From NCBI GenBank assembly GCA_010015805.1, contig ML978137.1, forward strand, positions 496,001-560,000: a stretch of 64,000 nt of DNA. Reading direction: 5' to 3'. A model generated the notes under the pieces. The model was not told the DNA's origin, ran no database searches, and saw nothing but the letters and a program-made list of their open reading frames with translations. The translations under genes and the position numbers were made by a program. This DNA comes from Rhizodiscina lignyota. Lineage: Eukaryota. Shown one piece after another: positions 1 to 64,000 of the stretch; within the stretch, counting starts at the first letter, position 1, and each line of letters begins with the position of its first letter.

Positions 1-190
1 TCTACACCGCCTCACTGTTTCCCTGGAATGGGTCTCTGTATCGAGCTAGGCTATGAAAGCCATCTATTCATCGAGTACTCGCACTTAGTTGCAGAGACTG
101 TTTCCCAGACGTCTAAGATTTTGATGGTTCAATTTCATCAAGCCCGAAGAGCATTCTCCTGTTTCCGAACTGTTCTACAGTAACGCGATC

Positions 191-2246
191 ATGTTTGGCG
201 GAAGCCACCTCAATTGCAGCTCTACCAGTGAATAATTTAGACTTATGTCAACCCTTTCTGATTTCTAAATTCACAGACGCCTCTATCACCGATCCTTCCC
301 TGCTCAGGAAACACTCGACATATGAATCCTACTCAATCACATCCCCGGTCACCGGCCGATCGATAACGTATCCTTCAATTCGTACCTTCTATCATCCTCA
401 TCCACAAGCAGCCAAACTACCGACTTCACCGACACCTCTTCCTTTAATTGTCTTCATCCACGGTCTCGGCGGTTCGGTCGCACAATTTCATCCCCTTCTC
501 ACAAGCCTTGTAAACGTCGCACCATGTCTCGCTATCGACCTACCGGGCTGCGGCTGTTCGGCATTTGAACCGGCGGATTGGGAAGCATACAAGCTGGAAA
601 ATCTAGCAGCACTGGTGGCAACAGCAATTGATAGATACAGAGAAGACAGTCTCGGGCAAGAAGTCGTTCTGATTGGACATAGCATGGGATGCTCTTTGTC
701 GGTACTCCTAGCGTCTCCAAATAACCCGCTCAGCACAGTGCAGAACCTGTCAAAGCATGTTCTAGGCCTCGTCGCAATATGCCCTCGAGCTGACGCGCCA
801 TCACCGCGAGAGGTCAAAGCATTCAAGAAACTCCTTTCGATCCCTGGGCCGATATTCAACTTATGGCGTCAGTGGGATCGTCGTGGAGGGACTGAGAGCG
901 CAAGTGTGAAGCGATTTGTAGGGCCTAACGCTGAAGAGGGCGTGAAAAGGTTGCAAGTGAGATTCAACGAGCAGAGTAGGACGCCGGTGTGGCGAAGAAT
1001 GGCACGAGGAATGCTACCACAGTATTCAAAGTCTGGTCAGGCAAATGGAGGACTGCCAGGACGAGAAACCTGGAGCGCCTTGCAGGTACCAATCTTGTTA
1101 ATGGCCGGAGAATCGGACCACATAACGCCTGCGCTGGAGGTAGAAAAGATAGCAGGGTTTCTTGGAAAGGCATCAAGAACCGACCCGAGTGAGAGGATGG
1201 AGCACGGAGAGCCCATCGTTGATGCAGCAGCTCCAATCGACAGTAGTATCATCGATAGTAAGCTGCGACCGAAGAGTAACGTCACGAAACGTGCCGATAG
1301 CGGGGCTTCAGTCACGACGACAGGACAAGATCAATTGTTTGAGGAACGGCCTACGCTAAAGAGACGAAAGACGCACGCTGCAGCACTCAAGACGACGATT
1401 TTGCCATCTCCAGCTTCGCATGCCCTTCTCTATGCGCCCTCGACGGCTAGGATAATCGCCGGTCTGATTCAGACATTCTTATCCTCTCACATCGATCCGC
1501 GACTGAGTCTAGGCTGGCAGTTACAATATCTTACCACAGAAGGCAAATGGGATGTTAAGAATCTCGTCAAGTGGCAGAGTGTGCAGGCTGTCAGCGCACC
1601 GATCCCGGGACCCCAGTCTCCCTATTCGAAGAACAGGACCAACAATCGATGGAAGGATCCATTTGCGTCAGGCGAAACTGGAAGGACGAGGAATCAGCCA
1701 CCAGTATTCCGAGCGATGAAGACGCTAAGAGAGGTAGACGATGTACACTCTCCTGCTATTTTTGTGGAACATTGGCGAGGGAAGATTCAGGCGGTTGTCG
1801 ACATCTCGCACGAGTCGCCAGTATATGACCCGCAGGGACTTGAGAAGGGTGGTATCCAGTACCACAAGTTCCCGACTGTTTCAAAACTGCCGCCCACTGT
1901 TGATGAGGTGAAGGCGTTTATTGATCTGATAGATCGGCTTAGAGTACAGCTTGGTGTTGGCGGGCCACTGAGTCCAGAGACTGGCACGGCGGAGACGGAA
2001 TCAAACGACCACAACGCTGCAGAAGATCCGGAGGACGCTCCAGTTATTGGCGTGCACTGCCATTATGGGTTCAATCGTACTGGCTTTTTCCTCGTCTGCT
2101 ATCTGGTTGAGCGGTTGGGCTTCAAGTTGGAAGACGCAATCCACGAGTTCGAGAGACAGAGGCCGCCTGGAATCAGGCACGGCCACTTCATCGATCAGCT
2201 TTTTGTACGATACTGCGCTGGGTTGCAGAGAAGGCCGACACTGTGA
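191..2246 (+). CDS. Alpha/beta-hydrolase fused to a C-terminal cysteine-phosphatase (DSP / RNA-triphosphatase-like) domain
   Basis: The 683-aa ORF has FIHGLGG, a GHSMG nucleophile elbow (675-689) and an HCHYGFNRTG P-loop (2055-2084). Probable first exon is 191-227, followed by intron 228-276 (GTGAAT...CAG), which joins in frame. The start is uncertain. Confidence 0.85.
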
Positions 2247-2366
2247 AATGGAAGTTTTGATAGACAAATACATGATACCCTGGATTACTTATAATGACGA
2301 CTTCGTGCAGAGTATCCGAGTAATCATGGTACACACTCCATTCTCCGATGGCTAACCCCCTCTTCC

Positions 2367-3776
2367 TTAAGCTGCAGCAGTTGCATGCTGCCGCTCGCCC
2401 ATGGTTCTCTGGATGTCTCGCACAACATCGTACTGTGAGAACCATGCATCCATCTGGCCTGCGTTTTCTGCATCGCAAATATGTATCAGTTCAATTTGTT
2501 CATACAGCATCATGACACTCTCATACTTACGGCATAATTCAGACTCTGGCAAGAACTTTAACAATCGCTGCTTGGGACCATTTATCGGGTCTCCGAAGAA
2601 GTTCTCGTGCGATAGTATCTGGGTGGCAGAGGCCCTGTTAAGTCGTACGTCCTGGAACATTTTAAGCTTGCTTTCGATCACTTCCAGTTCACTACTTTGG
2701 ACATCTTTGAACAGCTCCCCTAAAGCCGCTGCATCTTCAATTGAGGCAGCTGCGCCCTGTCCTCTGTGCGGCAGCATTGGATGCGAGGCATCGCCAATCA
2801 ACACCATTCTGCCTCGATAGCATCTCGGAAGCGGCTCCCTCTCCGCGCAAATCCATAGCGGTAGTATCTCAGCCGCTTTGTCGCACAGTGCAAGCAGCGT
2901 GGGGTGGAAGCCATCCATCGCCTGCCGCAAAGCATTCCGATCGGCTTTCAACCGGAAGCCTGCTTTTTCTGTCGTATTATTCAAATCTCGGAGAACGTAC
3001 ATCCCGAAGTTCTGCAGCGTGTCGTCGCGGCATGGATACCGCACGATGTAGCGTTTCCTATCGGCAGCGGCGTACGTGCTCCAGAATCCTGGGCCACTTT
3101 CGAGTAGTGGTTCCGTTAAGGGATCTTTGAGGATCGTTTCTGTCGGTATGAGAAAACGGATGACAGTGCTTCGTGACACGGTGGCAGGGGCGTTGTATCC
3201 CAGGATATGAGTTGCAGCCTGTGAATGCACACCATCGGCCGCGATAATCAGATCTGCTCTTTCTTCTGAGCCATCTGCCAGCTTCACAGTACCATTTTTG
3301 GCATCATAAGAGACTACAGGGCATGACAACTGAATCGTTGCAGGTGAGCCAGGTCCATCTTCCGTCGTAGCCAGCTCTTTCAGCGCTGAGTGAAGATCCA
3401 CACGATGCGCATTAACGCGAGGCGTGCCAAATTTAGCCTCATAGTCCGTGAAGACTTTGACTCTCAGATCCTGCAGCGTCTGTGCGGAAAAAGCGCCGAT
3501 ACCGCGAAACTTGGTGAAGTGCGCCTTTGCATGGTCGAGGCCCCAGGAGTCTAAGATCCGAACTGCATTTGGGAATAGCGTAACGGCCGCACCGACTTCG
3601 TCGAGGAAAGAGGAGCGTTCGATTATCTGAGCGAGAAGTCTAAGGTTGAGATAAATATATCCGCACGGAAGAGGCTTAAATACCTTAATTGAATGTCCTG
3701 CGCCTCGAAGGGCAATTGCAGCCGAGAGACCTCCAATGCCGCCCCCAACTATGATGACCGTCAGAGGAGACTGCAT
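2367..3776 (-). CDS. FAD-dependent monooxygenase (salicylate hydroxylase-like)
   Basis: Motifs GGGIGG (Rossmann), IAADGVHS (DG) and LIGDASHPMLPHRGQGA (GD). Two stop-free 3n introns lie at 3627-3683 and 2468-2530. Confidence 0.9.
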   Translation of the reverse strand: MQSPLTVIIVGGGIGGLSAAIALRGAGHSIKVFKPLPCGYIYLNLRLLAQIIERSSFLDEVGAAVTLFPNAVRILDSWGLDHAKAHFTKFRGIGAFSAQTLQDLRVKVFTDYEAKFGTPRVNAHRVDLHSALKELATTEDGPGSPATIQLSCPVVSYDAKNGTVKLADGSEERADLIIAADGVHSQAATHILGYNAPATVSRSTVIRFLIPTETILKDPLTEPLLESGPGFWSTYAAADRKRYIVRYPCRDDTLQNFGMYVLRDLNNTTEKAGFRLKADRNALRQAMDGFHPTLLALCDKAAEILPLWICAEREPLPRCYRGRMVLIGDASHPMLPHRGQGAAASIEDAAALGELFKDVQSSELEVIESKLKMFQDVRLNRASATQILSHENFFGDPINGPKQRLLKFLPESELCRKYESVMMLYEQIELIHICDAENAGQMDAWFSQYDVVRDIQRTMGERQHATAAA

Positions 3777-5398
3777 CTTTCTTGCTTAGAAGACCTATGG
3801 TACTGTGAGAGTGTCAGAAGAAGATAATTTGATTAAGCGCGCGAAAATCGGTTTGGTCTTGTAGTCGCAAGTATCACAAACACTCGGGTCATCGGCCCTT
3901 CCACAAAGGGTCTGCGTACTCCATATTTGCTTACGCCTGTCGTTATTTGCAAATATCTGCGAATTTCTGGCTTACTTGGCGTCCATTTTGCGTTAATACC
4001 ACTTACGGGGCCAATCAAAAGCCCGATAGCAAAAAGATTATGTCGTCTTTCTTGACATCTTTGCAAGACTCAACTTTCTTCCTCATTCCGAATTAGCATC
4101 TCACGCATCTCACATCGGTAGAAAGATAGTCGCCACCAAGGTACGGTCAATTGGCGGACGATCTTGTTACACTTCTGAATAATTTCGGGCCAACTTAAGA
4201 AATATTGCGATTTGGAAATGCGTCCAACGATTGACATGAGATTCGCGAAGGAGATTAGGCGAAAGGGGGAAAATAGCTCGTCAGCTCGGCTGCCATTTCT
4301 GTATATTTCCGCGTTTGCATCCGCCCAACTTGACGCTTAAAGAATGTCGTCGTTGAAATGCGATGAGTAAGCGCATTATATCCGGTATGTGGCTCTGATT
4401 TTGAGTGGCTCTTCGACCAATGGCAGCGGCAGTCGCAAATACGGCCGGAATCAAAAACTCTTTGCGGATATTAGAGACAAGTCCAAAACCGTATGCTGCA
4501 AAGATACGTTGCATTGATGGTGTTCTTGCATAGAGCCTGCAATCGATCGTGATGTCCCACGTATCTGCATTTTCAGACCAGGTAGTGTCGTCTATTCGCA
4601 CGAGCCCCAAGTGGATAGAGATGTTGCCCGTATCTCAATTTGGTGCAAAAACATGTCAGGCATGATACCAGCGCTGCAAATCTATCCAGGCTGTTCACAG
4701 CAGGGAGCACAGCTCGATACCGTCGTGATTTGCTGGTGTGCAATCCGTTTTGCACAGCTGCCAGAGTTGTTCTTCTCGGTATTTTCTGATTAGCGGCCGG
4801 GAAGTACGTTAAGGGCCTGCGTCCAGAGACATTCTTGACGATTCTGTTGCTGCTCTTTTAGGATGTGAAAAAGATCCTTGACAAAATCTCTATATCAAAC
4901 AGTCAAGGACATAGCATAGACAAGAAGAAAACGGACAATGCTATCCCAAGGGCCAGGTATCATTCAGCCGATTTTAGAATCGCAATACGGAAGAGACACA
5001 GAAAGACAAAGAGCTGGTAATAGAAGGCGAGGGTGAATGTCAAGGGAATCTTGTCAACTGAGGGTCACTGAATTGGTCTTTGCAAAGCCAGGCAAAATGA
5101 GCTGTAAACGGAGTGCTACACCCTCTCTGATTGGTATAGTGATAGGCATCTCCGATAACCCGAGAATAGAGTCAGGACCAAACAAAGTACGATGGCTTGC
5201 ACTCTGAGCGATGTTGAAAAAAGGAATACATATCAGGATGTACGGAGTAATAAATGTCGTTCTGTCACCATTATTGGTATGGTGCCCCGGAATCGGGGTC
5301 CACCTCAGACAGCTGGAGCATTTGACCGCGCAAGCCACGACGCTTCAAGCTCCCAACTATCCTCTGCTGTACGATCATACCCGGGGACGTTTCTCATA

Positions 5399-6586
5399 AT
5401 GGGTCTCTTATCTGGACATTTGAACGTATTCCGCATTTTAGGCGACCTCTCCCATGTCTCGTCGAAGGTCATACTGATATGGGCTATCCACGCCAACCGG
5501 AGCGCCGAAGGTATGCTGCCTACCACTATATGATGGGACCATCTAACTTCATAGGCGTCTCCTTAATAACGCAGATATTCTACATCGCCGTCTTCCTCTC
5601 CCGATATATGGATCTCTTCTGGACGCCGGTCTTCGTCTCGAAATCCTCCCCGTATGCTGACCAGCGCTTCCTCCTCATCTACAACTTCTTCGGCAAGGTC
5701 TTCTACGTTACGACTTCAGTATATGTGGTCTTTGTAATGATGCGGGTATATGCGCGGACGAGGGAAAGAGAAAAGGCGTGGAGACTGGGATTATATTGTC
5801 TGCTTGTGTCGGCGGTATTGGCAACCCCGGTAGCCGCCATGTTCCAGAGCTTTCCCAAGGAGAATCCGTACGGGTTCAGGTTCTCACAGGTGCGTTAATT
5901 GGGTTAGATTTACAGAATTGGGGTTGCTGACTATACGTTGCGCGGTACAGATCGTTTGGACTTTCTCAATCATTCTTGAGTCCGTCTGCGTTATCCCTCA
6001 ACTCTTACTCCTCCGCCAGACTACCGTTCCAACGGTTATAGACTCCTACTATTTGCTCGCGCTTGGCTCATACCGCGGCTTCTACATCCTCAATTGGATT
6101 GTCCGGCTTGCGGGCAAGACGCACCATTTCGACCCTATCAGCGTAATTTTCGGAATCATCCAGACTGCATTATACGTCGACTTTGCATACGTCTATTACA
6201 CGCGCCAGCGCGTGAAGCTGCGGAATGGCGGCGTCGTGGATAGCGACGATCTCCGACAAGGTCTTCTCGTGCGCCGGTTCCTTGGGAAGGGCGGTCGTCA
6301 AAGTTTCGACGAAGAGGATGGTGCCGAGGCAGCTGATGAAGGCCAGGCGGAAAGTGGAAGATCGTGGGGACCGAGAGGGATATCAGTGTCAGCGGACGAC
6401 GGTGTACATGAAAATGGAAATGGAAACGGTAAGAAGAGGGAAGAGGAGCAAGGACTCACGGATCCGCAGGCATTCGAGGACGATGATTTCGACGATGACC
6501 CAGACTTGGGCCCGGAAGAGGCGGGTAATGGACATGTTCAAGGTGTTGGCAACGGATCGGAATGGAGAGACAATAATCGCAAGTGA
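5399..6586 (+). CDS. ERD2: ER lumen protein-retaining (KDEL/HDEL) receptor family protein with a long acidic tail
   Basis: Spliced product has NVFRILGDLSH...SAEG|VSLITQ...SRYMDL...WTFSIILESVCVIPQL...YRGFYILNW. Introns are 5511-5554 and 5890-5950. Probably the ERD2-related paralogue rather than canonical ERD2. Confidence 0.85.
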
Positions 6587-8001
6587 TTTTTGGAGCTACT
6601 AAAGGCGCATTGGAATAGGAATCGACTGGCTGCGGCATTACTTGGCGTTATTGAACTTGGATACCCAATTGATTTCCAAGACATTAAAATATTTCCGTTC
6701 GTCCCTTTTATGGCTTTGCTTTGGTGAAGACACATCCTCTAAGTCGCAGACTCCAGACATCCCCTTAATCTAATGGTAGCGGAACTCGCGTTAGCTACCG
6801 TGTAGGGGCTCTTTGATTCGATCGCGCGAACTTAGAAAATTCACAGATTTGACCGTTTGACATTTTGTAGCCTGCAGGGCGTTTGGTGGAGGCACGAATC
6901 ACTAAGTCGCTCAACAAGAAACTATCGAAATTTCCGGCTGCCCAAGTACTCTTTGGATAGTTCGTGGAGTCTACATGATATATCTGTGCTGGACTTGGAA
7001 ATTTCTGCCGTTCACTCAGCCTTCGACAATTGCTAGAGCGCCGGAGTGAAATAGGGGTTGCTATCTCCCGATGAGAAAAGCAGTCCCTGCTCCCGCCGGT
7101 CGAGCACACATTTAATTGTACGCGGCCTCCCCTTGATACACACGTGCTCGACTTAGAACCTTGCACAATGCCACTATCAGGTATTCTTTCCCCAGTTGCT
7201 CTTGCACTAGAGAATCGATAGAGGTCCTACAGTCAGTTTTAGGCAGAGCAGTTGCGGTACGTTAAGCATCTATGGAGCTTTGTTTGAGTGATGGAAGCAT
7301 CTTCTTTGGCAGCTACGCAATTGGAGCGTCTCTTTCAAATTGTACAGTACCATCTTCTATGCTTGTGGCAGCAGTAGCAGAGAATTCCTTCGTTGCATCT
7401 GCATATGTGGTCTTTCGTCGAGGTGATATTGTGATTACGTCCATGCTAATTAAGTAGAAATACCTTTCATAGATTTGCGATTGGTGTCGGAGATTTCGTT
7501 GGAACGGGCTCTTCTATTAGAACGCCTGCAAATTTGTGAAGCTGTCATCAGTGCTAATTGAATTGAACAACCGAGCTGTAGCTGTCAACGTGTTGATTTG
7601 TTAGAGTGGGTTTATCTAGAGCTAATACTGTAATACAATCGATATCGAGAGATTAAATGGCAGGGAAGCTAATAGAGCTCCTCTTTGCCCGTGTAAGGAC
7701 TGAACAATGGTTATGGAGTGGCTCAATCGGTGTGTTGCGTCTCATCCGCAATCCAACAGCATTTCGACGGCCACCTTCAACCGTGAGCATATACCATAGC
7801 AAAGAAACCTCGTATAGCCTCTCGCTATTAGTAAATCACCACTGGAATGAACCTTTTACGACTTAAAGGGTCGACAACATAAAATGGAAGAGGAAACGTA
7901 GGAGTTAGAGTTTGTTTTTCGTCTGATATTCGAGCTTAAATTTTGTTACTGAAGTACACTATATATTCAAAATACGGTTTCAGAGACTCTGATTTTTGCC
8001 C

Positions 8002-8167
8002 GGTGAGGTGGCCGAGTGGTTATGGCGCTAGTTTCAGGAAAACCTGGAATGGTTCCCTTGAAAAGGAAATTTACTAGTGGGTAAAACCGCGTGGGTTCGA
8101 GTAAGCTATTCCGTCCTCACTGATATCTAACAACCTTCTAACGGCACTTCAGGTCCCACCCTCATCA
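8002..8167 (+). tRNA. tRNA-Leu(CAG) with a canonical 37/38 intron (8039-8071) and a second GT-AG insertion in the T-loop (8101-8152)
   Basis: Acceptor GGTGAGG (8002-8008) pairs with CCTCATC (8160-8166), discriminator A8167. D-arm is GCC..GGC with an A-box. Anticodon stem is CTAGT/ACTAG with CAG at 8035-8037. A long variable arm spans 8078-8090. The T-arm GTGGG-TTCGA|GT-CCCAC forms only after removing 8101-8152. Mature length is 81 nt before CCA. Confidence 0.93.
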
Positions 8168-8172
8168 ATATC

Positions 8173-8178
8173 TTTTTT
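8173..8178 (+). terminator. Pol III terminator (T6) of the tRNA-Leu gene
   Basis: TTTTTT starts 6 nt after the discriminator base, and a second T-run follows at about 8189-8195. Confidence 0.75.
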
Positions 8179-8510
8179 ATTTGGCCAATTTTTTTAGGCC
8201 TCTTTCTTATTTGTCGTAATTACCCTGCGTTGAAGGCTTCATTTGTAGGTGGTTCTGCGGTGGCAGAACGGACGAGACAAAGCTACCGCCTTCCGGGTGC
8301 GGGGATTTTCATGTGAGGGAACCTCAGCCTCATCCTTCATCATCATTAGCGTATTTTCTTTTCTTTGGATGGCATTTAGCCGTAACTCTTCTTGTCGATC
8401 CTTGCAAATGTCTTGATTTCCTTACGTCCTATCTTGTCCTTCGTTTTTCCTGCGTTTGCGCCGATGTAGGCGTTCAACGGGATACTCTAGACGAAGACGA
8501 TCTCACGAGC

Positions 8511-10502
8511 ATGCCGCGCATACGACTGCCGGACGACCAACCTCCATTTTGGGCTGACAGAACGCCGTCCCGACGAAATGTGATGACTGCATTGATTCTC
8601 GTTTTACTTTGGGCGTTTGGATTTCTATGCGGTTCCTCTCGCCTTCAGTCCTGTCCTTACATCTCCTGCCGCGTATACACTTGCTCCGAACTCTCCAACA
8701 TCTGCAATTCGAGCTCAACAGATCTCGATGCGCGAATTGGACTTGCTGGCCAAATACCAGACCGGGGCGGAGTTTCTCAGGATGTTTTTGAACATCATGA
8801 CGAGGAGACTCCGTCGGACTTGCCCTTCACGGCGCTCGAAGACCTTCACTATGCCCTCGAGACTATGCAGACGCGGTACTTCGAGCTATGGCTTGGTACT
8901 TGGCCCGAATCGATCGATTGGACGGGTGCCGTGATGGGCACATACATATCGGCCGCATTGAACAGCCTTACACGAAGCTTGGGGTATTCTCTCCCAGCGA
9001 CGTCGCCCCAATCCTTCGAAGACCTTCACATAAAAGCAGTAGCGGAGAAGTGGAGGATCGAGAACGAGATAAACAGATATTTCACACATGGGATTGGATA
9101 CTATTTTGGGGAGAACGCGTTTGCGATTCGAATGCAGGCATTTGATGATATGCTATGGGTTGTACTTGGGTGGCTTGAGGCGATCAAATTTGTACAAGTA
9201 CATGCGCAGACGCATTACGACTGGGAGAATTTGGGCCAAGAGACAGAGGAAAGAGGATCAGACAGGTGGTACGGAGAACAATTTCTGCCCGCATTTGCGC
9301 ACAGAGCAAGGATATTTTACGATTTGGCGAAACACGGATGGGACACGCAATTGTGCGGCGGTGGCATGTTGTGGAATCCACATATGTTGCCGTACAAGAA
9401 TGCCATCACTAACGAGCTATATATTGCGGCATCTGCTGGGATGTATCTCTACTTTCCAGGAGACAACATCAGCTCTCCCTTCTCGGAACCACAGAAGCCC
9501 CCTCCAGGTGCTTTCGATCAAGTCGCAGTCAATCTAACCTTAGAAGAAGAAGAGGAACTATTAGTGAAGATCCTCCCATATGATCGTACATTCCTTCGCG
9601 CCGCAGTAGAAGCTTATGACTGGCTCAAGCGCAGCAACATGACCAACGATCAAGGACTCTATGTCGATGGGTTTCACATCAAAAATTACGGCGTCAACGA
9701 CACCATTGGTACCGGCGAATGCGACGAGCGCTCTGAAGAAGTCTACACCTACAACCAAGGCGTTTTGCTCTCCGGTCTCCGTGCTCTGTGGGAAGCTACA
9801 GGTAACATTTCCTACCTCACCGACGGCCATCAACTTGTCCGCAACGTCATAGCCGCCACAGGCTGGCGCCTTTACCACGAGCCACACCTTCCACCGGGTT
9901 GGGAAGGGCGGTGGAAATGGTACGGTCTCGGGCGCGCTGGTGTCCTCGAGGATTCTTGCGACGCCAGTGGCAGCTGCACCCAGGACAGCCAGACGTTCAA
10001 GGGCATCTTCTTTCACCATCTCACGCTCTTTTGCGAACCGCTGCCAGATCGCGCCAAGATGCCGGGGAAGACGTATGGTGGTAGCAAAGAGACGCGCATG
10101 CTGCATCGCCAGAGTTGTGCTGAGTATGCACCGTGGGTCGTGCGGAATGCGCGGGCGGCGATGCGCACGAGAGACGAGAGAGGAAGATTCGGTATGTGGT
10201 GGGCTGCCGATGTCGGTGCGGACGAGGGCTGGAATTGGCGAGATGTCGAGCCACTGAGTGAGCGGGTGCCGAAGGGTGTCGTGGGGGAGAGCGAGGACAC
10301 TCGACACTCGATGACACACGGCACGGGAACGACGTGGGATGGCTTCCCGCACCGAAGAGCTGATCCTTCGTTGCCAGCCGAGAATGAGAGTTCGGATCCG
10401 AATGACCGGGGACGGGGTCGAACAGTGGAAACGCAAGGGGGCGGTGTAGCCGTTCTACGAGCAATGTGGGAGCTCGTGATCATGTATCAGAAAGACTCTT
10501 GA
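8511..10502 (+). CDS. Glycoside hydrolase family 76 protein (alpha-1,6-mannanase / Dfg5-Dcw1-like), N-terminally anchored
   Basis: Motifs AFDDMLW (catalytic DD), CGGGMLW, YKNAITNELY, YTYNQG and QTFKGIF. A hydrophobic segment lies near the N-terminus. First in-frame ATG is at 8511. Confidence 0.88.
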   Translation: MPRIRLPDDQPPFWADRTPSRRNVMTALILVLLWAFGFLCGSSRLQSCPYISCRVYTCSELSNICNSSSTDLDARIGLAGQIPDRGGVSQDVFEHHDEETPSDLPFTALEDLHYALETMQTRYFELWLGTWPESIDWTGAVMGTYISAALNSLTRSLGYSLPATSPQSFEDLHIKAVAEKWRIENEINRYFTHGIGYYFGENAFAIRMQAFDDMLWVVLGWLEAIKFVQVHAQTHYDWENLGQETEERGSDRWYGEQFLPAFAHRARIFYDLAKHGWDTQLCGGGMLWNPHMLPYKNAITNELYIAASAGMYLYFPGDNISSPFSEPQKPPPGAFDQVAVNLTLEEEEELLVKILPYDRTFLRAAVEAYDWLKRSNMTNDQGLYVDGFHIKNYGVNDTIGTGECDERSEEVYTYNQGVLLSGLRALWEATGNISYLTDGHQLVRNVIAATGWRLYHEPHLPPGWEGRWKWYGLGRAGVLEDSCDASGSCTQDSQTFKGIFFHHLTLFCEPLPDRAKMPGKTYGGSKETRMLHRQSCAEYAPWVVRNARAAMRTRDERGRFGMWWAADVGADEGWNWRDVEPLSERVPKGVVGESEDTRHSMTHGTGTTWDGFPHRRADPSLPAENESSDPNDRGRGRTVETQGGGVAVLRAMWELVIMYQKDS

Positions 10503-10593
10503 AGGCGTCGTGGATAGGGCTACGGATGCTCTTACCCGCCTTGAGCGGCTGATTCAGAATCCCTCTTGATTTAACTTCGAGGTCCTGGAACAA

Positions 10594-11631
10594 ATGGTGT
10601 TTGGCTGCCAGCAAAAAGTCTTGCCTGTACGACAATCTCCGCGCAGAGTGCAAAGGGCAGAGAGACTGCTAAAATGCGGCTTGAAACGGCGGAGAATTAT
10701 CAAAACTGAGCGCAAAAGTCACCAAAGACAGTCTCCGCTCTATCGCCTGCCGGCAGAGATCAGGGTGCAAATTTGGGAGTATGTGCTTGCCTCGTCTGGC
10801 CGAGCGGTTCATCTTGTGACGATGCCCAAGAGGCTCGGCCACATGCATTGCGTTTACCCGCCGGACAAAGTCCCATTGGGGGCGGGCTATTTGCACCTGT
10901 GTTGGGGCGCTTCTCATACGGATGGCTCAACTTATCGACTTTCGCTTTCGAAGAAAGATGAGGAGCGAGACCTAAAGTTCAAAGTACGCCGGGAGGAGAC
11001 GTTACTGCCTCTGCTTTTGAGCTGCCGCACCGCGTAAGATGCCTTTAGCATGATTGTTGCTAGTCATTCTTATTCGTTACTGACGTGATTTTCTAGATAC
11101 TCCGAAGCATTAGAACTTATGTACTCGCATAATGTGTTTAATCTTCGGCAAGCAGTCACTCTAATCTACTTATCTGAGAACCTCCTTCCTCGGTGTTTCT
11201 CTGCTATCCGAACCCTGGAGCTCGATATACCGGTAATCTGTGAGACTGGTGAGACTGACGAAGTTTATTACAACTACCCTCCAGATAAACACGATGGCTG
11301 GGAGCGCTACTGTGAGATCCTTAATAGCATGACGGGTTTGCGGCATCTGAGGGTTGCGCTGAGTTGGGGTGATGGTTCTCCTCCGATATTGAGGGAAAAA
11401 ATGGGAGCTTGGTACCTGTCGCATCTCGCGAAGGTAGACGTGGAAGATTTTCTGGTTTCGCTCTCTCATGTAATCCCATCATATGTGCTGGAAGCTTTTC
11501 CGAAACGTTCCTTCCGCATCCGAGTTCACTCAAGTCTGGAGAACCGTTTCCGCGAGCAGTATGGTATTCGCCCGGGATTCAGGGTCTGTGAAGGCAGTTT
11601 GGATGATTATGAACCGGTTGATATTGCGTAG
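10594..11631 (+). CDS. F-box-like / DUF7730-type fungal protein
   Basis: QSPLYRLPAEIRVQIWEYVL is F-box-like. Intron 11034-11096 joins LLLSCRTA|YSEALELMYSHNVF, typical of this expanded family. Confidence 0.75.
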
Positions 11632-11719
11632 CTGTCATTTTAATTAAGAATTCATCTCCCTATGGAATAGGACAGTAATCAAAACAAACTTGCAGGGACC
11701 ATTCCCCAATTTTGAATTT

Positions 11720-13510
11720 TCAAGACCGCGAGGGTAGCAAGCTTTGCAGGATTGTTCTTTTGCGTAAGACGATACTGACCCACACATTATATTGTTTAGG
11801 CCATGAATGTGTACTCTTGCCCGCTTTTTGTACCTCACTAATACCCATTTGAACCTCTACATCTCGATCTAGATGCTGTATGGGATGCGAGAAGGAGTAA
11901 TAGCTGGATCCCACGGTCGGTTTGTGATTATCAGGATCGAAGGCATCAATGTAACGACCAAGATGTCCATAATGCGTATCGTTCCAAGAGGGGCGGTATG
12001 AAAGGTTGCATTCGTGAACGATATCATCCAAGATTTGATTCAACGGACTGCCATCAAATGTGAGCCAAACTTTAGAATCCTCTGGATTCGTGCTAGGCTT
12101 CATCTCCTTATAGCCACCGACGACAAGAGCTGCTGGCGTATCTCCTTTAGGTCCCACTGGGAATACGAGTAAAATGCCAAATCGCCAATCTCTTGAGGAT
12201 GTTTTGCGCGGGATAATGTAGCTGAGATCTGCGAACCCTACCGGTCTAGGGTAGATATACATTTCCGGCTCTGGATATTGTGTACGATGCAAGTCCACGG
12301 AGAAGACGGCCGCCGTTCCTGAAACCGGGGAAAAGCTGGACTGAGGTGTCAACTTCCTGATGAAGATCCTTTGTATGGATTTTCGAATCCAGGTTTCATC
12401 TCGACGAAAATTCAAGCCAACAACCCTGAAATACTCGTTCCGGGTACCAAAAATGGGCTCGAGTGGAATGATACAAGCACTCCCTCGTTCCTGATCGATG
12501 CAATCGAGCATCGCAAATGCACAGCCCCACTCGTCGACATCCGATTCCATCATGGTGACCTCTATCTCTAGGCCCTTGTTGGTCATTGAATATGGAGGGC
12601 TGCCAGAAGCACTTGGTATTGGGGCATTGTTGCTGCATTCAATGAATTGAAATGGATGCTCTGCCAAGGGTCCATGAGTCCTGTATTCGCTGATGAGAGG
12701 GTTTTGAGCAATCCCCTTGAAAGCGAATATTGAATGATCAGTAGAATCCTTCATGATTTCTTCCTGCAGTCTTTTAAAGGATTTCTCCTGTTCCCCATAG
12801 AGAAGCGGCATGTTGACATCGAAGATACCCAGAAGGCAATATGCCATATCTTCAGGCCTGGTGGTTTGGCGTTTGGCAGCCCATGACATACGTCGTGCAA
12901 TGCTGCGGAAATATAACAGCTTTGGGTCCTTTAACACTTCGGTGTCAACCTTCGTGATGCTAGAGATGCACTCCCTGAGGTAATATTTGGTGCCGATGGC
13001 TTTCCAATCCCGCGAGAAGAACCTGAGTTCTCTTGGTGCGATCATCTCTTGCAGCGTCCAGCCCCTAGTGAACCATCTACTTCTTGCAAACTTCGACTGC
13101 AATACGTAGTCATACTCCGGACTGGACCTCAAAATAGTCGCTAATGGACGGTTCTCAAGGAGGAGGACGTCGTCGCTGGGGACGTCCGACAGGTAGGCAT
13201 AGCAGACGCCAGAATTCTGGTACCATCGGAACATCGAATTAATCGCTTCTGAGAGTTCGGCGCTGCTAGCCTTATCGATGCAACAAGTATCTACCCAAAT
13301 AAATGAGTAGCCATCTTTCCGGGCCTGGTTGGCGCATCCCTCGATCTTTTTGTAGCCAGCCTTGCGCTTTACAGTGGCAGAACCCGAATCCTGGAACAAG
13401 ACTTCTTCGTCGCCCCAAGTGTGGGAAAGGATCGCATACGAAGGTATCTCATTTGGTGAGAATTCACGCAGAACCAGGGCGTTGGGTTCAGAGATATCAA
13501 GAAGACGCAT
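11720..13510 (-). CDS. HET-domain (PF06985-type) heterokaryon-incompatibility family protein
   Basis: Motifs MRLLD, YAILSHTWG, WVDTCCIDK.SSAELSEAINSMFRWY, SRWFTRGWTLQEMIAP and EDMAYCLLGIFDVNMPLLYGE. The C-terminus is unique, with no NACHT or WD40 seen. Confidence 0.92.
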   Translation of the reverse strand: MRLLDISEPNALVLREFSPNEIPSYAILSHTWGDEEVLFQDSGSATVKRKAGYKKIEGCANQARKDGYSFIWVDTCCIDKASSAELSEAINSMFRWYQNSGVCYAYLSDVPSDDVLLLENRPLATILRSSPEYDYVLQSKFARSRWFTRGWTLQEMIAPRELRFFSRDWKAIGTKYYLRECISSITKVDTEVLKDPKLLYFRSIARRMSWAAKRQTTRPEDMAYCLLGIFDVNMPLLYGEQEKSFKRLQEEIMKDSTDHSIFAFKGIAQNPLISEYRTHGPLAEHPFQFIECSNNAPIPSASGSPPYSMTNKGLEIEVTMMESDVDEWGCAFAMLDCIDQERGSACIIPLEPIFGTRNEYFRVVGLNFRRDETWIRKSIQRIFIRKLTPQSSFSPVSGTAAVFSVDLHRTQYPEPEMYIYPRPVGFADLSYIIPRKTSSRDWRFGILLVFPVGPKGDTPAALVVGGYKEMKPSTNPEDSKVWLTFDGSPLNQILDDIVHECNLSYRPSWNDTHYGHLGRYIDAFDPDNHKPTVGSSYYSFSHPIQHLDRDVEVQMGISEVQKAGKSTHSWPKQYNVWVSIVLRKRTILQSLLPSRS

Positions 13511-14575
13511 GGCTGCGAAGGTATATAAGTGGGTGAGGAATGGGAACTTTCTCAAGTTATGGCCGCCCGTTTTCCCTCTCACCTGATCTTCAGTTTTCTC
13601 CATACCCCGTTCTTAATAACACTGCTATGGATAACTATCTCGAAAAACTCATTTCTTTAGAGCGGTTCTTCAATACCTGACGTCCTAAATCTCAACCTGT
13701 TTGTTAGCTACTAGAAGAGAGTTGTCAAATGTGACGTCTCATAACAGGACGTCATATAACTACATCACGAAACCAACGACGTTCTCAACGGCCGCATGAT
13801 TCTGAATGATGCCATAAAACAACAGCTATCATGGTATCTACCATGAAGGACAAAAGATTGATGGAAACGACACTTTGAATGATGTACTTGCAACCACACG
13901 AAGCAGAGCAGCTGTAACATAAAAGAAATAGAATTTACGTCTGCAGCAAATCACCCAAACCACACACGGGATCTCTCTCTTTCTTGTGACCATTTCCTTA
14001 ACAAGAGTCTTACAAAGGTTTAGAAATATCTAGCCACTATATCTGGCCACTCTAGTCGAAGAGGGTGTTCTAGTCAGGGGCGAGAGTAAAGTCCCCGTTA
14101 GTAGATCATAAGAACTTGGAATAAGTAAGTGAAACAATATTTGCAGTTCGTAGAAAGTTATTTAAAACTAATCACACATTCTAGATACTTTTAATGAACG
14201 CAAGGGAGATCCGGATACGATACTATGTAGATTTATGCCTCGGAGATCCGCTTGCGACTGCTTGGAGCAAGGCTTTCGTATCAGAAGAAAAAAGCTCGAT
14301 TCCGAAGACTCAGTCCTTGCGGCATCAAACGCTTTGATCAAAGAAGCTAACATTAGGGTGTTAAGAGAGAGGAGGCTGCAAGAACCTGCTTCAGGGGATA
14401 AATCGAGGCTTCGATTTCACAACTACAACGTCAAACCACCCTCTTCACCGATCAGTGTTTTTGAAATATGTAATTATCCTGTGATACAGGGAAGATTCCG
14501 AAAATTCAAATCAGAACGCCAAAACCTCCTAGATTTCAACGGATGTTAACCCAGGGTTGTCGAGAAACTTTTGTA

Positions 14576-17500
14576 CTACGAAGCCTTATCCGAAAGCACC
14601 TGATCCATTCTTTCCTGCCAGTAGCCTTTCATGAAGATCGAGAGGGAAGTGTTCCGCCGTTGGTATTCATCCATGAATTCTGCGGTAAGTTCTCCGTGCT
14701 TAACAATCAAGACTGCCTCGTCGTCCCGGATACGTTGCACATCAATGGGTTCGTGTCTCTGGAAAAGCTCCCAAAGATCTCTTTCACAGCATAGGTGAGA
14801 TAGGCCTAGGCGTTGATGGGTTGCAAAATGAAAAACCTGGTTGGTAAATGTAATCCAGTCCGGGTCGGTTGGGCGTACCGATAGACTTTGTCCAATGCTT
14901 TCGATCCATTCCAATAGCAATCCCTGTATTTGCTCAGATACCACATAATGACTGTAATAATCTCTTATTCCTTTCAATAGAGTTGTGAGGGGGGTGCAGC
15001 CACTGGAAGAGCAAGTGCAACAGCATCCATCGCATGTAGTCTTAAGACATAAGCCGTAAAGAAATTGTGCTGAATTTAGATCAAGGTCTTTCATGCCGTC
15101 ACGAAATGATGCTTCTATTCTCGATGTCCTTTGAAATTCGTTGACAGCGGGCCTTCGTCTTTGGATGTTACTTGTATGCCCAAATGATACACCGATATTG
15201 AATGCCAGGTGGTGGGCTGGCGTTACTGCCGTTACCGAAGACGTTACGAGTCTCATGATATTTGCCCCTTTTGAGAGCAGCCATTGTGCATACCAAAGAG
15301 CCGATGAAAGTTCAGATAACTGACGCGGACAAATGCTTGCTAATGGGCTCAGACCATCGCAGTTCAACTCATCAATGCAGTAAAATCCTGTGTCGAAGAG
15401 TCTCCGTGGCCATACTCTATATCCCTCTCTGGCGTAGAAATATGAGGCTATGGTATGATATACTGTCCCTCGCGGGTTTCCTGGATTCAGCTCCTCGGGT
15501 ATCGCAATCTTGTGTTTATCCAAAATATGGACCAACGAATACAGGGGTGATCCTTCTAGTATTCCGTCACTTGGGACACCGAGTGCCTCGAATGCCTCCG
15601 TTGGGAGCTTCTGAAGGGCTATCGCTTTCAGTTCGAGCTGACGTTGCTTTATTGTCGTGGAAACAAAATTAAATCCTACGCCATCCAGGTCTAGAACAGA
15701 CTCTAGAATCTCCTCTGAGGCAGAGAGGCGGAAACGCATTCCTCCCTCCCATTCTGGGGATGAAAGAGCACTTCCAGCCTCCATAAGTAGTGCCATAGAA
15801 TCGATGCAACGAACCCAGTGGGCGTAAAGGAGAGGTATACTTCCGCGGCTACTGGGGGTGTTGACTATCCGAGTTCCTCCAGCCTCGAGTAGCAGCTTTA
15901 AGCTAACTGGCCACCCGCTGGCAAGGTGAATAGTCGTATGTCCAAACCTATTCCGCTCGTGGATGACTGATGCGGGATTTCTCCGAAGCAAGTCCTGAAC
16001 AGTCTTTTCGGATCGCATCAAGATTGCATAGCTTAGAGGGCCACACTCCGATGCTTTGTAGCACTCTCTGTTAGCCTTTACAGCAGGGATGTAACTGAGT
16101 GGCGGCTACATACTGAAATATGAATACAGATTACATACCTTCAATCCAAGCATCTAAATGTCGGCCAACTTCAATCTCGTAACGATCTCGATTCTTGAAG
16201 AAATAGGTCGTCAAAAGAGAGGCCGAATGTTCGAAACCAATGTCTACCACAGATTTACAAAAGTCTATGGCGCTTCTACCGTATTCAGGGTGAAGTATAT
16301 GGGCATTCCAGGTACTTATAGCAAGACAATCGAACGGGTTCCTGTGTCCATTGTTACATAACAAGAAGGCTTTCCAAGTCTCTCTGTCGTACCGACCACG
16401 TGAATCTTTCTCATTTATAGGCACACCTGCATCCGCTAAATCAAACACCAAGCCTGTGTATGGCAAGAGGTCTGATACGGCTCGCCAGTGACCTGGGCAG
16501 TCTCCTTGGACGAGAGTCTAATTCTTGTCAGCTTAAACATTTCTCTTACAATTCGTTTACTGACATTAAGCAATGTTCGCCCATTTTGGTCGACATCAAA
16601 TGGAGACGCTTGACGACTGTGAAACAACCTCTGGATCTCGGCCCTTAAGTCTTCATGGGACATTTCAAATGTCCGTCCTTTATTTCCATGCTCTCCTAAG
16701 CCCTTCAGAAGTTGGAATGCAGGTGAGTCGGGACGGAAGACATAGCGAAGGCTCAGAGAGGGAATGATGGAGAAGCTCCAAGCACCAAACGCTACTGAGA
16801 AGGACCCCTCTACAACTCGGGAAAGAAGAATGCTGAATATTCTTGCGTCAACGCCAATACGGGTAACTCGTTCTGTATTTAGATGGTAGGGGCAAGACTC
16901 GTGATGGGAACTTGACGCAATGGTTTCCCTGAAAATTCGCAGAGGGCCTCGTCTGATCTCGTTGACCATCTTCGTTTTCCATTTTCGGCACGAGCAACGC
17001 GGTGAGATTGATTTGGCGATGAAATCGTTCTGCAGAGAATTTTGGCGTAGGCTCAGACTGTTGTCCAATGTAGATGTACTATCCACAGCAGGTTGAAGTA
17101 TTGCTGGCCTCGGGATGAGCGTCAATTGCATATCCTGTTCGGTTGCCTTATCTTTTGTGGAGTTTTCAGCAAAGCGCTTGAGCAGCTGTTCCGTCATTTC
17201 AGACATTTGTGGCGTGACTCGCATGACGGCATCTTGTAATAATTCGAATTGTTGCCGGAAGTCTTTAGTCGTGTGTAAGTTAGACACGATGTCATTGGTA
17301 ATAACATGTTCGATGCTTGATACTGTCTGCTTGATGTGATTAACATCTTTCATTGTCGAAGAACCAGTATTTGCAACTGCCGTCACTGTGATTTCCTGGT
17401 TTGCAGCAATGTCTCTGCGAAAGGCCAGTCAGTTACGGAATCCTACAGTGAGATTATACAACCAAAACACTTACAGTTGAAGGACTTGAAGTAGAAGACT

Positions 17501-17902
17501 CAAGTTGTGTGTAAGGTCTCTTACGAGCGCTTGGAGGTGTTTGATGGTCTTCTTACGAAATGGGTATGCCGATTTCTTTGAAAGATCAATGAATCGTTCC
17601 TTGGTTCCTTTCGGGCATTCGATCCGGCAATTTTTCAGTATTGCTTCCAATGTCTTGAGCTTGTCTTCCACCAGGCTGAGGCTGTCTGCCACATAATCGT
17701 TGAATAAAGGGTGCGTATTCAAAATATTTCCAAGCCTACTATTGAGCAGCTTAAAGAGCTTCCCCAGGTGCGCGATATATTTCAAGGCAGATGAAACGTC
17801 GTCGTCTCTTGCTTCCCAGGCCTGGTAGTAGGCTGTCAAACCGTCGCACACCGTAATTCCAAAAGAGATCACTCCTACTAGTGTCCCCAGTATCTCGGCC
17901 AT
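14576..17902 (-). CDS. HeLo-like (fungal STAND N-terminal-type) domain plus ankyrin-repeat protein, 5 exons
   Basis: N-terminus MAEILGTLVGVISFGITVCDGL...YPFRKKTI. Ankyrin-like segments include DVDQNGRTLL, RNRFGHTTIHLA and GSIPLLYA. Introns 17415-17474, 16518-16564, 16342-16392 and 16054-16138 link four ORF-track fragments in frame. Confidence 0.75.
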
Positions 17903-18796
17903 GATAGACAAGGCTACGAAGATCTGGAGCAGGAAAGCGACTGATCTTCCGGTGTGGATGAATCGTTGAAGAATTTGGGCACAGGAGATGTTAGATAAGG
18001 ATGGAAATGATAGTTTGGGGGAGATCAGTAGGCTCAGGTTCAGCTCGTGCACGATCAGCCTTGCTCAAGGCTGATCAGGTAGAACTTAATCATGCTAAGC
18101 CACTATTGACCCTGCTTACGAATTCTACTCGCTGTTCGCGTGGCACCAATATTGGGCCCCTGATTTCAGCCTCGTTGAAGGAACAGGTCTTGTTATTCGA
18201 GTGTAGCGTCGAAAAAACAAGGATTCTTAGACCAAAGGAATGACTGAGTAAAGAATTAAGAATCCGACTAAGTTTGGCATTTAAATTCGGGTGATGACCT
18301 CCGTCGTTTTCGGCGGCAAATACCGATCTTTTCGTATGTAGGGCATTGTCACCAGTGGTGGAAGTATAGTGCAAAATCCACTATGTAACACAAGTCAGCT
18401 TCATTTGATGCGCAAGTCGTAAAACGGATGGGCAATCTCATATTTTAAAGGCTGGCAACAAGGGCAGCACAGAGCAAGCAGATCCACCATATGGTAGTCG
18501 CTATAAAGATAGCCTCTAAATTCACTGATTTGTCGTTGTTTTAATTTTATGAGATGAGGTGGTTGGTGGTTGAAGGGCCGCACAGATCTTCGCAACCGCG
18601 GAGGTAGATAGAGTAGGATAGCATACGTTAGCGTGCACGCTCACATGAATCCTTCTCGGTTCTCTTTCGCCACCATCCAGCCTTATCAAGGATTTCGACG
18701 ATATAATTACCCTACTACTGCGCGCACCTCCTCTTCTACCTCGCTATTGTGTTCTCTGAACATCACTTATAATATCCCTATGCGCTATATAATAAG

Positions 18797-19810
18797 ATGC
18801 GCTCCTCGATAGCCCTTCTCGCACTTGTTGCAAGCGTAGCCGCGTCGCCTCAAGGCGTAACGTCTGCCATCTCTCCAGCGGCCTCTGCACCAGCGGGTTG
18901 CGCTACTAGCTACAACGGCGAATTCACTTTTACAGTAAAGAATTTAACTTCCACTACGGCGAAGCGCCATCTCACCAAGGTTCGTCACGGATTGCGTGAA
19001 AATGCCTCGAGCTCTTGTCGTAGTAATAACGAACATAGCGCCAAACTAATGGTATTTTATCCGTCACAATCATTGGAGGGGTTCTCGCCGACCAGGATGG
19101 GCGGACTGGCTATATCGCGAACAACTACCAGTATGCATACAATTGACTCTCCACAAAAAGAAGATAAAAACAGATGCACTTCCAGGCTCGAATTCGCCAA
19201 CCCCCCTCAAGCCGGCGCCATCTACACGGCCGGCTTCTCGGCCTGTACCAACGGCTCCCTCGCGTTCGGCGGCTCCACTGTCTGGTATCAGTGCCTTAGC
19301 GGCGGTTTCTATAACATCTACGCCCGTAGGTCGACTGCGCAGTGTAACCCGATTAATATCGCTGTCTTGCCCCACGCTGCCTCGTCGAGTGCAACGACGC
19401 GTGTACCAACCAGTGATACCGCCACAAGCTCTGCCTCGACCACGGCTACTAATTCCACAGGATCGCGCACCACGGGCACTAGTAGTAGCACTACATCCTC
19501 ATCTACTCCCTCAAACTCAGCCGGCACTAATGCTGGAGATCTCACCCCCGGGGCCAGGGCGGGGACCGGAGTAGGAGTAGCGGTCGGTGCCATTCTCGTG
19601 ATTGCCGTGTTGTCAATCGTGTTCTTCCGTCGTCGACGGGGAAAGCGTGCGCGTGCGAACCCGGATCGTACCAATTCGCCGTCGGGCTGGACGAAGCCGG
19701 AACTCGAGGACACGCATGTCCCGGTGCAGACACCCGTGGAAGTCGAGGCTACGCACTCGTATAGGGAACTCGATAGCACTCCGGTACGGGCTGAGCTCGC
19801 TGAGAGATGA
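18797..19810 (+). CDS. Secreted PIR/Cis3-type cell-wall domain protein with S/T stalk, single TM helix and cytoplasmic tail
   Basis: Signal peptide present. After removing introns 18980-19038 and 19131-19185 the protein reads LADQDGRTGYIANNYQLEFANPPQAGAIYTAGFSAC...YQCLSGGFYNIY...QCNPI (PIR C-terminal domain), then an S/T stalk and GVGVAVGAILVIAVLSIVFF-RRRR. Confidence 0.82.
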   Translation: MRSSIALLALVASVAASPQGVTSAISPAASAPAGCATSYNGEFTFTVKNLTSTTAKRHLTKVRHGLRENASSSCRSNNEHSAKLMVFYPSQSLEGFSPTRMGGLAISRTTTSMHTIDSPQKEDKNRCTSRLEFANPPQAGAIYTAGFSACTNGSLAFGGSTVWYQCLSGGFYNIYARRSTAQCNPINIAVLPHAASSSATTRVPTSDTATSSASTTATNSTGSRTTGTSSSTTSSSTPSNSAGTNAGDLTPGARAGTGVGVAVGAILVIAVLSIVFFRRRRGKRARANPDRTNSPSGWTKPELEDTHVPVQTPVEVEATHSYRELDSTPVRAELAER

Positions 19811-20666
19811 AAAACTACACATCATGAGATACCGTCTAAGAAGTCCTTTTTGTGGAGATTGGTTTTATTAAAAATTTCTCCTAACCCTATAAGGTGGATA
19901 GTGGATACCGCTGAACGTTCCAATGATGAAAAGCCGCACAGGAACGCAGAAACCCAATGCAATAGGGATGAACAAGATAGGGTTGTCGTTCGACGAGCCT
20001 CTCGACGAAATATTTAATGCGCAGAGGTACCTTCATATGTATGGATCCTCCTCAATTTCGACGAGCCTCTCCTTTTGTTATTACGTGCGAAATGCGTTTC
20101 GTGGGTTGCAAATCTACGTCTATCACGGGACTCAGCAGTCAAGTAGTACAGTGTGGTCAAATGAATAGATATTATGAACGTATAGTTCTATCGCTAGCGT
20201 TGAAATCTCGAAAGGCTTGATAAGAAGTTTTCGCAGACGCAGTGCGCAGTGGGAAATGAGGTACACCCCCTATTTAGCGGGAAGATCTTGGCACCGTTGG
20301 AACTACGGAGTGGAGCGGAGATTGGATGGCCTCAGAGGAGATTTCATGCGATTATATTTGCGACTTGGAGGTGCCGCATTTCTTTCAATTACTTCCGCGA
20401 CGATATTCAGAACTTGCGTGACACGGCTTGGTTCCATAGTAGGCGTAAGACGAAACGTATTATATTGACCGCTCTTGATCGTATGTATCTACCGAACGGA
20501 AACACCTCTCAGCAAATTGCACCCAACAAACGCCGCGCTTATATCCAAACCCGATCTCATATCTCGCTCAAGTGAACATTCTAAGCGCTGTCCAGAGCGT
20601 TGCACTATCCGACCACGGCCAATGCAGCAATAACTGCCGTCCGCGATCATCAACGTAGAGATCTAC

Positions 20667-22989
20667 TTAGCAGAAGATGCTGGACCTCGCCCTCTCCGTC
20701 TCTCTCGTCTCATTGTGCAGATGCTGCGTGACATCCAGCACCGTAACAATGTGGTCATGGCATAGAGTCTGGTCCCTCCTTCTCGCCAGAAGCTGGCCCG
20801 TTTTCAGGATGTTCTTAATCTGCCGTCCGTTCAGATCCATCAGCGCCAGCCTCTCCAGCTGAATATCAGTGATCGAATTATCCTGGCCCTGTGCCTTGGC
20901 TGCGGCGAGGAAGTTCTTCCAGATCATGCGGCGCGAGTCGATGCTCAGCTCAGGATAGTCGAGAGAGATGTGGATCCGGGACTGGAACGCTGCATCGAAG
21001 GTGTTGACGCGGTTGGTCGTCAGGAACATGATGCCTTCGTAGTACTCGAGAATCCGTAGGAAGATGGAGACGAGCTTGTTGCGCTCGAGCTCGTGCAGGC
21101 TACGCTGCTCAAGGAAGACATCGGCCTCGTCGAGTAGGAGGATGGCGTTCCACTTCGTACACATTTCGAGGATGTTGTTGAGCTTGTTCTCAATATTGCG
21201 TGGATCGAGTCCGAGGTCGCCGGCGCTCATCATGTAAAGAGGCACACGCATCTCTTCAGCAACGGACTCCGCAGTCTGTTAAAGTGTCAGTGAGGCCGGA
21301 CAAAAGGCGCGCAGGATTCTTACCAGAGTCTTTCCCACACCTGGCGGGCCGCATAACAGCAAGATTATGCCTTTACCCTTGCCTTCAATCACATCGTCAA
21401 ACATCTCCTTATTCTTCCGCTGACTCTCCGTAAAGCCAAGGATCAACTCCTTCTGATTCGAAGGCAACACCAAGCTGTCAAAGGCACCGACGCTCCACTC
21501 AATCTCCTTAACAGAATTGACGAAAAAGTTCAGCCACTGCTTGTTCTTCAGTGCATAGCCGCGCAGCAGAGGCGTGCAGATTAGCTTCTGCTCTGCTGTC
21601 AACTTGATACGATCTGCACCTCCTTCCTCATCTGCGAACATTCCGTCGACGGGCATACCGCCTCCTGTGCCTTCATCGCCGGGATCGTACATGTCGTCGC
21701 CATCATCGTCGTCATCACCAGCTTGTCCGTCTGATTGTTCTTTTTGATTGAGAGGCGTGACGAAGACGGACCAGTTTGGGTTGAATTTGTTCCAGCCATA
21801 CGTGTCGATGACGATGCGACCTTTGATGTTGTGCTTGTCCTTGTTTCCGAAAGGATCGCGATTCCAGGCAACGCCGTGATATGCCTTATAATGTGAGCCA
21901 GCCAAAGCCTCAATCTTGCCACCTCGCTCGATCAGCCTTTCTTTCAGGCCATCCTTGTCCAAGTGATAGTCAATAGGATATGCCGCGAGAACTCCAATCT
22001 TTCGAGTACCAGCATAAGGATAGATGCAGAGATTCAGCTTGTTCGTTCCAAAACGGCTCCCGTCCCAGTCGACGTATTTCCCACTAACCCAGAAACACGG
22101 GTTCATGTTTCGGTCGGTGCCATATCGTGTATTGTGGAGCTTCAATGCTGTGTCCTGGCCATCCTGCCGCGTGTAGACAACATGCCCTGGTTGGAACACT
22201 GTCCAGAGATACTCGTAAGTTATCACACCATTGCGCATCATATCTTGCGACTCCTCAATGAGCGTTTTAAACTCCTTGTGGAGCAGGTTGTAAAGCAACT
22301 CTGTGTGCTCTTTCGTCTTCTTTCTGTTCTCCTCCTCTTCCGCATCATCACTCTCACTTTCAGCTTCCAGACGCTTGATTGCATCCTCAAGCTCTGACCA
22401 CCGATGAATCAGCGGTTCGAACTTGCCAGAGAATTCCAACCGCCTTAAGCCCACTGTAACACCAGGGTAATCCTTCAAGACACCTCCGAGTAGCTTCTTC
22501 AGTAACGGGCTTTGCACCACAATACTGTGGATAGCAAGGACCTACATGGAGAATGTATTAGTAGAGTTCAGTACAGCCTAAAAGCGTAAATTCAAAGGGA
22601 TTCGAGCTTGAGAAGATGAAGCTTAAAAATAATACCCATCACATAAATGGAGGCATCCTTACCTTGCGTGGGTCACTGTAGACCTTGACATTTCGCACCA
22701 ACAGCGCCCACTTAGCTGTCTCCGCATCTTCCGCAGGCTTCCCTACATCGGTCGGAACGGTGTCTTGCCACTGGAAACGGCCACGACGGTCCTCTTTGCC
22801 AGAATAGAGGTTCTTATAGCCGCATTGCATCCCGATCTCTTTCGGATCAAGAGGCGTTGGTGCTTCAGCCTCTTCGACTTCACCATCAACCCCATTAGTC
22901 TCTGCCTTACCACTCAGCGTGACGGTCTTGATGCCATTCTGCTGCGGAGTGGACTCTTCGTCCGAGGAGTAATCAATGCTGCGTGCCAT
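20667..22989 (-). CDS. Fungal AAA+ ATPase (DUF7025-AAA type)
   Basis: Walker A GPPGVGKT, Walker B LLDEAD, TTNR and AFQSRIH. Introns are 22542-22662 and 21276-21323. ATG 22989 is provisional because the frame stays open to about 23100. Confidence 0.9.
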
Positions 22990-25900
22990 TCTGCGTGGAG
23001 GTGGTCTGCGTGGAGGTGGAAGGCGACGACCTGCTCGGCCTCTGAGGCTTTGAGCTTGCAGAATTCTTTGGGCGATATATTGGGGGTTTTCACTGTGCAA
23101 AATTAGTTCGTTCAGTTGTTCGGCCGGGTCGGAATTGATTCGCGAAGAGAGCCGGTTGCTCAGTTAGACTAACAATAATCGACCCTCCATTCACCTTATT
23201 GGGCGTTACTGGAGGAGAAGAGAGGAGACGATGAGAGGGACGTGGAAAGTGAGAAGTGGACAGCTTTAAACGTCGAAAGCGTTGTTGCCTGCTGGAGAAT
23301 AGTTCAACGCATTAGAAAGATGGCTGTGCGGTGGATGAAATAGGTAAGTGATGTCTCTGAAAGTTGGACGATCTTAAATCCGTGCAAAGTCCAAGTGCAA
23401 GGCTGAAGGCTGAGCGTTCGCAGGCAGAATGAAGCTGTTGCCTGCCTGCCTGCCTCGACGATGTGAATAATCCTACGCTAAGTAGTACTTCCCCGCAGTA
23501 GTGACTCAGGGAAATGGCAGCTTCAAGAGCGCAACATATGCCATGTGTTTGTAACTCGCCGGTCAAAGTAAGGCAGCAAATGTGAGTGAGGCTCAGAGCT
23601 TCCGGTGAGTTCGCTCGACTCGTGGGACACCGCCGACCAGGATCTGTGCAGTAGCTTCACAGGTTGCAACACGCAAGGTGGCGAGAACATTCTCTTTGTA
23701 CAGCAGTGTGTGCGAGGTGGTGCTTGCAAAGTGATTGCTTCAATTCGAAACCTAGGACAACGGTACCTAATCAAAATCATGTTGATTCTCACGAAGTATG
23801 AGAAGTGGAGTCGCAAGTGGGAGTGGGGTGCCGGATCTAGGGTACGATACCCGAATTGGTATACTCTATCAGAGAGCATCAGATACGCAGGTTCTCCTAC
23901 ATAGATAGATGGACTGGACTGATTGACAGCCTCTACACTTCGTCGTCTTTGATATATCTCCCAGGAGCCATTTACCCTAAGCGGGCCGCTACTCCTTCTG
24001 ACATAATCGCCATCTACAGACATAGGTAGCTTCCGCATCGTACATTGGCGAGATGGTAAACGGGCGCTAGTTAGCAGCCGATGCAGGTACATATCCAGCA
24101 CACGATAGAGCAATGTATCTAAAGAGGCAGGAGGTTCTTGCGGAGCTGTCGCCTCGCTTCGCCACGCTCAGATGTATCCGATGAGACCCTCAACGTTCTT
24201 TTCCGGGGCAGTGGCGGCGAGTTGAATATGAACTGATTAGAAAGCACTACCTCATACATTGAACCGATGTAGTTAGCAGCGTTAGTACTTTCAGCAAGAG
24301 CTCATCCTGCGGCGGTTATATCCTCGCAGGATATTAGAATAGAGTAATAATCAAGGGTGCAACGTCAGCGGATATCCAATAGTTATCACTAGTAGCGGAT
24401 CAGCTCTTTGCTACGAAGGACTAATAAGGCGGCTACATGCGGATGATGGTGAGAGCTGTTCGAGCAACTGCGGACGAGAGACAAGTGCTGAAAAGATCCT
24501 TGGGAGTATCATCACGCAACCCTCACCATATCCTCGTCGTTCTTGCCGCGTTCTGCGCCTCCGACGGAGGTGGAGCAGAACGTGCAAGCATCGCGAAGGA
24601 AGGGAACAGAGGAGGACACGAGACTAGGAGAGATGGAGTACGACTATAATCAGCAGAGCGAATGGCATTGCTCTTATGCTGCTGCGAGGCGACGGTCAAT
24701 ACTTCTGGGCTTATTGAAGGTTACCACGTTTGAGACCCCTGGGGTGCATCCATGACGGTCACTTGCAGAATGCAGAATCAAGGGTCTCCACAACCTCGTC
24801 AAGCGCCATAGAGCCCATGGAAGCCGGGCATCCGCCTCATCTTCCTTGGGGAATCCAAAGCCACCGAGTCTGGGGGTGTGTAGAGAAAGGTAGCCGAAGA
24901 TGCTGCGACTCCAGTCATTTCAGCTCTATGACAGTTGCTCTTTGTCAACGAGATCTGAGCAGATTTCGGAGGCGGCCTCTCAGCATCTCATGCGGGTTGC
25001 ACAAAGGGCAGAAGCACCAATGTCGCGCTGGAGGTTTATCTGGCCCGCGGACATGGCATTTAAACCTGTCGGCAGCAACGATATGGCATTTGCTGGCGAT
25101 GAAACGCTCGCCGGAGGGCCCCAGTGGCTCGAAATGCAAAATTCGGGGCTTAACATCAGTGGGACCGGCAGAGCAGCAGGGAAAGTGTATGGCTGAGGTG
25201 ATCAGGTCCAGGGTGCGTCGCGCTGTAGGGCGCCGTTAGATACATCGTCAGCGCGGGAGATGGTGCAATAGGATTGCTCTTTCTGCAATGGATTCCGCCG
25301 GTGGAAGCTTAGAACATGTGAAGAAGCAATGCGGAAACAGGCTCCCTCATCCTCCCGCCGTCCTGACTCGTCTGGCCATTCGCCCAGGCCGGAGCACGTC
25401 TTATCGTCGGCGCGACCGAGGCGGCTCGCGACGGCGCGTCTGGATGAAGTGCGACTTCGAGGTGGTAGCGGCTCCAAGGCGCGCTGCAGCGACTCGGAGG
25501 GCGTTTCGGTCAGAGATTCAGGACAGAGTTGCATGCTTCTTATGCATGACAAAGGCATGATGAACAGCGCGGTGCAGGCGGCCGGGGTGCTGCGCGACTT
25601 CAGCTGGACATCGCGCCCGCAACGTCGACACTTTTGCATGGCGACGCTTGATTGCTTCTTTCGGAGCCCGTACCTCACACAGTGCCTCTCACGACTGAGC
25701 CGGGCCGCTCAGCCTTGGCCCGCGGAGGGCAGCGAGTGGATGGGTAAAGGGTACAGGCGCGAATTCGATGCCCGCGGCCAGTGGCAGAGACAGCACGGCG
25801 AAGGCATCCTGGGCGAAATCCCACGCGTCAGGTCACCCAAGCACACAAGCTTCCGCAATGGAACGCCAATGGAACACGCTGACCTGCCTCTGACCGCCGC

Positions 25901-26106
25901 TTGCTGTGCGCGCGAGCCCACGTAACTCGAGAAAAAGTTTGCCCAAAAAAAGTCGCGCGCTTTGATCCGACGTGCTGCTTTTCGATCCAAGCTCGCTCGC
26001 CAGTCGAAAAAACACCACCATTACTGTGCTGCCTAGTGTGCCACGCCTTTTCAACCCTCCGGCGTCCGCATCTTTCTGCCTCTCTTTCCTCCCTTTCCTC
26101 TTCGAC

Positions 26107-26970
26107 ATGTCTGGCACACCCGTCGAGAGCAGCACCCTTCACGCCGATAGCACCGCCCACTCCACCCTCCCTCCCACGAAGCCGTCCACGAGCGGCCACG
26201 CGCCCGCTGGAAAGCCTGACCCTACGACCAACGTCCAAGATGGCGCCAAAGGAGGACTCTCCGCCTCCGCCGCCTCCGGCTCCTCCGTACGTCCGCCCAG
26301 TGTTGTTGGCTCACCCCGATGGCCGCCATCGCGAGCATTTGGAGTCTCAGTAATTGACACCATTTCAATTGCAGGAACTCGCCAGTCTTAAAGTAGGACT
26401 GAGGTCCGCTGTCCGCCAATTCCCAGACTTCCCTTCGCCCGGCATTCTCTTCGAAGATATCATGCCCATTTTCGCCGACCCGAAACTCCACGAATCTCTC
26501 ATCCGCGCCCTCGAACTGCACGTGCGCCAGACCTACGAGCGAATACCAGACGTCATTGTGGGCTTGGACGCCCGGGGATTTCTGTTTGGCCCAAGTCTGG
26601 CGTTGCGAGTCGGAGCCAGCTTCGTACCAGTCAGAAAGAAGGGCAAACTTCCAGGGCCGTGCCAGACGGAAAGCTACGAGAAAGAATACGGCCAGGATTT
26701 CTTCCAGATGCAGTCAGATGGAGTGAAACCTGGCCAAACCGTGCTGGTAGTGGACGACCTTATCGCAACAGGTAAGGAGTCACGTTCGACCACGTAGTCT
26801 GGTCCGAGGTCACTAACAAGTTTGCAGGTGGATCTGCTGCAGCTGCTGGAGGATTGGTGAAGAAACTTGGCGGCACTCTACTCGGCTACATCTTCATCCT
26901 CGAACTGGATTTCCTCAAAGGACGTGCAAAGCTTGATGCACCCGTTTATACCCTTCTTTCAAGTCAATAG
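26107..26970 (+). CDS. APT1: Adenine phosphoribosyltransferase
   Basis: Motifs PDFPSPGILFEDIMP, GLDARGFLFG, RKKGKLPG, YEKEYG and VVDDLIATGGS (PRPP binding). Introns are 26287-26374 and 26772-26827. Confidence 0.95.
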
Positions 26971-27868
26971 GCGCCTACATCGAATTTCATATCCCCCACC
27001 ACCCAATTCAACCACAATCACATTACGATCCGAACTCGATCCGCATGCGAGCATTTTACTTTTGGCATCATTTGGCTTCTATAGACTGGCTAGGCAACTG
27101 GGCGGAACTTCTCTTTTCTGGTAACACGCGAGCTGGCGCCGTCTGAATGGGTGGAAAAAGTGCTCGTATTTTCTCGGTGATTTCATCCCACGATACGCAA
27201 CAAGCAAGCTCCGGCCCACGGATCTTTTTCCGAAATTTTCGGATGGAAGCACGCGCCTTTCCTCTCTAAATACGAACCTGCGAAAGCAATGAGTCACGAC
27301 AGATCCAATACGCAAAGAGAAGAAAAAGGTCTCGCTGGCCTCCGTAATTAATACGTCCCTTAGTCCTTTTGTTTTTAAGACTTTGCATGATTACATAATA
27401 ATATTACGATATCCAATAGTTGCACAGTCCGACTACTCTGAGACAATGCGATAAGATGAGCATGCAGTATGGCGCTCCACGGAGCAAGATTCAAGAGGTG
27501 GTGTATAGCGAACCCTTGCTTGATCGATCAGATTAGCCAGGGCTCCGTACTGCTGTGGGCACTTATAGGCTTCAACTCAAAGCCGTCTAAACCGAACAGC
27601 CCACAAGTATTGAGCAGACTCCAATGGATCGTAAGACTGCTCAATGTATAGGCCTGTCTGCGCCAGAAGCGAGGCTAGTTTCGACGCGACACGTCCTTCA
27701 ATTTCCATATGAGTGCTGTGCCATCTGCAATTCCCTGACGACATTGAGCGCACGACGGACCCCCACTTCGCCGCCTCACCTGCAGAAAATTACCCCGCCA
27801 CAACATCTGAAGACGGCGATTTCCCTTACTCCACTGTTTACATACGTGCTCTTCGTCCCATCTTCTGA

Positions 27869-28668
27869 ATGCTACGCACGACAAGGCCCACGTTTCAATT
27901 GCGTGCATATTCCTGTCCGAACCCACGTCGTCTACATCGTCCTTTAATCTTCTGCGCTGGCAGCTACTTCAGTCGGTCAGTGACACCGCAAGTCGGCTCC
28001 TATCGGATTTCTGCTCGCACCATGTCGGATATGAAGAAGATCTATACGGCCAATGCCTTCCCTCGTGAGTCCAAATCTGCGATTGATGGGTTCATGGTAC
28101 TAACACAGTGTTACAGCTGCTGGACCATATGTACGTGGCAAGACATCAATGCACTGTATCAAACCTTGTACCATATCGATATCCATGCATGGCACCTTAG
28201 TCTTGCATCCACCTACTTCATAGTTGACCTTTGCAACAACCACTCTTCCGCCTGTTGAGACTTTGACCCTAACATTCATCCTTTAGACCCAAGCAATAGC
28301 AGCTGGGGCCCACATCTTCGTCTCCGGCCAAATCCCCGCCGACAAGTCGGGGAACCTCGTCGAAGGCAGCATTGGCGACAAGACCGAGCAATGCTGCCGT
28401 AACATCATTGCCATCCTCGAAGAGGCGGGCAGCAGCATCGAGAAGGTCGTTAAGGTGTGCACTTGACCGCCTCAATCCTTCAGAGTTCCCGATGCGCTGA
28501 CTAACGTGGTGGCAGACCACCGTCTTCCTTGACGACATGGCAAACTTCAACGACATGAACGCGCGGTATGAGAAGTTCTTCTCGCACAAGCCAGCAAGGA
28601 GCTGTGTGGCGGTGAAGCAGCTGCCGAAGGGAGTACCAGTCGAGATTGAGTGCATTGCCTTGGCTTAA
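27869..28668 (+). CDS. RidA/YjgF/YER057c enamine deaminase (Mmf1/Hmf1-like)
   Basis: Spliced product reads AFPPAGPYTQA...FVSGQIP...TTVFL...F.DMNARY...KPARSCVAVKQLPKGVPVEIECIA. Introns are 28065-28116, 28131-28286 and 28455-28515, with a 14-nt exon at 28117-28130. A second ATG is at 28022. Confidence 0.93.
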
Positions 28669-28904
28669 CTGAGAATACAAGCATCGAACTGCTTCTCATT
28701 GTGCGCTGCATAAGGACATTTCGAAGTGACATCATCAGCATTGCATCAAGGACGACTTGTGTAGCTAAAAGTCTTCAAGAAAAAGTACAACGTATTACAT
28801 CATGACAATTCACGCCCAGTGCCGATCCGGAGAGGCTTTCGAGATATCATTTTGAAACTAGAAATAGACGTCCAGAATATGACTGAGAAAAAGACATGGA
28901 TGCA

Positions 28905-29955
28905 TTAAATTTTGTAGTCCTTCAACTCTTCCTCTGTCCATTCCCACAGCTCTTTCTGTAACTGCTCGCTCTTCGACCACTTCGTCGGCTTCCCCACCTC
29001 ACCCGGCTTCTCAAAGTACTCTCCCCCTATGACATTCTCCTTCTTCCCCACTGCCGCCCATGTCTGATTCACTGCACCCTGTTCAGGTGTCAGCCATGGA
29101 TAGCCATTCATCCAGCCCGACACTTTCATAAACATCACCTCAGCCTTACCCAAGCCGAGATTCATACCCGTGCCCACAATGCCAGGGTGGACGGCTACAG
29201 TCTTTACGCTCGGGTGCTGCTCATTCAGTTTTCTCGTGAGCAATATAGTGGCCAGTTTGCTCTGGCCGTATTTCAAATACTGCTACATGCGCTCTGTCAT
29301 GAGACGCGGCGGCGGCATACTCGTCTTTACTGACTTGAAGTCAATTCCATCTGACACGGTGAACCGGAACCCGGCGCTGGAGACAAGCACGCATCGCACC
29401 TCCGCTTCAACACCGCTTCGTTGCGCTGTCTGGAGCATGATTGGCATCAGATATTTAATGAGAAGCGCGTGGCTCATGTAGTTTACACCCCAGCGGACTT
29501 CGTAGCCGTCTGCAGTCTGTCCATCAGGCGCGCCGTGGACTCCGGCATTGCAGATGAGAATGTCGAGCCTGTTGCTCTCACTTTCGGGTTGCGCGGAGGA
29601 CTGCATGATGAAGGACTTTGCTGCCGCCTGGACGGAGGAGAGAGATTCAAGGTCACACTCCAAGAATGAAAGCTTTGTTGACGTGCTTGGGAAAAGCTCG
29701 CGCAGGGAAGCGATGGCTGCTTCATGTTTTGAGCGATTTCGACCCGCGAAGTAGATATGCGCGGGACTACCACGCAGAAGGTTCTTAACGGTTTCGAAGC
29801 CGATTCCTGTGCTAGCTGTTCCGTTTGTTAGGAAACTCGTAAAAGAATTAAGAATGAACTGGTGAATGTGTACCTCCGGTAATCATGATGACTTTCCCTG
29901 TGAGTGACGGAACATCTTTTGTTGTATCGAAGGAGATTTTCTTTGATTGGGACAT
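28905..29955 (-). pseudogene. Short-chain dehydrogenase/reductase (retinol dehydrogenase-like) with one in-frame TAG; pseudogene or recoded gene
   Basis: TGASTGIG (after intron 29816-29873), LICNAGV, VSSAG, YGQSK and VHPGIV are all in one frame, interrupted only by TAG at 29283-29285. Confidence 0.6.
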
Positions 29956-30694
29956 GATGCCGGAAAGCAGGAGACTTGAGAGGTCACAATTGAAGTAGGA
30001 TTAAAGAGCTGAGCAGTATCATCATAGAGCTTATTATGAGAGAGATCATGAAAAGTAAAGATCGTCCAATTACACACTGCGTCTTTTGTAGCAAGAAACA
30101 GAAACCAGCATGCACAATCACATTCGAGGTCGGGAATGGACGAGTCAAGGTTGTGATTCTAGACGGACATTTGGCGGACGAATATGGGATTGGCCCGCGA
30201 CGATGGAACCAAGCCGCGTAGCTCGCTGGAGCCTTCCTGGCCAGGCACAAAGACATCTAAACAGAGCGAAAGTGAGCCACAATTATTGGTCAAGAACAAA
30301 GAATGTTGCAATTGGCAGTGGAGGCCGACGGATTGAAGATTGTGCCGCTAGATCCCGCTCGACTGAAGGAAGACATTAGAGTACCCATCTGAAGATTAAG
30401 TCTCCATTTTAGCAGAAGTGGATATTTTAGTCTACAGTTAGCAAAATGATTCTCTAAGGTAGTTTCGTGTCGGTTCATGAAGGTGTCGTCAGTCATCCAA
30501 CCTTCGAAAGGAAAAGTGGAGCGGCGCATCTAAGAAATCCTTGGCAGAGGAGCGGAGCGGAAATATCCTATGCGAACGCACTCTTGGCATCAACATGAAC
30601 CTTAAGCTTGATTCGAACTTCAAGTCTGGAGCAAACTCCACCTCAACACGAAGCCTTTCAATTTTCCTCTCGTGTCACCTACCTGCCTCTCACC

Positions 30695-31199
30695 ATGGCA
30701 GATACAGAAATGGAAGTTGACAGCGCACCGCCATCCGGCACACGCGGTAGTGAAGCGCGCACTGCTACCGGCGCGGTTGCGGTTCGCAGTATCGAAGGCT
30801 GGATCATTATTGCCACCAATGTGCACGAGGAAGCAAGCGAAGAGGACCTCCAGGACCTATTTGGTGAATTTGGCGAGATCAAGAACATACACCTAAACCT
30901 CGACCGAAGAACGGGTTACGTGAAGGTATTTCAGCCTGACAGACCCCGCTAGAAGTGGATTTAATTAAGAATTGCTTTCGCAGGGCTACGTTCTCATTGA
31001 ATACCCGACACTCGACGAAGCGAAGGCTGCAATTGCGGGCGCGAACAACACGAAGCTTCTCGATCAAACGATATCTGTTGACTACGCGTTCGTTCGACCT
31101 GCACCATCGGGGCCTGGCAAGGGACAGCCGAAGGGAGGTCGTGGAGGCGGCAGGGCGCGTGGCAGGAGTCGCAGCCCGTCAGACATGAAAGACGACTGA
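30695..31199 (+). CDS. RBM8A: Exon junction complex RNA-binding protein Y14 / RBM8A
   Basis: [15 protein letters not shown]...[19 protein letters not shown]...VDYAFV, followed by an RG/RS tail. Intron is 30926-30983. Confidence 0.95.
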
Positions 31200-31820
31200 G
31201 CCGGCATTGCATGCGAGAAACCTGCGGGGGATGATGTTGTTCTCAAACTCCAACCTTCAAGAGGGCTATGAATGAAGCGGCACAAAGCGTCACTGTGGTG
31301 TTAGAAGCGGCGTCAGAGGCGATAACGGAGCACGGGACAATGATACCAATACCAAAAGCGTGCTGACCTGCTATGCGCAGGTCGGCGTTGATCTCTCAAT
31401 GTGGTATGTTTAATCGCGATCACATCGAACGTTTCGACGCTTACCAGAGCCCAAGGGATACATTTGCAAGTGATTTAATGACCCGCGCATCAACGAAAGA
31501 ATCCACCATAGTAAATGTCCATTCAGCCGCCCCTTCAGCAGGACATTTGTCTGGCTTTAGGCCTCACTATGGAAGGCCATCATGTAGACAGAGTCCCAAT
31601 CAAACTCGCTGTCGACGCCGAGTCAGATCAAAGCGAATTATCAAGTCAGTAATTTCTCTTTGCAATTTGGGATCTTTGGTTAAGCCAGTAAGTGGTTTTA
31701 CATTTACTATTGAGACGACGCCAACGAATTGAGTCATGTTCATTTATCGTAATAACCTTTGCGCATCTTGGCCGCGAGCGTGATTCTCTCTGCGACAATT
31801 TTCATTGGTAGCCTGGTAGG

Positions 31821-31893
31821 TATTTTCAACGTTGGTGTCATTTTCCTATATTTTCAACGTGATCAACGACCGCCCTCCTCCAGACTATATAAA
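31821..31893 (+). promoter_or_regulatory. Candidate promoter: 12-bp direct repeat plus TATA box upstream of the Q/P/Y-rich ORF
   Basis: TATTTTCAACGT occurs at 31821-31832 and 31849-31860. TATATAAA is at 31886-31893, about 95 nt before ATG 31986. Confidence 0.45.
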
Positions 31894-31985
31894 GACCCCT
31901 CGTCAGATTAATCTACTTTCCACTCCTCTACTCAACTATTCTGAACCTACTACATATCAAACTCAATCCAAGAAAAGAACGAACC

Positions 31986-32948
31986 ATGTCTCCGCTGTAT
32001 CCAATGCATCAGAGCCAAGCGCAACAATCTCAGCCATATCGACTCAGTTCAGGACCAGAGATTAATACGTTCGGAATGGCTTACACGCCAGTCCAAGGGC
32101 AGCAACATTATCAGCCATACAACAGCTCAAGACCAGGGAGTTTCGCGATGCATGGAATGCATCAACTGCCTGGACAGCAATATTACCAGCAGCCCTTCAC
32201 TTCAACAGCGGCGAGTACAATGCTCCCGTTGCAGGGACCGTTTCAAACACAAGGGCAGCTGTACTGGCAGTCATACAACGGCCCAAGGCCAGAGGGTACC
32301 CTTTATGGTACGCATCATCAACCGCACTACACTCCAAGTGTCGCGAATACTTGGTATGGTGTGTTTCAAAACCAAGGGCAACAGCATCGTCAACCATATG
32401 CCTTAGGATTTACCGACTATGTACGCCACGAGCCTACTCCGTCGGTTCAGTATCAAGGACATTACCATCATCAGGCGGCCGTGCCCGGATTTGCCGACTA
32501 TGTGCGCCAAGAGCGTGCTCCGGCCGCCCGACCAATCCCCACCACCTCGACGCCCGCACAGCAGGCCCAAGTCGCGCGTGCAATGCCGTCGCTGGCCGCG
32601 CCGCCAGTCTGTAGGCCCTCGAGGCCCGCACGGCAGGCCCAAGAACCCGCGCTTGCAATGCCGCCACCGCCGACACCACAGATACCACCACCGTCACCGG
32701 CACCGGTGTCCGCAGCCGCCGACGATGACGATGAGGAAGTGGTGGTGGTGAAGGAGGAGGAGGAAGAGGACCCTTACGGCCCGCCGCCGCCTGGATATAT
32801 TTCGGCAATCGAGGCGGAAAAACAGCGAACCGACCATTTTTATGAGATCGAGCAAATCAATGAGAGAATGCGCGCCTACCAAAGGGGGGATCCGGGATAT
32901 GAGGACTTGCCGGGGTGGAGGGTGAGTAGAGGGATGGGACCAAATTGA
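31986..32948 (+). CDS. Hypothetical Gln/Tyr/Pro-rich low-complexity protein with internal repeats
   Basis: Single-exon 320-aa ORF with good ATG context and an upstream TATA. It has repeated QGQQHYQPY-like and GFxDYVRxE units. Confidence 0.65.
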   Translation: MSPLYPMHQSQAQQSQPYRLSSGPEINTFGMAYTPVQGQQHYQPYNSSRPGSFAMHGMHQLPGQQYYQQPFTSTAASTMLPLQGPFQTQGQLYWQSYNGPRPEGTLYGTHHQPHYTPSVANTWYGVFQNQGQQHRQPYALGFTDYVRHEPTPSVQYQGHYHHQAAVPGFADYVRQERAPAARPIPTTSTPAQQAQVARAMPSLAAPPVCRPSRPARQAQEPALAMPPPPTPQIPPPSPAPVSAAADDDDEEVVVVKEEEEEDPYGPPPPGYISAIEAEKQRTDHFYEIEQINERMRAYQRGDPGYEDLPGWRVSRGMGPN

Positions 32949-33693
32949 TTGCCGAGTCATTTTTGTTGTTGATAGCCCTCGATCAAAGCCTTTTCATCAC
33001 ATTGAGCCTGTGTCTAGACGAACTGAAGCACGATCTACCTTTGCAGGCCGGAAGTTGATGCGAACTGTTGCCGTGTCATTATTTAGCGCCGCGATCTGCA
33101 CCTTGAATGGATCAGGACAACTCCTGCAGAGGTTGTGATACGTACACCTCAACAACAACAATTTACAATCATCAACTACCCTTTCTCTGAGTCTCTGATT
33201 ACTATAGAATAACAAGTGATAGCCACGATTCAGCGCAATCGATGCCTTCTATCGGAGAAACTTCCCTTTCGTTCCATTCATCCGTGGAGAGCCATGATAA
33301 TTTCACCGCATAAAGTTCCGCAAGCGGCCTCATACCCCCTTAACGTTGAATAATCAAGGATGCCTTAAGGCTTTTCACCATTGTTCTGCAATTATCACGC
33401 CAGGGAAATCGGCTATTGCGTTATGTATTCGTCTTCTCTCGGAGTCTCGGACCATCCCTCGTCTCATTCAGTGTTTGACTTCCGCATTCCAAGTTCTCAA
33501 TATATGCACTTCTCAGTTGACGTAACCTCGGTCTTTCAAGCTGGATGTTAGTTACGCACGAGAGAACCTGCTCGTTGAGTAATCTCGAGGATGTTCACAT
33601 CATCTTGCCAGAGCATTAGGAGGATATAAGGTCGAAGGAGAATTATTGTGGGGACTCCATCAGGAAGAAGCAGATTCGTTCATATCAAGTAGT

Positions 33694-34745
33694 ATGGCAG
33701 GGGTCAAATCATTTGTTAATGCTAGAGTGGTTGTACTTGGAGGCACTGGAGACCAAGGCCGCTCCGTTGTGAAAGGTATGTCGACATAGAGCTGTTTATG
33801 CGAACAGTGGAAGCTGAGATATGACTAGCCCTTGCAAAATCCAATGAGTTCAGAGTCTCCGTCTTGACTCGGGATCCCAATTCCGCCAAAGCTCAAGCTC
33901 TTGTCTCTGAATTCCCAAACGTCAAACTCCTGGAAGGATCGTACACCACCGAAGCAGGGCTTCGTACCGCTTTCGCTGACCAAGACGTAACCTACTTCAA
34001 CATCGATACCTTCACTGTTGGAGAGGGATTGGAGTACTTCTGGACATTCCGAGCGTACGAGATTGCGATACAGAGCGGGTTAAAGTGGTTTATTTATCCC
34101 GGTTCGCCACATCGATTCGAGGACTATGGATTTGCTGAAAAGCACCGCAACAGCCACAACGTAGTCGCATCGCGACTGTCCGATTGGCTCGCAACACAGC
34201 CTGTGGAACAGTTGCCATGGACCATCACATACGGTGGGATTTATGTGGAGATGCTGAGCAGGTTGTTGCGACCTCATAAAGAGGGCGATAAAGTCGTATT
34301 CAAGGCTCCGATGGACAATGATTCAGTGGTGCCGCTTATCCCACTAGACGCCTACGGGGAGCATATCAAATGGGCACTTCGGCATCCGAACGAAAGCATC
34401 GGAAAGCGCCTTTCGGCCGGACCGTACGAGGTCACGTATCCACAAATCGCCGATGCATTTCAGAAGGCCAGCGGCAAGAAAGCAGAATTCGCTAGTGTCA
34501 GCATCGACGATTGGATGACGAGCATCTCTCCTTTCGTTGACGTGGAGAAAAATTTCCCTCGCGGGGCCCCGGACAGTGACCCTACGACGTTCAAATTCCG
34601 CAAGTCTTTTACTGGTTGGTGGAACATGTGGAGAGACAACAGAAAGGACCCACTTAATGAAGACACGAGATGGGCAGAGGAGGACTATCCTTCAAGGCCG
34701 AACACTTTGCAGGATTGGATGATGCAAACGAAGTACTCTGTATGA
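33694..34745 (+). CDS. NmrA-like NAD(P)-binding Rossmann-fold protein
   Basis: VVVLGGTGDQGRSVVK|ALA...VSVLTRDPNS. Intron is 33776-33828. Confidence 0.88.
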
Positions 34746-35470
34746 TCCAACGGATTCTACCCAGTGGTCTTTGAAAAGGCCATCATGTTAAAGAATCATC
34801 CCAGAACAAAAAATAGTCAACATTGATGAATGAAAGAAGAGAGCAATCTCGTGTCACTCAAGTACAGATGCCAGTACGATATTGCCTGACTCGTGTCGTT
34901 ACTCTACTAGTTAGCCTTTTGGAAAGGGGTTACAAATTTCTCCACTCCGTACGGCGATGCTCAACGAGAGTATGATATATTCACATATGAGCCCATGATC
35001 CCCAATTGCCGATTCCTGCTAGACAATTTGTCTCCGGATGTTGGAAGCACACTGGTGAAACGCAGTGATCGAGGAAAGAAGCTGTTTCTGGCCCCTTTGA
35101 AAGAGTAGGTCTATCCTTTCCAGACTACTGATCCTCAGCAGTTGAAGGCAATGTCGGCGCTGTTTGCGGACAAGCCTTCAGTTATTCTTACCATAGTTTG
35201 AAGTTCTGAGCGCTCTTTCTAGTGCAGATATAATGAAGAGAATCTAGAATCCGTTTTCATTGCTGCTGAAATTCTTAGCCGGCCTAATAGATGGGTTCTA
35301 ATAAAGAGTATGCCCAACGTTACGCACACGAAGATCTAAGCTCTGTCAGTTGATGCAGGTGGCAATGAGTATTGCGAAAAGAAGTGGATAACAGTGAATT
35401 CTGTTCCCAAGACAACATTGCTTCGAGAGCAAGTACACCATATGATACAGAGCTTTGTAATGTAGGTATT

Positions 35471-36669
35471 CTACAATGTTATCTCACCCTTCCAAGCACC
35501 ATCAGTGATTCCCAGTGAGTCGACGCAATGCTGCCATCTCGGACCACCCTTCTCCTTCCTCCACAAATACTTCAGTAGCTTCTGCCTCCGATGAACCAGG
35601 AGCCTCAAATTTCTCTTATTCGATTTATCTCCCTTCCCCCTCGACTCCAGAAACTGACTCAGTGTGCGGATCTTCGCCGTCAGAATCGCAATCTGCACCT
35701 CTGAGCTGCCCGTGTCTGGCCCTGCGCGTAGCTTCTCATTCGCAGCACGCCTCTCTTCCGCCTTCTTCGTCTCCTCAGCTACCCACGCCGCAGGGTCGGG
35801 GTGGTGTCTGCAGATCGCTGGGAGGCTGACTGGGCGCTGTGGCAATGTCTGGTCGGTATTGTGCCGCCCGAAAGTGTCTATGGAGCGCTGGATATTGACA
35901 CGCCTTCGGTCTGCAGAGCTGGCGTTGGTGAGGCTGGCGATGCGTACGATTGCTGCAGTCGCATTGTCGTGCCGTGCTTTGTGCTCTTTTATCAACTTCG
36001 CTTCCTTCTCTGCCTCTGCAGCTTCTCGCGCTTTCCTGGCCTCTTGCTCTGCCGTGGACGCGTTGGTTACTTCACCCTCAGCAGAATCTGTCCCAGCCGT
36101 AGGCTTATTGGCGCTGAGATCTGGAACGGCTTTCAAGACCTTCTCTGGCACTGGCGCAGATAGGACATAAGACTCGTCAAGACGCTGCTCTATTTCGCTC
36201 GCTGACAGAAAGTGTTTTAGGTGTGAGCCTTTCAGCGTTTCCAGCTTCTTCCGCAGTTTAAATGCCTCCGCTGATTCTCCTTGCACAGGGACTGCAACAT
36301 CTTCTTTCCCTTCAAGCTCCTGCCCTGCCGTGTCAAAGGTTTCTAAAAATGGCGTCGTGACGCCCTTGACCGGATCACCGTACGCAGCTGCGCGCTGCTT
36401 CCTTAGGACCTCTTGTCGCGATTGGTTCGCGGCTCTTTTTGCTGCTGCTTGTGCGAGGATGTACGGATCGCGTGATCGCCTCTTCTGTTGTGCGGTCGAA
36501 GCGTGTGAGGGAGCTGTCGATGTGAAGGATCGGAAGGGGAGGACGAAAGATGTTGGAGGAGTTTGATGCGCTACTATGTGGTCAATGGGTTGGATCAATT
36601 CCTTGCGAGCCAGTATGAATTACCTTGGGAGCTCCGCAGGCACGGGAATCGTGGTATTCGCGGCGGCAT
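35471..36669 (-). CDS. MRPS28: Mitochondrial ribosomal protein uS15m (Mrps28-like)
   Basis: C-terminal S15 signature DTGSSEVQIAILTAKI...DKSNKRNLRLLVHRRQKLLKYL. N-terminus is an Arg-rich presequence. Intron is 36574-36623. Confidence 0.92.
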
Positions 36670-37142
36670 TGCTGTATGGCTCTCGAAGGAAAGTTCAAGC
36701 TCTGAGGTTCAGAAAAGTATCACCGAATTCTTGGCGCGATTTGCCGATCACGTGCCTATGGGGGAAGTGAGAGGGTTCCGGTTGCCCAGCTGGTAAGGTA
36801 TATTGCTGTGCAAATAGTCCAGAAATGTGTTTAAATATCATTGAGTACTACGAGTATGCTAAATATAGTTGATCAAAGCCAATGATCAAATACAGTGTAG
36901 TTGTTGGTCCACCCATTGCGATAGTAAAAGTACATCATCCAATCAAATCCCTGAAAAGTAGAAGAGGAACACTGCAGCATCGAGATGAACAATGCATTGT
37001 ATGGGGATTAGCATTAATTTTCGCTATAATGACAGTAAATATTCCAACACACGAATCGCCTTGTATGAACTTCCGTGCTGCGTCTAACGTCAACACATGT
37101 CCCTTTGTGTTCCCCTTTCACGGCTCACAATGAGCAACGCCT

Positions 37143-38280
37143 TTGGAGGTTATATCAAGGTTTGAAAGATTTCGTCATGATCTCGGTTCTAAGCTCTTAC
37201 GGTTTCCTATTTCAAGTGCCATACTCAGTCGATTCGATCCCAAGATGTCCAGGTGCCGCAACTGTGCCATGCCATTGCCGATGTCAGGGAATAATCCAAC
37301 AAAACAGGATGGCTGCGATACAATGGTTGAATCTAGTCGCAGACAGTCAAGCCATGTTCCGCAAGAAAGAACTTTTATATGTTCCTCCTGCAACACTCCG
37401 AATGTTTGGCCGGATCCGTCAGAGTCCGTTAGATCGACGGAACAGAGCAGGCAACTCCCTCCATGGAGTTATCGAGGGCTGGAACTGATCGAAAATAGGC
37501 TCCACCAAAGGATCCCGTCGTTCAACCAGGGACGGTTTCATGCACAGCCAGGCCGATGGGCTTCCGTCGGCAGCAGACCTGCATCAGGTCACCATAGCGA
37601 AGTCGAGTCTAGCGATGCTGAGAGAACCATGCCTAGACCGTTCAGTAGCCACCGAGGGCATAGAAAGGCGTTGGAAAAGAGAAGCAAGTCGAATTTAGAA
37701 AGAATCCCAGAACTGCTCGAGCTCAACGATAGCATTGTGTCGGACAAGGGTAAGTTTAGGATTCCATCGCCTCTTCGTATTCGACCACTGCCATCGCCTG
37801 TACATGGATATCCGGCTTCTGCAAAAAAATATAATGGCGGTTTGCCAGAAGGGAAAATGAATGCATCGGACGCCCAACCTTACCGGCAGGTACGTCGAAC
37901 CCAATCCACAGGATCTCTGGCACATCGACGAGAGCGTGAGCGACTTAGCATAAAAATCCCCGACGCAGCATTCGGTCACAAGAGTTTATTGGGTGTCACT
38001 CCCCCGGCAACCGGCTACGGGCTGAGATCGGCTCAAGAGGCATTGGAGCCGACAGATGGTGCGCTGTATTCTCAAGCAGTGGTGTCAGGATACATTCAAT
38101 TTCCTGCTACCGTTTGCCCGCCCTACCTGCTTAGGGTGGGTGCATCGAACAATGACGAAAAGAACAATGAGCGTGAGACAAAGACTGAGCCGGTGCGACA
38201 CCCCGTGGGAAAGGGAAGTAATTAGACCAATTCGCAAGACTCGGAAAGCAGGAAGCGCAAAAGAGAAGCAGAGGAGATGA
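37143..38280 (+). CDS. Hypothetical Ser/Arg-rich protein with N-terminal CxxC pairs
   Basis: 360-aa open frame with CRNC and CSSC motifs. A possible intron at 38059-38134 would end the gene at 38280. Start and end are both uncertain. Confidence 0.45.
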
Positions 38281-39128
38281 CCACGGAGGAGACACAAGAG
38301 AAGGCAGACGCCTTCATGGACAGGAGCAAGCGAGTGGAGGCGAAAGGAAAACAAGTGCTCTGTCTCCAGCTGGTGGATATAAGGCGTTCAGATATGTATC
38401 CAAACTGCGCTGACTGCGGAGTTTTGGGGGGATCTAAATGTTCATGCACGAGGAAGCGCTAGGACATGCGGGAGATCAACGGCTTGCAAATCGTGCAGCC
38501 AAATATGCATATTCTAGCTACTGAAGGATTGGGCAGACGCAGAGAAATTGAAATTATTCCAAGAGGGGCTTTGATCATCGCATTGTGGCATACATGGCAG
38601 ACTTGGCAGCAGATAGGCAGAAGATACAGGAAATGATGCTGGCCGCGTCTGATGAGGTCGTTTCAAGTCGCAGCGATGGCGCCTGTAAAAGCCGCGCCGT
38701 TCCCGCGCACGCTGCCATGCTTTATCTCGCGCTAGCCGCGTTGGGCCAGGCGATAAAGGCCGGCAAATTGTGAAGGAGGATTGGCAGGCGAGCCGGCTCT
38801 TGCATGCAGATTGCAGCATCGTCATAACCATGGCAACCTCCTCTCCCGCGCGTCGCCCTTCCTCCTCTTCACTTCGTCAAACACCCACATCTCAATCTCG
38901 AGATCACGGAAGGAGGGACGCGTGGAAGTCGCGCTGGACATCATTGCGCTCGTTGACTGCCCTCGCTCAGTCAGTTCTCTGACGCTTCATTCGTTACATC
39001 GCCGCGGCGGAAAATCCAAGCACTCGCTCGTGGCGTAATTGCGCGGAGAGGCCTCAATTGGATTTTCACTGTGCCCTCACCACCTAAATCCTCCTCCTAT
39101 CGACTAATCCTTCGTTCAACTCGCCAAT

Positions 39129-40481
39129 ATGCGCATTTCGACTGTCATCGGCGTCGCTGCCGGCCTGGCTGCTGGTGTCAGTGCCCTGCCGACAATCGAA
39201 GTTAAAGGCGCGAAGCTCTTCACGAGCGATGGCGACCAGTACTTCATCAAGGGTCAGTGTTGTTCCAACTATCCTCTTGAATGAAGCTTTATTAAACATA
39301 GTCCTGCAGGCATCGCGTATCAACTCACGCCTGACGATCCGCTCCTCGACGATGAGCAATGTCAACGCGACGCCAAACTCATGTCGACCATTGGCACGAA
39401 TGCCATCCGTGTTTACCATGTCAATGGTCACCAAGACCACTCCGCGTGCATGAAGACCTTCGCAGACAACGGAATCTATCTCTGGGTGGACCTGGACACA
39501 TTCTCTACGCAGATTGATCAAGAAGCTCCACACTGGAACGAGACCCAGCTGTCCGCGTTCCAAGAGGTCATGGACGAGTTCCAGCAGTATGACAACACGG
39601 CAGGTTTCTTCGTGGGCAACGAAGTGCTCACTACTGGCAACGGCTCTGTCGCCGCGCCATACGTCAAAGCTGCTGCTCGCGATACCAAGGCGTACCGTGA
39701 CGCGAAGCATTATCGCAAGATCCCAATTGGCTACTCCGCCGCGGATATTCCATCCCTGCGCCCAATGCTGCAGAACTACCTCGCCTGCGGCAGCAATGAA
39801 TCCGAAGCTCTAGACTTCTTCTCGCTAAACGCTTACGAGTGGTGTGGCCAGTCCTCGTACTCGGTCTCTGGATACGACATGCTCGAGAAGAACGTCACGG
39901 ACTACAACATCCCAATCTTCCTTTCCGAAACTGGCTGCAACAAGCCACCTCCACGCACGTTCGATGACCAGGCTGCCATTTTCGGGCAGATGGCCGACCA
40001 TTGGAGTGGTGCCATCATCTACGAATGGATTCAAGAATCCAACAACTACGGCCTCGTCAGCTACGGCCCATTTGTGGACCCTGCAAAGAACACCAACGCT
40101 CCTCCGGACGGATATACCCGCTCTGGCACGCCCACGCCAATCTCCCCAGACTTTGACAATCTCTCGAAGCAGTGGAAGACCCTCACTCCTTCTGGAGTCA
40201 AAGCGTCGGAGTATACGCCAAGCCTGACAGCACCTGCTTGCCCTGGTTACACCGCAGATGCGTGGGAGGTCAATGGTGATGTCAAGCTACCAAGTCTTGG
40301 CCAAACCTTCGACGCAGCTGTTCAAAGCAGTATCACTCATGGCACAGCAGGCGCTACTGCTGCTGCTAGCTCTTCTTCGTCGTCGGGCGGCGCTGGAATG
40401 CCGCAGATTACGATGGCTCCTGAATTGAAGGGTGCTGGCCTCGGTCTGGGTTTCCTGGCTGTGGGAATGGCACTTCTGTGA
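39129..40481 (+). CDS. GH72 beta-1,3-glucanosyltransferase (Gas/Gel family, no Cys-box), GPI-anchored
   Basis: Signal peptide, FIKG|IAYQ, FFVGNEV, LNAYEWCG, FLSETGC and a C-terminal hydrophobic GPI signal. Intron is 39253-39309. Confidence 0.95.
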
Positions 40482-41561
40482 GCAAGACGGAAGATAAGTG
40501 TAAAGTTTTGCTGGCCGACATTAACGTGTCCCGATGCTTAGGATAGCTGGAATCTCTTACCTCGGTGCCGACCGACTTTTCTGAAGCAGTCTAGTTGCCG
40601 GTGACTGAAGCTTTTGGCTATAGACATTGGCAGCATACTTTACTTTCTCAAATACCTATAGCAGTAAGAAGTATTCAGCACTTCACCACTTTCAGCTTTG
40701 ATGTCAGTACAATAGATGCATAGGGTGGCGTCAGGTACGAGGGACGGGCAACATTGAGCGAGGAGTTTTAGGTGGTACACGAGGCTCTTTCTTTGCGGAC
40801 GATAATGTGTACGTGGCAAGTGATGCCGATGCCTAGACAGTAAAAACAAAGTACGTCTCGTCCATGGCCCACCATATTATACATATATTGCGCTCCCACG
40901 TGTTCGTTTGCATATACTTCGGGCATTTCCAATCTCGGCAGCACAGTGTCCTGAGTGAAACAGATGGGTCGGCAGCCAATCAATTCGACGGGAGCACCCC
41001 CACATGCATGACACGAAGGAGGGATCCTTAGGAGTCCCTTCGGCGTTGATCACCCAAGCAAATGCAGAGCACCGGACTTCTCGGCAAACGCGGGCACTTA
41101 CAATTCCCCAACCGCTGAGCGGCCACTTTCAACACAAAGAAATCACCCAGCCGGTCCATTGCGGAAGACGCAGACTCTTGCGAATCCCCACGGTAGAAAA
41201 GAGGCATAAGGTCGGCCGAGTTTAAGGCTGACGATCTGGATCAGGGTCGCACTAAATTATAATTAGGGGCGAGTTCAATCGATAGAGACGGCTCGTGCGT
41301 GTCCGGTGGCTTGACAGCTCGTGGAAATTGTACTAGCGGGTCTCCAAAAATCGCGCACGACCCTTTAACCTCCGTTTGCTGTCACCTCCCTCCTTCTTTC
41401 GTTATACCTTTCGGCACCTTCCCAGGCGCTTTTCCGCGCTCTCTCCCTTCAACTTCCTCGGTCTGTGCAACTACGGCGGAAGAGCATCTCGGGACGTTCT
41501 TTGAACCCATCAGGAAGCCAGAAACGAAACGGACAAACGCCGTTTTGCCGTCGTTCAGGAC

Positions 41562-43342
41562 ATGCCTCAGAATGATGCGCTCTCTGCCAGCCACACCGAT
41601 TGCAGAGGAAACGTCAGCGTCGACTGTCCGACCGATGACGATGGCGACGACGACCCGGACCAAAGAAGCGAGGTCGGCCTACTTTCTCGAGAGCGTGCAA
41701 TGACAGCAGGCAGCTCGTCAAGCGACGAGTATCGTGGGAAATTTGGTCATCTGAATGGTACGTGCCCTCGACTCATGAATCCCATTGTAACCTTGCCTGG
41801 ACGTGATCTGAGTCTCGCGCAGATGGATTAAGAAGGGTTTCGGCCTCCAGCACCTCTATGAAGAACTGGATCCGCTCGAAGCTCCCATTGACTCAACAAG
41901 ACAAATGGTCACCGCAAAAGGACCCCGCCCCGCGGACGGGCCTGCTCTACACGATTAAGACGATTCTGTTCCAGTCGAAACTCAACGTATTACTCATCTT
42001 CGTGCCGCTCGCGTTCGCGGCCAAGTTCGCGAATTTAATCCCCATTGCCACATTTACGCTCAGCGCCTTGGCAATTATCCCCCTCACTGGACTCTTGACC
42101 TACGCCACGGAAATCGTGGCGCTCAGCCTTGGCGTCGGCCTTGGAGCTTTGCTGAACATCACGTTTGGCAATCTTGTCGAGCTGATCATCTTGATCTTCA
42201 TGCTGCAGGAGGGCCATCTGAGACTGGTACTGGCATCCCTTCTCGGTTCGATCTTCGTGAATCTGCTATTCATTTTGGGAATAGCAGTTATTGCCGGAGG
42301 CTTAAGAAATCAAGAGCAGCTCTATAGTCAAAGATTGACGCAGATGCTCGTTTATTTCATGAATTTGGGCATTCTGAGCTTGTTGATCCCGGTATGCTGA
42401 CCTTTCTGGCACGTGAACAGCGATATGATCGAATTGCTAATGTCTGCAGACCTCGCTCCATGCTTGCATCAAGAAGTCGAAGCAAGCGGATTCCGTCACT
42501 CTGGACTTCAGCCGTGGCATTGCAATCACTCTCCTACTTGTGTACGGCCTTTATCTGCACTTCATGCTTAGATCTCGCTACTCAATGTACGACGAGCTCG
42601 ACTCACGATCAGTATCATCCGATGGCGAAGCTCAACATGAAACCGCCGCCAGACCGAAGATGGCCGGAACTCGTTCACTAACGCCTTCGATCGAGATGCA
42701 ACAACTAGGCAATTCGCACGGCCGCAGTTTGAGCGAATCTCGATCTTCTTTTGTAGCGGCGGCGAGGATTCCTGTGCCGCCGGAGGAGCTGGATGAGGAA
42801 GCTGCCATTACCCGAAACGCCTCGCTAGTGCTGCTCGTCGTATCGGCATGCGTGGTGTCATTCTGCGCCGAGTTTCTTGTCGACTCTATCGAACACGTCG
42901 TCGCAAACGCACGACTCACTGAAGCTTTCCTTGGTCTTATCATTCTGCCTCTTCTTGGCAACACCGCAGAGCTCGCAACGGCAGTCACTGTTGCCGTAAA
43001 GAACAAGATGGATCTCGCTATCAACGTGACCATCGGTTCTGCGATTCAAATTACCCTTTTCATGGCCCCGACTATGGTCGCGTTGAGCTGGTTTATGGGA
43101 AAGGATTTAAGTATGCATTTTAATATATTCCAGATCATCACCTTGCTCGCAACAGTGGCGATGGTGAATGGAATGATGTTGAGCGGGAGGACTCACTATC
43201 TTCTGGGAGCACTGCTGTGCTGTTGTTACATCATTATTGGGTGAGTTTGTTCTGGCTTGAGTGTGAAAGGGCCATCTGCTAATATAGTGTCAGAATTGGG
43301 GCATATGTCTTCCCGAATCAGGGTCACAGAGAAAACGCATAA
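41562..43342 (+). CDS. Ca2+/H+ antiporter (CAX/Vcx1 family)
   Basis: Alpha-repeats TFGNLVE and LLGNTAE, plus GSAIQITLF. Introns are 41758-41822, 42392-42449 and 43241-43293. Confidence 0.9.
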
Positions 43343-43619
43343 GACTGGGAAATTAATTGAACAGAATCTGACAAGGATTTCATTTGGAGTCTCTGTTACT
43401 AGTCTATAGATATATCGCACGCCAGCGATTCCAATTTCTCGGTATATAATTACGATATCGGCGACATCGAAACGGACAGGGGGCGCTATGGTATCGAAAT
43501 CGATCTCTCGGAGCAAAATCTGTGCAGGTTCATTGACAACGATGCTTGTCTCTTTTTCCTTTTACCGAACGATCACGTAGAGATGAATCGCCTACAGTCA
43601 GATCTTTAAAATTTCACCC

Positions 43620-44072
43620 TTAGTCCTTTTCTAGCCACTGAGCCATGCCCATATTCCCCGGCATCGTATCCCGGAACCCATACCTTGCATACAGCCCCCT
43701 CGCCCCCGGCGCCGCAAACAACATGACATATGCCCCGGGCGCACCCTTCGGCGCTCTCTTCTTGATTTCTTCCATAAGCGTCGACATGATGAAGTCGCCC
43801 AGTCCTTTACGTTGGTGTGATGGCAGCACTACGATATCGCCGATGCTGAAGAACCAGCCGCCATCGCCAATTATGCGGCCCATTGCGACTGCGTGGGATG
43901 GATCCGATTGGTGGGTGATGTGGATGGTGTGCCAGGAGCCGTGGAGCGCTGCTTCTGCCTGGCTGGGATTGATGGGCGTCAGTGTAGGCGAGGATTGGCG
44001 GAGGGCGAGATAGTCCTGCACGGAGGGAGGGGAGGTGTTAATCTCGTATCCTTCTGAGAGAGTTGGAGCCAT
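43620..44072 (-). CDS. GNAT-family N-acetyltransferase
   Basis: Intronless 150-aa ORF with MGRIIGDGG, VLPSHQRKGLG (acetyl-CoA motif A) and LYARYGF. Confidence 0.9.
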   Translation of the reverse strand: MAPTLSEGYEINTSPPSVQDYLALRQSSPTLTPINPSQAEAALHGSWHTIHITHQSDPSHAVAMGRIIGDGGWFFSIGDIVVLPSHQRKGLGDFIMSTLMEEIKKRAPKGAPGAYVMLFAAPGARGLYARYGFRDTMPGNMGMAQWLEKD

Positions 44073-45095
44073 GGAGATGTTTTGGATTGGTAAGTTTGGA
44101 AAGGTGCTGAGGTCGAAATAGCGAGAAGCCTGAGGTATATATGGGCTTTGTGCTGTGGACGATACGACTGACGGAGATTCAATTGAGAGATGGGTTGGGA
44201 AGATAAAGAAGTACGGAGATCAATTGGTGATACTTTATACTCAGGGCTAGACGTGAAGTTGGATAACTAGTGAGAATCAAACATCACGGACGAGAGAAAA
44301 CCTTTCTGTGAACCTACATAGAGATACAGTGGAGGGAGCTGCAAGGGTGTCGCGGTGCCGTATTCAGTAATCGAAACTCCGGGGCTCGTGAGATCGACCC
44401 AAGGTATCTCTCACCTCTTTTTCTCAGCGCGACAATTCTAGAACTCGTCCATTTTTCGATCTTGATCAATCTGTTACTTCCAGGACGATGCCTACGAGAC
44501 GGTCCGACTAGCAATTCCTTCTCGGAGAGCTCGGTGTCAAACCTGCCACTCTTCTGCCGGCTCAAAGCTTGGTGCTTGCGACAGTTCCCCCGACTGACAG
44601 ATGGAACGAAACTGTGACCCATCCCGATTCGTGTTGGCGAAAGATTGGAGGCAAATTGTTGTTCTATTACAAAGCAATGAGGGCACAGCAGCATTGTACG
44701 TAACGAGTAGGTTCCACTTCAGAGAGGGGACACGCCCGCACGTGAGGACGTGTGCCATCCATCCCCGCATTCCTCCAGCCACAGGAGTCTTGGGAAAGAC
44801 GGGCGAAGTCGTAATGAGGCAGCCTCAATTGCGCGTCAAGAGTAAATTGACTTGGCGACCACGACTTCGCTTCGAAAAGTCGAAGAGCGGAAAGACCAGA
44901 TCTTCTCCGCTTCCGTCGTTGTACCAAAAAAAGAAATTCTGCTGCTGTGCAGCTCCGACCGTTCTGTGAAGCTAAAGCAATGTTTACGGTCAGCCTCTGT
45001 CGATCACCGAATTGCTCGTATAAAGTGCTCGTCTATTCTCCCCAGCTGAAATTCGACTCTTCCAAGTTCAGGAATCCCTTTTTTTTCCTTCTTAA

Positions 45096-45768
45096 ATGAG
45101 AGCACTGCGTCTGCCTTCCATCTCAAGAATCTCGAAGCCACTGGCCGTTAATCGTCCATTCTCTATCAAAATGTCGGCCCCGATCAAAGTCAATACTGAT
45201 GCCACGCCTGTGATCATCTACGGGCGTCTTGACCGTATGGCGCGTGGGGTCGCAGAGCATATGGCCCCAGAATATGATGGTAAGTCTTGCCCGAATTCCG
45301 ATGCGTCTACTTTTCTTTTTCCTATGCGGTCATCCTACATGCTACTACACACACACACACTATCTCTTGTATATTCAGCCTCTCCCTCCTCAAATACACT
45401 CCTAACACTATCCAGTCGTCCATGCCTGCACGGCTTACGCCGCTGCTATCCACGAGATTCCCAACCTTCTTTCCGGGGATGTGGACATCCGTCCATCCAA
45501 CAACATCGGTAGCAATGCGAGCCGCGATGCGGGCGCAAACGTCATTCCGAAGATCGTGTGCTGCGGCGGCGGCATTCCGCAGGAAGAGGTTGGTGCGCTG
45601 AAAGACGCCATCAAGAACCATCCGAAGGACGGGAGCTGGAAGGATGAGGTGAAGTGGTTGCTGGTGCCGAGAGAGGAGGTGGTGGCTGCAATGGGGGAGA
45701 GTGGAGTGCCAACGCCGGAGGTTAGTGCTGGCATTTCCCGGAGGCTGCTGAAGGAGATGGGCGTCTAA
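45096..45768 (+). CDS. Small fungal hypothetical protein with a possible mitochondrial presequence
   Basis: Intron 45280-45415 joins MAPEYD|VVHAC...IPKIVCCGGGIP in frame. An Arg/Ser/Leu-rich N-terminus precedes a second ATG at 45171. Confidence 0.7.
45346..45360. repeat. (AC)n microsatellite inside an intron
   Basis: ACACACACACACAC run within intron 45280-45415. Confidence 0.7.
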
Positions 45769-46211
45769 GGTGGATATCTGGCGCTCAGCATGAATAGAGA
45801 TGGATTGTGATTTGTCTAATGGGGGTACGGAATTTATTTAGAGAAGATCTGTGAAACTTAAAGCGCACGTTGTATTCGTAAGTCGTAATGAGCATACGTC
45901 TAATGAGACCCATATTCATCTCGTACAGTTGCGTAATGATTAAGCCGAACCCGTGGGTATCATCGTCAGTCGTTAATCCACCGGAAACGCCGAGAAAACG
46001 CCCTTTCATGTCGCATAAGCCCCAAAATTACCACCAAGCCGATTGAACCATCTAAGTGATCTCCATAGGTGAGCGATTGAGACGTCCTCCCAAGAAAAGC
46101 ATGTACAATGAAGCAGAAGGCCGCCGACCAAAATATTTACAGAATGTTGAAGTGGAATATCGTGAAACGTAAAGGTCCTTTCGTACACGTAGCATTACGC
46201 GTATGCAGAGC

Positions 46212-47303
46212 TCAGTGTTTTCTTTTCTTCTCCGGCTTCTCGTGCTTCTCTTTCTTGCCAGTCTGTTTCTTGGGGTATTCATTCGTCATATTATGAACGC
46301 TCCGATAATGTTCGTGGAGATGATCGCGTCTTGAAAAGCCCTTGCCGCCAGGTTTGTTGGACCTATTACAGGCTGGATCAGTGCAGTAGAGATTTGCGTT
46401 CTTCTCATGGACAGCCTCGATATGACGCTGCAGATCGGCTTTGCGTGATGGTGCGCTGTCGCAGTCAGGATACGGGCATGGGAAGATCTTTCTAAATATG
46501 GGAGGTCAGCTTTGAAACAAAGGAAACAGAGAGGCGATTATGGATATTCCTGTTTGAGGATATGGAAGAGACGCACTTTTCCTTGCTGCCTTTACCAGCT
46601 TCTTTGCGTGCAGCAGAGTCAGCTCCCTGGGCTTCTGTGGCCCCCTCATCATTTCCGTCATTGCTGTTAAATCGCTCGTACAGCGTACTGTTGAGTTGTT
46701 TGTACCAGTTCAGATAACCTGCTGCAGCTTGGTTATATTCGTCCGTCCCTTCGGTGTAGTGGGGCTCGACTTGTGTCCAGGTTTCTAAGCTGTCTATCGT
46801 CTTGTGATCGATCTCATCCTCATGGTCCTCCACTATTTCCTTGCACGCCGTGTAATATGCCTCAATCTGTTGCTTGAGATACGTAGATAGGTTTGCCGCG
46901 TGCTGAGAGCCCCCGAGAGCCTGTTGGGGTTGCCCGTACTGAGGGATTGTGGCGTACGTATTAGAGTCCTGGTAAGAAGAGTTTGAGGCGAAGCCTCCCG
47001 CGACACTAGTGTAGCCTGGATTGTTGTATGCATTTGTGGCGTACGCACTGTGATTGGGAAAGACAAAGGCGGCATTAGGGGTTGAAGCGGTGCTGTAGTC
47101 TCCGGAAGTTGTAAAATGGAGCGAATCAATCAGCTATGGCGAAATCAATACCAAATTTCTTCGGAAAGAATATGGGCGGAGACGGACTTCGTTTGGATCC
47201 ACATAACCCTCCCAATTTGAGTTCGACATTTCCAATTTGTGAGATCCTGCCCGTGGGCGCTGTTGTTGAGGATGAAACTACCATTCATTAGCTCGCGACT
47301 CAT
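46212..47303 (-). CDS. C2H2 zinc-finger protein
   Basis: After intron 46492-46576 the protein reads FPCPYPDC...RKADLQRHIEAVH...CTDPAC...GFSRRDHLHEHYRSVH, then a basic tail. The frame is open up to an acceptor at about 47134. The first exon and start are unresolved. The finger exon is absent from the ORF track. Confidence 0.75.
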
Positions 47304-48877
47304 GATACAGCGTCCGCGACACCGAGTCGTTGACGGAGACGATTCTTACTGAGTGCCTAATATGCAGAAGCAAGGTCCGCGTTTAGGATTTGTATGCAGC
47401 CTTGCTCAATATGGCCAAAGCCGCTTGCCGCACTCGATGGTCGAGATGGTGGCGACCCATTTGCTCTCCATTAATACCCCAGAGAAAGACTAAGCGGGCG
47501 AAAGAAGGCTACGGAAATGCTGGTAGTGTCTGCCTTATCCAACGACATGAGGAGTCATTTGATGCTGTTGGATATCCGACGAGATGGAAATTGATGTGAC
47601 TTGCAGCTCTATGCTTGTATTAGCATGCAGCGCGCAAGAACGAGAGTATTAATGAGGCGGCGTATCGGGGAACAGCGAGGCTGGAATAACGATGGAGTAA
47701 GACATATAGGATTCGTCAGACATGTAGCAAGGCTGACGAGACCGAGCAAGAACTGCTGTGGCTGCAGGAAGACTTGGGAAAACGCGAAAGCCGGAAAGTG
47801 GAGAATATATCGTTGCTAAGGCGGACTAGGAGGCATCTGATGGGGACCCGCATCATCTTTGTGGCACTTCAGCCTCATGACCATGTTCCTTCACGCGTCG
47901 TTATGCGCTGTGTAACCTGTCGGATGTGAATTAGGAACAGAGTACAGCGTTGCAGAGTGTGGGGAATATGTGTTCCTTCGGTCAAGGTACGTCATTAGGT
48001 CGGACATTCCGTAGCATGACTCGGCATGAGCAACAGAAAGAGAAGAGAACATCCGTGGAAGCCGTTAGGACGGGGAAGGCTGGGACATTTGGAACTAGAC
48101 GAGGCCTTGCATGGGCCGAGACAGGATGACGGAAGGCAACACGAGCGCAGAATGTCACGACCCAAAAAAAACATGCCGAAAGAACATGGTGGTGTGATGG
48201 TTAATGAGCGGAGAAACTGGGTGATCCGTCCAATGGCGAGGCAAAAATGACTGACGAAAATGGGAGTTGGTTGTAATACAACCTCAGGCCAAAAACAAAC
48301 TGGACCCAGGCAGCAAAATTTACGCATTCGGCGGGCTTTGGATGGAGGACCGGTGAGGTGCGCGGACCATTTGCCTCGTACAACGAAGCGAGAGGGCGAA
48401 GGAGTCGTTTGCCTTGTTGTGGATATGTGGTTTGCCTTACGAGTTGAGCCGCAAGGCAACGCCAAGCCTGTGGCTGGTCTGGTACCCAATAGACGCTGCG
48501 AAATTTAGAAAACGCAAATCCATCTGTTTTGATGTTGACCAAGAGCCATGCAAAGAGGCCGCACGGTCTCCAGTTTAAACGTCCAACGAGGCAAATCTTC
48601 GTACCCCCTTATGGAACGGTTATGCAGGACAACTCACCAGGGCAAGACGAGGAAATGATCTTGTCCATAGAATCACAAGGCGGAAGGGGTGGAATGAAAC
48701 GCATTTTCGCAGGGAGAACGAGAACGTGAGAGAGTTAGCCCAGGGCACAAATTGGAGATTGATTCCAGATCTGCCTAGGAAAGCTTGAGAGCCATACAGC
48801 TACCACGATCCACTTGCATCAACCCGGGACCGAGCACAGTATCTAATGAGACGTCACGAGGTTCGCATCAGTGAGCT

Positions 48878-51149
48878 TCACAATATATCGTCCTCCAAGA
48901 ACTTGTAGTGGAACTTGAAGTCCGCCTTTCGTCGGTTCATCCTAGATGAAAGTTAGCAATGAAGTGTAAAGAAGGGCGGGAGACACGGCAGGGCAAAGGT
49001 TAAAAGGGCACAAGCCTAGGCGGGGCGGGACGGGACGGCATCCGGGTGGCTGAGGGCATGAACATGCAGAACAATGCCTCATTCTCACCCGCTTGGCCCT
49101 GGAACGATTGCCTCGCTCAAGTCTCCGTCCTCGCTGCTCTAGACTCTGCTCCCGTGCCTTTGACTCCAGGGGTTCCACTGACCATGTGCTCTCGTAGTCA
49201 AAGAACCGATAAGTTCCCTGCTCATAGTCGTCCGTGATTTGTTTTGGCTCTTCATGTCGCTGGAACCACGTCTGGTACTGTTTGTGGAATCTCCAACTCT
49301 GGCTCTTCAGTGCCTTAGCAGCGAGATATTGCTGGTAGGTGCCTTGACGATAGTAAAAGGCATAGAAGAGTGTGTCAGGATCCACTTGAGAGTAAAGCCT
49401 TGGATCGTCGAAAATCGGTAGCGGTTCCTGCGGGTAGTGTGCCGGTGTGTAGGGGTTCGGGTGTTCAGGGCGATAGTGCCGCGGCCTCTCCGCATCGATA
49501 GATTCCGGTGCCGTCTGATACGAGGCGGCTAATAAGCGTTGATCAATTTCCTTCATCGCGCTAGACTTCGTTGCTTCCAGAGAGTCAACCAGATCTTGCA
49601 GGCTTGCGGGAAGATGATAGATAGATTCCTCTTCCGCCTCAGATTGCGCATCACCAGTCTCCCCATTCGTTAGTGAAGGTGTTGGAGGTTGCGCATCTGC
49701 CTCTGGAGACCGTTCGGGCTCTGTCTTCTTCGTCTCTCCTTCCGTTTCATCCTCTGACACCAAGGCATTCTTCTGAAGCGATTGTGCACTCTCAACCTTA
49801 TCCATCGCCGGGGTGGGAGGCATGGATCCACCAGCACTCGGAACCGTGGCACTCGCGTGGCTTGGAGCGGGTGACTTGGATGGTAATGATGGTGCGTTCT
49901 CTGTTGGTCTCGCGGCTGCATGTTTTGTCGCTTGTGCCGCAACAATTGGCTGTGAAGGAGCTGTGGATGGAGACTGCTTAGCAGGAGCTGCCGCAGGTAA
50001 TGGAGCCAGTCCAGGAGTTGCCACTGCCGGTGTCGCTCCTGGTGGTGGCGGTAATGGTGCAATGCCAACGCCGTTCTTGTCACTTGCTGCTGCTGCTGCA
50101 GCTGCAGAAGCATACTTGAGCGTCGCCCCCGTAGGCAATGGGGCAGGCTTCATATTGTTTGCTATGGCACCGTTTGTGGCGTTTGGCAAAGGCTGGTGTA
50201 ATTGAGCAAGCGATGGCAAAGGTGATTTGAGTTGCGTTGAGGGTCTTCGTGTTGTCGCTGCTGGTTCCACTGCTGCTGCTTTACCTTTCCCAGATGTCGT
50301 CTTATCCAGCTCCGGCGCCTCATCTTGTATTGATTGCGTATCTTGCGACGATACCCGGTCCATGTCATTGGCCATGCCATACAGCTCTTCGTCATTCTGG
50401 AGGTTCAGGTCTTCGTAGAGTTCCTCATCCTCCGCGAAGTCGACATCTGAATTGCTCTCCACATAGTATTTGATGCCTTCCTCTAGGTCCTTGACCTGCT
50501 CAGCCTCAAGACTGCCATTCTCCAAGGCTCGCATAAGCAGTTCCAGTTTGCCCACATGCCATTTGTGTCTCTCTACCCGGTGTTCGAGGTCTGCGACGCG
50601 TTCCGCATTTGTCTTGTCCTTCTTGCCCTTCTTCACGGTGGCCGCTAGGTTTTCCACCTCAGCCTCGATGGATTCTATCTGTCGTTCGAGCTCATCGACC
50701 ATAGTCGAGAGGAAGTCGCTCATTTCGAGCTTCTCCTTCTCTTTGGGGTCGAGTTTCGATGAAGCCATCAAGCCCTCTTTCGAGTAAGCCTTGGTCTTCA
50801 TTTCTTTTTCCACGGCCTTGAACTTCTCCATTTGCTGTAAACCACGTCAGAATCCAGCTCAATTAAGGAACACGTGTACGAGTATGATGCATACCGTTTC
50901 AATCAGCTTTCTTTGTTCCAGCAGCGGCTTCTTGTCCTTGATATCGTTCATGGCAGCCCATGCTTTAATCTGATCGCGATTCCGCTGCAACTTCTTGATC
51001 TCCTTCTTGAGAGCCTCCTCCAACTTCTCCTTTTGCGATGCATTCGTGCATTGTTGTAGCTTATCGTATATGCCCTCGAAGGCTTGCACGCCTTCTGCCA
51101 CCTTCTTGAAGCATTTATCGATCTCCTGCTGGAGCTTTCGCGCCGCCAT
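48878..51149 (-). CDS. NOT3: CCR4-NOT complex subunit Not3/Not5
   Basis: N-terminus [12 protein letters not shown]...[22 protein letters not shown] and NOT-box DTLFYAFYY...[20 protein letters not shown]. Introns are 50835-50894 and 48942-49182. Confidence 0.95.
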
Positions 51150-51635
51150 GGCGAGGCTGAGTGTCGCGCAGTGCGACGTGTAGAGACGGTCGAGATGGGT
51201 GAAGAGCACCGCAGATGCGGTGAGTTTGCGTATTTATGCGGTCGGGCGAGTTGTTGTGAAGGTGTTTGCAGGGAAAAGTGTTGTTGCTACAGCGCGCGTT
51301 CGCGATTGACAGCTTGTGGCATATGAGGACGAATGTCGCCAGGATGACTAGCGTCATTGAACGAGGCTTAGCGTTGTGCAAATGAAGTTTAGCGCCGCCA
51401 AGCACAGCCCGTTCCCTCTGCCGCATGCAAGCGCCAGACATTGATAGCATCGGCGAGTTCACGACGCATGGAATGCAGCGCTTCGTTTCGGCTTGTGTTC
51501 GATTGATATCTCATTCGCTGTCTTATTTCACAAACCATGTGTTGGCCAACTGGTAGCTTTTCGGGGAGACACTTACGCCTGGTCACGAGAGCATTGCTCT
51601 CATAACCATTTTTCACATTTGTCTCTACCTACAAG

Positions 51636-52456
51636 ATGAAAGGCATGCTTTCGATTCGTTTTAGTAATCTGAGCTGTCTCTGACACGTCTTAGCTGTACT
51701 TCAACGCGTCAAATCGGCATCAGTGACGGTGGATGGCAAGCTGATATCTTCAATCGGCAAAGGCGTCCTCGTCTTTGCGGGACTCGGAAAGGATGATACG
51801 GATAAGGATGTCGAAAGTATGGCTGGTAAAGTGCTTAAGATGAAACTGTGGGATGATGAAAAAGGAGGCAAGGTATGGATGACACTGGAATCGCCGCATA
51901 CTCCGCTTACGCTTGCTCAGTGGAAACATAGTGTACAGGACATCCAAGGGGAAATCCTTTGTGGTAAATGTGATCCAAGGCTGTCTATCAGGCTATTCTG
52001 ACACACGCAGTATCTCAGTTCACACTTCTGGCGACGACGAAGAAGGGAAATAAGCCAGACTTTCACAAGTCAGCAGGAGCCGAAAAAGCCCGGGAACTCT
52101 ACACGAAATTCTTCAGCCGCGTCCAGGAGTTGTATGACGGTGAGAAGGTCAAAGATGGCATCTTCCAGGCTATGATGGATGTGGCGCTGGTCAACGATGG
52201 TCCTGTAGGTGTTGACTACCGCTGCGAAGACGGCGCGGTAAACAATCTTACTTCTACTCGCGATCGAGTGGGGATCCGATACTGACGTGATGTTTCTTAG
52301 GTTACGTTGGAGATTGATACAGATCCACCGAAAATGGACTTGCCTGGAGGATCTGTATCAACTTCCATTAATGAGACCATGGACATGAGCGAACTGTTGG
52401 GTAAAATGGCGAAACTGAATACGGAGTTCAAGATTCCGGCTGAATTGCTTGAATGA
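51636..52456 (+). CDS. DTD1: D-aminoacyl-tRNA deacylase
   Basis: Motifs MKAVLQRV, VSQFTL, KGNKPDFH and NDGPVT. Introns are 51643-51693 (GC-AG), 51873-51920, 51964-52010 and 52205(or 52238)-52300. Confidence 0.93.
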
Positions 52457-53423
52457 AGTTTGTCACTGGACAAAAGACTTGCATTTCACGGCGTCAATTG
52501 ATAGAGTCCGGTGATACCACTTCAAGGTGATTCAGGACCGGCTTCGCGTATGGAATGAGGGAAACACGGTATTGACTTGTCCAAATAGCATTAAACTACC
52601 TGCTCATCGTAGGCAGCACAGTACATGTTGCAATCAATTAAGCTTTGCATCCTCAAGAGCTGCCTGGCCTTCTCGTGGCACTGCCGTAGACAGAAGGCGC
52701 GACTTCCCTCTGTCGCGAAAGAGCACGGCGATCGCCGGACTATAAACCCCCCTCTCTCGCCTCGTTCTTTTGAGAGGAAAATTTACATTAGTCTTGCAGA
52801 TTTCGGAGTTGGTATTATCTCTCGCCCACTCTAATGACTGACGGCTGTCACGTTGCCTATCAACGCTGGTTGAAGTCATTCACGTATGATAGGGTGGATC
52901 CAAACCAAGTCTCATGTTATGTAATCTTGTTTTAAACGAACCTTGAAGAGACTTACTCACTAGAAGCAATCGGAAAATAGAAGAATACTCTGGATGAGAC
53001 GTTCAAGATCCGCATCTTGCATATTGTTGCATCGTAGGGCTGATCATTTGCTCAATGTATCTCCTCCTTATCTCCGCTCGGGGCCCCGGGTTTTCGCGCG
53101 GTTTCACCCACAATAGCCAGGGTCTTAGCGAGGGGGCTGGGCTGGCCATTGAACGACTTCCCACAATAATAATTCAGCTTCTTACCTTCCACTCTCTCGC
53201 ACTTCCTTCAGACTATATCTCTAGTTCTTTGCACGTCCTCTGAAACCATGCAAGTTTGGTTCTCTGCACAGCTCAACTCATACTACTCATTTTCACCACA
53301 TATACGTTAGCACCGGCAGCCCCAGAAAACAGGCTTCCAGCCACACGTACTGCCGAAACCAGGCAGATCGAGACTCGCCACTTGCGTAAAGCAATCACAG
53401 CCCAAGGGCTTCACATTACCACG

Positions 53424-54794
53424 ATGCACGATCTCCGTCGTCAAGCGTTGGAGAGCGGCAAAACCCTCTCGCGAAAAGCTCGATCGCGACAGTCGTCGGC
53501 TCCCAGCTCGAGAGGTGCGTCAGCTGCCAACTCCCGCGCACACTCTCGGGTAGCGAGCAGGCAAGCATCGGACAACGAAGACGACAATCTCAGTGACGAG
53601 ACGTCCTGGAGGTATGGTCACAACCAGAGTGGATCGGATGATCGAGAACTGAGACTGACATTAAACAGCGTCAATTCTATTGATGACCTCCTGGCCTCCG
53701 AAGACCTTGCAGCGCCCACAGACGCATGGATACAGGACCTCGGCGATCGCATCCAGCTGATTATCGACCGGAAGCGGAGCAGTGGACAAGGACGGGAAGA
53801 GACACTTGCGGCATACAACTACATCCTCATGGCGCATTACACCCGCGATGAAATAGCCGGCCAGGTCAGCCAGTTATATCCGGCGATAGCTCGAAGCCTC
53901 AAAGGCGGAAGCGAGAAAGAGACGCTGTTGGCACTCAAAGCCATTTCGCTTACCGTCATCACTGTGCCCTCCGATACCATCTATGACGATATGGAGAGGC
54001 CACTGAAGAATATCATCTCCGATTCGGAGTCTCCAGCTGTTAAGGCTGCTGCTGTCCACACCCTTGGCACCTTGGTCTCTTTTGGCGGAGCCGCTGAAGG
54101 AGAAATCGAGGAAGTTATGGAATTTCTCCTGGAGATTGTGGAGTCGGACGGTGAGAACGTGGATGCGTATGACGCTGCGGATGTTGTCATGGCTGCGGAG
54201 GAAGAGTGGGGATTTCTTGCGACTCAGCTTGATGATCTGGAACCGCAAACACACGATGCGATGGAGGCCTTCGTGGAGCAGCTTTCCAGCTCAGACACGA
54301 ATGTCGCAGTAGCAGCGGGCGAGAACATCGCTCTGCTCTACGAAAAGGCTGCAGCGCCAGCTGACGACGAGTCAGATTCTGAAGAGGAAGATGTCGACGA
54401 TGCGGGTGATCCAAAAGCCGGCAAACGATACGACGTATACTGGAAGGAGAAGGAATTGGTCGAGCAGCTAGAACATCTCGCGAAGATCTCAGGTCGCAGC
54501 ATCAGCAAGAAGGAGAGGAAGACACTACACACGAACTTCTCGGACATCCTGCACAGCGTTGAGAATCCATCCCATGGACCGCGATACAACTCAGCCATCG
54601 ACCAGGAGAGCGGCAAACGGTACGGCAGCAGACTTGCCGTGCGACTTCATAGGACGGGTGAGATGCGGATCGACAAATGGTGGAAGATGCATAGACTGCA
54701 TGCGTTGAGAAGAATTCTGCAAGGAGGATTCATTGTGCACTACGAGAAGAACGAGGTCGTTTTCGAGAGCCTGCCAATAATGATGTCAAGATGA
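53424..54794 (+). CDS. IFRD-domain (interferon-related developmental regulator-like) protein
   Basis: MHDLRRQALESGKT start, HEAT/ARM-like helices, AAGENIALLYE and IDKWWK...LRRILQGGF..HY..N. Stop-free intron at 53612-53668. Confidence 0.88.
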   Translation: MHDLRRQALESGKTLSRKARSRQSSAPSSRGASAANSRAHSRVASRQASDNEDDNLSDETSWRYGHNQSGSDDRELRLTLNSVNSIDDLLASEDLAAPTDAWIQDLGDRIQLIIDRKRSSGQGREETLAAYNYILMAHYTRDEIAGQVSQLYPAIARSLKGGSEKETLLALKAISLTVITVPSDTIYDDMERPLKNIISDSESPAVKAAAVHTLGTLVSFGGAAEGEIEEVMEFLLEIVESDGENVDAYDAADVVMAAEEEWGFLATQLDDLEPQTHDAMEAFVEQLSSSDTNVAVAAGENIALLYEKAAAPADDESDSEEEDVDDAGDPKAGKRYDVYWKEKELVEQLEHLAKISGRSISKKERKTLHTNFSDILHSVENPSHGPRYNSAIDQESGKRYGSRLAVRLHRTGEMRIDKWWKMHRLHALRRILQGGFIVHYEKNEVVFESLPIMMSR

Positions 54795-55039
54795 CATACC
54801 GGGAGAAACAGCAGCACCGCATCCTCACTAGAGACTGGAGGCAAATTATGGTCAATGGGCGTTTAGCATTGTTAGTCATTTGATACCAAGGAAGTGCATG
54901 GAGTCGGTTCCGGCAGTCATTGAAATTCGCATTGCATAATGCATTCACTCTTCCATTTTGGACTTTCTCCTATACAGCACACATAGCTACAGACAGGGTA
55001 TCAATTCTTCCGCTTCTCATCCAAAGCGCAGTCAATATA

Positions 55040-58000
55040 TCATATGGAAATGGTATCTAAACTCACAGATGAACTCTGTGAATCTGCTCGTCTTTTGGTG
55101 GACAGCAGTGTGGTCGCAGCTTTCAGTTTCCCACTCACAAAGGTCGTGGCTTCCGATAAATGCGACTTCATTCGAGCTATCAATGGCTCTCGTCTGAACT
55201 CCGAGTTAGTATCTCCGCTGCCTAGTTGGCTGGATTGCTCGCTGGAACTGTGGGGATTCAGCGAGGGCGGATCCTTGACCCAAAAGGTTCTCGATCTCGT
55301 CCTACTTCTCCTCGATGCTCGAAAAGGGACTCTCGAGCCGCGTCGCGTCGACTGCCCAGCGAGGAAGCGCATCCAGCTGACCTTGATACGCAGACTGAGC
55401 CAGAATCGTCCTTGCAAGAACCACACAACCGTGGCGACGCACACGAATACCACCACAGTGACGGTGGCCTTATAGCCCACATCCAGTCTGTGGTGCGCCC
55501 ATACCACCGCGATAGGCGTCATAAGAGCTGCCAGAAGGAGTATGAGGATGAATAGCTTTAGCAGGCGCGATGCAAAGAGCAAGTGTCCCAAGGGTGAGAC
55601 GATTTTGACCAAAGATGCAAATGCATACGTCGCAAATGCTCGGGCAGGAACCTGGCTTCCGGGCGGAAGGTTCGAATGCTTCCTGACTCTATCCCAATGC
55701 GCTCTCTTCCACTGCAGCACGCTTGTGCTGCGTACAACAAGTCTCAACGTGTAGCTCAACCCCACCGCAAGGATAGATGCAATCACGAACGCGTACACAG
55801 GTGCCGGGGTCTGAAGCTCGTCGATTTGCATGCTAAATGCGCCGGTGATGAATGTCAGCGGGATGAAGACAAACGCTAGCTCGGTGATTTTGCTAACGCT
55901 CTCCGCCTCTGCGATGGCGCGCTTGCTCTCAAGTACCGCCATGTCGGCGCGCACGGCAGCGTACGACTTTTCGTTCTGTTCGATCAGGATGTCGATCTGC
56001 ATGAGTGTGTCTGGAATGAATTCAGATATAATGCCCTGCTGTTGGCCAGAGTCTTGCACAAGGCGCACGAATGCCTCGAGGCTAGTTCGCAGCTCTGGCA
56101 GCGCAACCTGGAAACGGCTGATGAGGCTGCGCCAGTGTGCAAGTCGAGTCTGCATGAGGTGGTCATCTGTACTACCAAGGCCGATTTCCTCAAGTGCATT
56201 TGAGACGAAATGCAGGAAGCCAGTGGTATCGCGATGTATAACCCAGAGCAACGCTGTTACGATGGTCAAATCTAGACTGTCCGGAGTGAGCACCGCAGCT
56301 TCGGACAGCCAATGGACAAGGTCGTCGCGAGTACTATTTGTGACGCTGAGGGAGGCGCCGAGGGAGAGGATCTTTTCGCGTGTGGTGCTCCCTTTTGAAA
56401 AGACGCCGGTATTGGCGGAGACAGGTCCAACAGAGTTCCTGTTGACAGCTTGGGTATAGGGAAGGACGGTGGTGATGCGTGGCTCTAACGCTGAGGACTC
56501 TTCTTCTAGATGGCGAAGCTTCGGTAGAGGATCCAATAGAATGATAACAACTGGGCATTTTCCGATCGAAGTCCGATACATCGTTGCGCGTTCTTCCCAC
56601 ACCGACGGGACGTGATACCTGTTGCTCGGTATGACGATATCAGGATTTGTGACAAGCGGCCAGTCTGCGCGGAAGATGTTCTGCTCAATAGAAACCATGT
56701 GCTCGACAGATTCGCTGATTTCGGTCACTCCATCTTCATCCACCAATGTAGCTGTAGAAGATGTCCATTCTACTGCTCCAATTTCTGGATCAAGGAGGGA
56801 CTTCCGCTCGGGCATTATGTGGGGTTTCAATTCGTTCCGATAAACAGGCCTATACCACTTGACTGAAATATAGTCTTTTGGAGTTGCATTGGTATTCCAA
56901 CTTCTTGGCGGTATTCCAACACAATGGTGACCTTGGTAACCGGAATGTGAGAGGTGTTCTTCGAAAAATTCTGGGTTGACCCAGAATGCCGCGCCAATGG
57001 TCTCAATGAGCCATGGCGTAAGATCTTCAACAATGATTGTGCGAAGCTTCACATTTGGTGGTGGTTGACTTGCGATATCAGCTAGCGCCGTTGAGCCAGG
57101 CTGTAAATCTTGAGGACCGTGATCCTTTATTCGCACTGGAGGACCGCCGCTGCTGTCCGTGTCCCAGCAGGAGAGCTTTCCGCTGGTCGGATTTCGAACC
57201 TCTGTGGCACGCATGTTTAGCAGGTGCGGAAGGTGGCGCACACAGCTCTTCACCATGTCCACATAAGATGTGAACTCTGGAGAGTCGGTCGCTTGGGAAA
57301 GCACGTACTGTCTTAGACCATTTGTTGCAGCCCCAAACCCAGGCATCGGCGGTGGCGGCATCGACATGGGGATGGCATTAAGAGGTGGAGGTGGTGGTAC
57401 TGGTGCAAGATGGCCTCCTGTCTGCTGCCTTGTAACATCTGGAAAGTCTCTCTCAATAATACCACCAGGCGGGCCGGTGTAAGGGACCATATCCCGCGAA
57501 ACGATTGGAGGTGGGGGTGGCAACAAAATTGCTGATTTCTTTCCCTTTGGCTTCCTTTTCGAGCTCGATCCACCAAGGCGAGAGAGCATTTCATCTAGGT
57601 CTGGAGCAGGCACTCCCGGTGGAGGCGGTGGAGCAGCAGGTGGTGGCTTTTTGCCGCGCTGATCCATATCCGGCACCGGCCACATCTGCATCGTGATGGA
57701 CGCGCCAGGCTCGATCGAAGTTTCCCATACGGCCGGCAATATTATCTGGCCCTCCGAGTCGACTAGATCGAAGCGTCCTTGATGCACGTGCGGTCCCAGC
57801 ACGTCAACATGTAGAAAAGCCTGGTCGATGAGGCTCTTCATGCCTTCCCAGGTTCGGACGATCTCCCAAGGGAAGTTAAACTTCCTGCAGTTTCTCAATT
57901 CTCGTGTCTAACTTCAATGGCAGTGGGGCTTACCGGCCAACGCAATCTTTGAATTTAATATCCCTTTCTTTTCCCCTTTTCGATGGATCAGCCGCAGCGC

Positions 58001-60227
58001 GATATTGATCCAGCTTCGCATTGCGATCTGCTGCTGCTAGCTCTGTGGCCTTCTTTGCAAGTGCATCTTGGCCAGCCCTCGCCTTGTACGCTACTTCTCT
58101 CAGTTCCGTAGCAAGCTTATCAGCTTCCTTCTTTGCATCGTCGGCGTCCATCGGAGCCCTGTTAATTGGCGGAGGCCCAACGTAGTGAACAGACGGCCTG
58201 GAAGATTGAGTCGTCGTAGGAGGATGCGAATTCCGAACTACACCACCATAAGAAGAGGAGTCTTGTTGTCGTGAAGAAACAGGATATCTGTGGGAAATCA
58301 TTGATTTTGGCTTGTATGCTGAAGATGAGGGCGCCTGGGCTTCTCGACGAGGTGGGTAGCCACTGTCACCCGATGAGTACCCGTATATCTCTGGGTCAGG
58401 CGGCCGACCATGTGATGCAGGCGCTGGTGGAGGAGAAGGAGCGACGTCATCATACCAGGCGTCAGAACTCGGGGCCTGAGGTGCAGGTGCAGGCCCATGC
58501 GCATGCGCATGCCCAGGCGGAGGTGATGGGTAGTAAGGATACGATGGATGGTAATAGGGGTAGCCGTAGTTGTAATTAAACGGTATCGATGGCGTGTCTC
58601 TACTCCCGCTTAGGAACAGTAACAGCCGATTATCCTCGATGCAGACACAAAGTAAGGCCCATTCGAGCTCCAGAGAATACGCTGACGCCGGTGTGGACTG
58701 AGAATCTTTGTTTAAGGCGCTTATCTCGCGGTCAACTTGCTCACGCAGAAAATCACTGGGTAAGTAGAGGTACTGATCGAGTGGCGATGCTCCAGGAGCT
58801 GTTCGTTTTCTCGCTTCCCCCCGGATTTCTTTGCTAGTGAGCGGCATCTTAAGGCGTCGTACACGTCTCCACGAAATATCGTCCATGGTAGCGATGCCGT
58901 GGCCAGTTTCAGGACAAAATAAAAATCCTTTATACCGCTTCTCATCTCGGTAAGGGGTAAATGGATTCGCACTGCCTCTTCGATGTGCTCTTGGAGCGTA
59001 GCCGCGCCCAGTAGATGCGTGTGCCTTAGGCGGCCGACTGCTCGAATCCTCGGGAAATACTGTGTCATCTGCGACACTCGTGTCATCTTCAGAAAAGTCA
59101 CTCGAGTCTGGGGGGCTTCTTCTTGACCTCCGACCTCGGAATGACGATCTCGTTCCATAAGACTGCGCTCCATAATTATGGGAACTGAATGTTTTTGGAG
59201 TCGGCTGGGATGCGCTTGATATTGAATCATGAATGACAATACTCCTTCCAATTTCGTCATCTGGTCCTTTTCGGAGGCGAACCATACGACGTGGTCGGGA
59301 TACGGAGCGACTGCGTGATCTGCCAGAGACTGAGACATTTAAAGACGCTGCCGATGATGGCTCGGGCAATTCTAACTGTTCTGTTGCTGCCGGTGCCTCT
59401 CCTGATGCCTCTGCCGTTGCCTCTGGAGTTGGTTCAACCGTGGGCTCTGCCTGTACCTGCTGTTCCTCTTGTACTGCTGGCGGTGCTTCCGCCACCGCTG
59501 GCTCAAGCAATGGAGACGACATAGCAATTACATCAGGAGATTCTATGACGTCCGATACAGGTTGTAGCAGGGGCGATATGGCTCTCGCCTTGGCCTTTTT
59601 GCCTTTCTTGCTTTTTTTACTCGGGAACGCCCACTCCTCAGGTTCTGGTTCCGGCACTGCTGGTTCTACGACTGCTTCTTCCAGGACTGGCTCGGGGACT
59701 GGTTCCTCTTCTTTGTGCTCAGCTAATCCCCACTGATCCCAATCACCACTGGTATCCAACAGACTTCCCCTTTTCTTTTTCTTGTCTTTCTTGGATTTCT
59801 TCGAAGTGAATGCCCACGCCCATTCATCTTCGACATCCGGAGCATCCTGAACGGTAGGTGGTGGCGGCGGTGAAGCAGCCTTCTTCTTCTTCTTTTTACC
59901 ACTACTGAAGCTAGCCCAAACGTCCAAGTCATCATCGCGAACATCTTCAATTGTTGGCGGCGGCGGAGGCGACGCGGGCCTTTCGTCTTTGCCTTTGCCG
60001 TTTCCAACTCCATCCGAGAGATCGTAGAGGTCGTTCCTCACTGACTGCTTCGACGCCTGGCTTGGAGATCGACCAGCAGGAAGTAGAATTGCTGCTGCGT
60101 CGGAGGCATCTTGATGAGCGGTTACTGCATCTTTCGCTTGTCCGACTGCATCGGCCAACTCAAACAGCGAACCATCGGGCCTCTCCGTACTTCGCGCATC
60201 CTGTTCTAGGTGCTGTTGATCTTGCAT
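55040..60227 (-). CDS. Large (~1700 aa) Pro/Ser-rich protein with a fungal ubiquitin-like domain and a C-terminal CorA-like membrane domain
   Basis: Intron 57885-57933 joins IKFKDCVG|RKFNFPW...IILPAVWETSIEPG.ITMQMWP. The C-terminal part has AESVSKITELAFVFIPLTFITGAFSMQI and further TM helices. Confidence 0.8.
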
Positions 60228-60806
60228 TGTGCAAGTCACGAAGCGAAGTCTCTGGCTCCGCGATTCACGTGGACGTCTTCCGCATTGTTACCTTGGATGC
60301 TTGCAGGTCGCGGAGATTCATCGCGTTCGAGAACTCTCTACATTGCGATTGAACAAGAGAAGGACGCGACGCGCGACAGAAAACATATGAAAGAGCTTGA
60401 GTCTGTTGCCATAGGCAGAATTGACAAAGCTGAAAAATCCATGAATGGCGCGATTCTCTTTTCGGAACGCGTTCATGGGGCTGTGAAGGGTTGGCGCATG
60501 CAGCAGCGGAGAGCGTCCGCTCTCCACGAATGGCTTCTTCTTCACCGGAAGCCACAATTTCCTTTTTGGCCAGGCACCGGACGTACCACTCGGAACCGGC
60601 TAAAAGCCGATGGAGCGCCTCTTCTTGACTCGATTGCCTCGGGTCTGGATGTCGAACCGTTTGTGAGTCGTTATCAGAGGTTCAGAAGGGTGTGAGAGCC
60701 CATTTCGCGATAGCCTGCAGGAAGATCTGCTAGCGGCCAGATTCGAATTTCAACCATAATAATTGCTAGCAACTTTACGCTTTCCAACTGCCATCAGGCT
60801 GGCAAG

Positions 60807-61841
60807 ATGGGCTCGTCGATAGTCACTAGCTCGAGTGTTTCGCGGAAATTCAATCGCATGTTAAGAAGGCGATTCTGTAAGTTGCAAGGCACAGCTGCTC
60901 ATGGAAATCAATGCACTGAACTTTTTCAGCTTTCTTTATTCCGAGATTCCTGGGATTTCATCACTTGTTACAGCTCCTCTTGGTCGCATCGATCGTATCT
61001 GAAGGTTTGCGTTCATTACGCCGGCATTCACATTCAGATGGTGTCGTGCTTACAATAACGCAGCACTCTTACTCTCCGGATGTTCATCTTCGTCGGCATT
61101 TGGACGGAATGTCTATGTCTCATCATTCAAATACGCGCGAGGTTCGAATGATGGATCTCCATTCGGTGTCTGGGAGAATATCACTTCGCTCGTATCGTCT
61201 GCGGCTGCCACGGCACACTTTGAAGTCCGAGCGAACTATTTCAGCATCTGCGCTTCGAGTGGTGCAGAATGGACATGCGCATCCACCTTCAAGCGGCTGA
61301 GCAGGAACGTCCTCGATCCTGACGCTGATCCATTGGGTCTGGCACAAATTGCGTCTCGTTACAGAGAAGACGTACTTTTTCCTGGACTTGCGTAAGCCCC
61401 TGTGCTCTCCCAAGTCTGATTACAATCTCATCTTCAAGCAGTATTGGAAGCATCGCACTATCATTCCTTGTCATCCTTGGATTCTGCTTATTCCCCAGTT
61501 GGCATGATGAATACGACGAGTGGACCGGCTCGGAGATTGAAGTTAAACCCTTCCCGTCTCGGAGGTTGGTTGCTGCTTGTTTCATTATTACCAGTCTGAG
61601 CTGCGTCTTTGCGCTTTTATCCGCAATGTGGCAACATACCTCCGCCGCTACAGTAACCACGTTAGCTGAAGTCTCGGCTTACGGCAATGCGAAAGCTTCT
61701 GTTGGAGCAGCTGCGGCGGCGTTTGCATGGATGAGCTTCGGTTTTCTTGGAGTCGCAGCGATGGGAATCCTATTGATGATTGCGTCTATCCAAACATTGG
61801 ATAAGCTCACGGATGACGATGATTATGATGATCCCTTTTAA
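60807..61841 (+). CDS. FIG1: Fig1 family Ca2+-influx / cell-fusion membrane protein
   Basis: Spliced product (introns 60877-60929, 61005-61063, 61392-61441) reads GFHHLL...LLLSGCSS...EVRANYFSIC...FPSWHDE...EVKPFPSR...MWQHTSA. Confidence 0.85.
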
Positions 61842-62315
61842 TATCAAAGGTCTCTTTGGTCAAAGCTGCAAGGCTGTGTCCCAGGCTGCCGATATATACT
61901 TAAACTCCACGAGAGCCTTTCCATCACCAAGTCACGATATCATGTTCTTCAGAGTCCCATGCTTAATCTTCGCCCGAACCAGCCGCGAAGCTCACAACGT
62001 CGTTCGATCGTTCGCGAACTGCCTTACGTAGTATCAACAATCCTCACCACCAAGGCACAATCCCCAGCTCGATAAAGCCTGTGCATACTGAGGCCCCAGT
62101 ATTTGATTTCAACCTCCACGGACACATGATCAAGTGCATGGTCATGTAAGAGAACCATACTCGCTTTCTACTTCATTGATATTGTAATGTTGTCTCGTTC
62201 TTAGCGTATGTAATCATTTTCAGCATATGTAGCTCAGCAGTCAATAACCGCACTTCTTAATATCCACACTTTAACAGCAAATAAACTCTCTAGCTTCTAT
62301 TCCGATATAACTATG

Positions 62316-63201
62316 TCACATCACCCACGAAACCAGATTGTTTGAAGCAAAAAGCAGGCACAGACTCCAAACCAAAGGTTGTGAAGTTAGCGCGTTCGCC
62401 ATGCCCGTCTCCGTTGATGTTGAACCAGACGCCGTAGTCGTTACTGTGGTCGCCGCGGTAGAAGCAGTTCCAGCTGGCGTCTCCGTGGTCGAAGCAGTTT
62501 CAGCTGGTGTCTCCGTAGTCGAAGCAACTTCAGTTGACGTCTCCGTAGTTGCCGCAGCAGCTGACGTCGCACTCAAACCGCTATTAGTCTTCTGAGTACT
62601 AGCTGGCGGAGCTGCGCCGCCAGATTGGGCCTACGAAATAGGCAAATTGTGAGCTATGTGCGAAATCCCAAGTTGAGGATCAACACCTACCAGCGTAGCA
62701 AGGGCGCCAGCAGGCAGAGCAGCGCCGGACGTGGTGCAGGTTCCATACGATGCGCCGCCTGTAGGCTGGACACCGATGTGGCCGGGCATACAGCAAATAG
62801 GCTGTTCGGTGGTCGTGAACATTGACCAGGACACATCCGCGCAGCGGCTGTCCTGTGTTACGTTGTAGCCGCATGGTTGATCTGCGTGACTGAATGAGAG
62901 CCAGTATTACGGAACCGAACCTGGAGTTAAAGGACGTACCAGTTGGACAACAGACATTTGAGTCTGAGAAGTCTGTTAAATCGCAGTAAGAGTCCAATGG
63001 ACAGCAAGAGGCCCTGCCGCAATCACCGGTGCCCTGTGGGCAAGGCTGTTCGACGAGCGCCCAGCCTTGGGCGATGTTCTGACGCCTGACGAGATCAGAA
63101 GCTGAGCCAGCAATTGGCAGCTCGAAAGCTAAACTCCTGCATGCGAGCAAGCAGAGGACAACGACGAGCATGCCGTTGGGATCTTGTCGTGAAATTGTCA
63201 T
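62316..63201 (-). CDS. Cys-rich, S/T-rich GPI-anchored cell-surface protein
   Basis: Signal peptide (ATG 63201 or 63171), CCP/CCM cysteine module, Thr-rich repeats and a hydrophobic C-terminus. Introns are 62882-62939 and 62631-62690. Confidence 0.8.
62461..62550. repeat. Three tandem 30-bp coding repeats (TTETPAxTAS)
   Basis: Three GAAGCA...CTCCGT.GT. units start at 62461, 62491 and 62521. Confidence 0.85.
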
Positions 63202-64000
63202 GTTGCGGATGATCCCAAAGACAAATCTGGGAAGTTTGCAGTCGCGAACGATAGTTGGTCTTCTATATCGGCCGTCCTTCGAGTCTATAAGTGTGATATG
63301 GGAGGCATTCTGGCCCCATAGCTTTCCTACTCCGCAGATCTTGAAAGCGAATAGCTGTGCAGCGCCAAGGTGAGGCGTTTTGCAGCTAGCATTTAGGCCT
63401 GATAACAAGCGAGCCAAGCACTATTGCTTCTCCTATTAAGCTCAGAGACAAGAAATCGGCGCGTCTGGACATCAAGCTGAAATTGAGTTACGCCATTGGC
63501 GAATGTGTGTCGCAAGTGAACAGTGTCTTCTACGTAGAGAAATACGACTGACCGGAGAATATTATACGAAGTATAGTAGATGAAACTTTGCAATCCATAG
63601 GAGCATGAAGCCACCCAAACATGATCTTTTACGCAGGGGATGATCGAAATTCGAATGGACATCGATTAAATGTGATAGATCGCGCCGTCATGGCCTGCTG
63701 GACGGCGACAGGCTTGGCATAATAGGGCAAACGAAATATGGGAATTGGCATGAATTGCTATACTTCTAAAGGCTCAAGCCCAATGTATTTTGCTCGATTC
63801 AGCGCGTTCGGCCATCGAATGTAGGGCTGAACGCGGCCTGAGTCCTTGCAGCACGCAGTCAAGACGGCGTCTCTTGTTCTTTGCCCTCGGCCACGTCGTG
63901 CGGCCAATCGCGTGATGAACAGAGGAAGATTGGCAGTGAAATGCTACTTGTGCCCCTCATGGAGCGTGTTGTTCGAGCGGGATGGTGCATGAGCTGAAGT

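Follow-up and report, generated by a model that had tools for sequence, protein, structure and literature searches.

Can a nuclear tRNA gene carry an intron that is removed by the spliceosome? The question is raised by a locus of the fungus Rhizodiscina lignyota, which belongs to the Dothideomycetes, order Aulographales. A neighboring GH76 gene (8511-10499) shows 100% identity to a protein that NCBI lists under this species name. The locus lies within a stretch of 64,000 nucleotides that was analysed as a whole and is referred to here as the window. A first-pass annotation of this stretch described a tRNA-Leu(CAG) gene that contains, in addition to a normal tRNA intron, a second intron of spliceosomal type (GT-AG) in its T-loop. 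Two texts hold that tRNAs are spliced independently of the spliceosome and that no relation exists among the three eukaryotic intron types (PMC13149111, PMC12530127), and a tRNA needing both the spliceosome and the tRNA splicing endonuclease would, if true, be a direct exception to this separation. A search of full-text literature, covering main texts mostly from outside subscription journals, found no published case of a tRNA gene with a spliceosomal intron; this agrees with the first-pass annotation, whose author knew of no well-described case, although within that scope absence is not proven. The features of the locus, together with those of related inserts discussed below, are collected in Table 1.

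Table 1. Features of the predicted tRNA-Leu(CAG) gene in the Rhizodiscina lignyota window, followed by the candidate spliceosomal-type inserts of related metagenome loci (for the latter, positions are those of the tRNA)
Feature	Position	Strand	Length	Remarks
tRNA-Leu(CAG) gene	8002-8167	+		Class II, two inserts
TATA-like element TATATATT	7960..7967	+		35-42 nt 5' of tRNA position 1; read from sequence
Exon 1, positions 1-37	8002..8038	+		ARAGORN cloverleaf once 8101-8152 is deleted; acceptor 5' strand, D-arm with A-box-like TGGCCGAGTGG, anticodon stem 5' strand, anticodon
Acceptor 5' strand	8002-8008	+
Anticodon CAG	8035-8037	+
Canonical tRNA intron at 37/38	8039..8071	+	33 nt	ARAGORN intron call
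Exon 2, positions 38-58	8072..8100	+		Anticodon stem 3' strand, long variable arm, T-stem 5' strand, T-loop TTCGA
T-stem 5' strand GTGGG	8091-8095	+
T-loop bases 1-5, TTCGA	8096-8100	+
Spliceosomal-type intron, T-loop 58/59	8101..8152	+	52 nt	Splice signals; deletion restores tRNA
Exon 3, positions 59-73	8153..8167	+		T-loop end, T-stem 3' strand, acceptor 3' strand, discriminator
T-loop remainder GT	8153-8154	+
T-stem 3' strand CCCAC	8155-8159	+
Acceptor 3' strand CCTCATC	8160-8166	+
Discriminator A	8167	+
T6 run	8173-8178	+		6 nt past discriminator; likely RNA polymerase III terminator (role from general knowledge)
L005 insert	43/44		67 nt	5' site GTAAGA
L024 insert	54/55		49 nt	5' site GTGAGT
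L029 insert	7/8		56 nt	5' site GTATGT
L042 first insert	6/7		54 nt	5' site GTAAGC
L042 second insert	53/54		53 nt	5' site GTATGT
L047 first insert	about 47/48		48 nt	5' site GTATGT
L047 second insert	57/58		47 nt	5' site GTAAGT

Examination of the raw 64-kb window with ARAGORN, with or without its intron search, detects no tRNA anywhere, and Rfam at the gathering score returns no tRNA match in the window. At relaxed thresholds Rfam gives a single match of 13.3 bits, located at 8002-8076 and wrongly folded. Both programs thus miss the gene in raw sequence, as had been anticipated for standard scanners. The first-pass annotation had also suggested running a scanner with and without bases 8101-8152. 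With ARAGORN, tRNA-Leu(CAG) is called only after these bases are deleted in silico, and all of its stems are then paired. Among 200 candidate introns that were defined by motif on the two strands of the window and then deleted, 8101-8152 was the only one to yield a tRNA call. Exhaustive deletion of single segments, judged by ARAGORN, is too permissive for placing boundaries, with 46 "restoring" deletions in the window and 1,209 in the related locus L005, and insert boundaries were set from the product common to uninterrupted relatives.

After deletion the window gene has a 7-bp acceptor stem that includes one G-U pair, a 5-bp T-stem and a 7-nt T-loop, as in nuclear class II tRNA-Leu, and the ARAGORN model shows fully paired anticodon and T stems, a long variable arm, a CAG anticodon and discriminator A. 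The earlier description of a cloverleaf that is complete except for 52 nt at 58/59, and that regains its paired T-stem, 7-bp acceptor stem and discriminator upon exact deletion, is therefore borne out both by reading of the sequence and by ARAGORN. The same program places the ordinary tRNA intron that had been noted, 33 nt in length, at 37/38. That intron has no GT at its start, nor does it contain the splice motif defined below.

The 52-nt insert has the signals of a fungal mRNA intron. It begins with GTAAGC (8101-8106), in agreement with the extended 5' splice site consensus GTRNGN. The branch-like motif CTAAC occurs twice, at 8127-8131 and 8138-8142, and matches the fungal branch consensus CTRAY, with A8141 located 11 nt from the 3' end of the insert. 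The insert ends in TTCAG, so that its 3' splice site is a CAG (8150-8152) that conforms to YAG. All of these elements had been listed previously and are found in the sequence as described. Due to a GT repeated at both borders, the insert boundary is ambiguous by 2 nt and three pairs of cuts would give an identical product, but only the pair at 8101/8152 is GT-AG. We combined the signals into a joint splice motif, consisting of a GT[AG][AT]G start and a YTRAY located 5-10 nt before a final [ACT]AG, which fits only 8 of 1,023,148 segments drawn at random from the window at matching lengths. The window shows no enrichment of a loose intron motif (109 occurrences on the plus strand vs 138-184 in block shuffles), and motif counts alone are therefore uninformative.

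A screen of the window for introns that bridge open reading frames returned 36 candidates. Their lengths range over 38-118 nt, and many fall at 44-65 nt. This is a noisy set, and the 52-nt insert falls within its length range. Many of the candidates start with GTAAGN or GTATGN and have CTRAY motifs near their end, and one (61392-61438) starts with the same GTAAGC as the window insert and the first insert of L042. Given these similarities in length, start and CTRAY motif, the insert looks like a local mRNA intron. The statement that it is sized like the mRNA introns of the window therefore holds, whereas the range of mostly 44-63 nt given with it is checked only roughly by so noisy a screen. 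As had also been reported, the insert contains no T4 run, its longest run of T being 2. Across all of the inserts described here T runs reach T4 at most, and this depletion is uninformative since T5 occurs in only 2 of the 36 local candidates. No second copy of the insert is detected within the 64-kb window. Together with seven further inserts of the same kind elsewhere, described below, the signals and the restored cloverleaf support the original interpretation of the insert as an apparent spliceosomal-type intron, with GT-AG ends and a branch motif, in an otherwise intact tRNA-Leu(CAG) gene.

Such an insert could conceivably have been introduced by sequencing or assembly, but nothing was found in favor of this. 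A contig of 106,766 nt from a public run (X1, Logan) spans 7900-8300 without a single difference, at a word depth of 154, and analogous inserts are present at seven sites in unrelated metagenome assemblies. The X1 contig may share reads with the source assembly; it nevertheless excludes an error of a single assembler. Its identity over 7900-8300 rules out an assembly artefact, and we assign this explanation only a minimal probability.

The first-pass annotation proposed a search elsewhere for tRNA genes with GT, branch and AG inserts. We scanned metagenome contigs for exact matches to an exon-1 pattern covering tRNA positions 10-38 with five D-loop positions left free, a pattern that in the window corresponds to bases 8011-8038, and retrieved 52 loci in 35 distinct groups. 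On the raw sequence, ARAGORN called tRNA-Leu(CAG) at 40 of the 52 loci. Three others are cut by contig ends, one (L028) is mis-called owing to a very short intron, one (L018) is tRNA-like in its 5' half only, and one (L001) has a 49-nt T-loop insert without GT-AG. The remaining six loci, which represent five groups because L005 and L025 are the same, contain extra GT..AG inserts. The search thus uncovered seven further inserts of the form GT..YTRAY..AG, 47-67 nt in length and located at seven other tRNA positions, in 5 of the 35 groups, a proportion that derives from one exact-match pattern and is not a genome frequency. A blind, motif-driven deletion scan of all loci found the same inserts again and no others.

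Like the window insert, the seven related inserts have a YTRAY, its A situated 9-14 nt from the 3' end, and they end in CAG, TAG or AAG. The base that precedes the insert is G in six of eight cases, counting the window. The joint splice motif fits all eight inserts vs none of the 21 distinct anticodon-loop introns of the same loci, and none of those 21 starts with GT. An intron of 29-35 nt at 37/38 is kept in all six interrupted genes (the window gene and one for each of the five groups), and L042 and L047, with two GT-AG inserts each, have three introns in total. We compared the eight inserts with each other and found no likeness beyond the splice signals, nor is any of them like the rest of the window. 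The flanks of the interrupted metagenome loci contain no convincing coding sequence by which these could be placed taxonomically.

Introner-like elements are a source of recent spliceosomal intron gain in the Dothideomycetes, where they form multi-copy families of near-identical sequence. An introner-like origin of the window insert is plausible, as its host belongs to this same fungal class. However, no second copy lies in the window, and among the eight inserts no two are alike. Being unlike each other apart from the signals, the inserts are not fresh copies of one element.

The obvious alternative is an intron of the non-canonical kind described for archaea and red algae, in which a bulge-helix-bulge is cut by the tRNA splicing endonuclease and the GT-AG ends are coincidental, because red algae carry such introns at 58/59. 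This is the exact site of the validated T-loop introns of Chondrus crispus (bioRxiv 10.1101/2021.12.21.473619), and among our loci the T-loop insert of L001, which lacks GT-AG, has a helix-bulge fold. The L001 insert folds as helix-bulge-helix and may be of the red-algal kind. In a strict bulge-helix-bulge, two 3-nt bulges are separated by a 4-bp helix and bordered by flanking helices, and the cuts fall after the second base of each bulge. Against this geometry, taken from general knowledge, the window insert forms only 1-3 of the 4 central base pairs over its three product-preserving cuts and has weak flanks, and the central helix is incomplete for every product-preserving cut of every insert. 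A relaxed search found no such structure in seven of the eight inserts, and the match in the eighth, the second insert of L047, is at chance level (95 of 200 shuffles). For the window insert this search was negative, while 20 of 200 of its shuffles gave a structure. In addition, the window insert with its flanks folds weakly (-9.5 kcal/mol) and its ends are not bridged. Full splice signals in eight of eight inserts are also far beyond coincidence. By these strict and relaxed tests of the geometry a bulge-helix-bulge intron is rejected for the window insert, and as an account of the locus we consider it very improbable.

We examined whether the interrupted genes look like working genes or like genes recently killed, in which a single member of a tRNA-Leu(CAG) family with multiple copies received an intron-like sequence (a transposed intron or introner-like element) and is no longer expressed or fails to mature, the exons being intact merely because little time has passed. 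Any clean insertion gives precise restoration upon deletion whether or not the gene works, and a split B box is what a killed gene might be expected to show. However, all six genes form cloverleaves with every stem pair intact after deletion of their inserts, so that eight insertions in six genes are accompanied by no stem-breaking change, and the two genes that gained two GT-AG inserts each, L042 and L047, still form perfect cloverleaves. Acceptor stems vary among the six genes with pairing kept: pair 3:70 is U-A, C-G or A-U, and pair 6:67 is G-C or C-G.

The most informative comparison is between L029 and L042, in which the acceptor-stem intron is located at the same place within 1 nt. The two introns are 66% alike, equal to the best shuffle, and the upstream flanks are 56% alike vs a shuffle mean of 57%, which is random level. 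The two loci are nevertheless clearly related, as likeness between their 37/38 introns reaches 82% and exceeds that of every shuffle. In contrast to the diverged acceptor-stem introns and flanks, the exons are identical at 79 of 81 bases, and both differences fall in one pair, which is A3:U70 in L029 and C3:G70 in L042. This compensatory pair spans the intron, since position 3 is located in the 6-7-nt first exon, 5' of the acceptor-stem intron. A shared site in diverged sequence, with compensating differences in the exons, is difficult to reconcile with a recent lesion. Likeness of the inserts in nothing but splice signals also fits long-term splicing better than fresh dead copies, and the lack of a second insert copy in the 64-kb window also speaks against a killed gene. 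Across the family, the pattern suggests long retention and splicing of the introns rather than fresh lesions.

Evidence of constraint is weaker for the window gene itself than for the family. Among the loci, the one closest to it in variable arm and T-arm, L026, lacks an insert, which indicates that the window insert is young or lineage-specific and fits the young insertion that a killed gene would imply. An uninterrupted tRNA-Leu(CAG) copy may exist in the genome, in which case the window copy could be dispensable or dead. On the evidence of both the locus and the family we regard a recently killed gene as unlikely, though a contender to be taken seriously. We consider it probable that the nuclear tRNA-Leu(CAG) gene at 8002-8167 is live and has a 37/38 intron for the tRNA endonuclease and a U2-type GT-AG intron in its T-loop for the spliceosome.

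How would such a gene be transcribed? The insert leaves the A-box-like TGGCCGAGTGG untouched. It does interrupt the B box, in which 9 of 11 bases still agree with the consensus in general use. Pol III terminates at oligo-T, and a T6 run closely follows the 3' end of the window gene, as T runs follow that of the related loci. Upstream, the TATA-like TATATATT may serve as a promoter element. Several of the related loci, though not all, have TATA strings around -25 to -40, and since some loci lack them the upstream TATA is weak support only. In L029, whose first exon measures 7 nt, a TATA-like string precedes that exon by 36 nt. A point against the spliceosomal reading is that a first exon of no more than 6-7 nt plus a leader would have to be assumed for both L029 and L042.

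A variant of the live-gene reading retains the spliceosomal intron but has the precursor made by Pol II, as a capped non-coding RNA that starts from the TATA, with the tRNA then freed by RNase P and RNase Z. The TATA-like element located 35-42 nt upstream of the window gene, and the string 36 nt upstream of the L029 mini-exon, would suit this arrangement, and a cap would account both for recognition of a first exon of 6-7 nt and for introns that split the B box. However, the T6 run immediately after the gene, the T runs after related genes and the intact A box are as Pol III predicts. In fission yeast and plants, TATA elements at tRNA genes are also used by Pol III, and TATA therefore does not discriminate between the two polymerases. 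The TATA-like strings of the window and of L029 fit a start upstream of the first exon without separating Pol III from Pol II. We think a Pol II precursor improbable, and of the two polymerases the one responsible for the window gene is probably Pol III, given the TATA-like element, the intact A box and the B box. The spliceosome can act on a Pol III transcript, as in fission-yeast U6, although to our knowledge U6 is the sole case of a short uncapped Pol III transcript that is spliced in this way. The minimum-energy fold of the precursor is no better than that of shuffles (z = -1.19), a result that is neutral for the intron reading.

From the sequence we infer the following course of transcription and splicing for the window gene, along with the order of its steps and the origin of the T-loop intron. 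A precursor would extend from just 5' of 8002 through both introns to the T6 run. The spliceosome would then take out 8101-8152 in the nucleus, as a lariat whose branch is most likely A8141, by analogy with the spacing of 9-14 nt between A and 3' end in the other inserts. The T-arm and elbow would fold only after this step. End processing and export would follow, and the tRNA splicing endonuclease would finally cut the 33-nt intron at 37/38, with tRNA ligase joining the halves. Recognition by the tRNA endonuclease, by RNase P and RNase Z and by the export receptor depends on the folded body of acceptor and T-arm. Because these factors read a fold that the insert would block, the spliceosome is expected to act before the endonuclease. 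The most likely origin of the T-loop intron is insertion into the tRNA or its gene, by reverse splicing or intron transposition, an event that appears to have been repeated in fungal tRNA-Leu(CAG) genes.

Spliceosomal introns in small structured RNAs have precedent in fungi. Introns of mRNA type are reported in U6, U2, U5 and U1 snRNA genes and in rDNA (PMC5855946), and spliceosomal introns also in fungal U3 snoRNA genes (PMC5832005). The closest parallel is with the fungal U6 introns as described there, in which a short GT-AG intron with a branch motif interrupts a small, structured, noncoding RNA gene transcribed by Pol III (PMC5855946). U6 introns occupy varied, often species-specific positions and are thought to originate by reverse splicing (PMC5855946); the tRNA inserts likewise occur at varied positions. 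In contrast to U6, the tRNA host is not a component of the spliceosome, so that closeness to the catalytic center cannot explain insertion into a tRNA, and it also carries a second intron of another kind. Splicing of U6 has been shown experimentally in S. pombe, whereas that of the tRNA introns reported here is predicted from sequence. The introns of ascomycete rDNA, of fungal U1, U2 and U5 snRNA genes and of U3 snoRNA genes are similar to those described here in that they look normal and were mostly inferred from their signals (PMC5855946, PMC5832005). The hallmark of fungal noncoding RNA introns, normal spliceosomal signals inside a structural RNA gene from which they must be removed exactly, is also found at the window gene. 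tRNA hosts are absent from the cases listed in both papers (PMC5855946, PMC5832005). The tRNA differs from rDNA, snRNA and U3 hosts in being far shorter, with exons of 6-37 nt and a fold that requires exact junctions.

Parallels also exist with tRNA genes that are interrupted at unusual sites. Red-algal ectopic tRNA introns are reported in the D-arm, anticodon arm and T-arm of Cyanidioschyzon merolae and at D-loop 20/21 and T-loop 58/59 of Chondrus crispus, and tRNAscan-SE calls the affected genes pseudogenes (bioRxiv 10.1101/2021.12.21.473619, PMC9602550). The red algae and the fungal loci have in common nuclear tRNA genes with two or three introns, one of them at T-loop 58/59. However, the red-algal introns are described as having fixed positions and an endonuclease pathway, whereas the inserts reported here have GT-AG ends and a branch motif, form no bulge-helix-bulge and occupy eight positions. 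Archaeal genes for multiple-intron or split tRNAs are similarly interrupted at many sites beyond 37/38 and are detectable only when the inserts are deleted. In archaea, however, which lack a spliceosome, it is the bulge-helix-bulge that defines a tRNA intron.

What appears to be new here is the tRNA as a host class of spliceosomal introns, in combination with a canonical tRNA intron. Recurrence in related tRNA genes suggests that making these tRNAs needs the spliceosome. The tie between CUG decoding and spliceosome activity put forward in the first-pass annotation would then be a possible consequence. For the broader proposition, we lean towards spliceosomal introns being recurrent and selectively maintained in nuclear tRNA genes of several fungal lineages, where one gene may hold as many as two besides the canonical intron and first exons down to 6-7 nt, such that maturation needs both spliceosome and endonuclease, the spliceosome acts on short Pol III precursors and fungal catalogues miss real genes. 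Were this so, the list of noncoding RNAs with spliceosomal introns would extend to the most abundant class of small RNA. The loci would also offer a compact natural system for the study of intron gain, with eight insertions at eight sites in an 81-nt RNA, and would reveal the way in which the spliceosome copes with tiny exons and with Pol III transcripts. Finally, such introns would account for some of the "missing" or "pseudo" tRNA genes of fungal annotations, which ARAGORN and the Rfam tRNA model miss.

Among the metagenome-contig loci that match the exon-1 pattern of the window tRNA-Leu(CAG) gene, L047 carries three introns (see table). The canonical one is 32 nt long and lies at 37/38, and it is joined by two spliceosomal-type GT-AG inserts: the first (48 nt) lies directly 5' of the T-stem, and the second (47 nt) interrupts the T-loop at 57/58. 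Removal of the inserts leaves exons that form a perfect cloverleaf.

At two further loci, L029 and L042, an acceptor-side GT-AG insert sets off a first exon of just 6-7 nt. Co-variation links position 3, which lies in this mini-exon, to position 70, and in L029 a TATATAT string is located 36 nt 5' of the mini-exon. Comparison of the two loci indicates that their canonical 37/38 introns are 82% alike; their flanks and the GT-AG insert have diverged to, or close to, the level of shuffled sequence. What seems to be conserved between the two loci is the 37/38 tRNA intron itself.

The T-loop insert of L001 has no GT-AG at its ends, and this tRNA-Leu(CAG) gene is without an anticodon-loop intron. 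Its boundaries allow cuts after positions 55 to 58, and the insert together with its flanks folds into a helix-bulge-helix structure (-22.2 kcal/mol). It may be an ectopic intron of the endonuclease type, as found in red algae. A relative of this gene, at L046, is uninterrupted.

Features of the tRNA-Leu(CAG) loci and of the window
Feature	Position	Strand	Remarks
L047 tRNA-Leu(CAG) gene	401-680	match strand	three introns
GT-AG insert of L029 and of L042	region 330-400 in each	match strand	between acceptor 5' strand and position 8
L001 T-loop insert, 49 nt	region 460-540	match strand	in tRNA-Leu(CAG) gene
Inverted repeat GGCCAA..T7..TTAGGCC	window 8180-8207		directly after T6 run
GH76 (alpha-1,6-mannanase-like) gene	window 8511-10499	+	single open frame, 663 codons
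Presumed ERD2/KDEL-receptor-like gene	window 5100-6600	+	translated ORFs; short introns split gene

At L018 (match strand, from base 308 of a 1,429-nt contig), G+C-rich sequence follows the exon-1 match, and no tRNA 3' half was found in the next 260 nt. The gene could be truncated or hold a very long insert, or the pattern could have matched by chance. The tRNA-Leu(CAG) genes of L014, L017 and L027 have no introns and sit in tight clusters that also hold tRNA genes for Lys, Val or Arg. Their source organisms clearly differ from those of the intron-bearing fungal-type loci.

In the window, the inverted repeat 3' of the tRNA gene is most likely only a terminator-like hairpin; its RyhB-like Rfam match stays below threshold, at 13.5 bits where the gathering score is 55. 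Downstream, residues 14-595 of a public GH76 protein model (595 aa) match the open frame from 8754 onward at 99.7% (tBLASTn). Since residues 1-13 lie in a different frame, near 8620-8665, the model assumes an intron; the long open frame needs none. The ORFs upstream of the tRNA gene we take, from their translations, to be of the ERD2/KDEL-receptor-like family, and candidate introns there include one of 44 nt at 5511-5554 (GTATGC, CTAAC and TAG).
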